From positions 1 through 54,108 of the IMG/VR virus record IMGVR_UViG_3300043395_001550: a stretch of DNA of 54,108 nucleotides; one strand, given 5' to 3'. Position numbers and translations under genes: made by a program. Source of the stretch: a virus. Lineage: Duplodnaviria; Caudoviricetes. Numbering within the stretch: the first letter of the stretch is position 1; every line of letters starts with the position of its first letter. Below the pieces are notes generated by a model, which saw only the letters and a list, made by a program, of their open reading frames with translations, was not told where the DNA came from and ran no database searches. Positions 1 to 54,108 of the stretch are shown piece by piece.

Positions 1-195
1 CACTCCGCGAACAAGTTCTACCCAAACAGGGTGCAACCATTCATTTCTAACGTCAAATGGATTTGAAGGCACGACAACGGGGTTCCATAGTCCAAGTTCA
101 TCATACTCACCGGCAGGGGGTGTTGACTCAACCCATGCGTCATATTTGGCCCTAATGTCATGAATCATAGTAATCAAAGCAGCAAAGATTTCCAT
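1..195 (-). CDS. hypothetical protein, runs off the window start (MEIFAALITMIHDIRAKYDAW...)
   Basis: Translated by hand; ATG at 195 preceded by AGAGGT and an AATAAATA late-promoter motif; frame open to position 1. Confidence 0.6.
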   Translation of the reverse strand, partial: MEIFAALITMIHDIRAKYDAWVESTPPAGEYDELGLWNPVVVPSNPFDVRNEWLHPVWVELVRGV

Positions 196-216
196 ATGTA
201 CCTCTAAGTCTAATGG

Positions 217-224
217 TATTTATT
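217..224 (-). promoter_or_regulatory. T4-type late promoter AATAAATA
   Basis: Matches NATAAATA in an intergenic position just upstream of an RBS and ATG. Confidence 0.55.
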
Positions 225-225
225 T

Positions 226-417
226 TCAAGGTTTATACTTCATTATACTAGGACATTCTGTATAGAATACTCCTTCAACATAACATGATGCTTTCACTTC
301 ACCTTTTCTTTTTGGAAGGGCCTGCTCAAGATGATATCTAATTGGATTGTCAGTCACAACAACTGGAACATCCTGAAGACATCCAAACAATATACAAGCG
401 ATGGGAAGAATAATCAT
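226..417 (-). CDS. small hypothetical protein with hydrophobic N-terminus
   Basis: 63-aa ORF in the tightly packed minus-strand gene series. Confidence 0.55.
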   Translation of the reverse strand: MIILPIACILFGCLQDVPVVVTDNPIRYHLEQALPKRKGEVKASCYVEGVFYTECPSIMKYKP

Positions 418-435
418 AAAGTTACAATCAACGAA

Positions 436-2376
436 TTAACGGTCTTCTCTTGTATTCAAGACTGCAGCGGCAAATGCTGCTGTTCCATTCACGGTTTTGC
501 AGGCAACTGTGATTGTTTCACCAGGCTGCAATTCAACTCTACCAATAATATCGGTGGATAATTGTTTATCAATTTGTCCGGTTTCACCCATAGATATGGA
601 TTCGAGAATTTGATCGTTATTGGTAACTGTAACCGTTGTTCCCGAAGAATCGTATAGAGAACAAGAATTTGGTGCCCAACTGGAAAATGATGGCGTTCCA
701 CCAAGTAACCCATTTTTAATAAGTGCAAATACACCAGGCTGAGTATGTTTATATGCAACAGACAAATCTGTTAATACAATTACTGATTGATTTGCTCGCC
801 CAGCAAGTGTTGTTGGATTTGAAATACTAAAAATGGACTGATATGATGCCGATCCAGCAGACGATATATTATTCGTATATGAGTATCTATTTCCATGTAG
901 AACTACATCACCCTCAACAAATCCACCAAATGAACTGATTTTTACATGTTTATCGACTGCACTACCAGCAGAAGTTGCAGTTATTGTAATTGGAAATGCC
1001 GGATTGCTGAAAGATGGAATTGTTCTAGAATTTGGAATATCAATAGAATGTACCGTAACAAACGTTGGGTTGTTGCCAGGTTCGGTTACTTCAACATCAA
1101 AAATTAAAGATCCATAACCAAGATATTGCAAACCTATTTGATAGACATTTCCCTTTGTTGGATTCAAAACATATCCAGATGGATTGTTGGAAATGCTTCC
1201 ATCCATTCTATCGCCATTCCATTGTGATTGGGGAATAAACACATCCGATGTCGCGGCACCAGCCCGTGTCTCTACAAATGATCCAGCGGCACTAGTTCCA
1301 GCGAGTGAAAATGTACCAGTCTTATTACCGGCAGATCCAGCAACAAACACCACCGTAGATCCATTTACATGGGATGTCCAACCTGAGTATGTCCCTCTCG
1401 ATATCTCATACGCAGTCCTTAAAGTAGATCCGGAATTGGTTACTGCCGCAGTATGTCCAATTCCAGCAAGTGTCACAGTCAAGCTTTCATCTGTTGTTGA
1501 TCCAGTATTAACTGTAAGTGTTTGTATTTCACGAATGCCATGACTGGAATGAAGAATTCCAAATTGTGTTCCAACATATCCAAAATAGACACCATCTTCA
1601 CCATGCCCCATTCCAGCAAGCAAATAACAACTAGTTACTCCAACGTCATATACTCCAGCAAATCTACAAACCAATCCTTGACCAGCACGATATCTCAACC
1701 TTTCCCGACTCTGAAGTTGTGCATTTGCAAATGTGGTAATTCCAGTAGAAACATCAAACATCGAATTGGTTGTTGTTACAACTCCACTCAACGAGGATGA
1801 AGCAAAAATCTTAACTGTATTAAGTCCATACACACCATCCCTCTGTAGCAAGGGTCGCAGTCGTTCAGTATGAACCGATCCAAAGGGAAGTCTTGGCGAG
1901 TGCATAGCAACCTCAACGTGACCCTCTGGAGTGAGAGGAACTTCTTTATAGGATCCATCACCAACTCTACCACTCAAAACCGATCGTGTGACGTTGGTAT
2001 TATTGTCCTCAACAATATCATCACCAAGTTGTACTGTACTTTCCCCAAAATTCCCCAAAAGAGTTTGTAATCTTAGAGTTGCTTGATTTCCACCATCATT
2101 TTTCAATCTAACACGAAAATAACGATTTAGAACAGAAACTCTGCGGGTTACTTGTGTAGAAGAAGAAACGGAATATGTTAATGTTTTATCCCAATTGGTA
2201 TTATCTGGACCAAAATCAAAATACAACGTACATGCGGTATCGGCATAAACAGAAACTACAACACCAGCATAATCCAACACCTCTGCACCAGTTCCCGTAA
2301 ACGTAGCGGCTGCTGAAAGTGGAGTAGTTGTGCTGTTGGTTGTGGAAACCTTATTTCTGGAACTAAAATACGTCAT
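436..2376 (-). CDS. putative virion structural protein, S/T/G-rich (646 aa)
   Basis: Long ORF with beta-rich S/T/G composition, GAGG upstream, follows a fibre-like gene. Confidence 0.6.
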   Translation of the reverse strand: MTYFSSRNKVSTTNSTTTPLSAAATFTGTGAEVLDYAGVVVSVYADTACTLYFDFGPDNTNWDKTLTYSVSSSTQVTRRVSVLNRYFRVRLKNDGGNQATLRLQTLLGNFGESTVQLGDDIVEDNNTNVTRSVLSGRVGDGSYKEVPLTPEGHVEVAMHSPRLPFGSVHTERLRPLLQRDGVYGLNTVKIFASSSLSGVVTTTNSMFDVSTGITTFANAQLQSRERLRYRAGQGLVCRFAGVYDVGVTSCYLLAGMGHGEDGVYFGYVGTQFGILHSSHGIREIQTLTVNTGSTTDESLTVTLAGIGHTAAVTNSGSTLRTAYEISRGTYSGWTSHVNGSTVVFVAGSAGNKTGTFSLAGTSAAGSFVETRAGAATSDVFIPQSQWNGDRMDGSISNNPSGYVLNPTKGNVYQIGLQYLGYGSLIFDVEVTEPGNNPTFVTVHSIDIPNSRTIPSFSNPAFPITITATSAGSAVDKHVKISSFGGFVEGDVVLHGNRYSYTNNISSAGSASYQSIFSISNPTTLAGRANQSVIVLTDLSVAYKHTQPGVFALIKNGLLGGTPSFSSWAPNSCSLYDSSGTTVTVTNNDQILESISMGETGQIDKQLSTDIIGRVELQPGETITVACKTVNGTAAFAAAVLNTREDR

Positions 2377-2391
2377 TCTCTGCCATTCCTC

Positions 2392-3354
2392 TTAGATTAG
2401 ATACCAATTGTCCTTAGTTGAATTGTAATGTAGATGCAATGTAGAATTGATGGGCAGAGAAAATGATGAGTAACTTATTCCATCGATTATAAGACTTTTG
2501 CCGTTCCCATCAATTGTAATGTCTGCTGTGTATATATTAGAGATCCAATGACTTTCATTTGAAATTGGGAATAGTGGCATTACAACTGTCGTTGCACTAT
2601 CAACATAAACTATATTCTCAGAAACAGCAACATTATGAGATCCTGCGTCTGCTATTACTGAAGAAATACGCTCAGCAGAAGTGGAGGGAATCCACTTCCC
2701 CTGCGCAGCATTATATACTAACGTATCACCATCTTGTGGTGCAGATGTATTTAGATTTACATCATCAAGTTCTTTAAGGAGAACAGATCCACCGCCACCA
2801 AGAGAACTTAGTTGTGCCTGAACTCTACTTTTGAACAGCGTGTAATCATCGGATAGTTCGTCAATATCATCAAATTTCCTTGTTACTGGAGTTAAAGGAT
2901 CCTTTGCCGAAATAGCATCCTGAATCTTAACAACAGATTCGTAAAGTTTTTCATCTATTTTGTTTTCGGGTTCATCAAAACCATAGTCATCCGCAATATC
3001 ACTTATAATCTTAGAAATATCTTCACATACATGCTTATCGGGTATTGTATAAAGTGGTGTCGAATTTATATTATTTCTATGTAATTCTGGAACTGGATCT
3101 GGAGTTGTGTTCGGAGTAGTTGATTTTTTGATAGAAAGTGATTTATATTTACTAAGATATTCATCAATAGAGTGCCCCTCAACAACAGCATTATTGGATT
3201 TATTACTTTTTACAATATCACTATAGATGTCATACTCTTTGGGTGCAGCACTTTTAATGCGGCCATGGTCAGGTGTGTTTTTGGTTTTTTTCTTATTTTG
3301 TGATGCAATCTTCCGATAAGATTCTGCAATATTTTGAAGATCTCCAGCATCCAT
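2392..3354 (-). CDS. hypothetical protein with fibre-like C-terminal half
   Basis: LSSLGGGGSV-LKELDDV...DGDTLVYNAAQGKW motif typical of T4-like fibre proteins; GATAAATA late motif at 3394-3401. Confidence 0.6.
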   Translation of the reverse strand: MDAGDLQNIAESYRKIASQNKKKTKNTPDHGRIKSAAPKEYDIYSDIVKSNKSNNAVVEGHSIDEYLSKYKSLSIKKSTTPNTTPDPVPELHRNNINSTPLYTIPDKHVCEDISKIISDIADDYGFDEPENKIDEKLYESVVKIQDAISAKDPLTPVTRKFDDIDELSDDYTLFKSRVQAQLSSLGGGGSVLLKELDDVNLNTSAPQDGDTLVYNAAQGKWIPSTSAERISSVIADAGSHNVAVSENIVYVDSATTVVMPLFPISNESHWISNIYTADITIDGNGKSLIIDGISYSSFSLPINSTLHLHYNSTKDNWYLI

Positions 3355-3399
3355 AATTCACACACTCTGAATTTACCCATAGACCGTATTACTTATTTA

Positions 3400-4113
3400 T
3401 CATAGAAGATCGCCATGAACCAAACACATCTTAGAAATCCAACGCTCATTATTGGGTAGATTCTGGTTTAGAAGTGTAGGACAGCTGCACCCAAATTCTC
3501 CTGTACCGGGGGAGATTTTCCACTTGTCTCCACCCCATGCTCGCACAGGATCATTTGTACGAATTCGAATATATCCCTCCTCATTCATAGGAATATCATC
3601 TGGGTCATTCACATATTCTATAGAATACGACGACTGTTCATTCTTGGCAAGAAAGGGTTCCGCATTTTTCATGTCCTGAAGAACCTCAAGACTTGCCCTA
3701 AGTTCATCATTCTCCGCTTGAAGGGCAGCAACCTGCTCCCGTAGTGGTTGAATCGTATCACCAAACTGATCAACAAAGTCATTCACCAGAGTAGGAAGAT
3801 CTTCACTCAACACAAGATCATTATTTTCAGCAACTTCCCGCATCATCTTCTCATCGCGGAATTCATTAAATGCCAACTCTGCTGCTCCATCCATGATCAC
3901 ACGATCACTAAATCCAACAGCACGAAGAAATGACTGAAACAGAGTAAAGTATTGATGAACATTCATGTCATCACGTGGAGCACTAACTCGCACAGTTTGA
4001 TTATCAACCCCACCACCATATGACGTTGGTAGGTCATCCTCAACATGATAAACAAACTCAACCAATTGCTTGGGCATGGATTTTCTCCTGTTCATAATAT
4101 GATTATACACCAA
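3400..4113 (-). CDS. hypothetical phage protein with central coiled coil (start probably the Met near 4077)
   Basis: Long ORF; CAGGAG RBS precedes MPKQL; TATAAT at 4102-4107 overlaps the longer start. Confidence 0.7.
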   Translation of the reverse strand: MVYNHIMNRRKSMPKQLVEFVYHVEDDLPTSYGGGVDNQTVRVSAPRDDMNVHQYFTLFQSFLRAVGFSDRVIMDGAAELAFNEFRDEKMMREVAENNDLVLSEDLPTLVNDFVDQFGDTIQPLREQVAALQAENDELRASLEVLQDMKNAEPFLAKNEQSSYSIEYVNDPDDIPMNEEGYIRIRTNDPVRAWGGDKWKISPGTGEFGCSCPTLLNQNLPNNERWISKMCLVHGDLL

Positions 4114-4159
4114 CCTAATGTCCTGCCGCAGGTTGATGTGACACTTCTTAAACTGTCAG
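4102..4159 (-). promoter_or_regulatory. promoter with palindromic box (plus strand GTGACACTT-N4-AACTGTCAG, 4138-4159) and TATAAT -10
   Basis: One of five related boxes, each 29-30 nt upstream of a -10 hexamer. Confidence 0.65.
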
Positions 4160-4386
4160 GGTAGGATGCCGTAGGAAGATCCAAGGTCTTCAACATCCAG
4201 TCTTGTATATCTAGAGCGTATTTGAAGATCTGTTTCAATCCAGAAGTTTATAGATGCGTGATAATTTTCATTTCCAGGTTTAGTTACTCCAACCCAATAG
4301 TGTTGGGATCCAAGTTTTTCAACTCTCACATCAACATTCTTGAAGAATGCTATGGAAAAATCACTCTTTTCCTCAAAGTTGGACAT
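4156..4386 (-). CDS. hypothetical protein
   Basis: 76-aa ORF with GGAG/AAGG upstream. Confidence 0.65.
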   Translation of the reverse strand: MSNFEEKSDFSIAFFKNVDVRVEKLGSQHYWVGVTKPGNENYHASINFWIETDLQIRSRYTRLDVEDLGSSYGILP

Positions 4387-4408
4387 TACCTTGCTCCAAA
4401 TGGATTAC

Positions 4409-4546
4409 TTAGTCGTCGTCTCTACCATGTACTCTTCCAATTATATAACCAGCATATGCTCCACCCATAAAGAATACAAGAACATATGCAATATTGACAA
4501 GAATCTTAATAACTTCTGTTAAGATAAATTCGAATTCGCTCTGCAT
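4409..4546 (-). CDS. small membrane protein (MQSEFEFILTEVIKILVNIAYVLVFFMGGAYAGYIIGRVHGRDDD)
   Basis: 45-aa ORF translated by hand; fills the gap between neighbours; one hydrophobic helix. Confidence 0.55.
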   Translation of the reverse strand: MQSEFEFILTEVIKILVNIAYVLVFFMGGAYAGYIIGRVHGRDDD

Positions 4547-4551
4547 CACAT

Positions 4552-4800
4552 TCACCGAATTAGTTGAACTTTCTTCATGTACTGTAAAGTTTCTTTCAAA
4601 CTACCAATATGCTCACCATCAATTGTCACTTGTGGATACACAGCATCTTTACCAAATTCAGCACGAAACTGGCGATCACTAAAATCAATACCAAGTTCAT
4701 ACTCCAGATATTCTCCACCCAGACTTTGCAGAAGCATACGAATACGCTCACACTCTTGTCCACCATCACTATAAAGAACTGCTGTAAGTTTCTCAGTCAC
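4552..4800 (-). CDS. glutaredoxin-like protein, single-cysteine active site (GQEC)
   Basis: YPQV-I-GEHIG glutaredoxin motif; GTG at 4800 with AGGAGG RBS is preferred over the longer track start. Confidence 0.8.
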   Translation of the reverse strand: MTEKLTAVLYSDGGQECERIRMLLQSLGGEYLEYELGIDFSDRQFRAEFGKDAVYPQVTIDGEHIGSLKETLQYMKKVQLIR

Positions 4801-4819
4801 GCTGCCTCCTGTAACATTT

Positions 4820-5137
4820 TCAATCTCTGGTTCTCCAATCATCCGGTTTGTCGCGCCGAAACCAATCAACAATCTCATCGGCACTTGAGAACCCTGTTCT
4901 GTGATTGGATGGATCCGGGTCTCCTAGTCCCATCCTATTCATAAAATCATCCATACTACCTTCCTGCATATTAGGATTTGCAGCATGACGACGGGCCCTT
5001 CTGAGCATTTCTCTGGCACTAGTATTTGCCTGGCCAAGCTTTTCTGCCCAGATCATATCTTCAAGTTTAACTTCTTCGTTATTTGCAATATTATCGCAAA
5101 TACCCTCTAACCTTAATCTATATTGTGTGGATAACAT
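4820..5137 (-). CDS. conserved cyanophage hypothetical protein
   Basis: MLSTQYRLRLEGIC... resembles a common cyanomyovirus small protein. Confidence 0.75.
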   Translation of the reverse strand: MLSTQYRLRLEGICDNIANNEEVKLEDMIWAEKLGQANTSAREMLRRARRHAANPNMQEGSMDDFMNRMGLGDPDPSNHRTGFSSADEIVDWFRRDKPDDWRTRD

Positions 5138-5138
5138 A

Positions 5139-5351
5139 TTACTCTTCGGAGAGATAGTGTTCTAATTGATTAATTCTTTGAAATTCAGAGTGTGCAATCT
5201 CCGATCTTTCATGTAAAATGTCACGAATATCCTGCATAATAATGTGGTTTTCAACATATTCGTCAAGATACTTGTCTAATGCTTCTTTCAAGTATCTTTT
5301 TCTGTGCCACTCCGGGCTATACGGTCTATAGGTCATAATAAAGTAAGTCAA
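5139..5351 (-). CDS. hypothetical protein
   Basis: ORF coupled to neighbours; YRPYSPEWH motif. Confidence 0.65.
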   Translation of the reverse strand: MTYFIMTYRPYSPEWHRKRYLKEALDKYLDEYVENHIIMQDIRDILHERSEIAHSEFQRINQLEHYLSEE

Positions 5352-5599
5352 TCATCACATGTATTATACATCGTATGAAGTTCTTTTGCCATATCATTAT
5401 ATTTCCTATCCAAATGCCACTTTACAAATGGATTCCTAGGATTATGTTGAATGTGCCACATCATCATAAACCAGCGACGCTGAACAGTCAGTTTCGCATT
5501 TGCTAGGGTCAACAGAAAAAACTGCGCAATCGATTGGTCTGTCACAATAAAATAACCGATTACGGCAAATACTGCCAACCAAATGTAAAATTGAATCAT
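5348..5599 (-). CDS. hypothetical membrane protein
   Basis: N-terminal hydrophobic helix; ATGA overlap with the upstream gene. Confidence 0.7.
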   Translation of the reverse strand: MIQFYIWLAVFAVIGYFIVTDQSIAQFFLLTLANAKLTVQRRWFMMMWHIQHNPRNPFVKWHLDRKYNDMAKELHTMYNTCDD

Positions 5600-5799
5600 C
5601 CTTGTAATTTTCCTTTTAGATACGCTAATAGATCATCACGAATATCATTTAATTCAGACTCACACCCATTTTCCTTGGAAAGAATTCGAATTCTTTCATG
5701 CCTATCCCAAAGGTCCTCAATCATGAGGTAAATCGCTTCTTGTTCTTTAGTAGTTACCATCTTTGGTCTCCACGTTGGTGCAATTTGGAAAACTGTCAT
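5596..5799 (-). CDS. hypothetical protein (start probably MVTTKEQ near 5760)
   Basis: ORF; GGAG precedes the internal ATG. Confidence 0.55.
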   Translation of the reverse strand: MTVFQIAPTWRPKMVTTKEQEAIYLMIEDLWDRHERIRILSKENGCESELNDIRDDLLAYLKGKLQG

Positions 5800-5938
5800 T
5801 TAAAGTTACAATAAGGTCACGTTTTTGATCAAGTGTCACATTATCATTAATTTGAATTCGATTGATAATGGTAGACAATTCTTGACATGATATATTAAAT
5901 GGTGCAATCGCCAATAAGATTAAAACTGAGTGAATCAT
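5747..5938 (-). CDS. small two-cysteine protein with signal-like N-terminus
   Basis: GGAG RBS; CTAAATA late-type motif at 5956-5962; pattern resembles the ORF at 47378-47545. Confidence 0.65.
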   Translation of the reverse strand: MIHSVLILLAIAPFNISCQELSTIINRIQINDNVTLDQKRDLIVTLNDSFPNCTNVETKDGNY

Positions 5939-5962
5939 GATTAAACTCCACGCAATATTTAG

Positions 5963-6217
5963 TTAATCAAGCACACCATTCACATCTCTCATTAGAATCA
6001 TACAATCAACGAAATCCTGCCACTTTTTAGTTTCAACTGTAGTTGTTTTATAGGGAACACCAGAAAGTAGGGCACAAACCCGATTTGCATTAAACTTCAC
6101 AATCCTAACCTCTGCGGTCGGATTTACATACTCAGTCCCAGATGCACTCTGACCGAGATAGTCTACACTACCCGACAGCAAAGGCACAAATGCAAGAGTC
6201 AGGTTAAACAATTTCAT
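5963..6217 (-). CDS. hypothetical secreted or membrane protein
   Basis: 84-aa ORF with hydrophobic N-terminus and two Cys. Confidence 0.6.
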   Translation of the reverse strand: MKLFNLTLAFVPLLSGSVDYLGQSASGTEYVNPTAEVRIVKFNANRVCALLSGVPYKTTTVETKKWQDFVDCMILMRDVNGVLD

Positions 6218-6414
6218 TTAATGATGCTCCAATCTTTATCTCCGGATTTATCAACCCAGAAAGAATGTTTTCCATTAATAGATGTCAAATACATCTTGGA
6301 ACCCACTTCTTTTTCTATTATACATGAATGCAGACGAAACATGTAGTCTTCAAAATAAATCGTAGCCTCCTCCGTCAGGGGAATGACTTGAGCAAACTTT
6401 TTCTTTTTGGTCAT
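6214..6414 (-). CDS. conserved cyanophage hypothetical protein
   Basis: 66-aa ORF ending FWV...DKDW, downstream of a boxed promoter. Confidence 0.7.
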   Translation of the reverse strand: MTKKKKFAQVIPLTEEATIYFEDYMFRLHSCIIEKEVGSKMYLTSINGKHSFWVDKSGDKDWSIIK

Positions 6415-6435
6415 AGATTCATTCTTGATAATACC

Positions 6436-6492
6436 ATGATAGACATTTTCCTGAGTGATGGGGAAATGGGAGGACAGTTCTCAATCTGGCAC
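6436..6492 (-). promoter_or_regulatory. promoter with palindromic box (6471-6492) and TATCAT -10
   Basis: Plus strand AGGACAGTT-N4-ATCTGGCAC, 29 nt from the -10 hexamer. Confidence 0.55.
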
Positions 6493-6714
6493 AAAGACCG
6501 TACCAGTCTTGGGAAGTTCCCGATGCTTCTTAATAAATTTTTTCGCTTGAAGTTCCGTGTTCACAGTTTCAAGTTGTTGTCCATCAAAGATGATCATGTA
6601 CTGCTTCTTTCCAAAAGGAACTGCAGCGTATCCGTCTTTAGTCACAAATCCCTTTGCAGATCCGTGATAGAAGTTGTAAGCATCGCGATAAACATCTGCC
6701 ATTTTAGTTGTCAA
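6481..6714 (-). CDS. hypothetical protein
   Basis: 77-aa ORF overlapping the prs stop. Confidence 0.65.
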   Translation of the reverse strand: MTTKMADVYRDAYNFYHGSAKGFVTKDGYAAVPFGKKQYMIIFDGQQLETVNTELQAKKFIKKHRELPKTGTVFVPD

Positions 6715-7663
6715 ACATACTACTCATAGAAACCTCTTGATGAATTCTAGAAATTCCTTCACCAAGAACATTTGAAATTGACAGCACCTGTAAATTGCTG
6801 AAATTCTTTTCGACCGGGACTGGAAGAGTGTTTGTAACAATCACTTCTTCAAATACTCCAGGAATAGACAGTCTTTCGGATGCTGGATACGAAAATACTG
6901 GATGTGTTGCACACGCTAGAACTTTCGTGGCACCTCTTTCCCGCAATAGTTTTGCTGCTGCAGAGATTGTTCCTCCCGTATCAATCATGTCATCGACCAG
7001 AATTGCCACACGATCCCTTACATCACCAATCACAGTCAGAGACTCTACGATGTTGTGTCCAGGACGACGTTTATCTACAATTGCAAGTGGAGCATTATTA
7101 AGAATCTTGCTGAAAGAACGTGCTCTTGCAACACCACCCACATCGGGAGATACTACCACAATATTATCTAAATCAGATTCATATTTGGTCTTAATGTATC
7201 GTGCAATTGTGGGTGCTCCATATGTATTATCACAGGGAATATCAAAGTATCCCTGTAACTGAGCAGAGTGAAGGTCCATCGAAACAACACGATCCGCTCC
7301 AGATGAGGTAAGAATGTTGGCAACCAGTTTAGCAGCAATCGATTCTCTTCCTGCTGCCTTTCTGTCAGATCGAGCATAACCAAAGTAAGGAATGACTGCG
7401 GTAATTTCTTTCGCAGATGCCCTACGGCAAGCATCAATCAAGATCAACAATTCCATCAAATTGCTATTAGCAGGAGAGCAAGTTGATTGAACAATAAAAA
7501 CGTTGCAACCACGAACTGCGGAATTCACCTGAACATATGTTTCACCATCAGCAAATGTTTTGATGATTCTGGGAGTCAGTTCAACATTCAAGTACCGCGC
7601 AATTTCTTGCGAAAGTTCTACACTTGCGGTTCCACTAATCAGGCGAAACTTATCATTAATCAT
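6704..7663 (-). CDS. prs: ribose-phosphate pyrophosphokinase (PRPP synthetase)
   Basis: FADGE, PYFGYARSDR, DLHS, VSPDVGG and LVDDMIDTGGT motifs; ATG at 7663 with GGAG upstream. Confidence 0.96.
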   Translation of the reverse strand: MINDKFRLISGTASVELSQEIARYLNVELTPRIIKTFADGETYVQVNSAVRGCNVFIVQSTCSPANSNLMELLILIDACRRASAKEITAVIPYFGYARSDRKAAGRESIAAKLVANILTSSGADRVVSMDLHSAQLQGYFDIPCDNTYGAPTIARYIKTKYESDLDNIVVVSPDVGGVARARSFSKILNNAPLAIVDKRRPGHNIVESLTVIGDVRDRVAILVDDMIDTGGTISAAAKLLRERGATKVLACATHPVFSYPASERLSIPGVFEEVIVTNTLPVPVEKNFSNLQVLSISNVLGEGISRIHQEVSMSSMFDN

Positions 7664-7756
7664 GAATTCACATCTCCATTTACATTTTACCAAAAGGGCG
7701 TCATCTGAGTGCGGTCCAGGACCTTTGCCCCGTTCCACTCAAAAATCACGAAAAAC

Positions 7757-7891
7757 TCAATTTTCGCCCCTGTCCTCATCAGGGTTTTCGGCGCTGCGTT
7801 CTGCAACAGTCTCCTCATGTCCCAGCACCTGCCCTGAAATGGCAAGTTCAAGAACCTCATCAGAAAACAGAAAATCCAAGGGAATCGGCAT
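7757..7891 (-). CDS. small acidic hypothetical protein (MPIPLDFLFSDEVLELAISGQVLGHEETVAERSAENPDEDRGEN)
   Basis: 44-aa ORF translated by hand; first ATG after the promoter at 7916; overlaps an alternative ORF 7687-7905. Confidence 0.45.
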   Translation of the reverse strand: MPIPLDFLFSDEVLELAISGQVLGHEETVAERSAENPDEDRGEN

Positions 7892-7915
7892 GATTTAAAT
7901 CTCACATGTAAGAAC

Positions 7916-7972
7916 AGTATATAGACAAAAGAGGGGAGTGAATCCCCTCATGTGACAGTTTAGTAACTGGCA
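7916..7972 (-). promoter_or_regulatory. promoter with palindromic box (7952-7972) and TATACT -10
   Basis: Plus strand GTGACAGTT-N4-AACTGGCA, 30 nt from the -10 hexamer. Confidence 0.65.
7927..7949 (-). terminator. intrinsic terminator
   Basis: GAGGGGA-TTCAC-TCCCCTC hairpin followed by TTTT. Confidence 0.7.
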
Positions 7973-8145
7973 TTATTTACGTCATAGTCCGGACAACATG
8001 ACTGAATATCATGTTTTCGAAAGTCAAATGTATGATCAATCAATCCTGCTTCCAATTCATCAACTGTCAGACTATGTGCAATTACTTCAGTTTGCGTCGT
8101 ATTCTTTTTGTAAACATGAAATACTTGTTCAATCATAGTATCCAT
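7960..8145 (-). CDS. hypothetical protein
   Basis: 61-aa ORF overlapping the LOG stop and ending before the terminator. Confidence 0.6.
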   Translation of the reverse strand: MDTMIEQVFHVYKKNTTQTEVIAHSLTVDELEAGLIDHTFDFRKHDIQSCCPDYDVNNASY

Positions 8146-8680
8146 CTAAAATGTGAACTGCTTCACTAAAACGATCCACATAGTGAATCATCTTCATCTC
8201 ATCATAACTCAAGAAGTTATTGTCCAGCATCTCATCTTCCAACCAGTGACGGAAAGACCTCCACATTCTTCCAACACATACTACTGGTTTTCTGTCCAGA
8301 TGAGAAACTTGAATCAATTGATAGACTAGTGCCATTTCCAAAAGTGTTCCAATTCCTCCCGGTGTTACAATAAAGGCATCACACTCAGAGAATGTCTTCA
8401 GTCGTGTGAAGAAGTCGTCATGCTTTGTGTGTTCCTGCACATATTCATTAATTGCTTCTTCAAATGGCAAATAGATGGCATGAGCAAGAGAGCATACTTC
8501 CGTATCCCCACATACACTCATAGCACCTTTGTTCGCTGCTTCCATAGTACCAGGACCACCACCGGTGACGATGATCCACCCCTTCTCTGAAAGATTTTTT
8601 GACATTCTTTCAACCGACTCATAAAGTCCGGAGTCAGGACTTGTTCTTGCAGAACCAAATACAGCAACCTTTCTCTTCAT
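8129..8680 (-). CDS. LOG family nucleotide monophosphate phosphoribohydrolase
   Basis: VAVFGSAR, TGGGPGTMEAANKGA and PGGIGTLLE (PGGxGTxxE) motifs. Confidence 0.92.
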   Translation of the reverse strand: MKRKVAVFGSARTSPDSGLYESVERMSKNLSEKGWIIVTGGGPGTMEAANKGAMSVCGDTEVCSLAHAIYLPFEEAINEYVQEHTKHDDFFTRLKTFSECDAFIVTPGGIGTLLEMALVYQLIQVSHLDRKPVVCVGRMWRSFRHWLEDEMLDNNFLSYDEMKMIHYVDRFSEAVHILDGYYD

Positions 8681-8788
8681 AATAGAACCTATTATTCCAC
8701 ACTAGTTATAATGAAATCACAACTTAAATGTCCTATAGAATTTTAAAGATCTAAGAGCCTTATTTCTCATTCAACCCTAACAAAGGTT

Positions 8789-8817
8789 ATTGTACAGACT
8801 TATGAACCTTGTGTCAA
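8789..8817 (-). promoter_or_regulatory. sigma70-like promoter TTGACA-N17-TACAAT upstream of LOG
   Basis: Near-consensus hexamers with a 17-nt spacer. Confidence 0.75.
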
Positions 8818-9228
8818 GTCTTTTAGATATTCTTTACACAACTTTACTTCTTGTTCGTAGGCATCCCTCTCCCATGGTTGATCTTCATAGTCAGTTGCAC
8901 TATGATCTACACCTTTCCAGAGTCTCTTTGATCCACGATCCTTTAACTCTCCACGCACATGTTGACGCACATGAACCAACTCATGAAGCAGAGTTTGAAT
9001 GTAAAACTCCCGATCCATCTTGTTGTGAAGTTCAATTAAGAAAGACCTTGGACGATAATCACAGTCTTGAACTGTGCAAAGTCCATAGAACCCCTCCCTC
9101 ATCATTCCACGATGAGATACTTCGATCTCCAATTTGTGCCTTGGAAGGTATTTTTGAATGAACCAAGAAACTACACTTTCACACAGTTTCTTGCTGTAGT
9201 TGTATCCAGACAATTCAAGAAAAAGCAT
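8800..9228 (-). CDS. zincin-like (HExxH) metallopeptidase-family protein
   Basis: LLHELVHVRQH motif plus downstream QPWERDA. Confidence 0.75.
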   Translation of the reverse strand: MLFLELSGYNYSKKLCESVVSWFIQKYLPRHKLEIEVSHRGMMREGFYGLCTVQDCDYRPRSFLIELHNKMDREFYIQTLLHELVHVRQHVRGELKDRGSKRLWKGVDHSATDYEDQPWERDAYEQEVKLCKEYLKDLTQGS

Positions 9229-9322
9229 AGTACAGCACCGAATGAACAACGCGCACACCCCAATTCATGAAGATGCAGAAGGATGATACGAAAATCAGTC
9301 TGTCAAGCGTTGTGAGTTGCAT
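9215..9322 (-). CDS. small membrane protein (MQLTTLDRLIFVSSFCIFMNWGVRVVHSVLYYAFS)
   Basis: 35-aa ORF translated by hand; first ORF after the boxed promoter. Confidence 0.55.
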   Translation of the reverse strand: MQLTTLDRLIFVSSFCIFMNWGVRVVHSVLYYAFS

Positions 9323-9345
9323 GGGGGTGTCTCTGTCACACTCAT

Positions 9346-9403
9346 ACAATAAGACCCTCCAGGGGGTCTGGAGGGTCCTCTGGGACACTTTGTGAAGTGG
9401 TTC
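9346..9403 (-). promoter_or_regulatory. promoter with palindromic box (9382-9403), GC hairpin and TATTGT -10
   Basis: Box 30 nt from the -10; GACCCTCCAG/CTGGAGGGTC inverted repeat lies between them. Confidence 0.6.
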
Positions 9404-9406
9404 AGA

Positions 9407-10084
9407 TCATCCTCTAGCGAAACTGATGATTCCGGAATTGAGAGATCCCCATCCTTCATCATCCATATCAAAATTTACACTAATTCTGTCACTATCTTTG
9501 TTAAATATTCTATACTTAAGGTAGTTAGTTGTTCCGCTATTTAATTCTGTAAACGTGCCGGAAGATTCTGTTCTTGGATCAATAGCACCACTAGCATGGT
9601 AATGTGCTATGGTTACATGGGGGGTTGGATATAAAGTGCCATCCTGTGTCTGTAACGTTGGGTTTCCAGATGTAGCTTGATCCGCTACTGATTGTACAGT
9701 TGGAGTTGCACTTGCAGATGGTCTAAAAACAATTATACTATTAACGTCTGTAGTCCATCCGGAGTTTGCAACTGTGATTACTGAGTTTACATCTCCAGAT
9801 ACTATTTTTTTATACCACCAACGTATTTCTACATCATTACTATTAACTACGTCTGAGCTAAAGTTGTCTCCAATTAATGTCCATCCAGATGGATCTGCTG
9901 TTGCGGGAGCACTATTCCAAGTTGTTCTACCAGTCCATGAAATTATAACAATATCATTCGCAGCTGCAGTTGCTGGAACTGTTATTTGATGTGTTGTTGA
10001 AAATGCGGATGCAATATATTGGACCGTCAACTTAGGTGTTGATGGTTTTGCTCCAAGACTAAATGTTGATAATATTGGGCTCAC
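9407..10084 (-). CDS. tail-fibre-associated or receptor-binding protein
   Basis: Directly follows the fibre gene; MSPILSTF...G N-terminus; beta-rich, PSGWT motif. Confidence 0.6.
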   Translation of the reverse strand: MSPILSTFSLGAKPSTPKLTVQYIASAFSTTHQITVPATAAANDIVIISWTGRTTWNSAPATADPSGWTLIGDNFSSDVVNSNDVEIRWWYKKIVSGDVNSVITVANSGWTTDVNSIIVFRPSASATPTVQSVADQATSGNPTLQTQDGTLYPTPHVTIAHYHASGAIDPRTESSGTFTELNSGTTNYLKYRIFNKDSDRISVNFDMDDEGWGSLNSGIISFARG

Positions 10085-10086
10085 GA

Positions 10087-13000
10087 TTATGCTCCATATT
10101 GAGATTGAGAACCAAGAACGGTAAAGGTTGAGGCTGCAGTTTTAATGATTGTCCAAGTATACATGTCATAGTTTGATGCGGTTAAACCTACAGTTGGAGC
10201 AGCACCACCCAACCACAATTCTGTCTGAGCACCACCATCAATTGTAATATCAGTCGCATAATGTGTTGTAGAACTCTTCTTGGCAAGAATGGTGACTACA
10301 ATGGAATCTCCTGTTGCCATCAAAGTGTTGAGGGATACTGAAGCATTTCCGCGAATGTTATGTGTCCAGTTTGCTGCAGCTGCAGTAGTGAATATCCACA
10401 CATTCGATGTGAGAACATCAATATTTGCTGTCGCATTTACTGCACCAGCAACCACGTTGACTTTTTCAAGTAATGGGAGAGTTTTAAGATTTCCCAGAGT
10501 TGAAATTCCAGATACGTTTTCATTAGTTGCACTAAGTGCATTTACGGTGACAGTTCCTGCTGCAAAGTTTCCTGATGCGTCTCTAACAACAACTTTGGAT
10601 CCTGTATTAGCAGTATCTGCATCAACAGCAACTGTTCTTGCAGTAGATCCGTTATATGTCTGACCATTCTGAGTAAGATATGAACCAATTGTGAGGTTAT
10701 TTAAGTTGCTTCCAAGAGATATGCCGGAGATTGTTGATGATGCCAATTTGGAAATGGCAATTGCTGCAGATGCGTTAATATCCGCATTAACAATTCCACC
10801 CGATAAGTTTAATTTACTATAAGCAATCGCTGCGGATGAATTAATATCGGTATTTGTGATTGAATCATTTGCAATCATTGTGCTGGTTACAGTACCACTA
10901 TCTCCAGTCGTGATCACAGTTCCTGTGGTTGCTGGGAGTGTGATTGTATTTGATCCCGCAGTAGCAGTTGCCAGAAGGTTAATAGAACCACTAGTGGAAC
11001 CGCTGAAGTTTGCACCGGTTCCTTGTATTGTTGGTAGTGTTAATGTTTTAGATGAGAGTGTTTGGGAATCTGTGGTTCCAACAATAGATCCTGATGGTGC
11101 AGATTTTCCTCCAAGGAATTGTGCGTTTAGGTTATTTACTTGAACATTAGAGTTTACAATAAATGGAGCATGGACGTTACTTCCCTTAACAAGGAATCTT
11201 GCTGCTTCCTCTTCATATTTTGCAGAAACGTCAAGTGTATATTCTGGTGGAACTGTTGTTCCCACGCCCACAAGAACGTCAGTTCTAACACCAATTTCTC
11301 CAGCTCCATTCTGGACTGTTCCCCATGCCTCACCAATTGCGGATCCATATAGGTCTATTTTATAGACTCCGGGACTGACCTCTACCGCATCACTACCAGC
11401 ACCATCAATAATACTTGTAACAATACCAGGCCCACTAAATGCATTTCCTGTTATAGTTCCAAGAACCTTAATACTTCCAACAACATCTAACGCAGTCGTT
11501 GGATTTGTTGATCCAATTCCAACCGCACTTGACACATATGCTTTTCCAGTTACTTGTAGTTTCTGGTCAGCAGTTCCAGTAGAAGTTGCAGATCCAACCA
11601 ATATCGGTCCTGTTACATATGTGGAAATTCCAGCAACTCTTAGTGTGTTGGTACTGAGCACAGTTGAAGTTGATACTCCAAGTGTTGTGAATCCAGTCAC
11701 ATTAAGTTGTGATGCACTCAACCCATTAGTATTGGTTGTGCTCAGCGTAGTAACGCCAGTGACGTTAAGTTGGGATGCATTAACTACGCCTAGAGTGGAA
11801 AATCCGGTGACGTTAAGTTGAGATAGAGATCCAAATCCACCACTAACACTGGTCGAAATGCCTGATGTTGATGCATAGGTTGCTACACCGGCATTAGATG
11901 CATAAGTTGCAACTGATGCAGTTGTGGCATTTCCACTAAAGGTTGTTGCAGTAATTACGCCGGTTGCATTTACGCCAGTTACATTAGCAATCCCTGTTAC
12001 ACTAATTCCTTTTTGGTGAGTTGTTGCATCTCGGAAGGTTGAAACTCCAGATACATCAACCTGTTTAGAAAATAGAGTTGAACCTGTAACTGTAGTAATT
12101 CCAGCAAATGTTGAGACTCCAGTAACACTAAGTTGCGATGCATTAACAACACCTAAGGTCGAAACTCCAGTAATTGTTGTTTGAGTTGCCTTTAGATCTA
12201 CTACTGTAGTTACACCAGTAACATTAAGTTGGGATGCATTTAATGCTGATGTTGTGGTCGTTGTTAAGGTGGTTACACCAGTAATTCTTGCATTTCCAAG
12301 AACCGTCAGGGCATCTTGTGCCGCTGAGGTCATAATTCCAAGATGACCTTTTCTAACAACAACAGAATCGTCGTCTAAGAATTCAACGGAATGAATAGAT
12401 GATGATGAATTATTAAAGTTTAAATCGCCATCAACGTCAACCGTTAAATACCAACCCTCATTTCCAGTCTGTTCTTCTATGTAAATTGCCGATTCAGCAA
12501 CTGTACTACTATTTGGTAATGTTTTAACTGCCATTCCGCCACGCTGCGGAACAATTGTACTAACATCACCAATAGTAAGTGAAGCAACATGAGTGTTTGT
12601 ACCAATAGCAACTGAATTGGCAGTTCCAACAATTACATTTGCAAGAGTGGAAACTCCAGTCACGCTAAGTTGTGACGCATTAATATTACCAATAGTCGTA
12701 ATACCAGTAACATTAAGTTGGGCTGCTGTCAAAGGACCAGTAGTGGTGATGCCCAATAGAGTATTGGAAGAGACTGTTAATCTTGTAGCGTTTGCAAATC
12801 CAAGCGTACTTATTCCAAGAACGTTAAAATCTGTAGATTGAAGATTGGTTACATTTGCAGATGTAAATGTACTAACTCCGGATGAATTTATATTACTATT
12901 AACAACAAGAGCTGAAAGTGCTCCCGTAACATTAGCGTCTCCAACAACTTCAAAATGTTTAGATGGTAATGTAGTTCCAACTCCAACACCGGAACTGGTT

Positions 13001-13344
13001 GCACTAAAAATAGAACCAGCAACTCCTATTGCCAATCTATTAGATTTTACTTCTCCCGAAATATTGATATTTGAACCGGTTAAAGATGTTACGACTCCAG
13101 ATACTGCATTTAATGTGGATGCATCAACTTGGGTATATGATACTTGTGTTCCCTTTAGTTGTGTGATTGTAGAAATTCCACTAGCAACTAAATTATCTGT
13201 TGCAATTTCTCCAGCAACAGAAAATGTGCTGGTTGGAACTGTTGAAGCGATTCCAACCTTATTCGTGTCTGTGTTCGCTACAATCAGATCGTTTCCGACT
13301 TGTAGACCATTCTTGACAATAAAGTTCTTGTTAGTTGCGCTCAT
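10087..13344 (-). CDS. long tail fibre protein (1085 aa)
   Basis: KNFIVKNGL start, many ASQLxVTGxxTL repeats, VGIGSTNP motifs, C-terminal W-GG-APT...DMYTWTIIKT domain. Confidence 0.85.
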   Translation of the reverse strand: MSATNKNFIVKNGLQVGNDLIVANTDTNKVGIASTVPTSTFSVAGEIATDNLVASGISTITQLKGTQVSYTQVDASTLNAVSGVVTSLTGSNINISGEVKSNRLAIGVAGSIFSATSSGVGVGTTLPSKHFEVVGDANVTGALSALVVNSNINSSGVSTFTSANVTNLQSTDFNVLGISTLGFANATRLTVSSNTLLGITTTGPLTAAQLNVTGITTIGNINASQLSVTGVSTLANVIVGTANSVAIGTNTHVASLTIGDVSTIVPQRGGMAVKTLPNSSTVAESAIYIEEQTGNEGWYLTVDVDGDLNFNNSSSSIHSVEFLDDDSVVVRKGHLGIMTSAAQDALTVLGNARITGVTTLTTTTTSALNASQLNVTGVTTVVDLKATQTTITGVSTLGVVNASQLSVTGVSTFAGITTVTGSTLFSKQVDVSGVSTFRDATTHQKGISVTGIANVTGVNATGVITATTFSGNATTASVATYASNAGVATYASTSGISTSVSGGFGSLSQLNVTGFSTLGVVNASQLNVTGVTTLSTTNTNGLSASQLNVTGFTTLGVSTSTVLSTNTLRVAGISTYVTGPILVGSATSTGTADQKLQVTGKAYVSSAVGIGSTNPTTALDVVGSIKVLGTITGNAFSGPGIVTSIIDGAGSDAVEVSPGVYKIDLYGSAIGEAWGTVQNGAGEIGVRTDVLVGVGTTVPPEYTLDVSAKYEEEAARFLVKGSNVHAPFIVNSNVQVNNLNAQFLGGKSAPSGSIVGTTDSQTLSSKTLTLPTIQGTGANFSGSTSGSINLLATATAGSNTITLPATTGTVITTGDSGTVTSTMIANDSITNTDINSSAAIAYSKLNLSGGIVNADINASAAIAISKLASSTISGISLGSNLNNLTIGSYLTQNGQTYNGSTARTVAVDADTANTGSKVVVRDASGNFAAGTVTVNALSATNENVSGISTLGNLKTLPLLEKVNVVAGAVNATANIDVLTSNVWIFTTAAAANWTHNIRGNASVSLNTLMATGDSIVVTILAKKSSTTHYATDITIDGGAQTELWLGGAAPTVGLTASNYDMYTWTIIKTAASTFTVLGSQSQYGA

Positions 13345-13374
13345 GGGTTTCCCTATCCACCCTACGGTTTTAGT

Positions 13375-13395
13375 TATTTATAAATGTTATAAATA
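13375..13395. promoter_or_regulatory. back-to-back T4 late promoters (TATAAATA minus 13375-13382, plus 13388-13395)
   Basis: Two exact T4 late consensus octamers between divergent genes. Confidence 0.85.
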
Positions 13396-13424
13396 TCTAA
13401 ACATGTGGCAATTTATAATTATCC

Positions 13425-13838
13425 ATGGCAACAACTATTATATCAGGACAATCCTCAAACGGAGCAACACTTCTATATACTGCACCATCTCCAACCAGAA
13501 TTGTGATTCTCTACATGGAAGGTGTTAGAACTGGTGGAAGTGCGGGCCAAGTTGGTTTGTATTGGGGAGCATCTGGAAATCTTGTTTCACAAACATCATC
13601 TTTGATTCGTGCATTTGGTGCAAATATAGCATATCAAATACATTATGATCCTGACAATCTCGGAGCATTTAATTTTAATGTATTTGGGGAAAATCTTGTT
13701 CCAACCAATACTCAGGCTACAAATGCTGAAGATACATTTATTGATGCATTACCTGTGGAGTTATTATTGGATACTGGCCACCAGTTCTATGCCTTATGTG
13801 GACCATATAATTGTGTAGCAATTCCAGAAGCAGGTTGA
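13425..13838 (+). CDS. small late protein, paralog 1
   Basis: Shares LYTA...RI(I/V)...WG...P.EL.L..G framework with the next two ORFs. Confidence 0.75.
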   Translation: MATTIISGQSSNGATLLYTAPSPTRIVILYMEGVRTGGSAGQVGLYWGASGNLVSQTSSLIRAFGANIAYQIHYDPDNLGAFNFNVFGENLVPTNTQATNAEDTFIDALPVELLLDTGHQFYALCGPYNCVAIPEAG

Positions 13839-13844
13839 TAAATT

Positions 13845-14243
13845 ATGGCAAACGTTACAATTTTAAATGGGACTAGCTCCACGGTTGGTGGAGCAGCTCT
13901 TTATACAGCTACTACAAACTGTAGGATCATACTTAATTTTGTTCATGCAACATCCGCTGGTGATGAAATTACTATGCGATGGGGAAATAGTGTAAATTAC
14001 AATCAAGTTTCAAGTACAGATGTACATGCACTTGGAAGAAGACTTGCCCACATATACGTTTCAAACGACGACACCAGATCTGATTATTTTTGCTCCAGGA
14101 GATTCACTAAAGGACTTCTTCCGGGTAGTGATATTGTTGGAATGACCACAACTATGGCATATCCACTAGAGTTATACCTGAAGTCAGGGGAAATCTTTGA
14201 TTTGACCTGTGATGCATATTCTATTATGATAGTTACTGAATAA
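13845..14243 (+). CDS. small late protein, paralog 2
   Basis: Highly similar to 14249-14674. Confidence 0.8.
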   Translation: MANVTILNGTSSTVGGAALYTATTNCRIILNFVHATSAGDEITMRWGNSVNYNQVSSTDVHALGRRLAHIYVSNDDTRSDYFCSRRFTKGLLPGSDIVGMTTTMAYPLELYLKSGEIFDLTCDAYSIMIVTE

Positions 14244-14641
14244 ACAATATGTCAACTGTTACTGTTTTAAATGGAAATTCATCTACTGTTGGTGGCGCAG
14301 CTCTTTTTACCGCCACCACTAATAGTAGATTGCTAATAAATTTCATAAAAGCCAAGAGTCCTGGGACTGATGATGAAATTACTATGCGATGGGGAAATAG
14401 TGTAAATTACAATCAAGTCTCAAGTGTGGATGTCAATTCAATAGGAAGACAATTGGCACAAGTTTATATATCTAATAATGACACTTGGTTTGATTTTTTT
14501 GGTTATGGTTATTTCCCATCCAATAGATTAACAAGAGGTTTTCATGCGTGTCAGCACGATAATAGTGGAATGACCACAACTATGGCATATCCACTAGAGT
14601 TATACCTGAAGTCAGGGGAAATCTTTGATTTGACCTGTGAT
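13961..14641 (+). repeat. identical direct-repeat blocks: 48 nt (13961-14008 = 14371-14418) and 76 nt (14138-14213 = 14566-14641)
   Basis: Direct comparison of the sequences. Confidence 0.9.
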
Positions 14642-14674
14642 CAATATTCAATAGTGGTAATAACTGAGATATAA
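14249..14674 (+). CDS. small late protein, paralog 3
   Basis: Highly similar to 13845-14243. Confidence 0.8.
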   Translation: MSTVTVLNGNSSTVGGAALFTATTNSRLLINFIKAKSPGTDDEITMRWGNSVNYNQVSSVDVNSIGRQLAQVYISNNDTWFDFFGYGYFPSNRLTRGFHACQHDNSGMTTTMAYPLELYLKSGEIFDLTCDQYSIVVITEI

Positions 14675-14695
14675 AAAAACCCCCGAATGGGGGGA
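14673..14695 (-). terminator. intrinsic terminator between convergent genes
   Basis: CCCCC-ATTC-GGGGG hairpin followed by T7 on the minus strand. Confidence 0.75.
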
Positions 14696-14701
14696 TTAAA
14701 C

Positions 14702-17700
14702 TCAGTTAATTGGAATCATAAATCCACGTGTTGTATATGGGAATGTTCCGCTAATGACGTTAAAGTTGATGCGGTTATTTGAATCATCATAGTCAACCGT
14801 AATATTCGTTTGAATACCTGCGGCAATTGCAGCACCAACAGCATCTTGTGCTCTTTCCTGAGTGTGATACTGATTTGTTCCCTCTGGAAGTGAAGTTGTG
14901 GATGACTGTGCCAAAATGTTATTTGGAGTGATCCATCCAAGAATTCCACTTGAAGATGTATAAAGAATGCTGTTTGCTCCACCCACCTGAGTTGGAAGTG
15001 TTAATGTATAAGCAGTTCCAACAAGTGTGCTTGGTGCTTGTAGAGAAAGTCTCTGTGTTCTTCCTGGTAGATTAAATGTAAGTGCTGTAGTAATACCAAC
15101 ATTTCCATTCACATCTAATGTATAATCATACGTTACGGCATATGTTGTAGTGGTGCGAATACCGAGTCTGCCGGTATTATTCATTTGCATCTTAATATCA
15201 TTATCCGTACCGGTATGATCCATTCTAATTTTTAATGGGAATCCGGATGGATTTCTAAGTCTCAAATCAATTCCAGCATCTGGCTCATTTGTTCCAATAC
15301 CAACAAGTTTATTTGGTGTGATAACAAATGGTTCCACGTCACTTGCAGAATTTCCTGCAAATAGAACCTTTCCACTTCCAGAATTGACCAGATCGAGAGT
15401 GTTTCCATTAGCACTCTGGCTTATTTTGAATAGTGATGTCGCTGTACTTCCTGTAAGATTAAGAATATTGCTGAAATATGTGAATGATGGCAAATCATCA
15501 AGATTTCCGGCAACGTCATAAGCCGCGATGGCATTTGGTGTTCCGGTTGGAGTTCCTCCGCCACCACCAGTTTCAGTTGCTCTGAAGTTTATGGTTGCAA
15601 TACCGGAAGAAACCGTTGCAGAAATTGAGACACCAGCACCAATAAAGTTGATCTGGGTTGCAATACCAGCAAACAAGTTATTTGCAGTCGAGATTGCAAT
15701 TCTTGGGTTTGCATTAAGTGTGAGTGTAGTTACACCCGCAACGCTAGGGATTGCAGTAATGGACAGACCCTGACCAACTATGTTGAGATTGGTTGTAAAT
15801 CCAATATATGTTCCATTACTTGAAATACCAACACCCTTGACACTTGCTGGGTTGATTCCAACATATCCATATTTCTCCCAGGTATTTCCTGTTGTAAAGA
15901 TCCATCCAAGATAATCATCTAGAGTTGGGTTTGCGGACCAAACAATATCACCAAGACTTCCCGGAGATACTGGTGTAGATAGACCAACTGTGAGTTTTCT
16001 GGGCGTAGTTGCATCACCCTGAATTTTCAGAGACTTAACATGAATTCCATCATCTGATGTAGATCTAACTTTACCATTAAAGACAACAGGACCATCGAAA
16101 TTGGATAGTGAGTCCTTATCTGGCCCACCACTTACGGTAAGATTCTTTTCTACCTGAATACTGTCAAAAGTTTCAACGGCATATCCAACATCTTCGCTAT
16201 TTTTATCAAGTCTTGTAGCTGAAGTGACTTGAGATGGAACCTTAACCTTTTGAGTATTTCCTGATGAACTATCAATCTTTGACCCACCAACAAATACATC
16301 ACCATCCTGGTTGGAACCATAGAAACTTACAGAACCTCCATTTCCCTCAAGAGAATATGCATTTATCAGTTCTGCACCACTCAAAACCTTGGACTGATAC
16401 TCATCTTTTGCTGTAGAATAGTTTCCTGGACCGAAACCAACGTATTCAAAATAATGAGCAGAAGACCTAATTGAAGAATTCTGTCTCAATTCAATCGGAA
16501 TTGGTGTAATTCTTCTGAGTAGTGAGTTTGCAGAGTGTGCTGCGGCAGCTGTTCCAAGAAGTGATCTGAATGCCAATACTGTGTTGCTTGTGACAACTTG
16601 CTTAACTCTGAAGATTTCGGAATCGATCAAGAAGTAATCGCCAAGTCTTAGACCAGAGTTGACTGCATTTGAAACAGTAATGCCACTACCTTCAGTATTA
16701 TCTGAAGATGCAATCGGAGCAAGAATTGAGGTAGAGAGTCCGGAATATGCAACGACAATTCTACCCGAAGTCGCTTCTACATCATTCTCAATTCCACCAC
16801 CATAAGAAGATGCCACATGGGAATATGATTCAATAGTTCCGGAGACAATTGGATTATCTGTTCTAATTCCAAGATATACCTTTGCAGTTGTTAGACCAAC
16901 AAGATCTGTAACAATTGTATCTTTATTGTAGAAACTGGTATTAGATCCACCAAGTCTTATCTTTGTTCCTACTCTATATCCATGAGTTGTGTTAAAACCA
17001 ACTGTTGCAATACCAGTTGCATAATCATACCTAATCGTTGAAACACCAACAACTCTACCTGCAACAAATGCTTGACCAGTTGCAGTAACTACTGGACCAA
17101 TACCTGTTGAGAGTGGAGATGGTAGTGCAGTCGAAGATTGAAGTTCAATCTGCTTTGTGTTTCCGACACTAATTCCAGTAATCTTATAGAGGTTGTTAAA
17201 ATGATATGTTGTTATGCTGGAAATGCCTGAAATTGCAAGAGTTTCGCCAACAACATTTTCAATTCCCTCAACACGAACAACTGGATAATTTGCAGTAGAC
17301 CATGGAGAAACAGTAGTAACACCTGATGCAATTCGCAGAGTGTTTCCAATACCATAGGCACTACCATTATCCATAATTCTAATAGAACTTATGGATCCGG
17401 AACTTACGGTCAGTCTTGCTGTTGCATGATTTCCAGTTACAGAAGCACCAATTGCTGTAAGTGGAACGTTGTAGTATTCGCCATCAACATAATTTGCTCC
17501 AGGACTTACAATACTGAGATTTGAAATACCATTCAGTCTGTGATCAATATTGGTGAAGATTGTATGCGCCAATCCAGTTGGTGATGATTGTAGGTTTGTT
17601 AGACCAACACCAACGTTGATGTCATATAGTGCTTTTGAAACTGCCTCTTTTGTTAAACTATTCTGCCTATCATTAATAGTTACATTACCAATAACATCAG

Positions 17701-20692
17701 ACTCTGCAAATGAGTATGACGCTTCTGGATCAAAATTTCTATTATCCTTATCAATTACTGGATAAACGTGAGTAGTATCTTGGGAAAACTTTTCACCGGA
17801 GAAATAATTATCTGATGGTGAAACACTAGCAGTTATTATAGTTAAATGGTAAATACCATCCTTAACACCCTCTTCATACTCTTGAATTGTTTCTACATCA
17901 TATACTTTATGAGTTAGGCTAAAGTCCTTTCTCTGATAATATGGTAGATTTGCATTTCTTAGGGAGTTATTATTTGTATAGGTGCCAGGATTCTCCTCCA
18001 ACGCATAACTGTATTCTTTGGTGTTTCCAATATTAATTACTGTATGATATCCATTAAATCCAGAGTATGCCGCGCCAACAGTATTATTTGTGCTGGTTAT
18101 GTTTATAACTTGAACCTTGGATCCAATAGTTAAATTATGTGGAAGCTCTGTTGTAATAGTAGCGTTTCCTGAAGACCATGAAGCATTTGCGATAATTCTG
18201 GTGTTTCTTAGATCAGTTGATTCTGAAATGGAAGATGTGTTAGATGCGTTCCATTGGGCACTAATCTCTGTCGTAGATCCAATAGATGTGTTTGATTCTT
18301 GAACAATAAAGTCTCTACGTGGTGGGGTTGCACCTAATGCTCCCTTGGGAATTACATAGCGAATCTGATAGATCGTATCTTCCTTCGATCTATTATCTGG
18401 ATATCTTTCAATATAAGTCGTTGAAGTCCTTGTTGCACCAAATCCAGAAAGAGCTGCGTAAATACTATTCTCTGTGGAAGCAGCAGAAACATTAATATAC
18501 CACTGAGAATTTGTGGTGTCCCACTGAATTGGGTGTCCAATATCACCACTCTTCTTATCGGAAACTCTACTTTCAATAAGTAGAAGTCCGCCTTTGTTGT
18601 TAATGACAACATCATCTCCGACAAGAGCATCATCTAATGTCTTTGCAATTTTTACCTGATTTGCAGATAGTCCTGTAACAATCGCAAAGTAGATTCTATC
18701 TGGTTCAAGACCATCAGGAATTTCTCCAGTAATACCAATAACTCTAATCTTTTCTCCATCCACAAGGGCATGGTTGGACGTTAAAGTAATAATGTTGCTT
18801 GAAATTACATTACCAGTTCCAGTTCTTGAAACGACATAAGATTTTTTGGAAGAAATCTCTGCACCACTTCCTTGAGTGTTCGGCATTACAATTCTTGCCG
18901 AATATGTTGTAGAAACGCCCGTGAATGCTGGAAGATTTACATACAGAATGTCATTTGATCTTGCACCAATTCTATATCCATCAACAATATGTTGTGGTGG
19001 ATATGCTTGAGAAGTCTTATTTGCAAGGAACAGTTTACTTGTTGTTGCAACTGAGACAGTCTTTGTCTTATCGATACTTGCAACATCAATATAAACTTTT
19101 TCAGTTAATTCTTCCTTTGGAGTAATAATATGTGATACATATCCATAGTCATGCTTAGCGTATGCTTCGTTTGCATAACCCTGCGATACTAAAGACCTTG
19201 CACCATAATGAGAACTTACAGAATTTAATGTAATATTTGAACCAGATTCTGATACAAATTGTTCAGCATATCCAGTTACAGTACAACTGGTCGCATGAAC
19301 CTCGGCACCATTTACACTCTTAATGAAGAAGTTTTCATAAGATGGTTTATACTTTGATTCAATATTGCTGTGAAGATTTTTTGTTGGTCCAGTAATATCA
19401 GCATATGTACCATTAGCACTATTATAAAGAATGAATGCATTATCATCATTCTGTAAACTGATTGCATGAGAATCGTGAATACTAAGATTCTTAAATCCCG
19501 TGACATAGTTTCCATCAACCAACAAACCACACATTCCATAAGATGATCGGAATGTACATCCGTGAATTTCTGGTTCTGTTGTAGTAGTAGTGTCTACTGA
19601 AACAAGTACAGTTGCGGAACTAATAGTTGGCGACGCATCTATTGGCGTTGTGGATGTACTATATTTGAATGTATTTGAATCAACAACTTCTGTAACAACA
19701 AATTGCCCATCATATCCAGACTCACCAACACCAGTTATTTCAATTAGAGTGTCAATTGAAATATCTTCGAAGTCTTGTGCAGTCGTAACGGTAATCGTTG
19801 TTGTTGGTGTTACTCCATTTCCAGCTTCGATGGATGAAATTGCATATGATGCACCAACCGAACCAATAATTTTGTATTCATCAACAATCGCTTCAATATC
19901 TACAGTAGCTGGATAATCTGGAGAGATGGCTCTTTGACTACTGTTTCCATAGACGATAGAAAGTTTCTGATAATATCCATCAAGATCTGTGCGAGTTGTC
20001 TTATATGTCAGGAAGACATCATCAATATCAATTGAGTTTGCACCATCAATATATTCAAATGCAGATAGTTTATGGTGCGAAAAGTTTGGAATTACAGCAT
20101 TACTTGTGTAATCAAGATACACACTTCCTTGAGGGTCTCCATCAAGAAATGTGATGTTGTATATGTGAGATGAACCAGTTAAACGGAAAATTGCTGATCT
20201 CTCAACGGAATTATTCTCTGGATTTGGAACATACCTTGGACGAACGATTGTCTTCTTCTCATCCAAACCAACAATAGAAGTTCCACGGGGCACAATCACG
20301 CCACCGAAGAAGCTATTCATTTTATAGAGCGCATTATCGCTACTATTGAGGTTGAATGAAGTTAGAAGATCCCATTCAAACAGGTCAGTTACAGTCGATC
20401 CCCTTCTTGTTTTAAATGTGGAACCATCTGGATAATATCCGGGTCTGTTGTCAACAAAGTGAATTCCGGGAAATACCAGAATTGTTGTTCTGGAAAACCT
20501 GTCATTATTTGATCCCCTTTGATAGGAGAATCTTGCAGCTTCAACTAGAGCTCTCTGAATCGTCTTGAAAGGACGTGTTAGAGAGTTGCCCTGATTATCA
20601 ACACTATCGCTGGAATCCAAGCTGCTAGGATCCACATATAGAATTGTTCCGGTTGTTGATTTCAGAAAATTGTCTAATCTAGAAAGACCCAT
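14702..20692 (-). CDS. large virion structural protein (1996 aa), cyanomyovirus MGLSRLDNFLK family
   Basis: YVDP...GNSLTRPFKTIQRA N-terminus, repeated H-L-xG beta modules, fibre-like C-terminus; late motif upstream. Confidence 0.85.
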   Translation of the reverse strand: MGLSRLDNFLKSTTGTILYVDPSSLDSSDSVDNQGNSLTRPFKTIQRALVEAARFSYQRGSNNDRFSRTTILVFPGIHFVDNRPGYYPDGSTFKTRRGSTVTDLFEWDLLTSFNLNSSDNALYKMNSFFGGVIVPRGTSIVGLDEKKTIVRPRYVPNPENNSVERSAIFRLTGSSHIYNITFLDGDPQGSVYLDYTSNAVIPNFSHHKLSAFEYIDGANSIDIDDVFLTYKTTRTDLDGYYQKLSIVYGNSSQRAISPDYPATVDIEAIVDEYKIIGSVGASYAISSIEAGNGVTPTTTITVTTAQDFEDISIDTLIEITGVGESGYDGQFVVTEVVDSNTFKYSTSTTPIDASPTISSATVLVSVDTTTTTEPEIHGCTFRSSYGMCGLLVDGNYVTGFKNLSIHDSHAISLQNDDNAFILYNSANGTYADITGPTKNLHSNIESKYKPSYENFFIKSVNGAEVHATSCTVTGYAEQFVSESGSNITLNSVSSHYGARSLVSQGYANEAYAKHDYGYVSHIITPKEELTEKVYIDVASIDKTKTVSVATTSKLFLANKTSQAYPPQHIVDGYRIGARSNDILYVNLPAFTGVSTTYSARIVMPNTQGSGAEISSKKSYVVSRTGTGNVISSNIITLTSNHALVDGEKIRVIGITGEIPDGLEPDRIYFAIVTGLSANQVKIAKTLDDALVGDDVVINNKGGLLLIESRVSDKKSGDIGHPIQWDTTNSQWYINVSAASTENSIYAALSGFGATRTSTTYIERYPDNRSKEDTIYQIRYVIPKGALGATPPRRDFIVQESNTSIGSTTEISAQWNASNTSSISESTDLRNTRIIANASWSSGNATITTELPHNLTIGSKVQVINITSTNNTVGAAYSGFNGYHTVINIGNTKEYSYALEENPGTYTNNNSLRNANLPYYQRKDFSLTHKVYDVETIQEYEEGVKDGIYHLTIITASVSPSDNYFSGEKFSQDTTHVYPVIDKDNRNFDPEASYSFAESDVIGNVTINDRQNSLTKEAVSKALYDINVGVGLTNLQSSPTGLAHTIFTNIDHRLNGISNLSIVSPGANYVDGEYYNVPLTAIGASVTGNHATARLTVSSGSISSIRIMDNGSAYGIGNTLRIASGVTTVSPWSTANYPVVRVEGIENVVGETLAISGISSITTYHFNNLYKITGISVGNTKQIELQSSTALPSPLSTGIGPVVTATGQAFVAGRVVGVSTIRYDYATGIATVGFNTTHGYRVGTKIRLGGSNTSFYNKDTIVTDLVGLTTAKVYLGIRTDNPIVSGTIESYSHVASSYGGGIENDVEATSGRIVVAYSGLSTSILAPIASSDNTEGSGITVSNAVNSGLRLGDYFLIDSEIFRVKQVVTSNTVLAFRSLLGTAAAAHSANSLLRRITPIPIELRQNSSIRSSAHYFEYVGFGPGNYSTAKDEYQSKVLSGAELINAYSLEGNGGSVSFYGSNQDGDVFVGGSKIDSSSGNTQKVKVPSQVTSATRLDKNSEDVGYAVETFDSIQVEKNLTVSGGPDKDSLSNFDGPVVFNGKVRSTSDDGIHVKSLKIQGDATTPRKLTVGLSTPVSPGSLGDIVWSANPTLDDYLGWIFTTGNTWEKYGYVGINPASVKGVGISSNGTYIGFTTNLNIVGQGLSITAIPSVAGVTTLTLNANPRIAISTANNLFAGIATQINFIGAGVSISATVSSGIATINFRATETGGGGGTPTGTPNAIAAYDVAGNLDDLPSFTYFSNILNLTGSTATSLFKISQSANGNTLDLVNSGSGKVLFAGNSASDVEPFVITPNKLVGIGTNEPDAGIDLRLRNPSGFPLKIRMDHTGTDNDIKMQMNNTGRLGIRTTTTYAVTYDYTLDVNGNVGITTALTFNLPGRTQRLSLQAPSTLVGTAYTLTLPTQVGGANSILYTSSSGILGWITPNNILAQSSTTSLPEGTNQYHTQERAQDAVGAAIAAGIQTNITVDYDDSNNRINFNVISGTFPYTTRGFMIPIN

Positions 20693-20724
20693 TTTATTTA
20701 AATCTTATAGTTTCCGTTATGGAT

Positions 20725-20732
20725 TATTTATC
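20725..20732 (-). promoter_or_regulatory. late promoter GATAAATA
   Basis: NATAAATA about 30 nt upstream of the structural gene. Confidence 0.7.
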
Positions 20733-20739
20733 ATACAAC

Positions 20740-20759
20740 AAAACCCCCCGAAGGAGGTT
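20740..20759 (-). terminator. intrinsic terminator with UUCG loop
   Basis: AACCTCC-TTCG-GGGGGTT hairpin running into a T tract. Confidence 0.8.
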
Positions 20760-20802
20760 ATGAAGTCACACTTTTTGGGTCACTAGCGAATTAGTATCGC
20801 AT
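20740..20802 (-). ncRNA. candidate small RNA of about 63 nt
   Basis: Bounded by a strong sigma70 promoter and a terminator; encodes only Met-Arg-Tyr-stop. Confidence 0.55.
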
Positions 20803-20808
20803 ATGCTA

Positions 20809-20837
20809 ATAATAGCACATATCTATGTATATGTCAA
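20809..20837 (-). promoter_or_regulatory. sigma70-like promoter TTGACA-N17-TATTAT with extended -10 TG
   Basis: -35 at 20832-20837, -10 at 20809-20814. Confidence 0.8.
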
Positions 20838-21466
20838 TTGCTTAAAACGTCAATTAATGTGTCGGAACCTTCCATGGTATGATCAACCCAGAAGGTTGTT
20901 CCACAATATGTATCTTCCCGATGAATCTCTGTATAATTCTCAGGAACTTTCACAATATTATATCCATAAACAAAAGGAATAACTCTTCCAGTCCTATCAC
21001 TATCGTGCGCCGCAATAATGGGAGCATGACCAAAAGCAAAGTTTACAATATCTCCGCGATTATGAATCCCAGGATCCACAAAAATCACATCATACTCCCT
21101 TTCTTCCATAAATGGAACCACAATATTCTCAAGAACCGGAAGATATGAAAGATCTTCTAGGGGATATTGATTATTAATTGCGTCTTGATTTGACTTTTGA
21201 ATTTCGTCTGGAATTTGGACATAATGAAGTGTCCAATTTGTATAGTCCTTAAGTTGTTCTTTGGTTTGATTTGTCCATTCTAGGTTATAATCGCCAGTAG
21301 ACAACTCCACAGACGTTACATTTTTAGCATGATCACACAAAAATTCTGTTCCAACACCAAGACCAAACTCAAGAAAATTATCAATCTCTACAGTTTGAAA
21401 TAGTCGGTCAAAATACTGAACCCAATCTTGGGCACATGTCAACTTATAATCTTTCATATTATACAA
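20834..21466 (-). CDS. putative class I SAM-dependent methyltransferase-like protein
   Basis: FLEFGLGVGT motif I, VTSVE, YDVIFVD, AAHD. Confidence 0.65.
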   Translation of the reverse strand: MYNMKDYKLTCAQDWVQYFDRLFQTVEIDNFLEFGLGVGTEFLCDHAKNVTSVELSTGDYNLEWTNQTKEQLKDYTNWTLHYVQIPDEIQKSNQDAINNQYPLEDLSYLPVLENIVVPFMEEREYDVIFVDPGIHNRGDIVNFAFGHAPIIAAHDSDRTGRVIPFVYGYNIVKVPENYTEIHREDTYCGTTFWVDHTMEGSDTLIDVLSN

Positions 21467-21671
21467 TAATGGCGTTATTTTCTTCGTGTATGTTTACCAC
21501 GATATTATGTATTTCTTGTGTTGCTTCATCTAAATGATCATAAGATCCACTTAGTTGCTTTCTCTCCGCACCCAAATCATAAGTGAGAACAAATCTCCAC
21601 TTTCTCATTCCCCCACAGAACCATAAGTTAATTTTAACTTCGTTCATGGGTTTGTTATAATCATACTTCAT
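21459..21671 (-). CDS. hypothetical protein
   Basis: KINLWFC...KWRF motif; start trimmed to the ATG overlapping the upstream ORF end. Confidence 0.6.
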   Translation of the reverse strand: MKYDYNKPMNEVKINLWFCGGMRKWRFVLTYDLGAERKQLSGSYDHLDEATQEIHNIVVNIHEENNAIIV

Positions 21672-21807
21672 TTTTCTGGTGCTCAAGACGGACCCAGTTA
21701 ATAAGATCTCTATACTCTCTCTTTTCATTCTCATCCTTTACCCAAGAGTAGTAATACTCTAGTGCTTTAAGAGAAAGTTCACGGTCACGTTGTGAAAGAA
21801 GCGACAT
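21661..21807 (-). CDS. small hypothetical protein (MSLLSQRDRELSLKALEY...)
   Basis: 48-aa ORF translated by hand; strong GGAGG RBS. Confidence 0.65.
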   Translation of the reverse strand: MSLLSQRDRELSLKALEYYYSWVKDENEKREYRDLINWVRLEHQKNEV

Positions 21808-21823
21808 TTTATACCTCCAAAAA

Positions 21824-22102
21824 TCATTCACAGTCGGGCATACATTCTGGATTTACCAGTTCAAGTTCATTAAAACATGGATGACATTCTTCTTGAATCA
21901 AGTAGCATGAACCCCTATAAAGATCTTCGGGGCTAAATACTCTTTCTTGATTGGCAATTTTAATTACCCCAGGATCATTAAAATACTCATCATCAAGATC
22001 ATCAAATGTAAATGGAACAGTATTTAAAAAATACATTAATACAAGATGTTTTGTTCCATCACATTCATACCAACAAAATCTTTGTTCGATATAATATTCC
22101 AT
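21824..22102 (-). CDS. conserved cyanophage hypothetical protein
   Basis: MYF...PFTFD...YLI.EECHP pattern; CTAAATA upstream. Confidence 0.7.
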   Translation of the reverse strand: MEYYIEQRFCWYECDGTKHLVLMYFLNTVPFTFDDLDDEYFNDPGVIKIANQERVFSPEDLYRGSCYLIQEECHPCFNELELVNPECMPDCE

Positions 22103-22125
22103 GGAACTAACCCAAGTTATTGTAT

Positions 22126-22320
22126 TTAGAATAGACTAAGTTGATCTTCCTTGATTGAGGAATATGTTGGGGGATGATACTTAAGATATTCGCGAAATGT
22201 CATTTTCATTTCTTTTTTTGTCATTCCACAATGATCTGCTGCTTGGGGCAAATTCCACTTTGCTTTAAACAAAGCAACATTTGCTTCTTCTACGTTTTGT
22301 GGGGTTGTCTTCTTAGTCAT
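22126..22320 (-). CDS. conserved hypothetical protein, possible HTH
   Basis: WNLPQAADHCGMT pattern. Confidence 0.7.
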   Translation of the reverse strand: MTKKTTPQNVEEANVALFKAKWNLPQAADHCGMTKKEMKMTFREYLKYHPPTYSSIKEDQLSLF

Positions 22321-22535
22321 TTTTGAAGGACTGGAGGTTCTGCATAAATGATTTCGTCGGGATTAATTAGATCTCGCACCGTAGCAAGAACGCTCAAAAA
22401 TTCTTCTACATGGTTACAATTCACGGTCTTTTCATTTCCAAGACTTGAATAAATCCTAAAAGAACGGGATGCCGTGTCAACCACGCACCTTGTAAGATAC
22501 TCTTCTTGTTCTTGGAACTTTTCACCTGAAGTCAT
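22317..22535 (-). CDS. conserved hypothetical protein
   Basis: GGAG RBS; follows a boxed promoter. Confidence 0.7.
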   Translation of the reverse strand: MTSGEKFQEQEEYLTRCVVDTASRSFRIYSSLGNEKTVNCNHVEEFLSVLATVRDLINPDEIIYAEPPVLQK

Positions 22536-22558
22536 AGAATCTCCATATCCATATCATT

Positions 22559-22615
22559 ACTATAGGTCCTATCTGGGGCAGAGTCAAGTCTGGTGGACAG
22601 TTTCTCAACTGTCAC
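22559..22615 (-). promoter_or_regulatory. promoter with palindromic box (22594-22615), TTGACT -35 and TATAGT -10
   Basis: Minus strand GTGACAGTT-N4-AACTGTCCA, then sigma70 hexamers. Confidence 0.75.
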
Positions 22616-22616
22616 A

Positions 22617-24365
22617 TTATGCTAATGTTAATGATGTTGATCCAACACCAGTAACTGTAAATGTAACGACTGATCCACTGGTAGTTATTAGAATATATGA
22701 TCCAGAATCACTCTTAAACCCACCTGATGCAATCACACCAACTGTTGAAAGGACATTAACTGATGGGTTATAGATTATTCCAGCATCTGTATTGAGAGCC
22801 TCAGATGTTGCAGATGAATTATTGGTGTCTACAAATGTTGGATAGAAATTCGCGTTTGTTGCGATTGATACTGTCTGTATGTTTGTTGCTGCCCCGCTAA
22901 AAACAGATGCAGTTAGAGTATTTGTGTTTGGGTTGAAATATAATCCACCATCATCAACTTGCAATGCCCTATATGCAGTTCCCCCTCCAGTAACATTCAT
23001 GAATGGAATGTTATAATTATTATTGAGGTCTGAACTGTCGGTCAAATATATGTTATTTGCATTTGTTGCACTTCCGGCCGTGACCCCAGTTAATCCAGAA
23101 CCATCCCCAGAAAAGAATCCTGCTGTGAGAGTATTGGTAGATGGGTTATATGATAAACCAGCATCAGTCCAAACATCTTCGGATGTTTTATTGGTGTTGT
23201 TAGTGTCTACAAATGTTGGATAAAATGCACCATTCGTTGCATTTGATTGTGTAAAAACCTTTGCAGAAACTGTTGCTGAAGATGCAGTACCAACAAAAGA
23301 ACCTGCAGTAAGTGTATTGGTTGATGGGTCATACGATAAACCAGCATCAGTCCACAATTCCTCAGATGTTTTGTTAGTGTTGTTGGTGTCTACAAATACT
23401 GGATAATAATCACCTGCAACTTCATTCCTTTGCGTCTCAACTTTCGTTGCGGTTCCAGAAAATGTTGTTGCGGTGAGAACACCAGTAATTCTTGCGTTTC
23501 CGTCAACAGTTAGTGCATCCGTTGCAATCGTAAGTCCAATTCCAAGATGACCTTTACGGACTATAAGGTCGTTATTATCCAAAAATTCAATAGAATCTGT
23601 AACACTTCCAGAATTGTTAAAATTCAGATCTCCATCTTCATCGACAATTACATACCAACCCTCAGAACCATTTTGTTCTTCCAGATATAATGCTGCTTGG
23701 GCAGTAGTTCCTGTGTTTGGAAGTGTCTTAACTGCCAGAGCTCCTCTATTCGTTACTGAACTGTCTATATTTCCGACAGTAAGAGTTGCATATCCGGGGT
23801 TTGTTGTGAGACCGACTACTAGTTTACTTCCAATAGTTGCAGCTGCCCCAACTAACAAATTGGTTCCAATTGATGCATAAGTTCCAATTGTTGCGGCCGC
23901 CCCTACGTTTAAATTCTGAGAAATGTTAAGTACAGTTGCATAAATTTCATCCCATCTTCTACTGGATGATCCAATATCATATGTACTAGTGGCGTTTGGA
24001 ATTAGGTCTGAGATAAATTCGCCTTGAACTGAAACGTCGTCAGTATTTGTACGTCCAATAGTAATAGTTCCATCACCTAAACTGGTGTCACCTTTAGTGA
24101 CTAGGGCAGTATCTCCGGTCGTATAGAGAGCCGTTCCACCAACTCCAGTATGTGTAACATTAACAATTGATCTAAAGTCATAGTCATGCGATACTTCTAA
24201 ACCTCTATATGTTCCCACTCCAGTAATAATAATCTGGACATTTGGATCGGGTGGAAACTCTGGTGGTTCTACCGCAGTAAGATATAAATCACTAAACTCC
24301 GGTTCTATATCTGGGAATACTTCACCAACAGGTTGTGGTCTAACGTATTGAATTTCTTCTGGCAT
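22617..24365 (-). CDS. tail-fibre-like protein with internal repeats (582 aa)
   Basis: Four P-F(V/M)...D-GL-YNP-TN-L repeats; YDIGSSSRRW motif. Confidence 0.75.
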   Translation of the reverse strand: MPEEIQYVRPQPVGEVFPDIEPEFSDLYLTAVEPPEFPPDPNVQIIITGVGTYRGLEVSHDYDFRSIVNVTHTGVGGTALYTTGDTALVTKGDTSLGDGTITIGRTNTDDVSVQGEFISDLIPNATSTYDIGSSSRRWDEIYATVLNISQNLNVGAAATIGTYASIGTNLLVGAAATIGSKLVVGLTTNPGYATLTVGNIDSSVTNRGALAVKTLPNTGTTAQAALYLEEQNGSEGWYVIVDEDGDLNFNNSGSVTDSIEFLDNNDLIVRKGHLGIGLTIATDALTVDGNARITGVLTATTFSGTATKVETQRNEVAGDYYPVFVDTNNTNKTSEELWTDAGLSYDPSTNTLTAGSFVGTASSATVSAKVFTQSNATNGAFYPTFVDTNNTNKTSEDVWTDAGLSYNPSTNTLTAGFFSGDGSGLTGVTAGSATNANNIYLTDSSDLNNNYNIPFMNVTGGGTAYRALQVDDGGLYFNPNTNTLTASVFSGAATNIQTVSIATNANFYPTFVDTNNSSATSEALNTDAGIIYNPSVNVLSTVGVIASGGFKSDSGSYILITTSGSVVTFTVTGVGSTSLTLA

Positions 24366-24375
24366 AATCTATCTC

Positions 24376-25185
24376 TCAAACCTGCTTAACGTCGTAATGA
24401 TATCCAACGATAGACCTTTGATTGTTGTCTCCTGGATAATCCTCAATAGTTCCCTCATATTCTGGGATTAGTTTTTCTGTATCAATACGCTCACCGAAAA
24501 TTAGATAGAAGCAATTGATTGGAATGCCACCTTTTGCTTGAAGATATACTGTATTATCTCCAATTCTTTTCACAATTATATCTTGATGTGCGCCAATTGG
24601 TGTTAATGAAACCGTAATAGTCTGTGGATCTACAAGACCCTTCCAATATTCTGGAAGTTTTATCTCTGTTTGATTTATTACCTTTCCACGAACATATACT
24701 GCTGCTTCTGGACCTTCTACGCAACTATGCGCAAGTCTCCACCCTTCCTTAGTTGGGTGTGGAATGTCAAAGTTTTTCTTGGCAGCAAGAACGTGGCCGC
24801 CACAATGTGACATCACATGTCCCTGAGCAATAATGTTTCCACCTGCCCTAAGTGTTCCACCAAGAGTAATATTTCTGTTTACATCAAGATGTTGGAAAAT
24901 TACAGCATCACCTTTAACTGCCAAAGAATATGGTGAATTATTAGTTGGTCCACATGCATTAATAAATCCGGGAACGAAGCATGGTGGGGAGTCACTATTT
25001 TTCATAGGACCAATCATACATGTTGCCCAAATTCCTGGGAATGCCTTATCGGCACCAATAGTCATCGGTGCTTCTATATAAGCACTTCCTCTAATTTTTG
25101 TGGGACCTAATCCAAGAGGTAGATGATATCCTTCGCCAACAAGAAATTGGTGGGATACTGTTAAATCATCGTGCTGAAATGTCAT
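24376..25185 (-). CDS. baseplate-cluster protein with KNFDIPHP...CVEGPE...Y-RG domain
   Basis: Motif common at fibre/spike C-termini; position after gp5. Confidence 0.65.
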   Translation of the reverse strand: MTFQHDDLTVSHQFLVGEGYHLPLGLGPTKIRGSAYIEAPMTIGADKAFPGIWATCMIGPMKNSDSPPCFVPGFINACGPTNNSPYSLAVKGDAVIFQHLDVNRNITLGGTLRAGGNIIAQGHVMSHCGGHVLAAKKNFDIPHPTKEGWRLAHSCVEGPEAAVYVRGKVINQTEIKLPEYWKGLVDPQTITVSLTPIGAHQDIIVKRIGDNTVYLQAKGGIPINCFYLIFGERIDTEKLIPEYEGTIEDYPGDNNQRSIVGYHYDVKQV

Positions 25186-25194
25186 TACTAATAA

Positions 25195-25851
25195 TCAAGT
25201 ATAAAGTGACTTTTGGTTGAATTCGCGTGTAGATGGGTTGAATTCCTTATTAGGCTTAGGTACAGATGCAGCAGTTATTCCGTTCATAAAATTACTCACC
25301 AAGTGCATAGAAGTATTTGCAACCAAGTTCATGGTTTTGGGAGTAAAGATGCGGGCACCAACATTTGCTTGAACGTCAAATGTTCCTGTTTTCATATTGA
25401 TAGACTGGTTGGAATCTAAATTGATAGATCCTCTCTTGTTATTAAATCCATCTGCTCTAATATCTATATCCAAAGCACTAAGGCGAATTCTTCCTTTTGG
25501 TGCTCTAATCACAACATCCCCAGTTTCTGATAGTAGGAAGAAACCCACACCCTTCTCTGAGTTTACTGTTCCTGCATTATCTGTAGCACACTGGATGCCA
25601 TAAACGCTAGGACATCTATTTAGGGTCCATCCCTGTCTAGGTCCATCATTATCCAAGGAAACATAATGCCTAGAATCAAATGCCTGCAGCATGACGCCAG
25701 AAGTTACATCGGACTTTAGAGCCTCTGATGGATCTCCAAGATGAAGATGCCCAAACTCAATTTGACCGTGACGGTTTCCATATTTTAGTGCTTCATCATT
25801 TTCTTTTTTTCCGCCACCGTGACGATTGCGATTAACTAATTGTCCTGCCAT
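25195..25851 (-). CDS. baseplate spike-associated beta-strand-repeat protein
   Basis: GDVVIRAPKGRIRLSALDIDI beta repeats; directly downstream of gp5. Confidence 0.6.
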   Translation of the reverse strand: MAGQLVNRNRHGGGKKENDEALKYGNRHGQIEFGHLHLGDPSEALKSDVTSGVMLQAFDSRHYVSLDNDGPRQGWTLNRCPSVYGIQCATDNAGTVNSEKGVGFFLLSETGDVVIRAPKGRIRLSALDIDIRADGFNNKRGSINLDSNQSINMKTGTFDVQANVGARIFTPKTMNLVANTSMHLVSNFMNGITAASVPKPNKEFNPSTREFNQKSLYT

Positions 25852-25874
25852 TAAAGTTTACCTGTGTGATTACA

Positions 25875-28625
25875 CTAGTTATTAGGTATTATACTACCTC
25901 TGCTGTCTCTTGTCACTCTACCAACACAATCAACCACACTAATCAATTGAACGTCTTCTGGAATTCTATCATCACCTTCAGCAAGATCACCCACTCTAAT
26001 TACGTTGAATACGGGAACCATATCTGCATTAATGCCTTGATTAGAATTCACGCGAATAGTTGGCCACTCTGCAAATCCTATACCAGGACTAATTACATTT
26101 ACAGATTCAAGTCTACCAACACTATCAAATACTGGTTCTAATACTGCGCCTCGATCCGGTGTGATTGTAATTGTATCTCCCGGTTGATAATTTACACCAG
26201 GATTTGTTACTACAATTTCACCAATTTCCAAGACTACCGGATATGAACCGTTAGATGTTGGATACTCTGGTGGTACTACTGGACCGCCAGATGGTGGTAC
26301 TACTGGATCTGCTGCTGGTGGTGTTGTTGTAGATCCACCAACCTCCACCGGAACTGGTGATAGTGGTCCTTGTCCATTAATAACTTCAGTTATATTGCCA
26401 TCATTATCATATATTTCAATCACAGTTCCTGCTGGTGCAGCAATAGTGTCTCCAGGAAGAACTGAGATTGGTGTGAATGGTGGAACAACAGTATATCCAC
26501 TTATATCATTTCCAAGAATTGTGTCAGTTGGAGTTGCATAAACAGATCCATTTGCACCAACATATCCATTTGGTGCTGGGAGATAGGCAACCCCAGGATC
26601 AAGTACAATCACACCAGTAACGGTTAGATCTTCCTCACCAGGATCGGATGTAATGATGTTGTTTAGTGGAGTAATTGTACTTGATCCACTAAATGTTCCC
26701 TGACCAACTTCATTTCCATTTCCATCAACAGCAATACCATCTCCAGTAAATGTTCCATTATCAAAGTTTCCGGTTCCATTAAATGATTGAGTTCCTGTAC
26801 CCGTTCCTGATCCAGTAATTTGACCACCACCCGTATACAGTCCATCATCTGTGAGGAAAGTTCCAGATCCGGTAAAATTGCCTTCCTCATCAAATGTTAC
26901 AGTTCCCTGCATAGTTCCAGCACCCGCAGGCATTTCGCGGAACTGCTCACCACCTGATCCTGGTTGATCTGCAAATCCAGGCAAACCACCGACACCAGTT
27001 CCTGTTCCTGTTCCTGTTGGTGTTGTATTGGTTGGGGATACTGTGGAAGTTCCTGTAGCGGGAGCAACCTGAGCTGCTGTTACTGCGCCATTACCAAATC
27101 CACATTGATCCATCATAGTAACTGATGGCGGGGCAGAGTAACCACTACCACCACTCACCATATCCACAGCGAGTAGTGATCCATCTGGACCAATCACAGG
27201 ATTTCCTGCAGCACCTTTACCATTACCAGTAAAGTTTGCGCGTGGCGGCCCACATGGTTTGGCCTTGGTGTTACATCCACCACCGCCGCCTCCTCCCCCA
27301 CCGGAACCACCAGCACCGCCGGATCCGCCACCTTGGGCAAGAGAGTTTATCAAACTTCCAATATTTTTTGAAACCTCATCTGATTTTTCCTTAGGTCCAT
27401 ACCAGAAACTCCACTGATCATTCATCGTACAGTCAAGTTTCTCATCACAAGAGAGGAATCCTAGCAGACCCCAAAGTATGTTGAGAATGTCTAGGGGTCC
27501 ACCTTTAATATTAAATCCGGCTCCAGCAGCTGCTTGTATCGCCTTTATTACATTATTTACTTTATTGGCAATTGGTCCAATAATGTTACTAAAAACTCCC
27601 CCCGCCATCGCTTCAGCGGCACACATGGGGGCATCAATTAAGTCATCGACTGCCTTCTGAACAAGTCCCTTAACCAGTTCAATCAGAGCATCAATTAGTT
27701 TATTGAAAAGACATTGTAGACCATCTTGCTGTTCCTCTACAACTCTATTGAATCTGGATCTTTTATTTGGAATTACAAGATTGACAATCTCTTTGATTCC
27801 ATCATCAATAATATTATTTGTATATCCTCTAATCTTATCGATCAAAGTCTTGATTAGATTTGCAATAAATTGCGTTGCGGTATTTACTAACTGTGGAATT
27901 GCATTCTGAAGGTCTGATGCGGCACCAAGAAAACTACTTGCTTCGGATCTAATTTGATTAACAAGCTTAAGGAGATTTTTAAGTGCTCTCTGAACACCTT
28001 GCATCTCTCCAGCTGGACCATCGCACTCTCTTGTTTTTGGAACATAGTGTGAGTATGCTCCATCTTTAATTTGGTCAATATGTGCAACTCTACCAACAAG
28101 TGGATTTGGATTTTCCTCTAATGGTGGAGTTCCCTCTGAAGGTCCTTCAAGAAGAAGATTTTTTGTTGAAGATGTTTTTGTTTCTTTTAATCCAATATAA
28201 CCTGTTCTGGGAATATATCCTTCATTTGGATCTCCACCAAACAATCTTGTTTGTGATTGGTTTCCCAAGACTCCCATGATGATGGGTTCGGTTCCATCAA
28301 TACCATCCTTATAGAACCCGATGACATAGTTTCCTTGACGTAGATTTGCTGTCTGTGCAGATCCATCATGGCCACTACCAGCAGTTACTGGATAGAGAAC
28401 TTCTGCCATCGGGAGTTCATCATCGGTAGTATCCTGATACTTCTCTTTAGTATCTCTACCAAAAATTCTCACCTTATACCTATACCCCCATCCCTTCTCA
28501 TCATCCCTCTTATGGACTTTATGAGCATGGTTTTCATTCCAATTTTTCTCATCAACAACTTGTCCCATCCACCAATGGAACTCTGCTGTGCCACTAAATT
28601 CAGAATTGAACAGGTCTCTTGTCAT
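25875..28625 (-). CDS. gp5: baseplate hub/spike protein gp5-like
   Basis: N-terminal OB-fold signature WWMGQV...RYKVRIFG...LPMA...VIGFY-DG...PIIMG. Confidence 0.85.
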   Translation of the reverse strand: MTRDLFNSEFSGTAEFHWWMGQVVDEKNWNENHAHKVHKRDDEKGWGYRYKVRIFGRDTKEKYQDTTDDELPMAEVLYPVTAGSGHDGSAQTANLRQGNYVIGFYKDGIDGTEPIIMGVLGNQSQTRLFGGDPNEGYIPRTGYIGLKETKTSSTKNLLLEGPSEGTPPLEENPNPLVGRVAHIDQIKDGAYSHYVPKTRECDGPAGEMQGVQRALKNLLKLVNQIRSEASSFLGAASDLQNAIPQLVNTATQFIANLIKTLIDKIRGYTNNIIDDGIKEIVNLVIPNKRSRFNRVVEEQQDGLQCLFNKLIDALIELVKGLVQKAVDDLIDAPMCAAEAMAGGVFSNIIGPIANKVNNVIKAIQAAAGAGFNIKGGPLDILNILWGLLGFLSCDEKLDCTMNDQWSFWYGPKEKSDEVSKNIGSLINSLAQGGGSGGAGGSGGGGGGGGGCNTKAKPCGPPRANFTGNGKGAAGNPVIGPDGSLLAVDMVSGGSGYSAPPSVTMMDQCGFGNGAVTAAQVAPATGTSTVSPTNTTPTGTGTGTGVGGLPGFADQPGSGGEQFREMPAGAGTMQGTVTFDEEGNFTGSGTFLTDDGLYTGGGQITGSGTGTGTQSFNGTGNFDNGTFTGDGIAVDGNGNEVGQGTFSGSSTITPLNNIITSDPGEEDLTVTGVIVLDPGVAYLPAPNGYVGANGSVYATPTDTILGNDISGYTVVPPFTPISVLPGDTIAAPAGTVIEIYDNDGNITEVINGQGPLSPVPVEVGGSTTTPPAADPVVPPSGGPVVPPEYPTSNGSYPVVLEIGEIVVTNPGVNYQPGDTITITPDRGAVLEPVFDSVGRLESVNVISPGIGFAEWPTIRVNSNQGINADMVPVFNVIRVGDLAEGDDRIPEDVQLISVVDCVGRVTRDSRGSIIPNN

Positions 28626-28632
28626 TTATAAA

Positions 28633-28851
28633 TCAGTCTTCGTGAATTCTACATTCTAGAGCATCTGGATGAGTATCACAGTAAAGCTCCAACTGCGTTG
28701 GATCGTGATCATCATCTGGGTGATTTACTTGATATTGTTCTAACGCATCAAGTTCATCTTCGATGTGCCTACGGCGTTGGGCACTAATCATGGGATTGTC
28801 TAATTCATCCCTATCGTCATTAATATGTTGCTGCAAAGATTTGTTTACCAT
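28633..28851 (-). CDS. cp12: CP12 Calvin-cycle inhibitor
   Basis: C-terminal LELYCDTHPDALECRIHED (C-x8-C) CP12 signature. Confidence 0.9.
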   Translation of the reverse strand: MVNKSLQQHINDDRDELDNPMISAQRRRHIEDELDALEQYQVNHPDDDHDPTQLELYCDTHPDALECRIHED

Positions 28852-28867
28852 AAATTTGTCCTCATCC

Positions 28868-30208
28868 TTATTTTCGACCTAATGATTCTCTAACCAAATG
28901 TAGTGATGTATAGGAGCTGTTTTTTGATATTCTGTGTCCCACATCTACTATCATATATATACCACCTTTGTTTCTACTTACATCCTGAGTTTGTTTGTTT
29001 GAAACTTCAGGGAAGTCCATGTATATTGTATCACCAGCATGTAAACCAAAGTCTGCTGGTATAGTGATGGACATTTTGGTGTTGAACAGATTATTGTATC
29101 TTGCAGAAGATTGTCTTAGAATATCATTAATATCAAAGTTTACTCTATCCTTTGATTTTGGTAGTTGCTCATCCAATTTTCGTCCAGTTGGCAATACCCC
29201 AGTATCATCAAACTTGGTAAAAATCTTAGCAATCTCCTGCTGAACATCATCTCCAACATTTGGCCTATAGAGTCCGCCAATATTTTGCTCTTGGAATTGG
29301 TTGGCAGTATCAAATTCAGTTTCCCTGTAATCGTTGCTGAATGGTTCAAATCCTTTCAATTCTTGCTTCATGAGGTTGCCAATCATCAAAGCTCTTTCCA
29401 TCTCAATTCCACTATCGAAGTGGTAGTTCAATATCTTAGCATCATATCCAGGTGGAAGTTCTGTTGATGATGTACTGATCAATCTCCTCTTTGGACCCAA
29501 CGACATCAACTTGTCGATCGATCTAAATTGAAATCCACCAGATCCGGATCCGTCATCTGCCGTTTCATAGAAGAAATATCCAGCAAGATTTCCAAGTGCT
29601 CCAGGCATATCTGGGACAGTCCGTTTTGCCAACCACGGAATAATGTGAAACGGTTTTTGGCTATATCCTAAGAAATTGAAATCATTCAGTCCTGGGTCAA
29701 CAGTAACCTGCTTTGCTGTACCAAGAACACTCTTAAGAATTTCATTTACATTATCAGGAATCTTTCCTTCATAACGTTTAGTAACTCTTGTCTTTTGCAA
29801 TTGATTTTGAATTGATTCTGGAGAGTAGAAGTCAATCGTATACTTTGTCTTTCTTGCATGTTCTGCAATTGCCCGCATCTCCTTTACTGCTAAGGCATAG
29901 TCTCCTTGATACCTCAGTTTATTGCCATACCCATCTTCAATAGCCAACTCTGTCTTTTCGCCAGCAGTTAGATTGAGTGTATTTGTGTTGGCATGATCCT
30001 GTGTCATAGCAGCATTTCCCTCCGAAGAGGAATAACCAGTATCGATGATTGCTGCAGAGGCCCTTACTGTAGTATCCAATATACTTTCGTACACCATCAT
30101 TTCAGAAATACCACCTTTTACATCTGTGGTATTTCCGTTATAATTTGATGTGATCGTGAATTGGCTTACATTTGCCTCTCCAGCTTGTGCAGCGACGTTC
30201 TTTGGCAT
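28868..30208 (-). CDS. baseplate hub protein (gp27/gpD-like)
   Basis: VYESIL, YFFYET, FRSIDKL, LHAGD...GIYMI...H pattern; upstream of gp5. Confidence 0.7.
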   Translation of the reverse strand: MPKNVAAQAGEANVSQFTITSNYNGNTTDVKGGISEMMVYESILDTTVRASAAIIDTGYSSSEGNAAMTQDHANTNTLNLTAGEKTELAIEDGYGNKLRYQGDYALAVKEMRAIAEHARKTKYTIDFYSPESIQNQLQKTRVTKRYEGKIPDNVNEILKSVLGTAKQVTVDPGLNDFNFLGYSQKPFHIIPWLAKRTVPDMPGALGNLAGYFFYETADDGSGSGGFQFRSIDKLMSLGPKRRLISTSSTELPPGYDAKILNYHFDSGIEMERALMIGNLMKQELKGFEPFSNDYRETEFDTANQFQEQNIGGLYRPNVGDDVQQEIAKIFTKFDDTGVLPTGRKLDEQLPKSKDRVNFDINDILRQSSARYNNLFNTKMSITIPADFGLHAGDTIYMDFPEVSNKQTQDVSRNKGGIYMIVDVGHRISKNSSYTSLHLVRESLGRK

Positions 30209-30213
30209 CTTGA

Positions 30214-33200
30214 TTAATGTCTACTCAGACTGTTTCTATTTCCACTATGACTATTTACTCCACCAGCAGACTGTGGGCCAAAGTCAGTAGTTCCACCCTG
30301 ATTTAGAGGTACGGGAACAACTCTTTGAACTATTATAGGTTGAATCATTAGAGATTGTCCAGTCTTCTCATACGATGCGTGTGATTGTAATGGGGTAAAG
30401 TCCTTTCTTGGTGGTGTGCCAACAGGATTAATCTGTCCACCTTCCTCTTTACCAATCCAACCACGCGGATCATACCAAGCTCTCTGAGGTTTCTTTGCAC
30501 TTGAATCACCACCACCATATCCTTTTGCTGCAGGTCCTGCTTTTGGTGCAGCAGGTTTAGTGGTAGGTTTAGCAGCAGGTTTTGCTGATGGGGTTGATGG
30601 ACTACTTCCAGACCCTCTTTTTCCACCCATGCCACCACCAGCTGGATGTGCAGCAGGTTTTTGTGGGAAGAGAGTTTGTTGAATCTTGGTAAGTATATTG
30701 CCACCACTATCTCTCTTAGGAGCCCAATTGGTTCCATTCCATACTACAGGTTTTCCATTAAGTGTAGCTTCCTGTCCAACCTTTCTTTGAGATTGTCCGG
30801 CGGAAGCATTTCCAGGAGTTCCAGCAACCCAAGATTGACTCTTGGAATCCCAAACTTGAGTCTTGCCATCGGCCGTTGTGATTTGTCCTGTGATTGCCTG
30901 CTTGACGATTGCTTCGACTTCTCTGGATTTCTTGAAGTCACGCTCTCCAATTGCTCCACTACCAAACTGATACCACGGAACGTCAAATGCAACACCATCA
31001 CTAGCATCATTATATGTTGGATCACCACCAGCCTTTCCAAAGTGTCCACCTCTGGCACTATGACTACCAACTCCACCAAATCCTTCAAATTCAGTAACGT
31101 CATATCCTCTTGCTTTAAGTGCTTTATATGCAGCAATCGCAGTCTGTCTGTTTGAGAATGAGAAGTGATCGTGAGCATTTCCCTCAGTTCCGTGGCCACC
31201 ATAATCATATCCGGGTCTGTTTGGATCTCCATGTAGGTGTTGATAGATGGATCCTAATGGTTTTCCTTTTGGTGTAGTTCCGGTTGGTGGTGCTCCTGCC
31301 TTTCCTTCTGCCTTTGCAAATTTGATTGGATCCTGTCTTGCAGCTTCAATAATTCTTCTTTCTTCTGCTGTTGCCTTATCACTTGGACCAATCCATGCAC
31401 CAATTCCACGTTCCTTCATGTATTGAAGTGCAAGTAGATCCTGAACTTCCTTGGAGAACTTTGCATCTCTGGGTATACCAGCCCGGCGAACCACTCCCGG
31501 AAGAGTGTTTCCGATAAACTGATATCTACCTACTGCGTGTAGTCTTCCCTGCTTAATCCACTCAGCATCAGACATTCCAGGTTTTTCTGCCTGAAGTGCA
31601 AGAACTTCGCCCACGGTCAGGTCGGTGAGTTTTCTTCCACCATGCTGCTTCATCTTTGAGAAGTCTCCGGAATATCCCTTAACACCTCTACCGCCAGCAA
31701 TACCGATCTGGTTTACGGCACTATATCCACCAGAACCAGCAGATTCATACTTACTGAGAATGTCTAATGCTTTCTTTTGATTTGGTGTCATGGTGACGGA
31801 TATATTTCCACCAGATCCTACATCTCCTGGTGCTGGTGTTACACCGGGAACTCCGGGAACTTTAGGTGTTCCGGGTTTTGCTTTTGCTCCCCGTGTTCCC
31901 CTTCTTCCACCCATGCCACCACCAGCCGGCTCCCATCCTCCACCAGCTGCTCCAGGTGCTCCGGGAGTGCCAGCTGCTCCAGGTGCTCCAGTCTCTCCTT
32001 CACCCCAGGTTTCTGTTGCTTCTTCGGGCGATCCTCTTTTAGCAGGACCACGACGACGCTTACTTTCGCCCGAAATATTTCTGATGGCAGTTTGTGCCTC
32101 CAGACCAATCATTCGCTTGAATGAATTACTTAAAGTCTCTTCAAGTTTTCCATCATCTGCGAATGTTGATGTTTCACTTGGTTTTACAACACCACCTGCT
32201 GCGAAGGCAGAGATTGTCTTATAGAGAGACTCTGATGCTGCGCGATTTGCAGATGCTTTGATGATTGCTCCAATCGATGCACCCAACTGAGCATAAACCA
32301 GATCCGATGGTTTTTGTCCGAGAGCAATATCAATCGATGCTCCCATGATGCCACCAACAATCGGAATCCCCTTCAGAATTTCCGATGTTTCTGTAAGTGC
32401 CTTAAAGGGATTTCCTATACCGCCCTTTCCTTCTTCTTCTCCCTTTGCAAATCCAAGAATGCTCTTGGCCCATCCAATCAGACCAACAGGACGATTGCCT
32501 CCATCACCACCTACAGTATCTGTGTCGGGGAATAGTCTTTGAATTACACTCTTTCCACCAATATCTCTTCCTGCTTCAGTCTTCTGCTTTTGTTTTGATT
32601 CTGCAGGTACTTTTAGCCTCTTACTTCTTCGAGTAATGGGTTTTACGGGACGACTAACTCTACCACCCGATGCACGACCTTTTGGTTTGGTAGTCTTCGA
32701 TCTCTCAAAGACCATATCATAGAGAGTTGTACCAATCGCATCACCTATGAATCCACCAATCACAGAACCGATTAGAGCACCTGCACCACCAGCAAGTAGG
32801 TTTCCGATGATCGGTACAACAGAACCTGCAATAGTTCCAATTGTTCCACCCAAAAATCCACCAAGTGCTTGTCCAGCTGCTACACCTGCTGCTCCTGCTG
32901 CTGCTCTTCCAGGAGAATCTCCGAATACAAGGGTTCGAATTGCGAAGTCAATAATTGGCCCGATAAACGGAACAAACTTTGAACCAACTCTACTAGCACC
33001 TTTTGCAACTCCTTTTGCAGCTCCTTGTCCAGCAAATCCAGCAGCTGTGCGGAATCCTTGGGTGGCACCCGGAGCTGGAGGTCTTGGCATTCCCCGCACG
33101 GGATTGGCACCCGGTCTTGCCGATGGACCACCCGGCCTTGCCCCTACTCCAGGTCTTGTGCCGGGGGCTGGGGGTCTTGTGCTTGGAGATCCAGGTCTTG

Positions 33201-34008
33201 CTCCAGGGGCAGGTGGCCTTCTTCCAGGTGTACTTCCAGGTGCTGCGCCGCGCTTTCCTTTTCCCCCACCACCCAATCCAAAGTCTGGCATCATGCCCAT
33301 AGATGCCAGAGTCATTCCGACGATCAGAGCCGTATTTAAGAACGTACTCAGTCCGCTGGTGAACGCATCGAAGATCTTAACCCCCGTGTCACCACCTAAA
33401 AATTGTACAGTTCCTCGAATTGTATCATGTATTTTGAATCCAAGGTCTACAAAAAATACAAAACCCTCGAATAGAGCACCAAATATTGTCTCCAATACTT
33501 TCCATGCTCCACCAGCAACAAATCCAACAACCTTTAACAAACCAGGAATAATATCCTTAGTTCTATTCAAAATTGCGCCAAGAAATGTGTATAAAAAGAA
33601 TCTCCAAATGGAGTCAATTAGTCCACCACCAACAACTTTTCGTACAAGTTTTGGTCCATCAAATCCATTCTCAGACTTCTTTGCTTCTAACTCTGATTCC
33701 TTTTCTTTACGCTTCTTTGAAATAGCATCTATCTTTTCCTTTCTTTCCTTCTTTTGCGCAAATATCTTGCGTGACATTAAAAGGGTGGAGATATTATCAA
33801 CTAGTCCTTCAATTTTCTTTACTTCTCTATCGTGCTTCTTTTTAAAGAGAATCTCTTCATTATCTTCGTTGACTGTTTTTTCAGTCTTGAAATTTCTGTC
33901 TGCGACCTTAGTGTATTTTGGCACACTAAAGTTTACCTTACCAGTCTTTGCAACGATCCAAGACTTGTTTGATTGTGGTAATAATTTGCCTGCGTCTATT
34001 TTTGCCAT
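30214..34008 (-). CDS. tape-measure/hub-like protein with lysozyme-like domain and possible M15-like peptidase (1264 aa)
   Basis: Coiled-coil N-terminus, Gly/Ala hydrophobic stretch, KYES...AVGRYQF lysozyme motif, H...GH...AFDV. Confidence 0.7.
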   Translation of the reverse strand: MAKIDAGKLLPQSNKSWIVAKTGKVNFSVPKYTKVADRNFKTEKTVNEDNEEILFKKKHDREVKKIEGLVDNISTLLMSRKIFAQKKERKEKIDAISKKRKEKESELEAKKSENGFDGPKLVRKVVGGGLIDSIWRFFLYTFLGAILNRTKDIIPGLLKVVGFVAGGAWKVLETIFGALFEGFVFFVDLGFKIHDTIRGTVQFLGGDTGVKIFDAFTSGLSTFLNTALIVGMTLASMGMMPDFGLGGGGKGKRGAAPGSTPGRRPPAPGARPGSPSTRPPAPGTRPGVGARPGGPSARPGANPVRGMPRPPAPGATQGFRTAAGFAGQGAAKGVAKGASRVGSKFVPFIGPIIDFAIRTLVFGDSPGRAAAGAAGVAAGQALGGFLGGTIGTIAGSVVPIIGNLLAGGAGALIGSVIGGFIGDAIGTTLYDMVFERSKTTKPKGRASGGRVSRPVKPITRRSKRLKVPAESKQKQKTEAGRDIGGKSVIQRLFPDTDTVGGDGGNRPVGLIGWAKSILGFAKGEEEGKGGIGNPFKALTETSEILKGIPIVGGIMGASIDIALGQKPSDLVYAQLGASIGAIIKASANRAASESLYKTISAFAAGGVVKPSETSTFADDGKLEETLSNSFKRMIGLEAQTAIRNISGESKRRRGPAKRGSPEEATETWGEGETGAPGAAGTPGAPGAAGGGWEPAGGGMGGRRGTRGAKAKPGTPKVPGVPGVTPAPGDVGSGGNISVTMTPNQKKALDILSKYESAGSGGYSAVNQIGIAGGRGVKGYSGDFSKMKQHGGRKLTDLTVGEVLALQAEKPGMSDAEWIKQGRLHAVGRYQFIGNTLPGVVRRAGIPRDAKFSKEVQDLLALQYMKERGIGAWIGPSDKATAEERRIIEAARQDPIKFAKAEGKAGAPPTGTTPKGKPLGSIYQHLHGDPNRPGYDYGGHGTEGNAHDHFSFSNRQTAIAAYKALKARGYDVTEFEGFGGVGSHSARGGHFGKAGGDPTYNDASDGVAFDVPWYQFGSGAIGERDFKKSREVEAIVKQAITGQITTADGKTQVWDSKSQSWVAGTPGNASAGQSQRKVGQEATLNGKPVVWNGTNWAPKRDSGGNILTKIQQTLFPQKPAAHPAGGGMGGKRGSGSSPSTPSAKPAAKPTTKPAAPKAGPAAKGYGGGDSSAKKPQRAWYDPRGWIGKEEGGQINPVGTPPRKDFTPLQSHASYEKTGQSLMIQPIIVQRVVPVPLNQGGTTDFGPQSAGGVNSHSGNRNSLSRH

Positions 34009-34014
34009 TTCTTA

Positions 34015-37000
34015 TTACCCAACAATTCCGTACATTTCTGTAAGTCTCTTTCTTTCCGGAATTCCAGAAACAGCATGAGCATTAAATATAGGTGCCTGTG
34101 TATAAACACTATTATCTTCTGCAGGTGGCAATCCATCAGGCATAGACGTTTTGTTAATTGGTGGAAGTGTAATAGCTCCTCCCATCGATCCTGTAACTGG
34201 TGCGCCAGGTACATTTCTATTTACCTGACTACTTAACTGTGCAAGTTTTCCACGTTGACCATCTTTTGCTGGGGCAGAGTTTGGATCAAATTGTGCAACC
34301 AATTTATCAACATGACTAATGCCACCCATGTCAACAAACTTTTTGGGGAAGATGTAATGATTTTCTCCGGGTTGTAGAGCAACCAGTTGTCTGTCAGCAG
34401 TTCCTCCAGGTATATTGACTCCAGTATTCTCCGTGACCATCTTGCCACCGTGCTGCTTTCCAACCCATCCACGTGGATCATACCAAGCTCTCTTAGGTTC
34501 TGCTGATTTTGCCGCTGGTTTAGATGTTGGTTTTGCTGTGGAAACAATTCTTGGGGTTTGACCAAAATTGACGTTGGTTTTCTTAATCAAGTTAAGATTG
34601 GACTTGGTTGTTTCCAGTCCATGATGACCACCATTAATCGAATACACAAAGTCCTTAAGGTTTCCGGTCTTAGCCATCTGTCCTAGATTTGCATCAGGGA
34701 ATAACTTTTGACGGTTTTCCATGTATGCAAGAACAGAAAGTGCTTGGATTTTTGGATCCTTTTCGATCAATCCGGGATTCTTAACAACATCATATCCCTT
34801 ATATCCATTTCTTACCAACCACTTATTAAACATTTCATAGTTTGTTCTACCAGTCAGTTGAACTGGGCCACGTCCAATAAAATTATATCCATCAGCATCA
34901 CCTTTATTCCCTAAAACTGGATTGCTTCCATACCCTCTAATTTTATTGAAGTAATTCCAACCTGGCTTTCCTTTTGGATCATTTGGTGATGGAGTATATT
35001 GTTCTCTTGTCTTAGTAAAGTTTCCACTTTCTTGCATCATACGCGATGTCAACATCTGCATAAATTCTTTACTATTCCACCCCTTCTCCTTCCATCTTCC
35101 ACCCTGAAGAATGCTAAACAGCATCGGCAGAGATTGCTGATATACAGGAGCAATATTTTTAGCAGACGCTTTACCACCAACCACACCAAGTTGATGTGGC
35201 ATGATTGCTCCACCACCTGCCATTCCGGGAACTTTTGGTGCCGCAGCTGCAGGAGTTGGTGTTGGTGTTATTGCTGGTGCCGCAGGAGTTGATCTAAATC
35301 CTGCCATTAATGGATTTGGAGTTTTTGGTTTTGCTAGAGTATCCTTATACTTGAGATTCCAAATATCTTTTCCTATAGAATCTGCTTGCTTATAATTCTT
35401 TTGATCCCTATACTTACTCCACATGCCCATCGCAAGATCAATCTTTGCGTTGGCAGATAGGTTTGCTGGATTTGATGGTCCAACAGTTTTTGTTATTTTT
35501 GGTGCTTCCGATTGCTTACCAAATCCACTACGGACAAATTCTTTCCAGGATTCTGTCTTATCTTCTGGGAATTTCAGACCCTTAATCTTTCCAAGAAGTT
35601 GTTGAGTGTAATAACTCCAGAGATCTTTTGGTGCAATCGAACCACCCTGTTGCCAGTTATTTGACATGGATGATGGAAAACCAACCTTCCCAGAACCAAT
35701 TATACCGCCACTAGAATAACCTTGTGAGGATTGTCCCCAAGCAGGTCTAAGATCTCCAGTTAGATTTGATGGTTGTGCTCCAACAACAAACTTAGCAGGG
35801 TCTACTCCAGTCTCATTTGCTAATTTCTGCTGTTGTTCTTCATTAAGAACTAACTCTCCGCGTTGTAGTACAGCAGATCCACCACCTTCTATCGGAAGTA
35901 GTTGTGTATCTTTTCCACCTCCAGCAACAGTTACACCAGTATCTCTACCGACAAATCCACTAAAGATTGATCCACCTCCGGAATAACCTTTAGTTTGTCC
36001 GGTTTGTAGACGGTGAATTTGTTCATCAATCTCAGACTTTTTACCCCATGGATCAAAGAAACCTACTTTTTTCTTCTCTTCTTGCAGTTTCTTGATCTTT
36101 TCAGACTTTGATCCAGGTGCCGATTCTGTTTTTCTCTCTTGGGAATCTACTGTTCCTGGCATAAGTGCAGGAATCATAGCTCCAGCAGCAAAGACACCTG
36201 CAGCAACTGCAAACTTACCGCGGCCGGTTAATCTTCCGCCAGCAGAAAGCTTAAGGTTTCTTAATGCATTTAATAGCATAGGCATGATCTTTGCCATACC
36301 CTTAGCAAAGAATCCTACCAGTCTAATAGTATTGCGAACAAATCCCCCGAAGGGTGTCATGAATAACAGGAATGCTGCCAGTAATGCAGGCCAGAAAGTC
36401 TCAAGCAATCTACCAAGAACTTCAATCTTCTTAGCGTTTTTTGGATCAGTAAACCACTTAACGAATTTTGTAAATATTGCTCCCAAGAATGTGAACTTAA
36501 TAAAAGTCCAGACCTTATCTAACAACCCTTTAACGGGTGCCAGCATTTTTTCCTGTATTTTTTTAAGTTCTTTTGCTCTCTTCTTTTCTAATTTATCTTC
36601 GTCAGTCTGTCTTCTTCTGCTTACACCAGACCTTCTTTCCTTTTCGGTTCCAGTCTGTTCTGCTTTTAATTGACCTTTTAGTGCCTTGAGAATATTCTTC
36701 AGATTCTCTCTAATGTTTCTTAGAGAATCCAGAAGTGTATCTACTTTTCTTTCTTTCTTCTTTGGTTCTTCTTGAACTGGTTCAAGACCTTTGTATTGTG
36801 CGGCCGCACTCGGACCACGACCAACACCAAGACCGGGACCTATAAGTGTCTGTGCAGGTTTCTGTGTTTGTTCAGTATCAGTTGATTCGGATTTTCTACC
36901 TCTTGCAAATGATTCCACAGTAATTTTTTTCTTCTTAATGGTAAATCTACCAACCTTAGATTTAATTCTTCTATATTCGTTGGTGAGGATTTCCATTTCC

Positions 37001-37209
37001 TCAGAGGGGAATCCCTTCCCCTGACTGGTGAGAATCTGATTCTCAACCAATTTTTGCTTCAGCAGAGTTCTGTATGTATCATAATCAATATCAAAAGTAT
37101 CCTCCAACCCAAGGAGTCGGAGGATTACCTCATTAATGTCCTCATCAACATTATCAGTAGTTTTGGTTCCGGTGTAACGGGAAAGCATCCCAATAGGATC
37201 AACGGGCAT
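34015..37209 (-). CDS. tape-measure/hub-like protein with glycoside hydrolase 19 domain (1064 aa)
   Basis: QESG...E, DGYNFIGRGPVQLTGRTNY and INGG GH19 motifs; follows gp51. Confidence 0.8.
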   Translation of the reverse strand: MPVDPIGMLSRYTGTKTTDNVDEDINEVILRLLGLEDTFDIDYDTYRTLLKQKLVENQILTSQGKGFPSEEMEILTNEYRRIKSKVGRFTIKKKKITVESFARGRKSESTDTEQTQKPAQTLIGPGLGVGRGPSAAAQYKGLEPVQEEPKKKERKVDTLLDSLRNIRENLKNILKALKGQLKAEQTGTEKERRSGVSRRRQTDEDKLEKKRAKELKKIQEKMLAPVKGLLDKVWTFIKFTFLGAIFTKFVKWFTDPKNAKKIEVLGRLLETFWPALLAAFLLFMTPFGGFVRNTIRLVGFFAKGMAKIMPMLLNALRNLKLSAGGRLTGRGKFAVAAGVFAAGAMIPALMPGTVDSQERKTESAPGSKSEKIKKLQEEKKKVGFFDPWGKKSEIDEQIHRLQTGQTKGYSGGGSIFSGFVGRDTGVTVAGGGKDTQLLPIEGGGSAVLQRGELVLNEEQQQKLANETGVDPAKFVVGAQPSNLTGDLRPAWGQSSQGYSSGGIIGSGKVGFPSSMSNNWQQGGSIAPKDLWSYYTQQLLGKIKGLKFPEDKTESWKEFVRSGFGKQSEAPKITKTVGPSNPANLSANAKIDLAMGMWSKYRDQKNYKQADSIGKDIWNLKYKDTLAKPKTPNPLMAGFRSTPAAPAITPTPTPAAAAPKVPGMAGGGAIMPHQLGVVGGKASAKNIAPVYQQSLPMLFSILQGGRWKEKGWNSKEFMQMLTSRMMQESGNFTKTREQYTPSPNDPKGKPGWNYFNKIRGYGSNPVLGNKGDADGYNFIGRGPVQLTGRTNYEMFNKWLVRNGYKGYDVVKNPGLIEKDPKIQALSVLAYMENRQKLFPDANLGQMAKTGNLKDFVYSINGGHHGLETTKSNLNLIKKTNVNFGQTPRIVSTAKPTSKPAAKSAEPKRAWYDPRGWVGKQHGGKMVTENTGVNIPGGTADRQLVALQPGENHYIFPKKFVDMGGISHVDKLVAQFDPNSAPAKDGQRGKLAQLSSQVNRNVPGAPVTGSMGGAITLPPINKTSMPDGLPPAEDNSVYTQAPIFNAHAVSGIPERKRLTEMYGIVG

Positions 37210-37381
37210 TTTTCTGCGTCTCTGCTTTTAATCGTTCTTCTTCAAGATGATTCTTCAACATGCCTACATACACATCTCGCTCCCAAGGAATCATATTTTC
37301 TATCTCTGTTAATGAGTATTTATGATACTGCATCAAGGAGAAATTGAGAACGAAATAGTTTTCAAGATCCATATGGGACAT
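37199..37381 (-). CDS. gp51: baseplate hub assembly protein gp51
   Basis: NFSLMQYHKYSLTEIENMIPWERDVY signature. Confidence 0.9.
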   Translation of the reverse strand: MSHMDLENYFVLNFSLMQYHKYSLTEIENMIPWERDVYVGMLKNHLEEERLKAETQKNAR

Positions 37382-37383
37382 GG

Positions 37384-38103
37384 CTAGGCGAAAAAACTAG
37401 ACAATCCCTCCAGTACAACTTCACTTTCTACACCCGTCTTTGGATTCTTCACACTAATAGTATGTGAGAGTTTAGGCATAGTCTCAAAGAACTTTTCAAT
37501 CTGTTTAAATTGAACAGTATTCATTTGATCAAGAAACTCACTCAGTTCCTTCTTAGTTACATCAGCAGCAACCCACACCTCATCTTCGTTATAGATTTTG
37601 TCAATACATGACGCAATAAGTTCAAACGACTGCTCCATGTTGTTGTCAGATTCCAAATCAAAGTTACTCTTCACAAATTGATCAAGAGAGGGATACTTCA
37701 TCTCCATCATGAGATTGTCATCTAACTTGATCTTATTATCATGCTCATCATTTCGTTGAACACCAATATCATCAACATTAATCTTCTTCAAGACATATGT
37801 TTCTTCATCATCTGGGCAGAGAATATTGACTTCAATCTCTTCACCAACAGACTTACCTCTAATATTAAGAAACAGATATTCAATATCAAATGTTGGAAGA
37901 GTTTCTACTTTAATTCCCTTGGTCTCAATACAATTTTTGATGACGTTCTTAATTGCCATCGAAATTTGTTTAGGGTCCTGACTTTCTAATGCTAGAACAA
38001 GAAGCTTTTCTTCCCTCACTAAAAATGGACGATATGTGATAGTTTTTCCTGTGGATGGCAACTCCAATTCATAAGTTGGCGTCGAAATCTTTGGTAAAGG
38101 CAT
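37384..38103 (-). CDS. gp26: baseplate hub subunit gp26
   Basis: MPLPKI..PTYEL.LPS...YRPFLVREEK...GLSSFF; GATAAATA at 38130-38137. Confidence 0.93.
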   Translation of the reverse strand: MPLPKISTPTYELELPSTGKTITYRPFLVREEKLLVLALESQDPKQISMAIKNVIKNCIETKGIKVETLPTFDIEYLFLNIRGKSVGEEIEVNILCPDDEETYVLKKINVDDIGVQRNDEHDNKIKLDDNLMMEMKYPSLDQFVKSNFDLESDNNMEQSFELIASCIDKIYNEDEVWVAADVTKKELSEFLDQMNTVQFKQIEKFFETMPKLSHTISVKNPKTGVESEVVLEGLSSFFA

Positions 38104-38135
38104 AATTTTTCAAGAAATTCATGATAATTTATTTA

Positions 38136-38963
38136 TCACCCCAATAGACCCTGTGATCTTCCAAGTTGATCTCTTACTCCAAACTGATCAAGTGCTGGAT
38201 TTCCAATCGCCCTACCATTTCTCTGCTGATCTCCATTCAGGAAATCATTATAAACAGCACCGTTTACAGGACGATTGTTTGGATTAGTTGGACTTGGTGC
38301 ATTAGAGTTTCTATTGATTGGAGTTTGATTGCTTCCTTGAACAGGTGGCGTCACATTTCCACTTCCATATCCCAATCTTTCTACAATATATCTGTTGTAT
38401 ACAAAGTGTACAGTAACATGAAGTAGTTGAGATGCATCATATGTTACTGGCATCGTAATAACTTCAACTGGATATGCTTGTAGGAATGTGTAGGCAAGAT
38501 ATGTGCCTTCCATAACCCTTTCAAATTTGTTGATATAGATTTCCGCAGATCTATATTCATCAGAATATTTCATTCTGTAAAACTTGTTCTTATCTTTAAT
38601 TTGTTGATCATCATTCGCTGCAAATTGTATCCACTTTTCAAAGAACCAAATAACACTATATGCACCTTGAGTGGATCCCGCAAGATCAACATAAAATGTA
38701 AAAGCAGCTCTATCATCATGCTGCCTACGATATGCCAATCTCTCAGTAACACCGGTATAATCATCATTCACTTCAGCAGTCATTAATGCAGATCCGGGGA
38801 GTGCTGCCTCATGACATGCTAGAGAGATATGCTCACCATCATAATACTGCCTCACACCCGGAGGTGGCTCCAACCATGCCTGAAAGTGAGACGTGAGTGA
38901 TGGAGTAAGTAGTCTACTCTTAATTTCAGAGTTAGTCTTAATTACCGGTCTTGGTGCTGGCAT
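38136..38963 (-). CDS. tail tube / baseplate-tube initiator (gp19/gp54-like)
   Basis: C-EAALPG, FTFYVD, FFEKW, AYP motifs; synteny between gp26 and gp4. Confidence 0.75.
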   Translation of the reverse strand: MPAPRPVIKTNSEIKSRLLTPSLTSHFQAWLEPPPGVRQYYDGEHISLACHEAALPGSALMTAEVNDDYTGVTERLAYRRQHDDRAAFTFYVDLAGSTQGAYSVIWFFEKWIQFAANDDQQIKDKNKFYRMKYSDEYRSAEIYINKFERVMEGTYLAYTFLQAYPVEVITMPVTYDASQLLHVTVHFVYNRYIVERLGYGSGNVTPPVQGSNQTPINRNSNAPSPTNPNNRPVNGAVYNDFLNGDQQRNGRAIGNPALDQFGVRDQLGRSQGLLG

Positions 38964-38964
38964 T

Positions 38965-38972
38965 TATAAATA
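38965..38972 (+). promoter_or_regulatory. T4 late promoter TATAAATA
   Basis: Exact consensus upstream of gp4. Confidence 0.8.
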
Positions 38973-38995
38973 AAGCTTGCTCTTATATATTATGT

Positions 38996-39451
38996 ATGCC
39001 AAAAGATTCTAAGTATTATCAGGGCAGATTTACTCCAAGAAACCCCGAAAAGTATATTGGCAATCCATCAAACATAATCTATAGAAGTAGTTGGGAACTT
39101 AAGTTCATGCAGTGGTGTGACAGAACACCTTCAATTTTACGTTATGGATCTGAAGAATTTTCTATTCCCTATTGGAATCCTGTGAAGGAAAAGATTTGTA
39201 GATACTATCCAGATTTTCTAATTGAAGTGATGGAGAGTGATGGAAAGAAGCACAAATATCTTATAGAAGTAAAACCTAAAAAATCTACACTTCCACCAAA
39301 ACCTAGATCAAGAACAACAAAATCATATCTTACTGAAGTGAAAACATACGCTGTAAATCAATCTAAATGGAAGGCGGCAAGAGAATTTTGTAAGGACAAT
39401 CTAATTGAATTCAAAATAATCACGGAAGAGGAATTGGGCCTAAAGGGATGA
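38996..39451 (+). CDS. gp4: head completion nuclease gp4
   Basis: P-NPEKY-G, YRSSWE, RYYPDF, IEVKP, N-SKW-AA, ITE motifs. Confidence 0.93.
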   Translation: MPKDSKYYQGRFTPRNPEKYIGNPSNIIYRSSWELKFMQWCDRTPSILRYGSEEFSIPYWNPVKEKICRYYPDFLIEVMESDGKKHKYLIEVKPKKSTLPPKPRSRTTKSYLTEVKTYAVNQSKWKAAREFCKDNLIEFKIITEEELGLKG

Positions 39452-39792
39452 CTAGAATTAGCGAACTTATGTCCAAAATTGAGGGGCAGAGAGATCCAGA
39501 CTCCTTGATGATGAGTATATTGGAAGTCTTTACAGAATCTGAATTCATACCGAAGGTTGGTGGATATTATACATTCGTCTATATTCCAAAAGGAAATAAA
39601 ATAGAATATGACCAGTTCCCACTAGTTGCTGTAACTTCAATTGAAAAGTGGGGATTTCGTGGTATCAACTATCACTGGGGTACGAGTAGACAATATACTT
39701 GGTATGAGGTTACAGGAAAATTGCATATTGTGTATCCGGAGGAACTTTCTACGTTGCTCAAAATACCCTATGCAAAATTCACCTATAAATAA
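39448..39792 (+). CDS. DNA end protector gp2-like protein
   Basis: YTFVY-PK...YDQFPLV...GINYHW; follows gp4. Confidence 0.75.
   Translation: MTRISELMSKIEGQRDPDSLMMSILEVFTESEFIPKVGGYYTFVYIPKGNKIEYDQFPLVAVTSIEKWGFRGINYHWGTSRQYTWYEVTGKLHIVYPEELSTLLKIPYAKFTYK
39784..39791 (+). promoter_or_regulatory. T4 late promoter TATAAATA
   Basis: Exact consensus upstream of gp48. Confidence 0.8.
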
Positions 39793-39813
39793 ATACAAAC
39801 CCATAGACTTGTA

Positions 39814-40728
39814 ATGCCAGAAGCAACATCTCCAGAACAAGCCGGAGCAGTATCTACAGCACCAACAGCAACTCCACGTGGTAGTGGAGGTGGTGGCGGA
39901 AATATGCTTGTCTATCCTACAAATATGAGTGGTGAACAGGATAGAGTCGCCTTTAATATTTGGGAAATTGCGAAAGCTCTTGGCACATCTGCTGGTGGTG
40001 GATTGCAGGTTGGTGAGGTTAATTACAGAAGAGTTCCAGGAAAACCAACGGTATACCTACCAATTCAAAATCCTATTGCTGACAATAATAAAGTAAAGTG
40101 GGAAGCAAAGGAGTTGAATGAACTGAGTAGAAGATTGGTTAATTCTTCCTTGGACTTCCAGGAGACTGCCAGTTTCTCACAACTTGCTGAGGGTCTTGGT
40201 GGAATTGCCAAGGATGTATTGAAAGATCCAAAACTAGCAAACCTGTATCTTGCTGAGCAAGCTGTTCCTGGTGCTGAGGGTCTCATTCCCAGAGCAACCG
40301 GAATGATCATCAACCCAAACCTTGAACTACTCTTCCAAGGACCAGAACTGAGAGACTTTACATTTCAGTTTGTGTTGACCCCAAGAAATGAAGGTGAAGG
40401 AAGAACAGTAAAGCAGATCATTAGATATTTCAAAGAAAATATGGCGGTTCGTTTGGAAGCAAGTAGATTGTTTCTTAAGGCACCTTATGTATTTGAAATT
40501 AGATATTTGAAGGGTTCAAGTCAAATTCACCCATCGATTAACCTAATTAAGAAGTGTTGCGCTCTTAGAAATTGCTCCGTGCAGTATACACCCCTTGGGA
40601 GTTACATGACATATGATGATTCGGATGCAACTATGGCACAATATGTAATAGCACTTGAGTTCACAGAGATTGAACCAATTTACGATATAGATTATCAAAG
40701 AGAAGCAAGCCACCCAATCGGTTACTAA
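39814..40728 (+). CDS. gp48: baseplate tail tube cap gp48
   Basis: NPNLELLFQGP-LR-F-F-F-LTPRN-E and F-E-EPI motifs. Confidence 0.88.
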   Translation: MPEATSPEQAGAVSTAPTATPRGSGGGGGNMLVYPTNMSGEQDRVAFNIWEIAKALGTSAGGGLQVGEVNYRRVPGKPTVYLPIQNPIADNNKVKWEAKELNELSRRLVNSSLDFQETASFSQLAEGLGGIAKDVLKDPKLANLYLAEQAVPGAEGLIPRATGMIINPNLELLFQGPELRDFTFQFVLTPRNEGEGRTVKQIIRYFKENMAVRLEASRLFLKAPYVFEIRYLKGSSQIHPSINLIKKCCALRNCSVQYTPLGSYMTYDDSDATMAQYVIALEFTEIEPIYDIDYQREASHPIGY

Positions 40729-40730
40729 TC

Positions 40731-41408
40731 ATGTCGTATTATTTTAGAAATCTGCCAAATTTCGAGTACACTAATAGAAACCTTGGCTCAGATCAGCAAA
40801 ATCTTGACAACTATGTTGAGGTCAAGAATATCTTCAAACGTGGAAAAATCCGTGAAGATATTTTAGGAAACCTGATGTTCTTCACCAAATATAGTATTAT
40901 TGGTGATGAACGTCCAGATAATGTTGCATACAAGGAATATGGTGATTCCAAATTAGATTGGGTGGTCCTTCTTTCAAATAATATTCTAAACATTCATTCA
41001 GAATGGCCGTTGAAGCAAACTGTGTTTGATCGGATCATGATGGAAAAATATGGATCATACGAAGAACTGTATAATGGTGTTCATCACTATGAGACTGTAG
41101 AGATTCGAAATACTCTGGATGTTGTGATCATGAAACCGGGAATTGTAGTTCCTGAGGAATTTTCAATCACATACTTTGATCCAGGGCGTGGTGAAGAGAT
41201 GATCTCTGAGGGAGTTGCCAGACCAATTACATACTTTGAGTATGAGACTAGAAAGGAAGAAGCAAAAAGAAATATTCTCCTACTCAAGAAGAAGTATCTT
41301 GGAGTGGTCTTTGATGATATTGAAAGAGAGATGAAATACAAAAGAGGTTCTACTCAGTTTGTGAGCAGAACCTTAAAGAGGGGTGATAATATCAGACTAT
41401 ATGAATGA
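40731..41408 (+). CDS. gp53: baseplate wedge subunit gp53
   Basis: YF--LP, ERPDNVA--YG---DWVVLL-N, HHYET motifs. Confidence 0.92.
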   Translation: MSYYFRNLPNFEYTNRNLGSDQQNLDNYVEVKNIFKRGKIREDILGNLMFFTKYSIIGDERPDNVAYKEYGDSKLDWVVLLSNNILNIHSEWPLKQTVFDRIMMEKYGSYEELYNGVHHYETVEIRNTLDVVIMKPGIVVPEEFSITYFDPGRGEEMISEGVARPITYFEYETRKEEAKRNILLLKKKYLGVVFDDIEREMKYKRGSTQFVSRTLKRGDNIRLYE

Positions 41409-42335
41409 TCACATATCAACTAGTTTCTGGAAGTAAGACATCGCATCATCTTCATCCTCATCAACTGGCGAAGAAACTTCACGTTCAACAACCCTAGAAC
41501 TAGTAAGATTGTTCAGTTGCTCGCGCAGATCGCTAGGAACTTCAGAACCTTCATCCTCACCATCAAGTTCTGGATCGGGACGACGTTGTGCGGTCTTTTC
41601 CCCAATAACATACTTCAGACGCTTTTCCAGGTCTTGATAGGACTTGAATTGATCTGGAGCAACTAGGGGTTGTAGGGGATGCTCCTTATTCCAAATTCCT
41701 TCTAGTGCATCATCATCGTCCAGAAGGGGACCAGCGGGTGCAAACTCAGACTTATCATAGTTCCAGTAACCATCTTTCTTCACCAGTTTCAGTTTGAAGT
41801 TGGCACCAGTCCAGAAGTCAAATGGATTGATTGGATCTTCATCATCAAATTCTGGTTGCATAGCATTCAGGATCTTATCGAAGATCTTCTTACCGAATTT
41901 GAAGAGGAACACTCTACCCTCGTTTTCGGGGTGTGCGGGATCCTTCACAACGTAGATGTTTGCGTAGTAGGACAACTTACGCTTTTGCTTACGCACAGTT
42001 TCCTTATCCTTATCGCTTCCGCTGTTCCAGAGTCCACGATTATACTCTGAGACGGGATCTTTTTGTCCAATAGTTGTCAGGGAGTTTTCGATGTACCATC
42101 CTCCAGGACCTTGGAATGCATGAGAGAACATTTGTACCCAAGGAACATCTTCTCCTTTGGGTGCTGGAAGGAAGCGGATCACAGCAGATCCAACTCCACT
42201 CTTATCCATTTCGGGTTTCCAGAGACGGTCATCTGCTCCACCTGAAGAGTTATTATTCAGTTTTTCTACCTGTTTTACCAGTTTATCTGTAAGGGATCCG
42301 AGACGGGATTGCTTCTTAAGATCTTGGAATGACAT
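41409..42335 (-). CDS. gp32: single-stranded DNA-binding protein gp32
   Basis: DDRLWK, VIRFLP, YIENS, FGKKIFDK, NPFDFW-GANFKLK, NYDKSEF, acidic tail; GGAG before the ATG at 42335. Confidence 0.96.
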   Translation of the reverse strand: MSFQDLKKQSRLGSLTDKLVKQVEKLNNNSSGGADDRLWKPEMDKSGVGSAVIRFLPAPKGEDVPWVQMFSHAFQGPGGWYIENSLTTIGQKDPVSEYNRGLWNSGSDKDKETVRKQKRKLSYYANIYVVKDPAHPENEGRVFLFKFGKKIFDKILNAMQPEFDDEDPINPFDFWTGANFKLKLVKKDGYWNYDKSEFAPAGPLLDDDDALEGIWNKEHPLQPLVAPDQFKSYQDLEKRLKYVIGEKTAQRRPDPELDGEDEGSEVPSDLREQLNNLTSSRVVEREVSSPVDEDEDDAMSYFQKLVDM

Positions 42336-42430
42336 GTATTTCTCCGTGTTGTTTGTATTTGGCATTTGTGACGACTTTATCCTAGTATAAACGGAAGGGA
42401 TGTCAAGCCCGGTTTTCTATTTATTTTCGA

Positions 42431-42712
42431 TTACCAACCATCGGGACAGTTTGTTTGAAACCACTTTCGTACACCTTCATAGTCGCGAGTGGTCATTTTA
42501 TCATTAATCACTCTTGCCTTCATTACTTGATTCATGTATCCACCATATGTTCCATCAGGGCGGCGGCCGATGATGAGATTTACCTCCAAACCAGCCTTAC
42601 AAACTTGTTTTAAGGTTTCCTCAGTAATTGTTTTGTCGTCCCATGTTTGAGCAGCACACCCCACCAGTCCAGGCAGGATTGCCATGGCGAGCAGGGGAAT
42701 CAGTCGTTTCAT
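42431..42712 (-). CDS. putative lipoprotein
   Basis: Signal peptide with LVGC lipobox; own sigma70 promoter. Confidence 0.7.
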   Translation of the reverse strand: MKRLIPLLAMAILPGLVGCAAQTWDDKTITEETLKQVCKAGLEVNLIIGRRPDGTYGGYMNQVMKARVINDKMTTRDYEGVRKWFQTNCPDGW

Positions 42713-42736
42713 AGTGAGGTCTGTCTCTCTACTATC

Positions 42737-42765
42737 ATTCTATACGTCGCTGCCCGTCCTGTCAA
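42737..42765 (-). promoter_or_regulatory. sigma70-like promoter TTGACA-N17-TAGAAT
   Basis: Near-consensus hexamers with a 17-nt spacer. Confidence 0.75.
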
Positions 42766-43084
42766 TTTTTTCGCGCATCGACTGCAGAACTGCTGACATA
42801 TTCTTGAAGACCATACCAACATCACAGTTTGTTGGGAGTCCCATCAGAGATGCTGAATCATGAATCTTCTTCTTCATCTCCTGTGCCTTTGGATCATCAG
42901 ACAACTTGAGACGTGTGTATAAAATTTGCTGCGTTTCTAAAAGTTTATACAGTAAATCAACATGTTGAAGTTTTTCTTCCTTACTCATGAATGAGAACTT
43001 AAACACATTTCCGTAAATTTGCTCCTGTAGATCAGAAATTTCTGCCAATTCCGACCTGACAATATCAGAATCAAAAAAACTCAT
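42740..43084 (-). CDS. conserved cyanophage protein (DUF1825-like)
   Basis: MSFFDSDIV...YTRL-LSDDP-A signature. Confidence 0.8.
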   Translation of the reverse strand: MSFFDSDIVRSELAEISDLQEQIYGNVFKFSFMSKEEKLQHVDLLYKLLETQQILYTRLKLSDDPKAQEMKKKIHDSASLMGLPTNCDVGMVFKNMSAVLQSMREKIDRTGSDV

Positions 43085-43683
43085 TTTAAAGCTCCCAGTA
43101 AGATTTCTTTCAAACTTTCTTTATATCTAAATGTGTTAATATTTAGGAAGTCTGAGTATTTTTTCATCTTAAGTGAAATCAAAGACCATACAGGATCGTC
43201 AATTTTCTTATTAAATTTAACTCTGAAATTAAGAATCTTATCAAGAATAACAAAAGTATCGATTGATAGATTCCCTCTAATAAATTCTTTTAATATTTGG
43301 GGATGTCCATGTTCAGATGTTGCAAACAAGTCATCAAAATTTTTATTGAGAAATACATTTTCTACTTCTTCCTTAAAGACATACATTAAGGATTGATTTC
43401 TCTTCTTCCAATCCGAATATACTGTCTCTCCACTTCTAATGATTTCTCCAATCCACAGAGAATCCGGATTGTCTATTGCTACAAAATTTGATACAAAAAA
43501 TTCTACGATCTCTTTATCGTTCTTATTTCTTGATAGTTTTTCAAACCAAAAACGATCTTTACGTTTATAAAATGATTGTAATGATGCTCTACTTTTACCA
43601 CAGTATTTGTGGTAGTCATACTTCTCTTTAGTGAAATGATTTTTTAATGCAAGGTATGTTTTATAACAATCAAAAGGTGTCAT
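43081..43683 (-). CDS. gp59: loader of DNA helicase gp59
   Basis: Y--YLALKNHFT---YDY-KY-GK...F-KRKDR--F-KL. Confidence 0.92.
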   Translation of the reverse strand: MTPFDCYKTYLALKNHFTKEKYDYHKYCGKSRASLQSFYKRKDRFWFEKLSRNKNDKEIVEFFVSNFVAIDNPDSLWIGEIIRSGETVYSDWKKRNQSLMYVFKEEVENVFLNKNFDDLFATSEHGHPQILKEFIRGNLSIDTFVILDKILNFRVKFNKKIDDPVWSLISLKMKKYSDFLNINTFRYKESLKEILLGALK

Positions 43684-43692
43684 TAATGTAGA

Positions 43693-43974
43693 TCAGATTG
43701 GCAATTTGGCGTGAGTTGTTCTTTTAAGGAAGTTTAACTCTATTGCTTCACATTTAATTTTTTCTTTGAGTGGTTTGGGAATCAGTTTAGGGATCGATTC
43801 TAAGTCCAAAGAATTCATCTCACAAAAATAAATGATAGCATCGATATAAGTCATATCGATGTTATCTCTAACTAGTATCTCGATTTCTGTTGCGAATTTT
43901 GATGGGCAGAAAAACTTTTTTTCAAAAGCTTCCTTAAGATCTTCTTCCATATATCCTAATACTGTTACTTGCAT
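43693..43974 (-). CDS. gp33: late-promoter transcription coactivator gp33
   Basis: YIDAI---C...KPLKEKIK-EA--LNFL. Confidence 0.9.
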   Translation of the reverse strand: MQVTVLGYMEEDLKEAFEKKFFCPSKFATEIEILVRDNIDMTYIDAIIYFCEMNSLDLESIPKLIPKPLKEKIKCEAIELNFLKRTTHAKLPI

Positions 43975-44021
43975 TTACCACCACATATCTGTCATTAGTC
44001 TATCATTAATTACAGTTGTCG

Positions 44022-44705
44022 TCAAGTGTATGCTGCTGTTTTGGTCTCAACAAAGTTTTTGATATACTTAACAAGAAGTTTCAAATATTTTGCTAAATCA
44101 TATTCTTCATATACTTCAACCTCACCATTTTCACATGCCATGATAATGACAAATTTCTTAACATTTATACCTGTCATTTCATGAAGCATACATGCGTAAG
44201 CACAACACTGAACAAAATAATCCTCAATCCAATCTCTTGGTTTGGGTTGTTTACTAGTTTTAAAGTCTATTATTGCCAGTTCACCATCAAATTCAGCGAT
44301 ACAATCAACTGTTCCGGCAACGCCAAGATATGTACTATACAGAGCCCCCTCAAGGGCATGAATATTATTTATACGTTTCAGCGTTGGCACGGTTCGCTGA
44401 AATAGCATTTCTGAGATTGGAAGTACGCTAGACAAACGCCCCATATTGAGAAGGTGCTCTTCAACTAAAGTATGAAGATCAGTACCTCTACTGGTCGCTC
44501 TCTTACTGATTCTATCTGCTTCCGCATCTCCAACTTTCTTCCTCCACCCCGCAAACTTTTCACGGTTGAAGTGACTAATAACCGAAGTGATGGACACCAG
44601 TTTGTGTAGTTGCCCATCACCCTCGGGAATTTCATAATAACGAACACCATCTATAGTTACTCTCTCAAGGCGAGGGAGATTCAAATCAACATGTGTAAAA
44701 GTCAT
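44022..44705 (-). CDS. PD-(D/E)xK exonuclease
   Basis: SITSV, RGT--H, AGTVD, IIDFKTS, YFVQ--AYA. Confidence 0.88.
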   Translation of the reverse strand: MTFTHVDLNLPRLERVTIDGVRYYEIPEGDGQLHKLVSITSVISHFNREKFAGWRKKVGDAEADRISKRATSRGTDLHTLVEEHLLNMGRLSSVLPISEMLFQRTVPTLKRINNIHALEGALYSTYLGVAGTVDCIAEFDGELAIIDFKTSKQPKPRDWIEDYFVQCCAYACMLHEMTGINVKKFVIIMACENGEVEVYEEYDLAKYLKLLVKYIKNFVETKTAAYT

Positions 44706-45463
44706 TAAAGTCCTAAATCAGTTTTTGCAATAATATATTCTTTACAGATTCCGGATCTTACAATATCCTCAACTCCAAATTCAATAATCTCAAATGAAGG
44801 CATGGTACGAAGAATTCTCATGAAGTCAATAATACCATTCTTTTCATTTGTCTTAATTAAGTCGGACTGAGAAGCATCACCACAGAACATAATCTTACTA
44901 TTTTCACCAACACGGGTGATAATAGAATCTAATTCATGGAAGTTAAGATTCTGGAATTCATCAACAAGAATGATACAATTATCTAATGTAGTTCCACGAA
45001 TGAATGATGTACTCCAGAAACTAATAGTTCCCTGAGTTTTCAGGTTTCCATAAAGCATTTCGAAATCAGTATCTGATTGCATTTGGAACATGTACTTAGT
45101 CATGTTCTTATATGGAATCTGATAGAGAGATGATTTGTCTTCATGATCTCCTGGGAGGAATCCAATCTCTCTTGTCGCAACAAGTGATCTCACAAGATAA
45201 ATTTTTTCGTATGGGGATCTTTCATCTAAAACGTCTTGAAGTGCGTTGTAAAGAGTAATGAAAGTTTTGCCCGTTCCAGCAACCCCATATGCAACTATGT
45301 GTTTTTCATTATCATATGCATCAAATAATTTCTCTTGATTGTCTGTAAGTGGGTCAATTTCTAAAAGTAAATCCGCATTTATTGGCTTCTTTCTTTTCAT
45401 TTGTTTGGCAGTCATGCCAACACCAATTGGTTGTTGCGTTGAAGACTTTCTTTTTCTTGACAT
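44705..45463 (-). CDS. phoH: PhoH-like ATPase
   Basis: GVAGTGKT Walker A, IGFLPG, FIRGTT, DEFQN, TRVG, GD--QSD. Confidence 0.95.
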   Translation of the reverse strand: MSRKRKSSTQQPIGVGMTAKQMKRKKPINADLLLEIDPLTDNQEKLFDAYDNEKHIVAYGVAGTGKTFITLYNALQDVLDERSPYEKIYLVRSLVATREIGFLPGDHEDKSSLYQIPYKNMTKYMFQMQSDTDFEMLYGNLKTQGTISFWSTSFIRGTTLDNCIILVDEFQNLNFHELDSIITRVGENSKIMFCGDASQSDLIKTNEKNGIIDFMRILRTMPSFEIIEFGVEDIVRSGICKEYIIAKTDLGL

Positions 45464-45473
45464 TATTTTAATA

Positions 45474-45716
45474 CTAGAAGGGTTTTACTCTTGATCCTGG
45501 CATCTTCGATGCTCTATGAAGAACTTCATTCCATCCCGGATGTTTATTGACTAGTTTATTTTGCCAGTCGCCCACCTCCCCGACGCCAGCTACTCCCGCA
45601 GACCAATCTTTATCCCAAGATGGATTTTCTTTCCTCCAGGTTTCATATTCACTCAACGACATGGTAAGTTCTTTTGTCTCACCAGTTTCCAAATTCTTTA
45701 CAGGATATATGGGCAT
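45474..45716 (-). CDS. conserved T4-like hypothetical protein
   Basis: MPIYPV.N..TGE...GWNEVL pattern; CTAAATA at 45740-45746. Confidence 0.8.
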   Translation of the reverse strand: MPIYPVKNLETGETKELTMSLSEYETWRKENPSWDKDWSAGVAGVGEVGDWQNKLVNKHPGWNEVLHRASKMPGSRVKPF

Positions 45717-45742
45717 AATTAAGAATCATGTTGTACGATTAT

Positions 45743-45925
45743 TTAGTCAAAGGTCTCTAGATAAATTGAAGTGTAATCCACATTCGGATCATCGAAATGC
45801 TCAAAGTCCGGATTACTCTTCAACATCTTTTGAATCTCTTCTTCAGTAGCAAGAATCTTAAATGTGTGTCCTGTAAGTGTATCCTTAAGGAAATAAGTTC
45901 TCATACCAGTAATTTCGTCCATCAT
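45743..45925 (-). CDS. hypothetical protein
   Basis: 60-aa ORF with ATGA overlap at the thyX stop. Confidence 0.6.
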   Translation of the reverse strand: MMDEITGMRTYFLKDTLTGHTFKILATEEEIQKMLKSNPDFEHFDDPNVDYTSIYLETFD

Positions 45926-46689
45926 GGAGACAACCTTGCTTTATGCAGACGTTTTGTTTCATAGTATTCAAATACTTCAGGAACCCATTCTTTAATAAGG
46001 GGAACCATACATTCACATAGTGCCTGAATTTCAAGTTGTGCATCCAGTTTAGCACGAAGATCCAGGAAGTGAAGTGCAGCACGAAGAGAGAATGAAACCA
46101 CAAAGTTCTGTCGAATATTCTGCGGAAGGTAATCCCTAAGATGCTCTTCTGCCATACCACCTTGCAAATAACCATCAGAGTATCGCGCAGATGCCCCTAC
46201 ACAAGCACTTAATTCACGCTGGTAGTCGTTGTGGGTCCACTCGTATTTGTGCCCTTTACGGTCCAGGTAGAGACCAGGGGGACGCACATAGAACACTTCT
46301 TCGGGTTTAAGTTCTCCCTGAGCAACTTTTAGAACCCGTCTACCAGTATACCTTTGGGATTGAACATCAAAGGATACACCAACGCGGTGAGTTCTTGCCT
46401 GCATGGGAACGTTATGAACAAATCCATAGCAGTCAAATGTAATCGCTGGATGCTCAAGTGGACCCCAGTGACCACGTTCGTTTGCCAGAAGTTGTTCGAT
46501 TACCCATGTCCCCGCTTTAGTTTCATTCGGGGGATTCTTGGTATGAATTGGGTCTTCGCAATAATCATTTTTTCCCGCTTGCCAAATTAGTGTTTGTGGA
46601 CGTGGCGTTTGTGCCAACACAACCACACCCATTCGACCATCCAACTGAACAAGATCTTTTGCTTTAACTGGCTTCATTTCGCTCCTCAA
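45922..46689 (-). CDS. thyX: FAD-dependent thymidylate synthase
   Basis: GH-GPLEH, RTHRVGVSFDVQSQRY, EEHLRDYLP, AQLEIQ. Confidence 0.92.
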   Translation of the reverse strand: MRSEMKPVKAKDLVQLDGRMGVVVLAQTPRPQTLIWQAGKNDYCEDPIHTKNPPNETKAGTWVIEQLLANERGHWGPLEHPAITFDCYGFVHNVPMQARTHRVGVSFDVQSQRYTGRRVLKVAQGELKPEEVFYVRPPGLYLDRKGHKYEWTHNDYQRELSACVGASARYSDGYLQGGMAEEHLRDYLPQNIRQNFVVSFSLRAALHFLDLRAKLDAQLEIQALCECMVPLIKEWVPEVFEYYETKRLHKARLSP

Positions 46690-46868
46690 CCTTCAAATAC
46701 TTCATCATAGTCTTCCGGATAAAAGATGTAGTCCGGATCCCGAATAGATCTTAACTCGGGGGATTGTTCTGTTGATTTGAGTTCATTCAATTCTTTCTTC
46801 AAGCACTCAACCAACAAACCCATGTTATTTACCATGAGTTCTAACCGTTCAACCTTATCTTGGTCCAT
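46686..46868 (-). CDS. hypothetical protein
   Basis: GGAG RBS; DYDEVF C-terminus; follows a strong promoter. Confidence 0.7.
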   Translation of the reverse strand: MDQDKVERLELMVNNMGLLVECLKKELNELKSTEQSPELRSIRDPDYIFYPEDYDEVFEG

Positions 46869-46889
46869 GCGTCTCCAAAGACTATTATC

Positions 46890-46918
46890 AGTATAGACAA
46901 AAAAACGGGGGTTGTCAA
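46890..46918 (-). promoter_or_regulatory. sigma70-like promoter TTGACA-N17-TATACT
   Basis: Near-perfect consensus, with the -35 inside the terminator loop. Confidence 0.8.
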
Positions 46919-46926
46919 GACCCCCG
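46899..46926 (-). terminator. intrinsic terminator ending the riboswitch-led operon
   Basis: CGGGGG...CCCCCG stem followed by T7. Confidence 0.8.
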
Positions 46927-46931
46927 GAAAA

Positions 46932-47033
46932 TTATTTTGCTTGTTGTGCTCTTACTAATTGAGCGGTTTTTAGTTTTTTATCCTTATTGATTTTTGTTTG
47001 GATAAGGACTAGCGGAACTAGTGACTGAATCAT
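46932..47033 (-). CDS. small basic peptide (MIQSLVPLVLIQTKINKDKKLKTAQLVRAQQAK)
   Basis: 33-aa ORF translated by hand; AGGAG RBS; ends just before the terminator. Confidence 0.6.
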   Translation of the reverse strand: MIQSLVPLVLIQTKINKDKKLKTAQLVRAQQAK

Positions 47034-47035
47034 TT

Positions 47036-47134
47036 TTATCTCCTGTATACTAGGTGAATTACTGCTGCTAAAAATAATAGGACCACGACCTGTAGTACAC
47101 TCAATTCGCATACTATCGCCATGGGACTGTGCAT
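47036..47134 (-). CDS. small membrane peptide (MHSPMAIVCELSVLQVVVLLFLAAVIHLVYRR)
   Basis: 32-aa ORF translated by hand; TGATG coupling and AGGAG upstream. Confidence 0.5.
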   Translation of the reverse strand: MHSPMAIVCELSVLQVVVLLFLAAVIHLVYRR

Positions 47135-47310
47135 CAGATTACTCCTTTGTATAGATTTTTCTTGGTCTCACTATCCATCGTTTGAATTGGATGGTAATGA
47201 TTACCACGATAAGAATGTTCTTTAGTATCTACATTTTTATGCCATTCAATAAAATCTTTTTTGGGTGTTTCAGTATCATACCACACACCTCGATAACAAG
47301 CTCTTGCCAT
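47134..47310 (-). CDS. DUF4278-like small protein (YRG motifs, related to the IF17 N-terminus)
   Basis: CYRGVWY, SYRGNHY, LYKGV; AAAGGAG RBS; downstream of glnA-type aptamers. Confidence 0.75.
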   Translation of the reverse strand: MARACYRGVWYDTETPKKDFIEWHKNVDTKEHSYRGNHYHPIQTMDSETKKNLYKGVI

Positions 47311-47341
47311 GAGAAATACTCCTTTGTGTTTAAACAATAGA

Positions 47342-47565
47342 GCGTTCCTTCAGGTGGCATACTTCCGTTACAGTCAACTAAGCGTTATTCCACAATCTCC
47401 ACTCACAGAATTTTGGAGAAAGATCTTTGATCTCTCTAAACAATTCCCGTTCAATTTGTGGAGGATAATTTTTTCCATAAATGCGAATCATTAAAATATT
47501 CGCTTGAGAACAGGAAAGAATAAGTGGGAGTGCGATTTCGAACATAGTTGACTGTAATGAACGTT
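47342..47565 (-). ncRNA. glutamine riboswitch (glnA-type) aptamer 2 with an ORF-filled P2 loop
   Basis: CGTTCA-[13-bp stem, about 164-nt loop]-CGGAAGTA-N8-GAAGGAACG. Confidence 0.75.
47378..47545 (-). CDS. 55-aa ORF nested in the riboswitch P2 loop (MFEIALPLILSCSQANILMIRIYGKNYPPQIERELFREIKDLSPKFCEWRLWNNA)
   Basis: Translated by hand; open from ATG to TAG across the whole loop; resembles 5747-5938. Confidence 0.7.
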   Translation of the reverse strand: MFEIALPLILSCSQANILMIRIYGKNYPPQIERELFREIKDLSPKFCEWRLWNNA

Positions 47566-47616
47566 ACGTTCCTTCTGTCGCCTTACTTCCGTTTACTCGA
47601 AGAGTAAATGAACGAT
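47566..47616 (-). ncRNA. glutamine riboswitch (glnA-type) aptamer 1
   Basis: ATCGTTCA-TTTACTC-TTC-GAGTAAA-CGGAAGTA-N8-GAAGGAACG: P1, P2 and AGUA/GAA E-loop. Confidence 0.85.
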
Positions 47617-47622
47617 TGATAT

Positions 47623-47630
47623 TATTTATG
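47623..47630 (-). promoter_or_regulatory. late promoter CATAAATA
   Basis: NATAAATA ending 6 nt before aptamer 1. Confidence 0.7.
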
Positions 47631-47712
47631 TTGAAATGCCAATATTTTTGTAGTATTGGATACAATTATAGTAGCAGATCTATACCAAAATCACAATACT
47701 CCTTAATAAAAT

Positions 47713-48042
47713 TTAACGTTCGATATATTGAAATTCTCTATTAGCACATTTCAATTGGAGGATAATAATGTCACACCCTATCTTTGGATTTGCATCCCCA
47801 CAAGTGAAAATATCTACTGCTGCTTCACCTGTTTCTGGCCAAGTATGAATAGAGATATGACTTTCTTCCAATAAAGTTAGAACTGTTGCTCCTTGTGGAT
47901 CGAACTTTTTGTATATTGTTTCCACTACAGTTGCGCCACTAGCAACGGCCGCATTCTCCATCAAATCAATAAGAAACCTTTCATCATTAAGAAGATGAAA
48001 GGGGCAACCATATAGATTAAGTAAATAATGCTTCCCCAACAT
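47713..48042 (-). CDS. speD: S-adenosylmethionine decarboxylase proenzyme
   Basis: FDPQG, LLEESHISIHTWPE, DIFTCG. Confidence 0.95.
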   Translation of the reverse strand: MLGKHYLLNLYGCPFHLLNDERFLIDLMENAAVASGATVVETIYKKFDPQGATVLTLLEESHISIHTWPETGEAAVDIFTCGDANPKIGCDIIILQLKCANREFQYIER

Positions 48043-48044
48043 TG

Positions 48045-48233
48045 TCAGACATCCGGATCATAGTAATCTTTAAGGAGGTCAGATACGACCCTTTCTGTAC
48101 CATCAAGTTTCTTCACGTCATAAATTGCGGATCTCATATACTTCTTAACTTTCTTATAACTCTTAAGAAGTTTATCAACCTCATCTTTATAGACAACCAC
48201 GTTGAGTTTCTCATTACCAAATCCACTACTCAT
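48045..48233 (-). CDS. conserved hypothetical protein
   Basis: ATGA-coupled ORF; YKK-KKYM-S pattern. Confidence 0.7.
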   Translation of the reverse strand: MSSGFGNEKLNVVVYKDEVDKLLKSYKKVKKYMRSAIYDVKKLDGTERVVSDLLKDYYDPDV

Positions 48234-48517
48234 TTCTTTTTTCCCTTAGAACTTTTTTTAGCTGCTCCCCAAAGTCTGGGATTTGTTTGTCCATATCCAA
48301 AATCAATTCTTTGAACAGATCCTGGTCCAAACTTATCATAATAAAAATCAAATAGACTTACCCGCTTACCGCGAGTTAAGTCTATGTATTCAACTCCGTC
48401 CACAACATACCAAATCAGGTAGGCATCGTTTGGAAAGGATCTATCGTTTGCCCTTTCTATAGTGGTCTTCTCAAGAAGTACCTGACACCCGTAATCAATA
48501 GGATCTAATTGTCTCAT
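48230..48517 (-). CDS. conserved cyanophage hypothetical protein
   Basis: FD-YYD-FG...GYG--NP-LWG pattern. Confidence 0.75.
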   Translation of the reverse strand: MRQLDPIDYGCQVLLEKTTIERANDRSFPNDAYLIWYVVDGVEYIDLTRGKRVSLFDFYYDKFGPGSVQRIDFGYGQTNPRLWGAAKKSSKGKKK

Positions 48518-48532
48518 ATTCGTATCAATAAA

Positions 48533-49096
48533 TCAGGATCTGTTGCCCCATACAATATCTGGATATGCTTCTTTTACAACTTCAAATGGAATCTTGTATT
48601 TGTCGGTAAGAAGTTTATCTTTTACCAGACACAGAATTTCTGCTTCCCTTGGATGAAGTGCCTCAACAATACCAATAAACATGGTCTCTCTACGAATCTG
48701 TGAGAGAGTCATATTACCACCTCTAACAAAGTTGTAGAGATGAACATATTCGTTCCTAAGAGAAGTCCTCCCTTCACCGTTAAGGTCTTGTCCTTGTGCA
48801 GATCTTGCATCAAGTCCTTTGGCAACATTTTCACTTAATGTTCCTGAGGTTACTGTTTGCCGTTCAATATTAGAATAAGGAACTGGACCTTCCGGCAACA
48901 TCGAAATTACCGTTTCGTCATAATTCCAAATAAAAATAGACTTTAAAGATGGATGATCATATTTCCTAAGAACTTCCACCTTTAAAGCTTTTGATCTTTG
49001 TTTTGATGCTAGTTCCAAAACCTCAAACAAAAATGGATTTGTTGGTAAATCCAGGGATGGTTTTGTACTAGTCTTCCTCTTCGTCGCAGTAGTCAT
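48533..49096 (-). CDS. conserved T4-like hypothetical protein
   Basis: LPEG-VPY, RRETMFI--VE-LHP-EA. Confidence 0.8.
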   Translation of the reverse strand: MTTATKRKTSTKPSLDLPTNPFLFEVLELASKQRSKALKVEVLRKYDHPSLKSIFIWNYDETVISMLPEGPVPYSNIERQTVTSGTLSENVAKGLDARSAQGQDLNGEGRTSLRNEYVHLYNFVRGGNMTLSQIRRETMFIGIVEALHPREAEILCLVKDKLLTDKYKIPFEVVKEAYPDIVWGNRS

Positions 49097-49304
49097 AATC
49101 GTTATAGTTCTCAAATCGAATTGCTATGATTTCATCTGGGATTAAATTGCCATCACTATCAAACATTTCTGGATGTGCTACAGGTAATGATGTTAGATAT
49201 GCCTTTTCATAAAAGTGTTGCTTTGCCAACCATCCTATTGCACCTCCAACAAAAAAGAACATTATAGAAATTAAACTTGTAATGGTCAGTGTTAGTGCTA
49301 ACAT
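49068..49304 (-). CDS. hypothetical membrane protein
   Basis: N-terminal helix; HPEMFD-DG...DEI-A-RFE; GGAGG RBS. Confidence 0.75.
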   Translation of the reverse strand: MLALTLTITSLISIMFFFVGGAIGWLAKQHFYEKAYLTSLPVAHPEMFDSDGNLIPDEIIAIRFENYNDYDYCDEEED

Positions 49305-49322
49305 GACTTCCTCCCAGAGAGT

Positions 49323-49532
49323 TTATTTTTTTCTGATGCCCAGACTTAGTTCAAATGTAAAATGTATCTCTCTGAAAAATAGAGAGACCATTTTATCTAA
49401 GCGAATACCAAAGTTCTTTGGTTTTTTCTCAGGGACCCTCCTATTTCTTAACATTAATTCAAACCCACGATCTATGTGAGTTTCTCTTTTACTATTTAGA
49501 TCAAAATCATCATATTTTTGAATTGCCATCAA
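49323..49532 (-). CDS. hypothetical protein
   Basis: ORF with RG-ELML pattern. Confidence 0.65.
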   Translation of the reverse strand: MMAIQKYDDFDLNSKRETHIDRGFELMLRNRRVPEKKPKNFGIRLDKMVSLFFREIHFTFELSLGIRKK

Positions 49533-49771
49533 ATAACTTCTTTCTCACGTAAGTATTTAATAGTGTCTTTACACCCACCCAAAATAGTCTCATCATTTAG
49601 AACAACTTGTGGAAATGTTGCATCATAACCAAACACTTCTGTAAATTGCATATGCGTAAATCCACCGTCATCTATACTGTGAACAACATAATCCAATTTT
49701 GCCATATCAAAAATGGTCTTAACTTTTTCACAGTAACCGCATCCTTCTTTACTGTAAACTGTAAACTTCAT
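49529..49771 (-). CDS. glutaredoxin (NrdC-like)
   Basis: CGYC active site, TFPQV, LGGC-D. Confidence 0.9.
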   Translation of the reverse strand: MKFTVYSKEGCGYCEKVKTIFDMAKLDYVVHSIDDGGFTHMQFTEVFGYDATFPQVVLNDETILGGCKDTIKYLREKEVI

Positions 49772-50133
49772 GATGCATTATTCCTCCGTTTGCCGTAAGT
49801 ATACAAATTTGTTGGTCTGGGCGGTCTAGACCACTCAACTATTTTTTCCATTCGTTCTTGAGAGAAAAACTCTTGTCTCTCATACCAATCAATCATTTCC
49901 TCATGTCCTTTGTCAGAATTGCATTTTTTACAACTACAAAGAACGTTGTTGGTATTATTCAATCCTCCACGATGTACGGGAATAATATGATCGATAGTTA
50001 ATTCTTCATCTGATCCACAATAAGCACATTCATAATTCCACATTTCTTTTATTTGTTTTCTCCACATTCGTTTAGATTCTGATGAAGATAAAGACTGAAG
50101 GTTGTACAAATAATCCTCTGAAGAATTGTACAT
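49768..50133 (-). CDS. HNH endonuclease
   Basis: CAYC...TIDHIIP---GG----N----CKKCN--K. Confidence 0.9.
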   Translation of the reverse strand: MYNSSEDYLYNLQSLSSSESKRMWRKQIKEMWNYECAYCGSDEELTIDHIIPVHRGGLNNTNNVLCSCKKCNSDKGHEEMIDWYERQEFFSQERMEKIVEWSRPPRPTNLYTYGKRRNNAS

Positions 50134-50142
50134 ATTTGCTTT

Positions 50143-50439
50143 TTAGGTTTGGGGTGAACTAGAAGGGATGACTGGATTTCTACTCCTATTTTTAATTACG
50201 ATAAATGCATCATCTTGATATGTAGTGACTCCATACGGTCTATGCCATTTTGAATTTGCTTGTTCAGATGCAGATAGTCCACTAGAAGCACATCCACCAA
50301 TCTGAACTTCAATTGTATCGCCACTATCCCATTTAAGTTCGTTTATGTAAGATTTAATTTTTTCTAATAAATCCTTATCCATAATACAAGATTGGGGAGG
50401 TTCTTTATTTATTATGCCAGGTTTCTTCTCCTTTGTCAA
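50143..50439 (-). CDS. hypothetical protein
   Basis: 98-aa ORF; VQIGG...DAFIVIKN pattern. Confidence 0.65.
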   Translation of the reverse strand: MTKEKKPGIINKEPPQSCIMDKDLLEKIKSYINELKWDSGDTIEVQIGGCASSGLSASEQANSKWHRPYGVTTYQDDAFIVIKNRSRNPVIPSSSPQT

Positions 50440-50451
50440 GGGAGTAAATCC

Positions 50452-52122
50452 TCAACTAGACATATTGCCTAGAGGATATGAAATTTTATTTGGGTGAAAA
50501 TTAAAACACCCATAATAAGCTTTACCATAACAGTTGCTTTCTGCAAGTGCCACAGTTTGTCCTTTTTGCCCAATCCAAGAATTGAGATTATCTTCAGTTA
50601 ATTCATGAGGATGTCCATCATGTGCTGGAATATCAACCCATTCAAATATTCTTAAGACTGGTGCTGCCCTCTTTGCATTCTCAATAATTTTTTGTGGATC
50701 AATTGTATGCTGTAAGCAATTATAAATCCAAACCTCATCCCAACCAGATTCATCTATATTCTCTGCACAATCAACAAGAACCTCAATATTCTTGGACTTA
50801 TATCTTTGAACAGTCCAATCTGGATATGCAATTGGGTCTACAACCTTTCCCTTTGGTAGATTGTAGCATTTTAACATCATAGAAGTTGGTCCACCACCAA
50901 TATCCAAAACTGCTTTGTTCTGAGCGTCAAAAGAATAATAACTTTGAGTGATGCTCATATACTTTGCATAAACATAATGCTTTAGATCTTCACCATAAGT
51001 ATTTGTACAATCTCCCCAGAAACTCTTTTCATGATCGTAAATATCATCATCACCTCTCAATTGATACCATCCTTTACGATGTAAGTCATTTAGTTGCATA
51101 AAAATCTTATCATATTTTTTCCCACATGCGTCTAGACTATATTTGGATCTAGCAGTATCGGCAATATATTTTCTATCCAACTCATCAACATCTTTAACGG
51201 CATCTAACCAGTCTTGAAGAGTATGGCAACGGAATCCCATTCCTTCCTGAACGGTTTCTGTCATAGCACCATAATCAACAGAAATAACCGGAGTTCCACA
51301 TAACATCGCTTCCACAGACATTCCACAGAAGGGTTCAATAAAATTAGAAGGTGCTAAGATTGCCTTTGCATTTCGCAAAAAATCACTTCTTTCTTTTCCG
51401 TGAATTGGACCACCATAATGAATATTTGGATGACTCCATTCAGAAGCATCACCTTGCCCATGAAGAATGATTGGAACATCACAATTGTCTGCAATTGCCT
51501 TAATTGTGTCAAGTCCTTTTACTGAACAAATTCTTCCAAGAAAAGCAAGATATTGTCCTGGTTCATATCTTGGTTCCCAATCATCCAAATCATAGTAATT
51601 TGGAACTACCCATTCATAATTTCTACCGCTTCTTTTTTCTTTTTCTTGGTGGTTATGCATCCACGCATATGATTCAAAAATGCGAAAACTATTAGGCATC
51701 AAAATTGAGTATCCAATCCCAGTTTCAACATGTTGGTGATTCGGAAACTCATTCATTAAAATTGAATGAGCATGTCCAAATGGATGACAAATAATGTCTT
51801 GGGGTTTTATTCTTTCCCTTAATGCCGGTATAAGTTTTGATTCAAATAATTGATGCGGCACACTTCCAATTGTAGCATCATCTCCATAAAATGTGGTGGG
51901 ATTTCTTTCCCCAAAACATTTTCTATACTCTTCATCTGTAAGCATCACCACTTTCTCATCAGCGGTGCTTTCAGACCCCTCATTACTATATTCAATAATC
52001 TTATATCCATACATCTGCATCATTTTTGGAAAACGTAGAGCCTTTCCAGTAAAAGCACAATGGCTAAATGATTCCTGATGTTTGGTATGAAAGATTCCAA
52101 TCAAATGCAAAGTGGGTTTCAT
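50452..52122 (-). CDS. GT-B (family 4-like) glycosyltransferase fused to a C-terminal SAM-methyltransferase-like domain
   Basis: FLGRI---KG and EPFCG---EAMLCGTPVI; then VLDIGGG, DEVWIYNCLQH. Confidence 0.85.
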   Translation of the reverse strand: MKPTLHLIGIFHTKHQESFSHCAFTGKALRFPKMMQMYGYKIIEYSNEGSESTADEKVVMLTDEEYRKCFGERNPTTFYGDDATIGSVPHQLFESKLIPALRERIKPQDIICHPFGHAHSILMNEFPNHQHVETGIGYSILMPNSFRIFESYAWMHNHQEKEKRSGRNYEWVVPNYYDLDDWEPRYEPGQYLAFLGRICSVKGLDTIKAIADNCDVPIILHGQGDASEWSHPNIHYGGPIHGKERSDFLRNAKAILAPSNFIEPFCGMSVEAMLCGTPVISVDYGAMTETVQEGMGFRCHTLQDWLDAVKDVDELDRKYIADTARSKYSLDACGKKYDKIFMQLNDLHRKGWYQLRGDDDIYDHEKSFWGDCTNTYGEDLKHYVYAKYMSITQSYYSFDAQNKAVLDIGGGPTSMMLKCYNLPKGKVVDPIAYPDWTVQRYKSKNIEVLVDCAENIDESGWDEVWIYNCLQHTIDPQKIIENAKRAAPVLRIFEWVDIPAHDGHPHELTEDNLNSWIGQKGQTVALAESNCYGKAYYGCFNFHPNKISYPLGNMSS

Positions 52123-52157
52123 ATTTAAAATGATATATTCTATAATACTATTTAATC

Positions 52158-53057
52158 CTATAAGTCAATCGTATTTGTTGATGGGAATGCTCTGTTTGGT
52201 CCCCAAATAATTCTTACTGCACCATTTCCACCAGCCGCTTGTTCAACCGTTGTATTATCTGCACCACAACCACCACCACCATAAGTTCCAGGTGTTGACA
52301 GGACACTAGTGCTATAAACGTTTCCGGGTGGAGTTCCTCCTGCAGCAACGTGTTGAGAAGCATTACCTCCACCCGAACCACCAGCGCCACCGGCACCATC
52401 AGCAGAAGAACCGGCACCACCAGCACCATTAGCACCCGATCCTAAAACACCTACACCACCACCAGATCCCGCAGAGTCTGCAGATCCACCACATCCTCCT
52501 CCTCCGCCTCCTCCGCCAGATCCAGCAGAACCGTTTCCATTTGCTGGAGTTGCATTATATCCTCCACCATTTCCACCATTTCCAGTATATCCACCTGCTC
52601 CACCACCGCCGCCTGATCCAGCAGTCGATGCATTTCTACTTCCACCAGATCCACCATTTCCACCCCCCTCACCAACAAATGTTCCTCCAGTACCCACAAC
52701 ATCAGAGGTTACAGCTCCACCACCACCACCTTTACCAGCAACAGTAGTATTATTGATAAAATAACTTTCTCCACCAGCACCAGCTGTTCCTGCAGTTGCT
52801 CTTGTTCCACCTTGTCCCACAACGACAGTATAAGTTGTTCCTGGAACAACTGGAATATTATTTTTCCACCCAAGACCACCACCACCTGCTCCAGATGCTC
52901 CGCTAGTATTAGCTGCTGATCCACCACCAGCTCCTACACAAACTACATCAACAAAAAAAACATCATCTGGACATATCCAACTAGTGGTTCCCGGAGTTGT
53001 AAAAAGAGCTTGTCCTACCGGTATATCAACCAAAAATGCCGCAGTATATACTGTCAT
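52158..53057 (-). CDS. glycine-rich tail-fibre/adhesin-like protein
   Basis: FTTPG--SW-CP...VVCVGAGGG...G-GAVRIIWG glycine-rich domain. Confidence 0.8.
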   Translation of the reverse strand: MTVYTAAFLVDIPVGQALFTTPGTTSWICPDDVFFVDVVCVGAGGGSAANTSGASGAGGGGLGWKNNIPVVPGTTYTVVVGQGGTRATAGTAGAGGESYFINNTTVAGKGGGGGAVTSDVVGTGGTFVGEGGGNGGSGGSRNASTAGSGGGGGAGGYTGNGGNGGGYNATPANGNGSAGSGGGGGGGGCGGSADSAGSGGGVGVLGSGANGAGGAGSSADGAGGAGGSGGGNASQHVAAGGTPPGNVYSTSVLSTPGTYGGGGCGADNTTVEQAAGGNGAVRIIWGPNRAFPSTNTIDL

Positions 53058-53058
53058 A

Positions 53059-54078
53059 TTACGTCAACCCCGCTCCAGTAATTACATATTCATTTGCAGC
53101 AACACAGAGTATATTTCCAAGTCCCTTCTGAGCTAATTGCCTTGGTCCAGTTGAAGCCGTTCCAGCCCAACGAAGTTGAACCCCCGTTCCAGATGGGGTA
53201 ATTGTTCTAGTTGATACGCCAACATTATAAATGATGCACATACTACCCGTTGAGAAACCGGTTGATGCGTTAATAGTTACGTTTGCATCTATGATAGTGA
53301 ACTTTCCTTGATCACTTGAAACAAGAGTTGTGTTTGTGCTTGATGGAATTCCAACTGGCGATACTCCTGTGGCACCAGTTACACCAGTAACACCCGTGGC
53401 ACCTGTAGGTCCTGTAACACCAGTTACACCTTGAGCACCCGTGGCACCTGTAGGTCCAGTAACACCCTGAGCACCCGTGGCACCTGTAGGTCCTGTAAGA
53501 CCATCAATTCCTTGGACACCCGTAGCACCGGTGGGTCCTGTAACACCAGTAACACCCGTGGCACCTGTAGGTCCTGTGACACCATCAATTCCCTGAACAC
53601 CTGTGGCTCCAGTAGATCCTATACCTGTGGCACCTTGAACACCCGTAGCACCGGTGGGTCCAGTTACACCATCAATTCCTTGGACACCAGTTGCCCCTGT
53701 AGATCCTATGCCTGTTGCGCCAGTAATACCTATAACGCCAGTCGCTCCAGTAGGTCCAGTTACACCATCAATTCCTTGGACACCGGTGGCACCTGTAGGT
53801 CCTGTAACACCAGTAATACCTTGGACTCCCGTGGCCCCAGTAGATCCTATACCCGTGGCACCAGTAATACCTATGACACCCGTAGCACCTGTAGGTCCTG
53901 TGACACCCTGAGCACCCGTAGCACCAGTAGGTCCTGTGACACCAGTAACACCAGTTGCTCCAGTAGGTCCTGTAACGCCACTAACACCCTGAACACCAGT
54001 TGCCCCTGTAGATCCTATGCCTGTTGCGCCAGTAATACCTATAACGCCAGTCGCTCCAGTAGGTCCTGTTACACCCAC
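53059..54078 (-). CDS. collagen-like fibre protein, probably 5-prime incomplete
   Basis: About 240 residues of uninterrupted G-X-Y (mostly G-X-T) followed by a small globular C-terminal domain. Confidence 0.85.
53363..54078 (-). repeat. collagen triplet repeat ([17 protein letters not shown] units)
   Basis: 9-nt periodicity with higher-order repeats visible in the DNA. Confidence 0.9.
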
Positions 54079-54108
54079 AAATCAAGAGCCACCGGTGGCG
54101 CCAGTGGG

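What the first reader, a model, noticed from the sequence alone, without database searches (positions are those of the whole stretch)
47342..47565. A complete protein-coding ORF fills the P2 loop of a glutamine riboswitch aptamer
Seen in sequence (minus strand): CGTTCA is followed by TTACAGTCAACTA (47557-47545), and 164 nt later by its exact complement TAGTTGACTGTAA (47380-47368), then CGGAAGTA-N8-GAAGGAACG. The last base of the 5-prime arm is the A of an ATG. The first three bases of the 3-prime arm are the in-frame TAG of a 55-aa ORF that is too short for the supplied track. Established: these conserved segments match the glnA-type glutamine riboswitch, whose P2 is normally a short hairpin, as in the neighbouring aptamer. 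Inference: aptamer folding and translation of the nested ORF should compete, because the initiation region is inside P1/P2 and a terminating ribosome would melt the other arm. Glutamine could therefore switch the inner ORF off while controlling the downstream gene. I do not know of a described riboswitch that encloses a whole gene, but I cannot search the literature here.
Basis: partly seen in the sequence, partly recalled or inferred. Interest (0 to 1): 0.92.

Follow-up and report, generated by a model that had tools for sequence, protein, structure and literature searches.

The report
Gene nested inside a glutamine riboswitch
In this cyanophage a small, conserved protein gene lies inside one hairpin of a glutamine-sensing RNA switch, an arrangement shared by many related phages and apparently not described before.

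Summary
The window holds two glutamine aptamers. Rfam finds the first (47563-47616, minus strand, 44.9 bits). The second has intact conserved halves, but its P2 helix closes across a 55-aa ORF.

The ORF is a real gene. dN/dS is 0.036. It is homologous to the cyanophage gp197 / phrog_504 family (hhalign probability 97.8%).

The helix is real:
- RNAalifold finds P1 and P2.
- P2 covaries: 229 of 230 cells are paired across 46 distinct sequences, against 40-120 of 230 in shifted registers.

The layout is widespread. It occurs in 82 of 90 related loci and in 19 of 19 sampled isolates. A homologue of the ORF is present in 306 phage records. S-PM2 has the same locus with the second aptamer unsplit.

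The start codon almost always lies in the 5' arm of P2, and the stop codon always lies in the 3' half. Whether glutamine turns the inner gene off while turning the downstream IF17-like (DUF4278) gene on is plausible but untested.

Nine literature searches found no description of this. The nearest precedent is a short uORF inside a Mycobacterium tuberculosis B12 aptamer. I rate it a new variant of a known kind, of high interest.

The parts
47713..48042 (-). speD (S-adenosylmethionine decarboxylase), the upstream neighbour that fixes the synteny
   Evidence: Pfam AdoMet_dc, E 6e-34. The same neighbour occurs in S-PM2, S-RIM44 and Sf-CH3.
47563..47616 (-). Aptamer 1: an ordinary glnA-type glutamine aptamer with a short P2
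   Evidence: RF01739, 44.9 bits against a gathering score of 35, E 1.3e-06, model positions 1-53 of 53.
47558..47563 (-). Aptamer 2: the 5' strand of P1 plus the junction A (CGTTCA)
   Evidence: Read from the sequence. Pairs with 47343-47347 in the RNAalifold consensus. Invariant in 6 of 6 clade members.
47545..47557 (-). Aptamer 2: the 5' arm of P2 (13 nt). Its last base is the A of the ORF start codon.
   Evidence: The arm covaries among relatives.
47378..47545 (-). Nested gene: a 55-aa protein of the gp197 / phrog_504 family, predicted to be a two-helix hairpin with two invariant cysteines
   Evidence: ORF. dN/dS 0.036. phrog_504 E 0.004. hhalign against the marine gp197 family gives probability 97.8%, E 9.4e-13. 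AlphaFold2 mean pLDDT 84.2.
47368..47380 (-). Aptamer 2: the 3' arm of P2 (13 nt). Its first three bases are the TAG stop of the nested gene.
47343..47367 (-). Aptamer 2: the conserved 3' half (CGGAAGTA, 8 nt, GAAGGAACG), including the 3' strand of P1
   Evidence: 81% identical to the same part of aptamer 1. A partial RF01739 match at 47339-47386 scores 13.9 bits, E 0.108, below the cut-off.
47310..47352 (-). Predicted masking helix. The aptamer's 3' strand plus GCUCU pairs with the SD (AAGGAG, 47319-47324), the spacer and the A of the downstream ATG.
   Evidence: strand folding gives -13.2 kcal/mol, z = -2.05, with 7 of 200 shuffles as stable. The design matches the one proposed for gifB (passages of PMC6212724). 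This is an inference.
47134..47310 (-). Downstream regulated gene: a 58-aa IF17-like protein (DUF4278) with two YRG motifs
   Evidence: Pfam DUF4278, E 2.7e-4, 21.7 bits, below the cut-off of 25.3. phrog_5049 E 4.8e-16. 74% nucleotide identity to S-PM2 p192.
47036..47134 (-). 32-aa hydrophobic ORF whose ATG overlaps the stop of the DUF4278 gene. Probably part of the same operon.
   Evidence: A similar ORF start follows the DUF4278 gene in L009. Not studied further.
46906..46926 (-). Intrinsic-terminator-like hairpin with a T run, the probable end of the transcription unit
   Evidence: 7 pairs, 6 of them G-C, followed by TTTTTTT.

Best explanation
Window 47342-47616 (minus strand) is the leader of a small cyanophage operon. 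It holds two glutamine aptamers in tandem.

**What it is.** The first aptamer is ordinary. The second is a complete glnA-type aptamer whose P2 helix closes over a whole, functional 55-aa gene of the gp197 / phrog_504 family. This is a conserved architecture of T4-like cyanophages, not a local accident.

**How it probably works (inferred).**
- The nested gene has no room for a ribosome-binding site of its own. Its initiation region is the 3' end of aptamer 1 plus the 5' strands of P1 and P2 of aptamer 2.
- When aptamer 2 folds and glutamine stabilises it, the spacer and start codon of the inner gene are base-paired, so the inner gene is off.
- The same folding draws the GAAGGAACG-CUCU strand into P1 and away from a helix that masks the Shine-Dalgarno sequence of the downstream IF17-like (DUF4278) gene, so that gene is on. 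This is the design proposed for gifB.
- Conversely, ribosomes starting, elongating or terminating on the inner gene hold the aptamer open. A ribosome stopping at the inner stop codon would also disturb the masking helix.

**Shown here:** the anatomy, the coding status of the ORF, the helix and the conservation.
**Inferred:** glutamine binding by the split aptamer, and both regulatory outputs.
For: 1. **Conserved positions.** All were read directly in the window. The 3' half is 81% identical to that of aptamer 1, which Rfam validates.

2. **Long-range helices.**
   - RNAalifold on 6 clade members predicts P1 (5 pairs) and P2 (8 pairs), with both-sided changes at 2 P2 pairs.
   - The count of structure pairs finds 97.4% of 78 cells paired, against 23-54% with slid partners. 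2 of 500 shuffles reach the observed covariation score.
   - Across 46 distinct nested inserts, P2 pairs 1-5 are paired in 229 of 230 cells, against 40-120 of 230 in shifted registers. Pairs 2-5 each show 2-3 standard pair types.

3. **A real gene.**
   - dN/dS is 0.036 in the window clade and 0.095 in the 50-aa group.
   - dS falls from 1.017 to 0.365 where the gene overlaps the aptamer core.
   - Homology to marine gp197 is supported by hhalign probability 97.8%.

4. **Breadth.**
   - 82 of 90 loci have both halves framing the ORF.
   - 19 of 19 sampled isolates do.
   - 306 phage records hold the ORF.

5. **A natural control.** S-PM2 has the same locus (speD, tandem aptamers, DUF4278 gene), but its aptamer 2 has a short P2. 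That aptamer matches RF01739 over its full length at 33.3 bits. Its 3' half has the same type as the nested ones.

6. **Geometry.**
   - The anchored helix reaches the start codon in 76 of 82 loci, and the stop codon lies within the 3' half in 82 of 82.
   - In marine isolates an SD (GGAG) sits between the aptamers, 10 nt before the ATG.
   - A second gene family (gp196 / phrog_6471) is nested in the same way in aptamer 1 in 6 of 19 isolates, with its ATG inside the P2 arm.

7. **Downstream platform.** A predicted helix joins the aptamer's 3' strand to the SD region. The published gifB model is in passages of PMC6212724.
Against: - There is no experimental or expression evidence.
- The Rfam model does not report the split aptamer. 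It gives only a 13.9-bit partial match and none in 19 isolates.
- Marine-phage aptamers score below the gathering threshold of both glutamine families (23-30 bits). Their ligand is therefore assumed.
- P1 never varies, so it provides no covariation evidence.
- The perfect 13-bp stem is not itself conserved. L004, with an identical protein, has two C-A mismatches. L014 has one mismatch. Only the outer 5-8 pairs are kept.
- L005 and L006 lost half of each aptamer through two deletions yet keep both genes. L128 lost the 3' half and the downstream gene but keeps the ORF. The switch is therefore dispensable.
- In the window clade the inner gene has no recognisable SD.
- The masking helix is not more stable than shuffles in 6 of 7 cases folded (z from +0.13 to -1.57).
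- P2 is a permissive site. Cyanobacteria carry 142-147-nt non-coding inserts there. A passive passenger is therefore possible.
Confidence: 0.6

Rival explanations
1. Passive passenger. The second aptamer is functional and controls only the DUF4278 gene. The small gene merely occupies a permissive loop and is translated regardless of glutamine. The aptamer folds between rounds of translation, or on untranslated copies.
For: - P2 tolerates large inserts. Eight cyanobacterial glnA aptamers have non-coding structured P2 inserts of 142-147 nt.
- The gene survives without the aptamers in L005, L006 and L128.
- Three distant family members (L075-L077) have no aptamer halves at all.
- Phage genomes are compact, which could explain the tight packing.
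Against: - The helix reaches the start codon in 76 of 82 loci, and the stop codon lies in the 3' half in 82 of 82.
- There is no room for a private ribosome-binding site.
- A second, unrelated-looking gene family is nested with the same geometry, its ATG paired with CAT in the 3' arm.
- A base-paired start codon would be hard to leave without any effect on initiation.
Confidence: 0.22
2. Translational coupling dominates. The inner gene acts as a leader ORF. A ribosome terminating at its stop codon, inside or beside the aptamer's 3' half, melts the helix that masks the SD of the DUF4278 gene. The downstream gene then follows translation of the inner gene, and the aptamers mainly set how often the inner gene is translated.
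For: - In the 50-aa group and the marine isolates the stop codon TGA or TAA is the first part of the strand predicted to pair next to the downstream SD.
- The stop codon to downstream ATG distance is only about 40-70 nt.
- uORF effects on riboswitch-controlled genes have been shown in M. tuberculosis (passages of 10.1101/2023.04.25.538288).
Against: - S-PM2 runs the same downstream platform with no inner gene.
- In the window clade the stop codon lies 10 nt or more upstream of the core.
- The masking helices are weak and mostly no better than shuffles.
- This rival is compatible with the main model and is not strictly exclusive of it.
Confidence: 0.12
3. Dead remnant. An insertion split and inactivated the second aptamer, and the halves are decaying relics without function.
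For: - Rfam does not detect the split aptamer.
- Some lineages have lost halves.
Against: - Both halves and the complementarity of P2 are kept across lineages whose proteins share only 31-45% identity with the window's.
- There are compensatory changes.
- Synonymous change is depressed where the gene overlaps the core.
Confidence: 0.03
4. Not a gene. The insert is a structured non-coding P2 extension, as in cyanobacteria, and the ORF is accidental.
For: - The insert folds well (z = -5.3).
- Cyanobacterial inserts of similar size are non-coding.
Against: - dN/dS is 0.036-0.095, and variable sites are concentrated at third codon positions: 38 of 41, against 11 of 41 at second positions.
- Start and stop codons are conserved and length differences are whole codons.
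- The family has 306 phage records, annotated as a coding sequence in 58 of the 60 listed.
- A confident two-helix model was obtained.
Confidence: 0.03

Closest known systems
glnA-type (type 1) glutamine riboswitch, RF01739, often in tandem, upstream of gifB / DUF4278 genes in cyanobacteria (Klahn et al. 2018, PMC6212724, passages read; Weinberg et al. 2010, PMC2864571, passages read; Ames and Breaker 2011, not held)
   Same: - The same conserved P1 and junction sequences.
- A tandem arrangement.
- A downstream DUF4278 (IF17-like) gene.
- A pyrimidine tract right after P1 that can pair with the SD, as in the proposed ON-switch design.
   Different: - P2 is closed over a 164-190-nt insert that is a conserved protein gene.
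- The Rfam model does not report the aptamer.
- The inner gene's start and stop codons are built into the aptamer.
Unsplit tandem aptamers of Synechococcus phage S-PM2 (NC_006820, locus L286)
   Same: - The same locus: speD, two aptamers, DUF4278 gene.
- Aptamer 2 has the same type of 3' half as the nested aptamers.
- It scores 33.3 bits as a full-length RF01739 match.
   Different: P2 of aptamer 2 is a short hairpin, and there is no inner gene.
uMetE2, a short translated uORF inside the P9-P10 extension of the Mycobacterium tuberculosis metE B12 aptamer (bioRxiv 10.1101/2023.04.25.538288, abstract and passages read)
   Same: - An ORF lies inside a riboswitch aptamer.
[quoted passage not shown]
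- uORF translation changes expression of the downstream gene.
   Different: - That uORF spans only 48 nt (+123 to +170) and lies in a peripheral extension of a large aptamer. It is not reported as a conserved protein family.
- Here a 50-57-aa (in aptamer 1, 65-68-aa) gene under purifying selection fills the loop of a roughly 55-nt aptamer, in hundreds of phage genomes.
Group I and group II introns with ORFs (homing endonucleases, maturases) in peripheral loops (recalled knowledge, not checked here)
   Same: A protein gene sits in a loop of a structured, functional RNA, and the helices of that RNA close across the gene.
   Different: Those RNAs are self-splicing ribozymes with mobility genes. 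Here the RNA is a metabolite sensor, and the inner gene's start and stop codons lie in the closing helix.
Cyanobacterial glnA aptamers with long non-coding P2 inserts (found here: L191, L204, L205, L219, L231, L257, L261, L273)
   Same: The glnA core is intact. P2 is closed by 7-12 pairs over 142-147 nt.
   Different: Six of the 8 inserts have no ORF of 20 aa or more; L191 and L205 have unconserved 30- and 25-aa ORFs that start 60-odd nt inside the insert. The inserts fold into branched structures (-36 to -59 kcal/mol). They occur in host-type genomes, not in phages.
Leader-peptide attenuation and long-range translational control in RNA phages (recalled knowledge)
   Same: The position of the ribosome on an upstream ORF decides which RNA helices can form.
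   Different: No ligand-binding aptamer is involved in those systems.

Membership tests
Glutamine riboswitch aptamer, glnA type (RF01739) | P1 helix formed by CGUUC and GAACG | tested here: met
   47563-47559 pairs with 47347-47343. RNAalifold predicts all 5 pairs in 6 of 6 sequences. The pairs are invariant, so they give no covariation evidence.
Glutamine riboswitch aptamer, glnA type (RF01739) | Conserved junction sequences CGGAAGUA and GAAGGAACG | tested here: met
   Both are present without change at 47367-47360 and 47351-47343, matching the consensus printed by cmscan.
Glutamine riboswitch aptamer, glnA type (RF01739) | P2 hairpin that begins with U after CGUUCA and ends with A before CGG | tested here: met
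   The helix is present and covaries. Its loop, however, is a 164-nt coding insert instead of about 4-8 nt.
Glutamine riboswitch aptamer, glnA type (RF01739) | Small P3 hairpin between the two junction sequences | tested here: inconclusive
   The 8-nt spacer UGCCACCU allows at most one G-C pair in the register of the model. Aptamer 1 has a similarly minimal P3, flagged as non-standard by cmscan.
Glutamine riboswitch aptamer, glnA type (RF01739) | Covariance-model score at or above the gathering threshold (35 bits) | tested here: not met
   Only a partial match of 13.9 bits, E 0.108, at 47339-47386. This is expected, because the model cannot span the insert. I could not score a loop-excised version: joined sequences may not be typed and Infernal is not in the script box. 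The unsplit S-PM2 homologue scores 33.3 bits.
Glutamine riboswitch aptamer, glnA type (RF01739) | Selective binding of L-glutamine | not testable with these tools
   Needs in-line probing, ITC or SHAPE.
Glutamine riboswitch aptamer, glnA type (RF01739) | Location in the 5' leader of a DUF4278 / IF17-like gene | tested here: met
   The downstream ORF matches DUF4278 at E 2.7e-4 (21.7 bits, below Pfam's cut-off of 25.3) and phrog_5049 at E 4.8e-16.
phrog_504 (cyanophage gp197, 'T4-LIKE GC: 430'), function unknown | Sequence similarity to the family profile | tested here: met
   - Window ORF E 0.004; L009 ORF E 1.7e-4.
- S-RIM44 ORF E 9.9e-26.
- Profile-profile probability 97.8%, E 9.4e-13.
- The single-sequence match of the window ORF is weak by itself.
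phrog_504 (cyanophage gp197, 'T4-LIKE GC: 430'), function unknown | Same genomic position: inside the second aptamer, upstream of the DUF4278-like gene | tested here: met
   82 of 90 loci and 19 of 19 isolates.

The most novel reading that the evidence does not exclude
One small aptamer works as a reciprocal two-gene switch that also reads the ribosome. Glutamine-stabilised folding buries the start codon of the gene inside its own P2 loop and at the same time unmasks the downstream IF17-like gene. Ribosomes on the inner gene in turn veto folding. The module is reusable. It has captured at least two or three different small-gene families, and in some phages it occurs twice in tandem. If so, riboswitches are a common device of cyanophages rather than a rarity in phages.
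Probability: 0.4. Interest if true: 0.9.

Novelty: new variant of a known kind. Interest (0 to 1): 0.85.

Why it matters
- **A different use of a riboswitch.** Riboswitch aptamers are treated as compact non-coding units in 5' leaders. Here a conserved protein gene is part of the fold of the sensor, with its start and stop codons in the closing helix. One ligand-binding event could then set two genes in opposite directions, and translation could feed back on sensing.

- **Phage riboswitches may be far more common than thought.** A survey found only two glutamine aptamers in two cyanophage genomes and concluded that phages rarely use riboswitches (McCown et al. 2017, PMC5473149, passage read). 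Here 306 phage records carry the nested gene. All 19 sampled isolates have the aptamer pair. Only 1 of those 19 has an aptamer that passes an Rfam threshold. Standard annotation therefore misses nearly all of them.

- **A testable link to host nitrogen metabolism.** The downstream gene resembles IF17, an inhibitor of glutamine synthetase. This gives a route by which cyanophages could tune host nitrogen assimilation.

- **Experiments are possible.** Cultured phage-host pairs exist with the nested gene (S-RIM44, S-RIM2, S-SM2) and without it (S-PM2).

Tried and rejected
**Mobile element (MITE-like) with terminal inverted repeats.** Rejected. There is no second copy of the insert in the 54-kb record. 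The insert is a conserved gene.

**Scoring the aptamer with the loop removed.** Not possible. Joined sequences may not be typed and Infernal is not in the script box. The unsplit S-PM2 aptamer served as a natural substitute.

**Pattern scan of viral contigs for P2 inserts of 170-200 nt.** It gave 48 stretches. After filtering, only the ORF55-family loci were true long-P2 aptamers. The others had a chance CGTTCA upstream of an ordinary aptamer.

**Pattern scan of genome contigs.**
- 101 of the 120 matches had anchored stems of 4 pairs or fewer.
- The useful results were 8 cyanobacterial long-P2 aptamers and 3 phage-like contigs inside MAGs.
- The scan is incomplete.

**Function of the nested protein.** No clue was found.
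- Pfam gave 0 families.
- PHROGs gave only a family of unknown function.
- Foldseek against the PDB gave no hit at E 0.001 or better; 7 hits had E of 10 or less.
- The protein atlas gave only unnamed viral clusters with scores below 0.9.

**Paralogy of the two nested gene families.** Not shown. hhalign probability is 28% for ORF68 against the ORF55 family, and 3% for ORF68 against the Sf-CH3 gp196.

**Promoter in the window.** The consensus scan reports no sigma-70-like site upstream of aptamer 1 on the minus strand. Related loci and S-PM2 show TTGACT, 17 nt, TATAAT there.

**MAFFT alignment of all 47 nested aptamers (A5).** It did not keep the P2 arms in register across clades. I counted covariation on anchored registers in a script instead, and with the tools on the window clade only.

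**Literature.** Nine full-text searches and passages of 9 papers found no description of a gene nested in a glutamine aptamer.
- Ames and Breaker 2011 is not held.
- Ren et al. 2015 was not read.
- Supplements were closed. Additional file 1 of Weinberg 2010 and the supplementary figures and tables of Klahn 2018 may bear on this claim.
Full report
**1. The observation**

On the minus strand the window reads as follows.
- Aptamer 1, followed by CGTTCA at 47563-47558.
- A 13-nt arm at 47557-47545, whose last base is the A of an ATG.
- A 55-aa ORF, 47545 to 47378.
- The exact complement of the arm at 47380-47368, whose first three bases are the TAG stop.
- CGGAAGTA, 8 nt, then GAAGGAACG, running from 47367 to 47343.

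The repeat finder confirms the inverted repeat with 164 nt between the arms. It also shows that the 3' halves of the two aptamers are a 27-nt direct repeat at 81% identity. Rfam reports only the first aptamer (47563-47616, 44.9 bits). For the second it gives a partial match of 13.9 bits.

A 13-nt inverted repeat somewhere in 54 kb is not rare: 29 of 100 Markov simulations had one. The case therefore rests on where the repeat lies and on comparative data, not on the repeat alone.

**2. The ORF is a gene**

Close relatives were found in viral and metagenome contigs. Between them, differences are overwhelmingly synonymous.
- dN/dS is 0.036 in the window clade (6 distinct sequences, 12 usable pairs).
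- dN/dS is 0.095 in a 50-aa sister group (38 distinct sequences, 636 pairs).
- In that group, variable sites fall at 38 of 41 third codon positions, against 11 of 41 second positions.

An exhaustive profile search found seven further proteins of 50-57 aa at E 0.001 or better. The family is phrog_504:
- window ORF, E 0.004;
- L009 ORF, E 1.7e-4;
- S-RIM44 ORF, E 9.9e-26.

A profile-profile comparison of the window's family with marine cyanophage gp197 proteins gives probability 97.8%, E 9.4e-13.

The AlphaFold2 model is a two-helix hairpin (mean pLDDT 84.2). Two cysteines are invariant. It has no significant structural match. The function is unknown.

**3. The two halves are one aptamer**

*Within the window clade.* RNAalifold on the six members predicts P1 and an 8-pair P2, with both-sided changes at two P2 pairs. 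For that structure, 97.4% of 78 cells pair, against 23-54% when the partners are slid.

*Across clades.* The arms differ but stay complementary.
- Window: 13 pairs.
- L007: TTACTATCAT with ATGATAGTAA.
- L009: TTACTATC with GATAGTGA.
- The 50-aa group: TCTAT with ATAGA, TCTATGG with CCATAGA, and TCTAT with GTAGA.
- Marine isolates: TCCCA with TGGGA.

Over 46 distinct inserts, pairs 1-5 are paired in 229 of 230 cells, against 40-120 of 230 in shifted registers.

*Overlap with coding sequence.* Where the gene overlaps the aptamer core, in the 50-aa group, dS falls from 1.017 to 0.365. That is expected if the RNA adds a constraint.

*A natural control.* S-PM2 has the same locus but an unsplit second aptamer with a short P2. 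It matches RF01739 over the whole model at 33.3 bits. Its 3' half is of the same type as the nested ones.

**4. How widespread it is**

I classified 90 loci that encode a family member: 80 plus 10 others. They are not all independent. Among the 80 there are 47 distinct sets of flanks. The result:

| Class | Loci | Notes |
|---|---|---|
| CGTTCA within 15 nt upstream of the ATG, and the 3' core at the stop codon | 82 | |
| Only the 5' half detected | 4 | L072 and L073 have a deletion; L096 has a point change in the core; L128 is degenerate and lacks the downstream gene |
| Neither half | 3 | L075-L077, distant members |
| Cut by the contig end | 1 | |

tblastn with the S-RIM44 protein finds 306 phage records: 249 named Synechococcus phage, 53 Cyanophage and 4 Prochlorococcus phage.

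I inspected 19 isolates, chosen for diversity and not at random. All 19 show the nested layout. In the marine ones the gene runs through the 3' arm of P2 and the core. The conserved C-terminus (W)DAND and the stop codon are therefore read from aptamer sequence.

Only 1 of these 19 isolates has any aptamer above an Rfam threshold, and no nested aptamer is reported.

**5. A recurring module**

The first aptamer also encloses a gene in some genomes.
- In 6 of 19 isolates it encloses gp196 (phrog_6471, 65-66 aa), with arms such as TCTTATG and CATAAGA.
- In 24 of 84 loci it holds a P2 insert of 200-249 nt. Sf-CH3 and S-TIM54, also among the 6 isolates above, are two of these. In 10 of the others, each with a distinct ORF, the insert was seen to hold a 67-68-aa ORF with arms TCCTAT and ATAGGA.

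In these cases too, the ATG lies in the 5' arm.

**6. Mechanism (inferred)**

*Inner gene.* The anchored helix extends to or past the first base of the start codon in 76 of 82 loci. The stop codon is within the 3' arm or the core in 82 of 82. Only 3-15 nt separate CGTTCA from the ATG. The inner gene's initiation region is therefore made of aptamer strands. In marine isolates an SD (GGAG) lies between the aptamers, 10 nt before the ATG. In the window clade I see no SD.

*Downstream gene.* The strand GAAGGAACG plus GCUCU can pair with the SD, the spacer and the first base of the DUF4278 gene's start codon (-13.2 kcal/mol, z = -2.05). Similar but statistically unremarkable helices are predicted in six relatives. 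This matches the model for gifB. In that model glutamine binding melts a short helix attached to P1 that blocks the ribosome-binding site, giving an ON switch (passages of PMC6212724).

*Combined model.* Folding would turn the inner gene off and the outer gene on. Translating or terminating ribosomes would oppose folding.

*Rivals.* The alternatives are a passive passenger and dominant translational coupling. Lineages that lost the aptamers but kept both genes show that the switch is not essential.

**7. What is known**

- Glutamine riboswitches, their tandem forms and their link to DUF4278 genes are established (PMC6212724, PMC2864571 and PMC9481103; passages read).
- Phage riboswitches were judged rare, with two glutamine aptamers found in two cyanophage genomes (PMC5473149). 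See also PMC9004378.
- A short translated uORF inside the M. tuberculosis metE B12 aptamer is the nearest precedent.
- Nine searches found no report of a conserved gene nested in a glutamine aptamer. The unseen sources are listed under Tried and rejected.
- I also found that cyanobacteria carry glnA aptamers with non-coding P2 inserts of 142-147 nt. This shows that P2 is a permissive site.

**8. Verdict**

Its regulatory part is plausible but untested.
- It is a new variant of a known kind, widespread in cyanomyoviruses, and of high interest.
- My confidence in the architecture is about 0.9. My confidence in the full reciprocal-switch model is about 0.4-0.5.

Noticed in passing
L191:7374-7550, L204:434-615, L205:2420-2600, L219:2891-3071, L231:299-476, and L257, L261, L273: Cyanobacterial genomes and MAGs carry glnA-type aptamers whose P2 is closed by 7-12 pairs over 142-147 nt of structured RNA. 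Six of the 8 inserts hold no ORF of 20 aa or more; L191 and L205 hold 30- and 25-aa ORFs that start 60-odd nt inside the insert. Those with record titles shown are Leptolyngbyaceae, Leptolyngbya, Chroococcidiopsidaceae, Tildeniella and Lyngbya. In six of the 8 the downstream gene does not begin like a DUF4278 gene.
   Followed up: partly
L068:1255-1490; L157, L158, L160, L161, L070; L078:326-575 and about 20 similar loci: The first aptamer of the tandem pair can also enclose a gene. In 6 of 19 isolates it is gp196 (phrog_6471, 65-66 aa). In 10 metagenomic loci it was seen to be a 67-68-aa ORF with a hydrophobic N-terminus. In both, the ATG lies in the 5' arm of P2.
   Followed up: partly
L286:481-582 (Synechococcus phage S-PM2, NC_006820): The same locus (speD, tandem aptamers, DUF4278 gene) has an unsplit second aptamer and a TTGACT, 17 nt, TATAAT promoter just upstream. 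It is a natural control without the insert.
   Followed up: yes
L005 and L006, about 1440-1700: Two deletions removed the 5' half of aptamer 1 and the 3' half of aptamer 2. The second lies between two AGTAAC repeats. Both genes remain intact, and the SD of the DUF4278 gene now follows the inner stop codon directly.
   Followed up: partly
L151-L165, L067-L070: Only 1 of 19 cyanophage isolates has a glutamine aptamer above an Rfam gathering score. The marine-phage first aptamers score 23-30 bits against both RF01739 and RF01704, so they look like an intermediate subtype that annotation misses.
   Followed up: partly
window 47036-47134 and 46932-47033 (minus strand): Two further small ORFs lie between the DUF4278 gene and the terminator. 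One is a 32-aa hydrophobic peptide whose ATG overlaps the preceding stop codon. The other is about 33 aa, with an AGGAG 8 nt upstream of an internal ATG.
   Followed up: no
window 26596-26609 and 26675-26688: A perfect 14-nt inverted repeat with 64-66 nt between the arms lies inside a 916-aa ORF on the minus strand. It is probably chance.
   Followed up: partly
L168, L232, L250: Contigs with the phage-type nested aptamer sit in genome bins; L168's is labelled Acetobacteraceae and L232's Verrucomicrobiales. They are likely phage contigs that were mis-binned.
   Followed up: no
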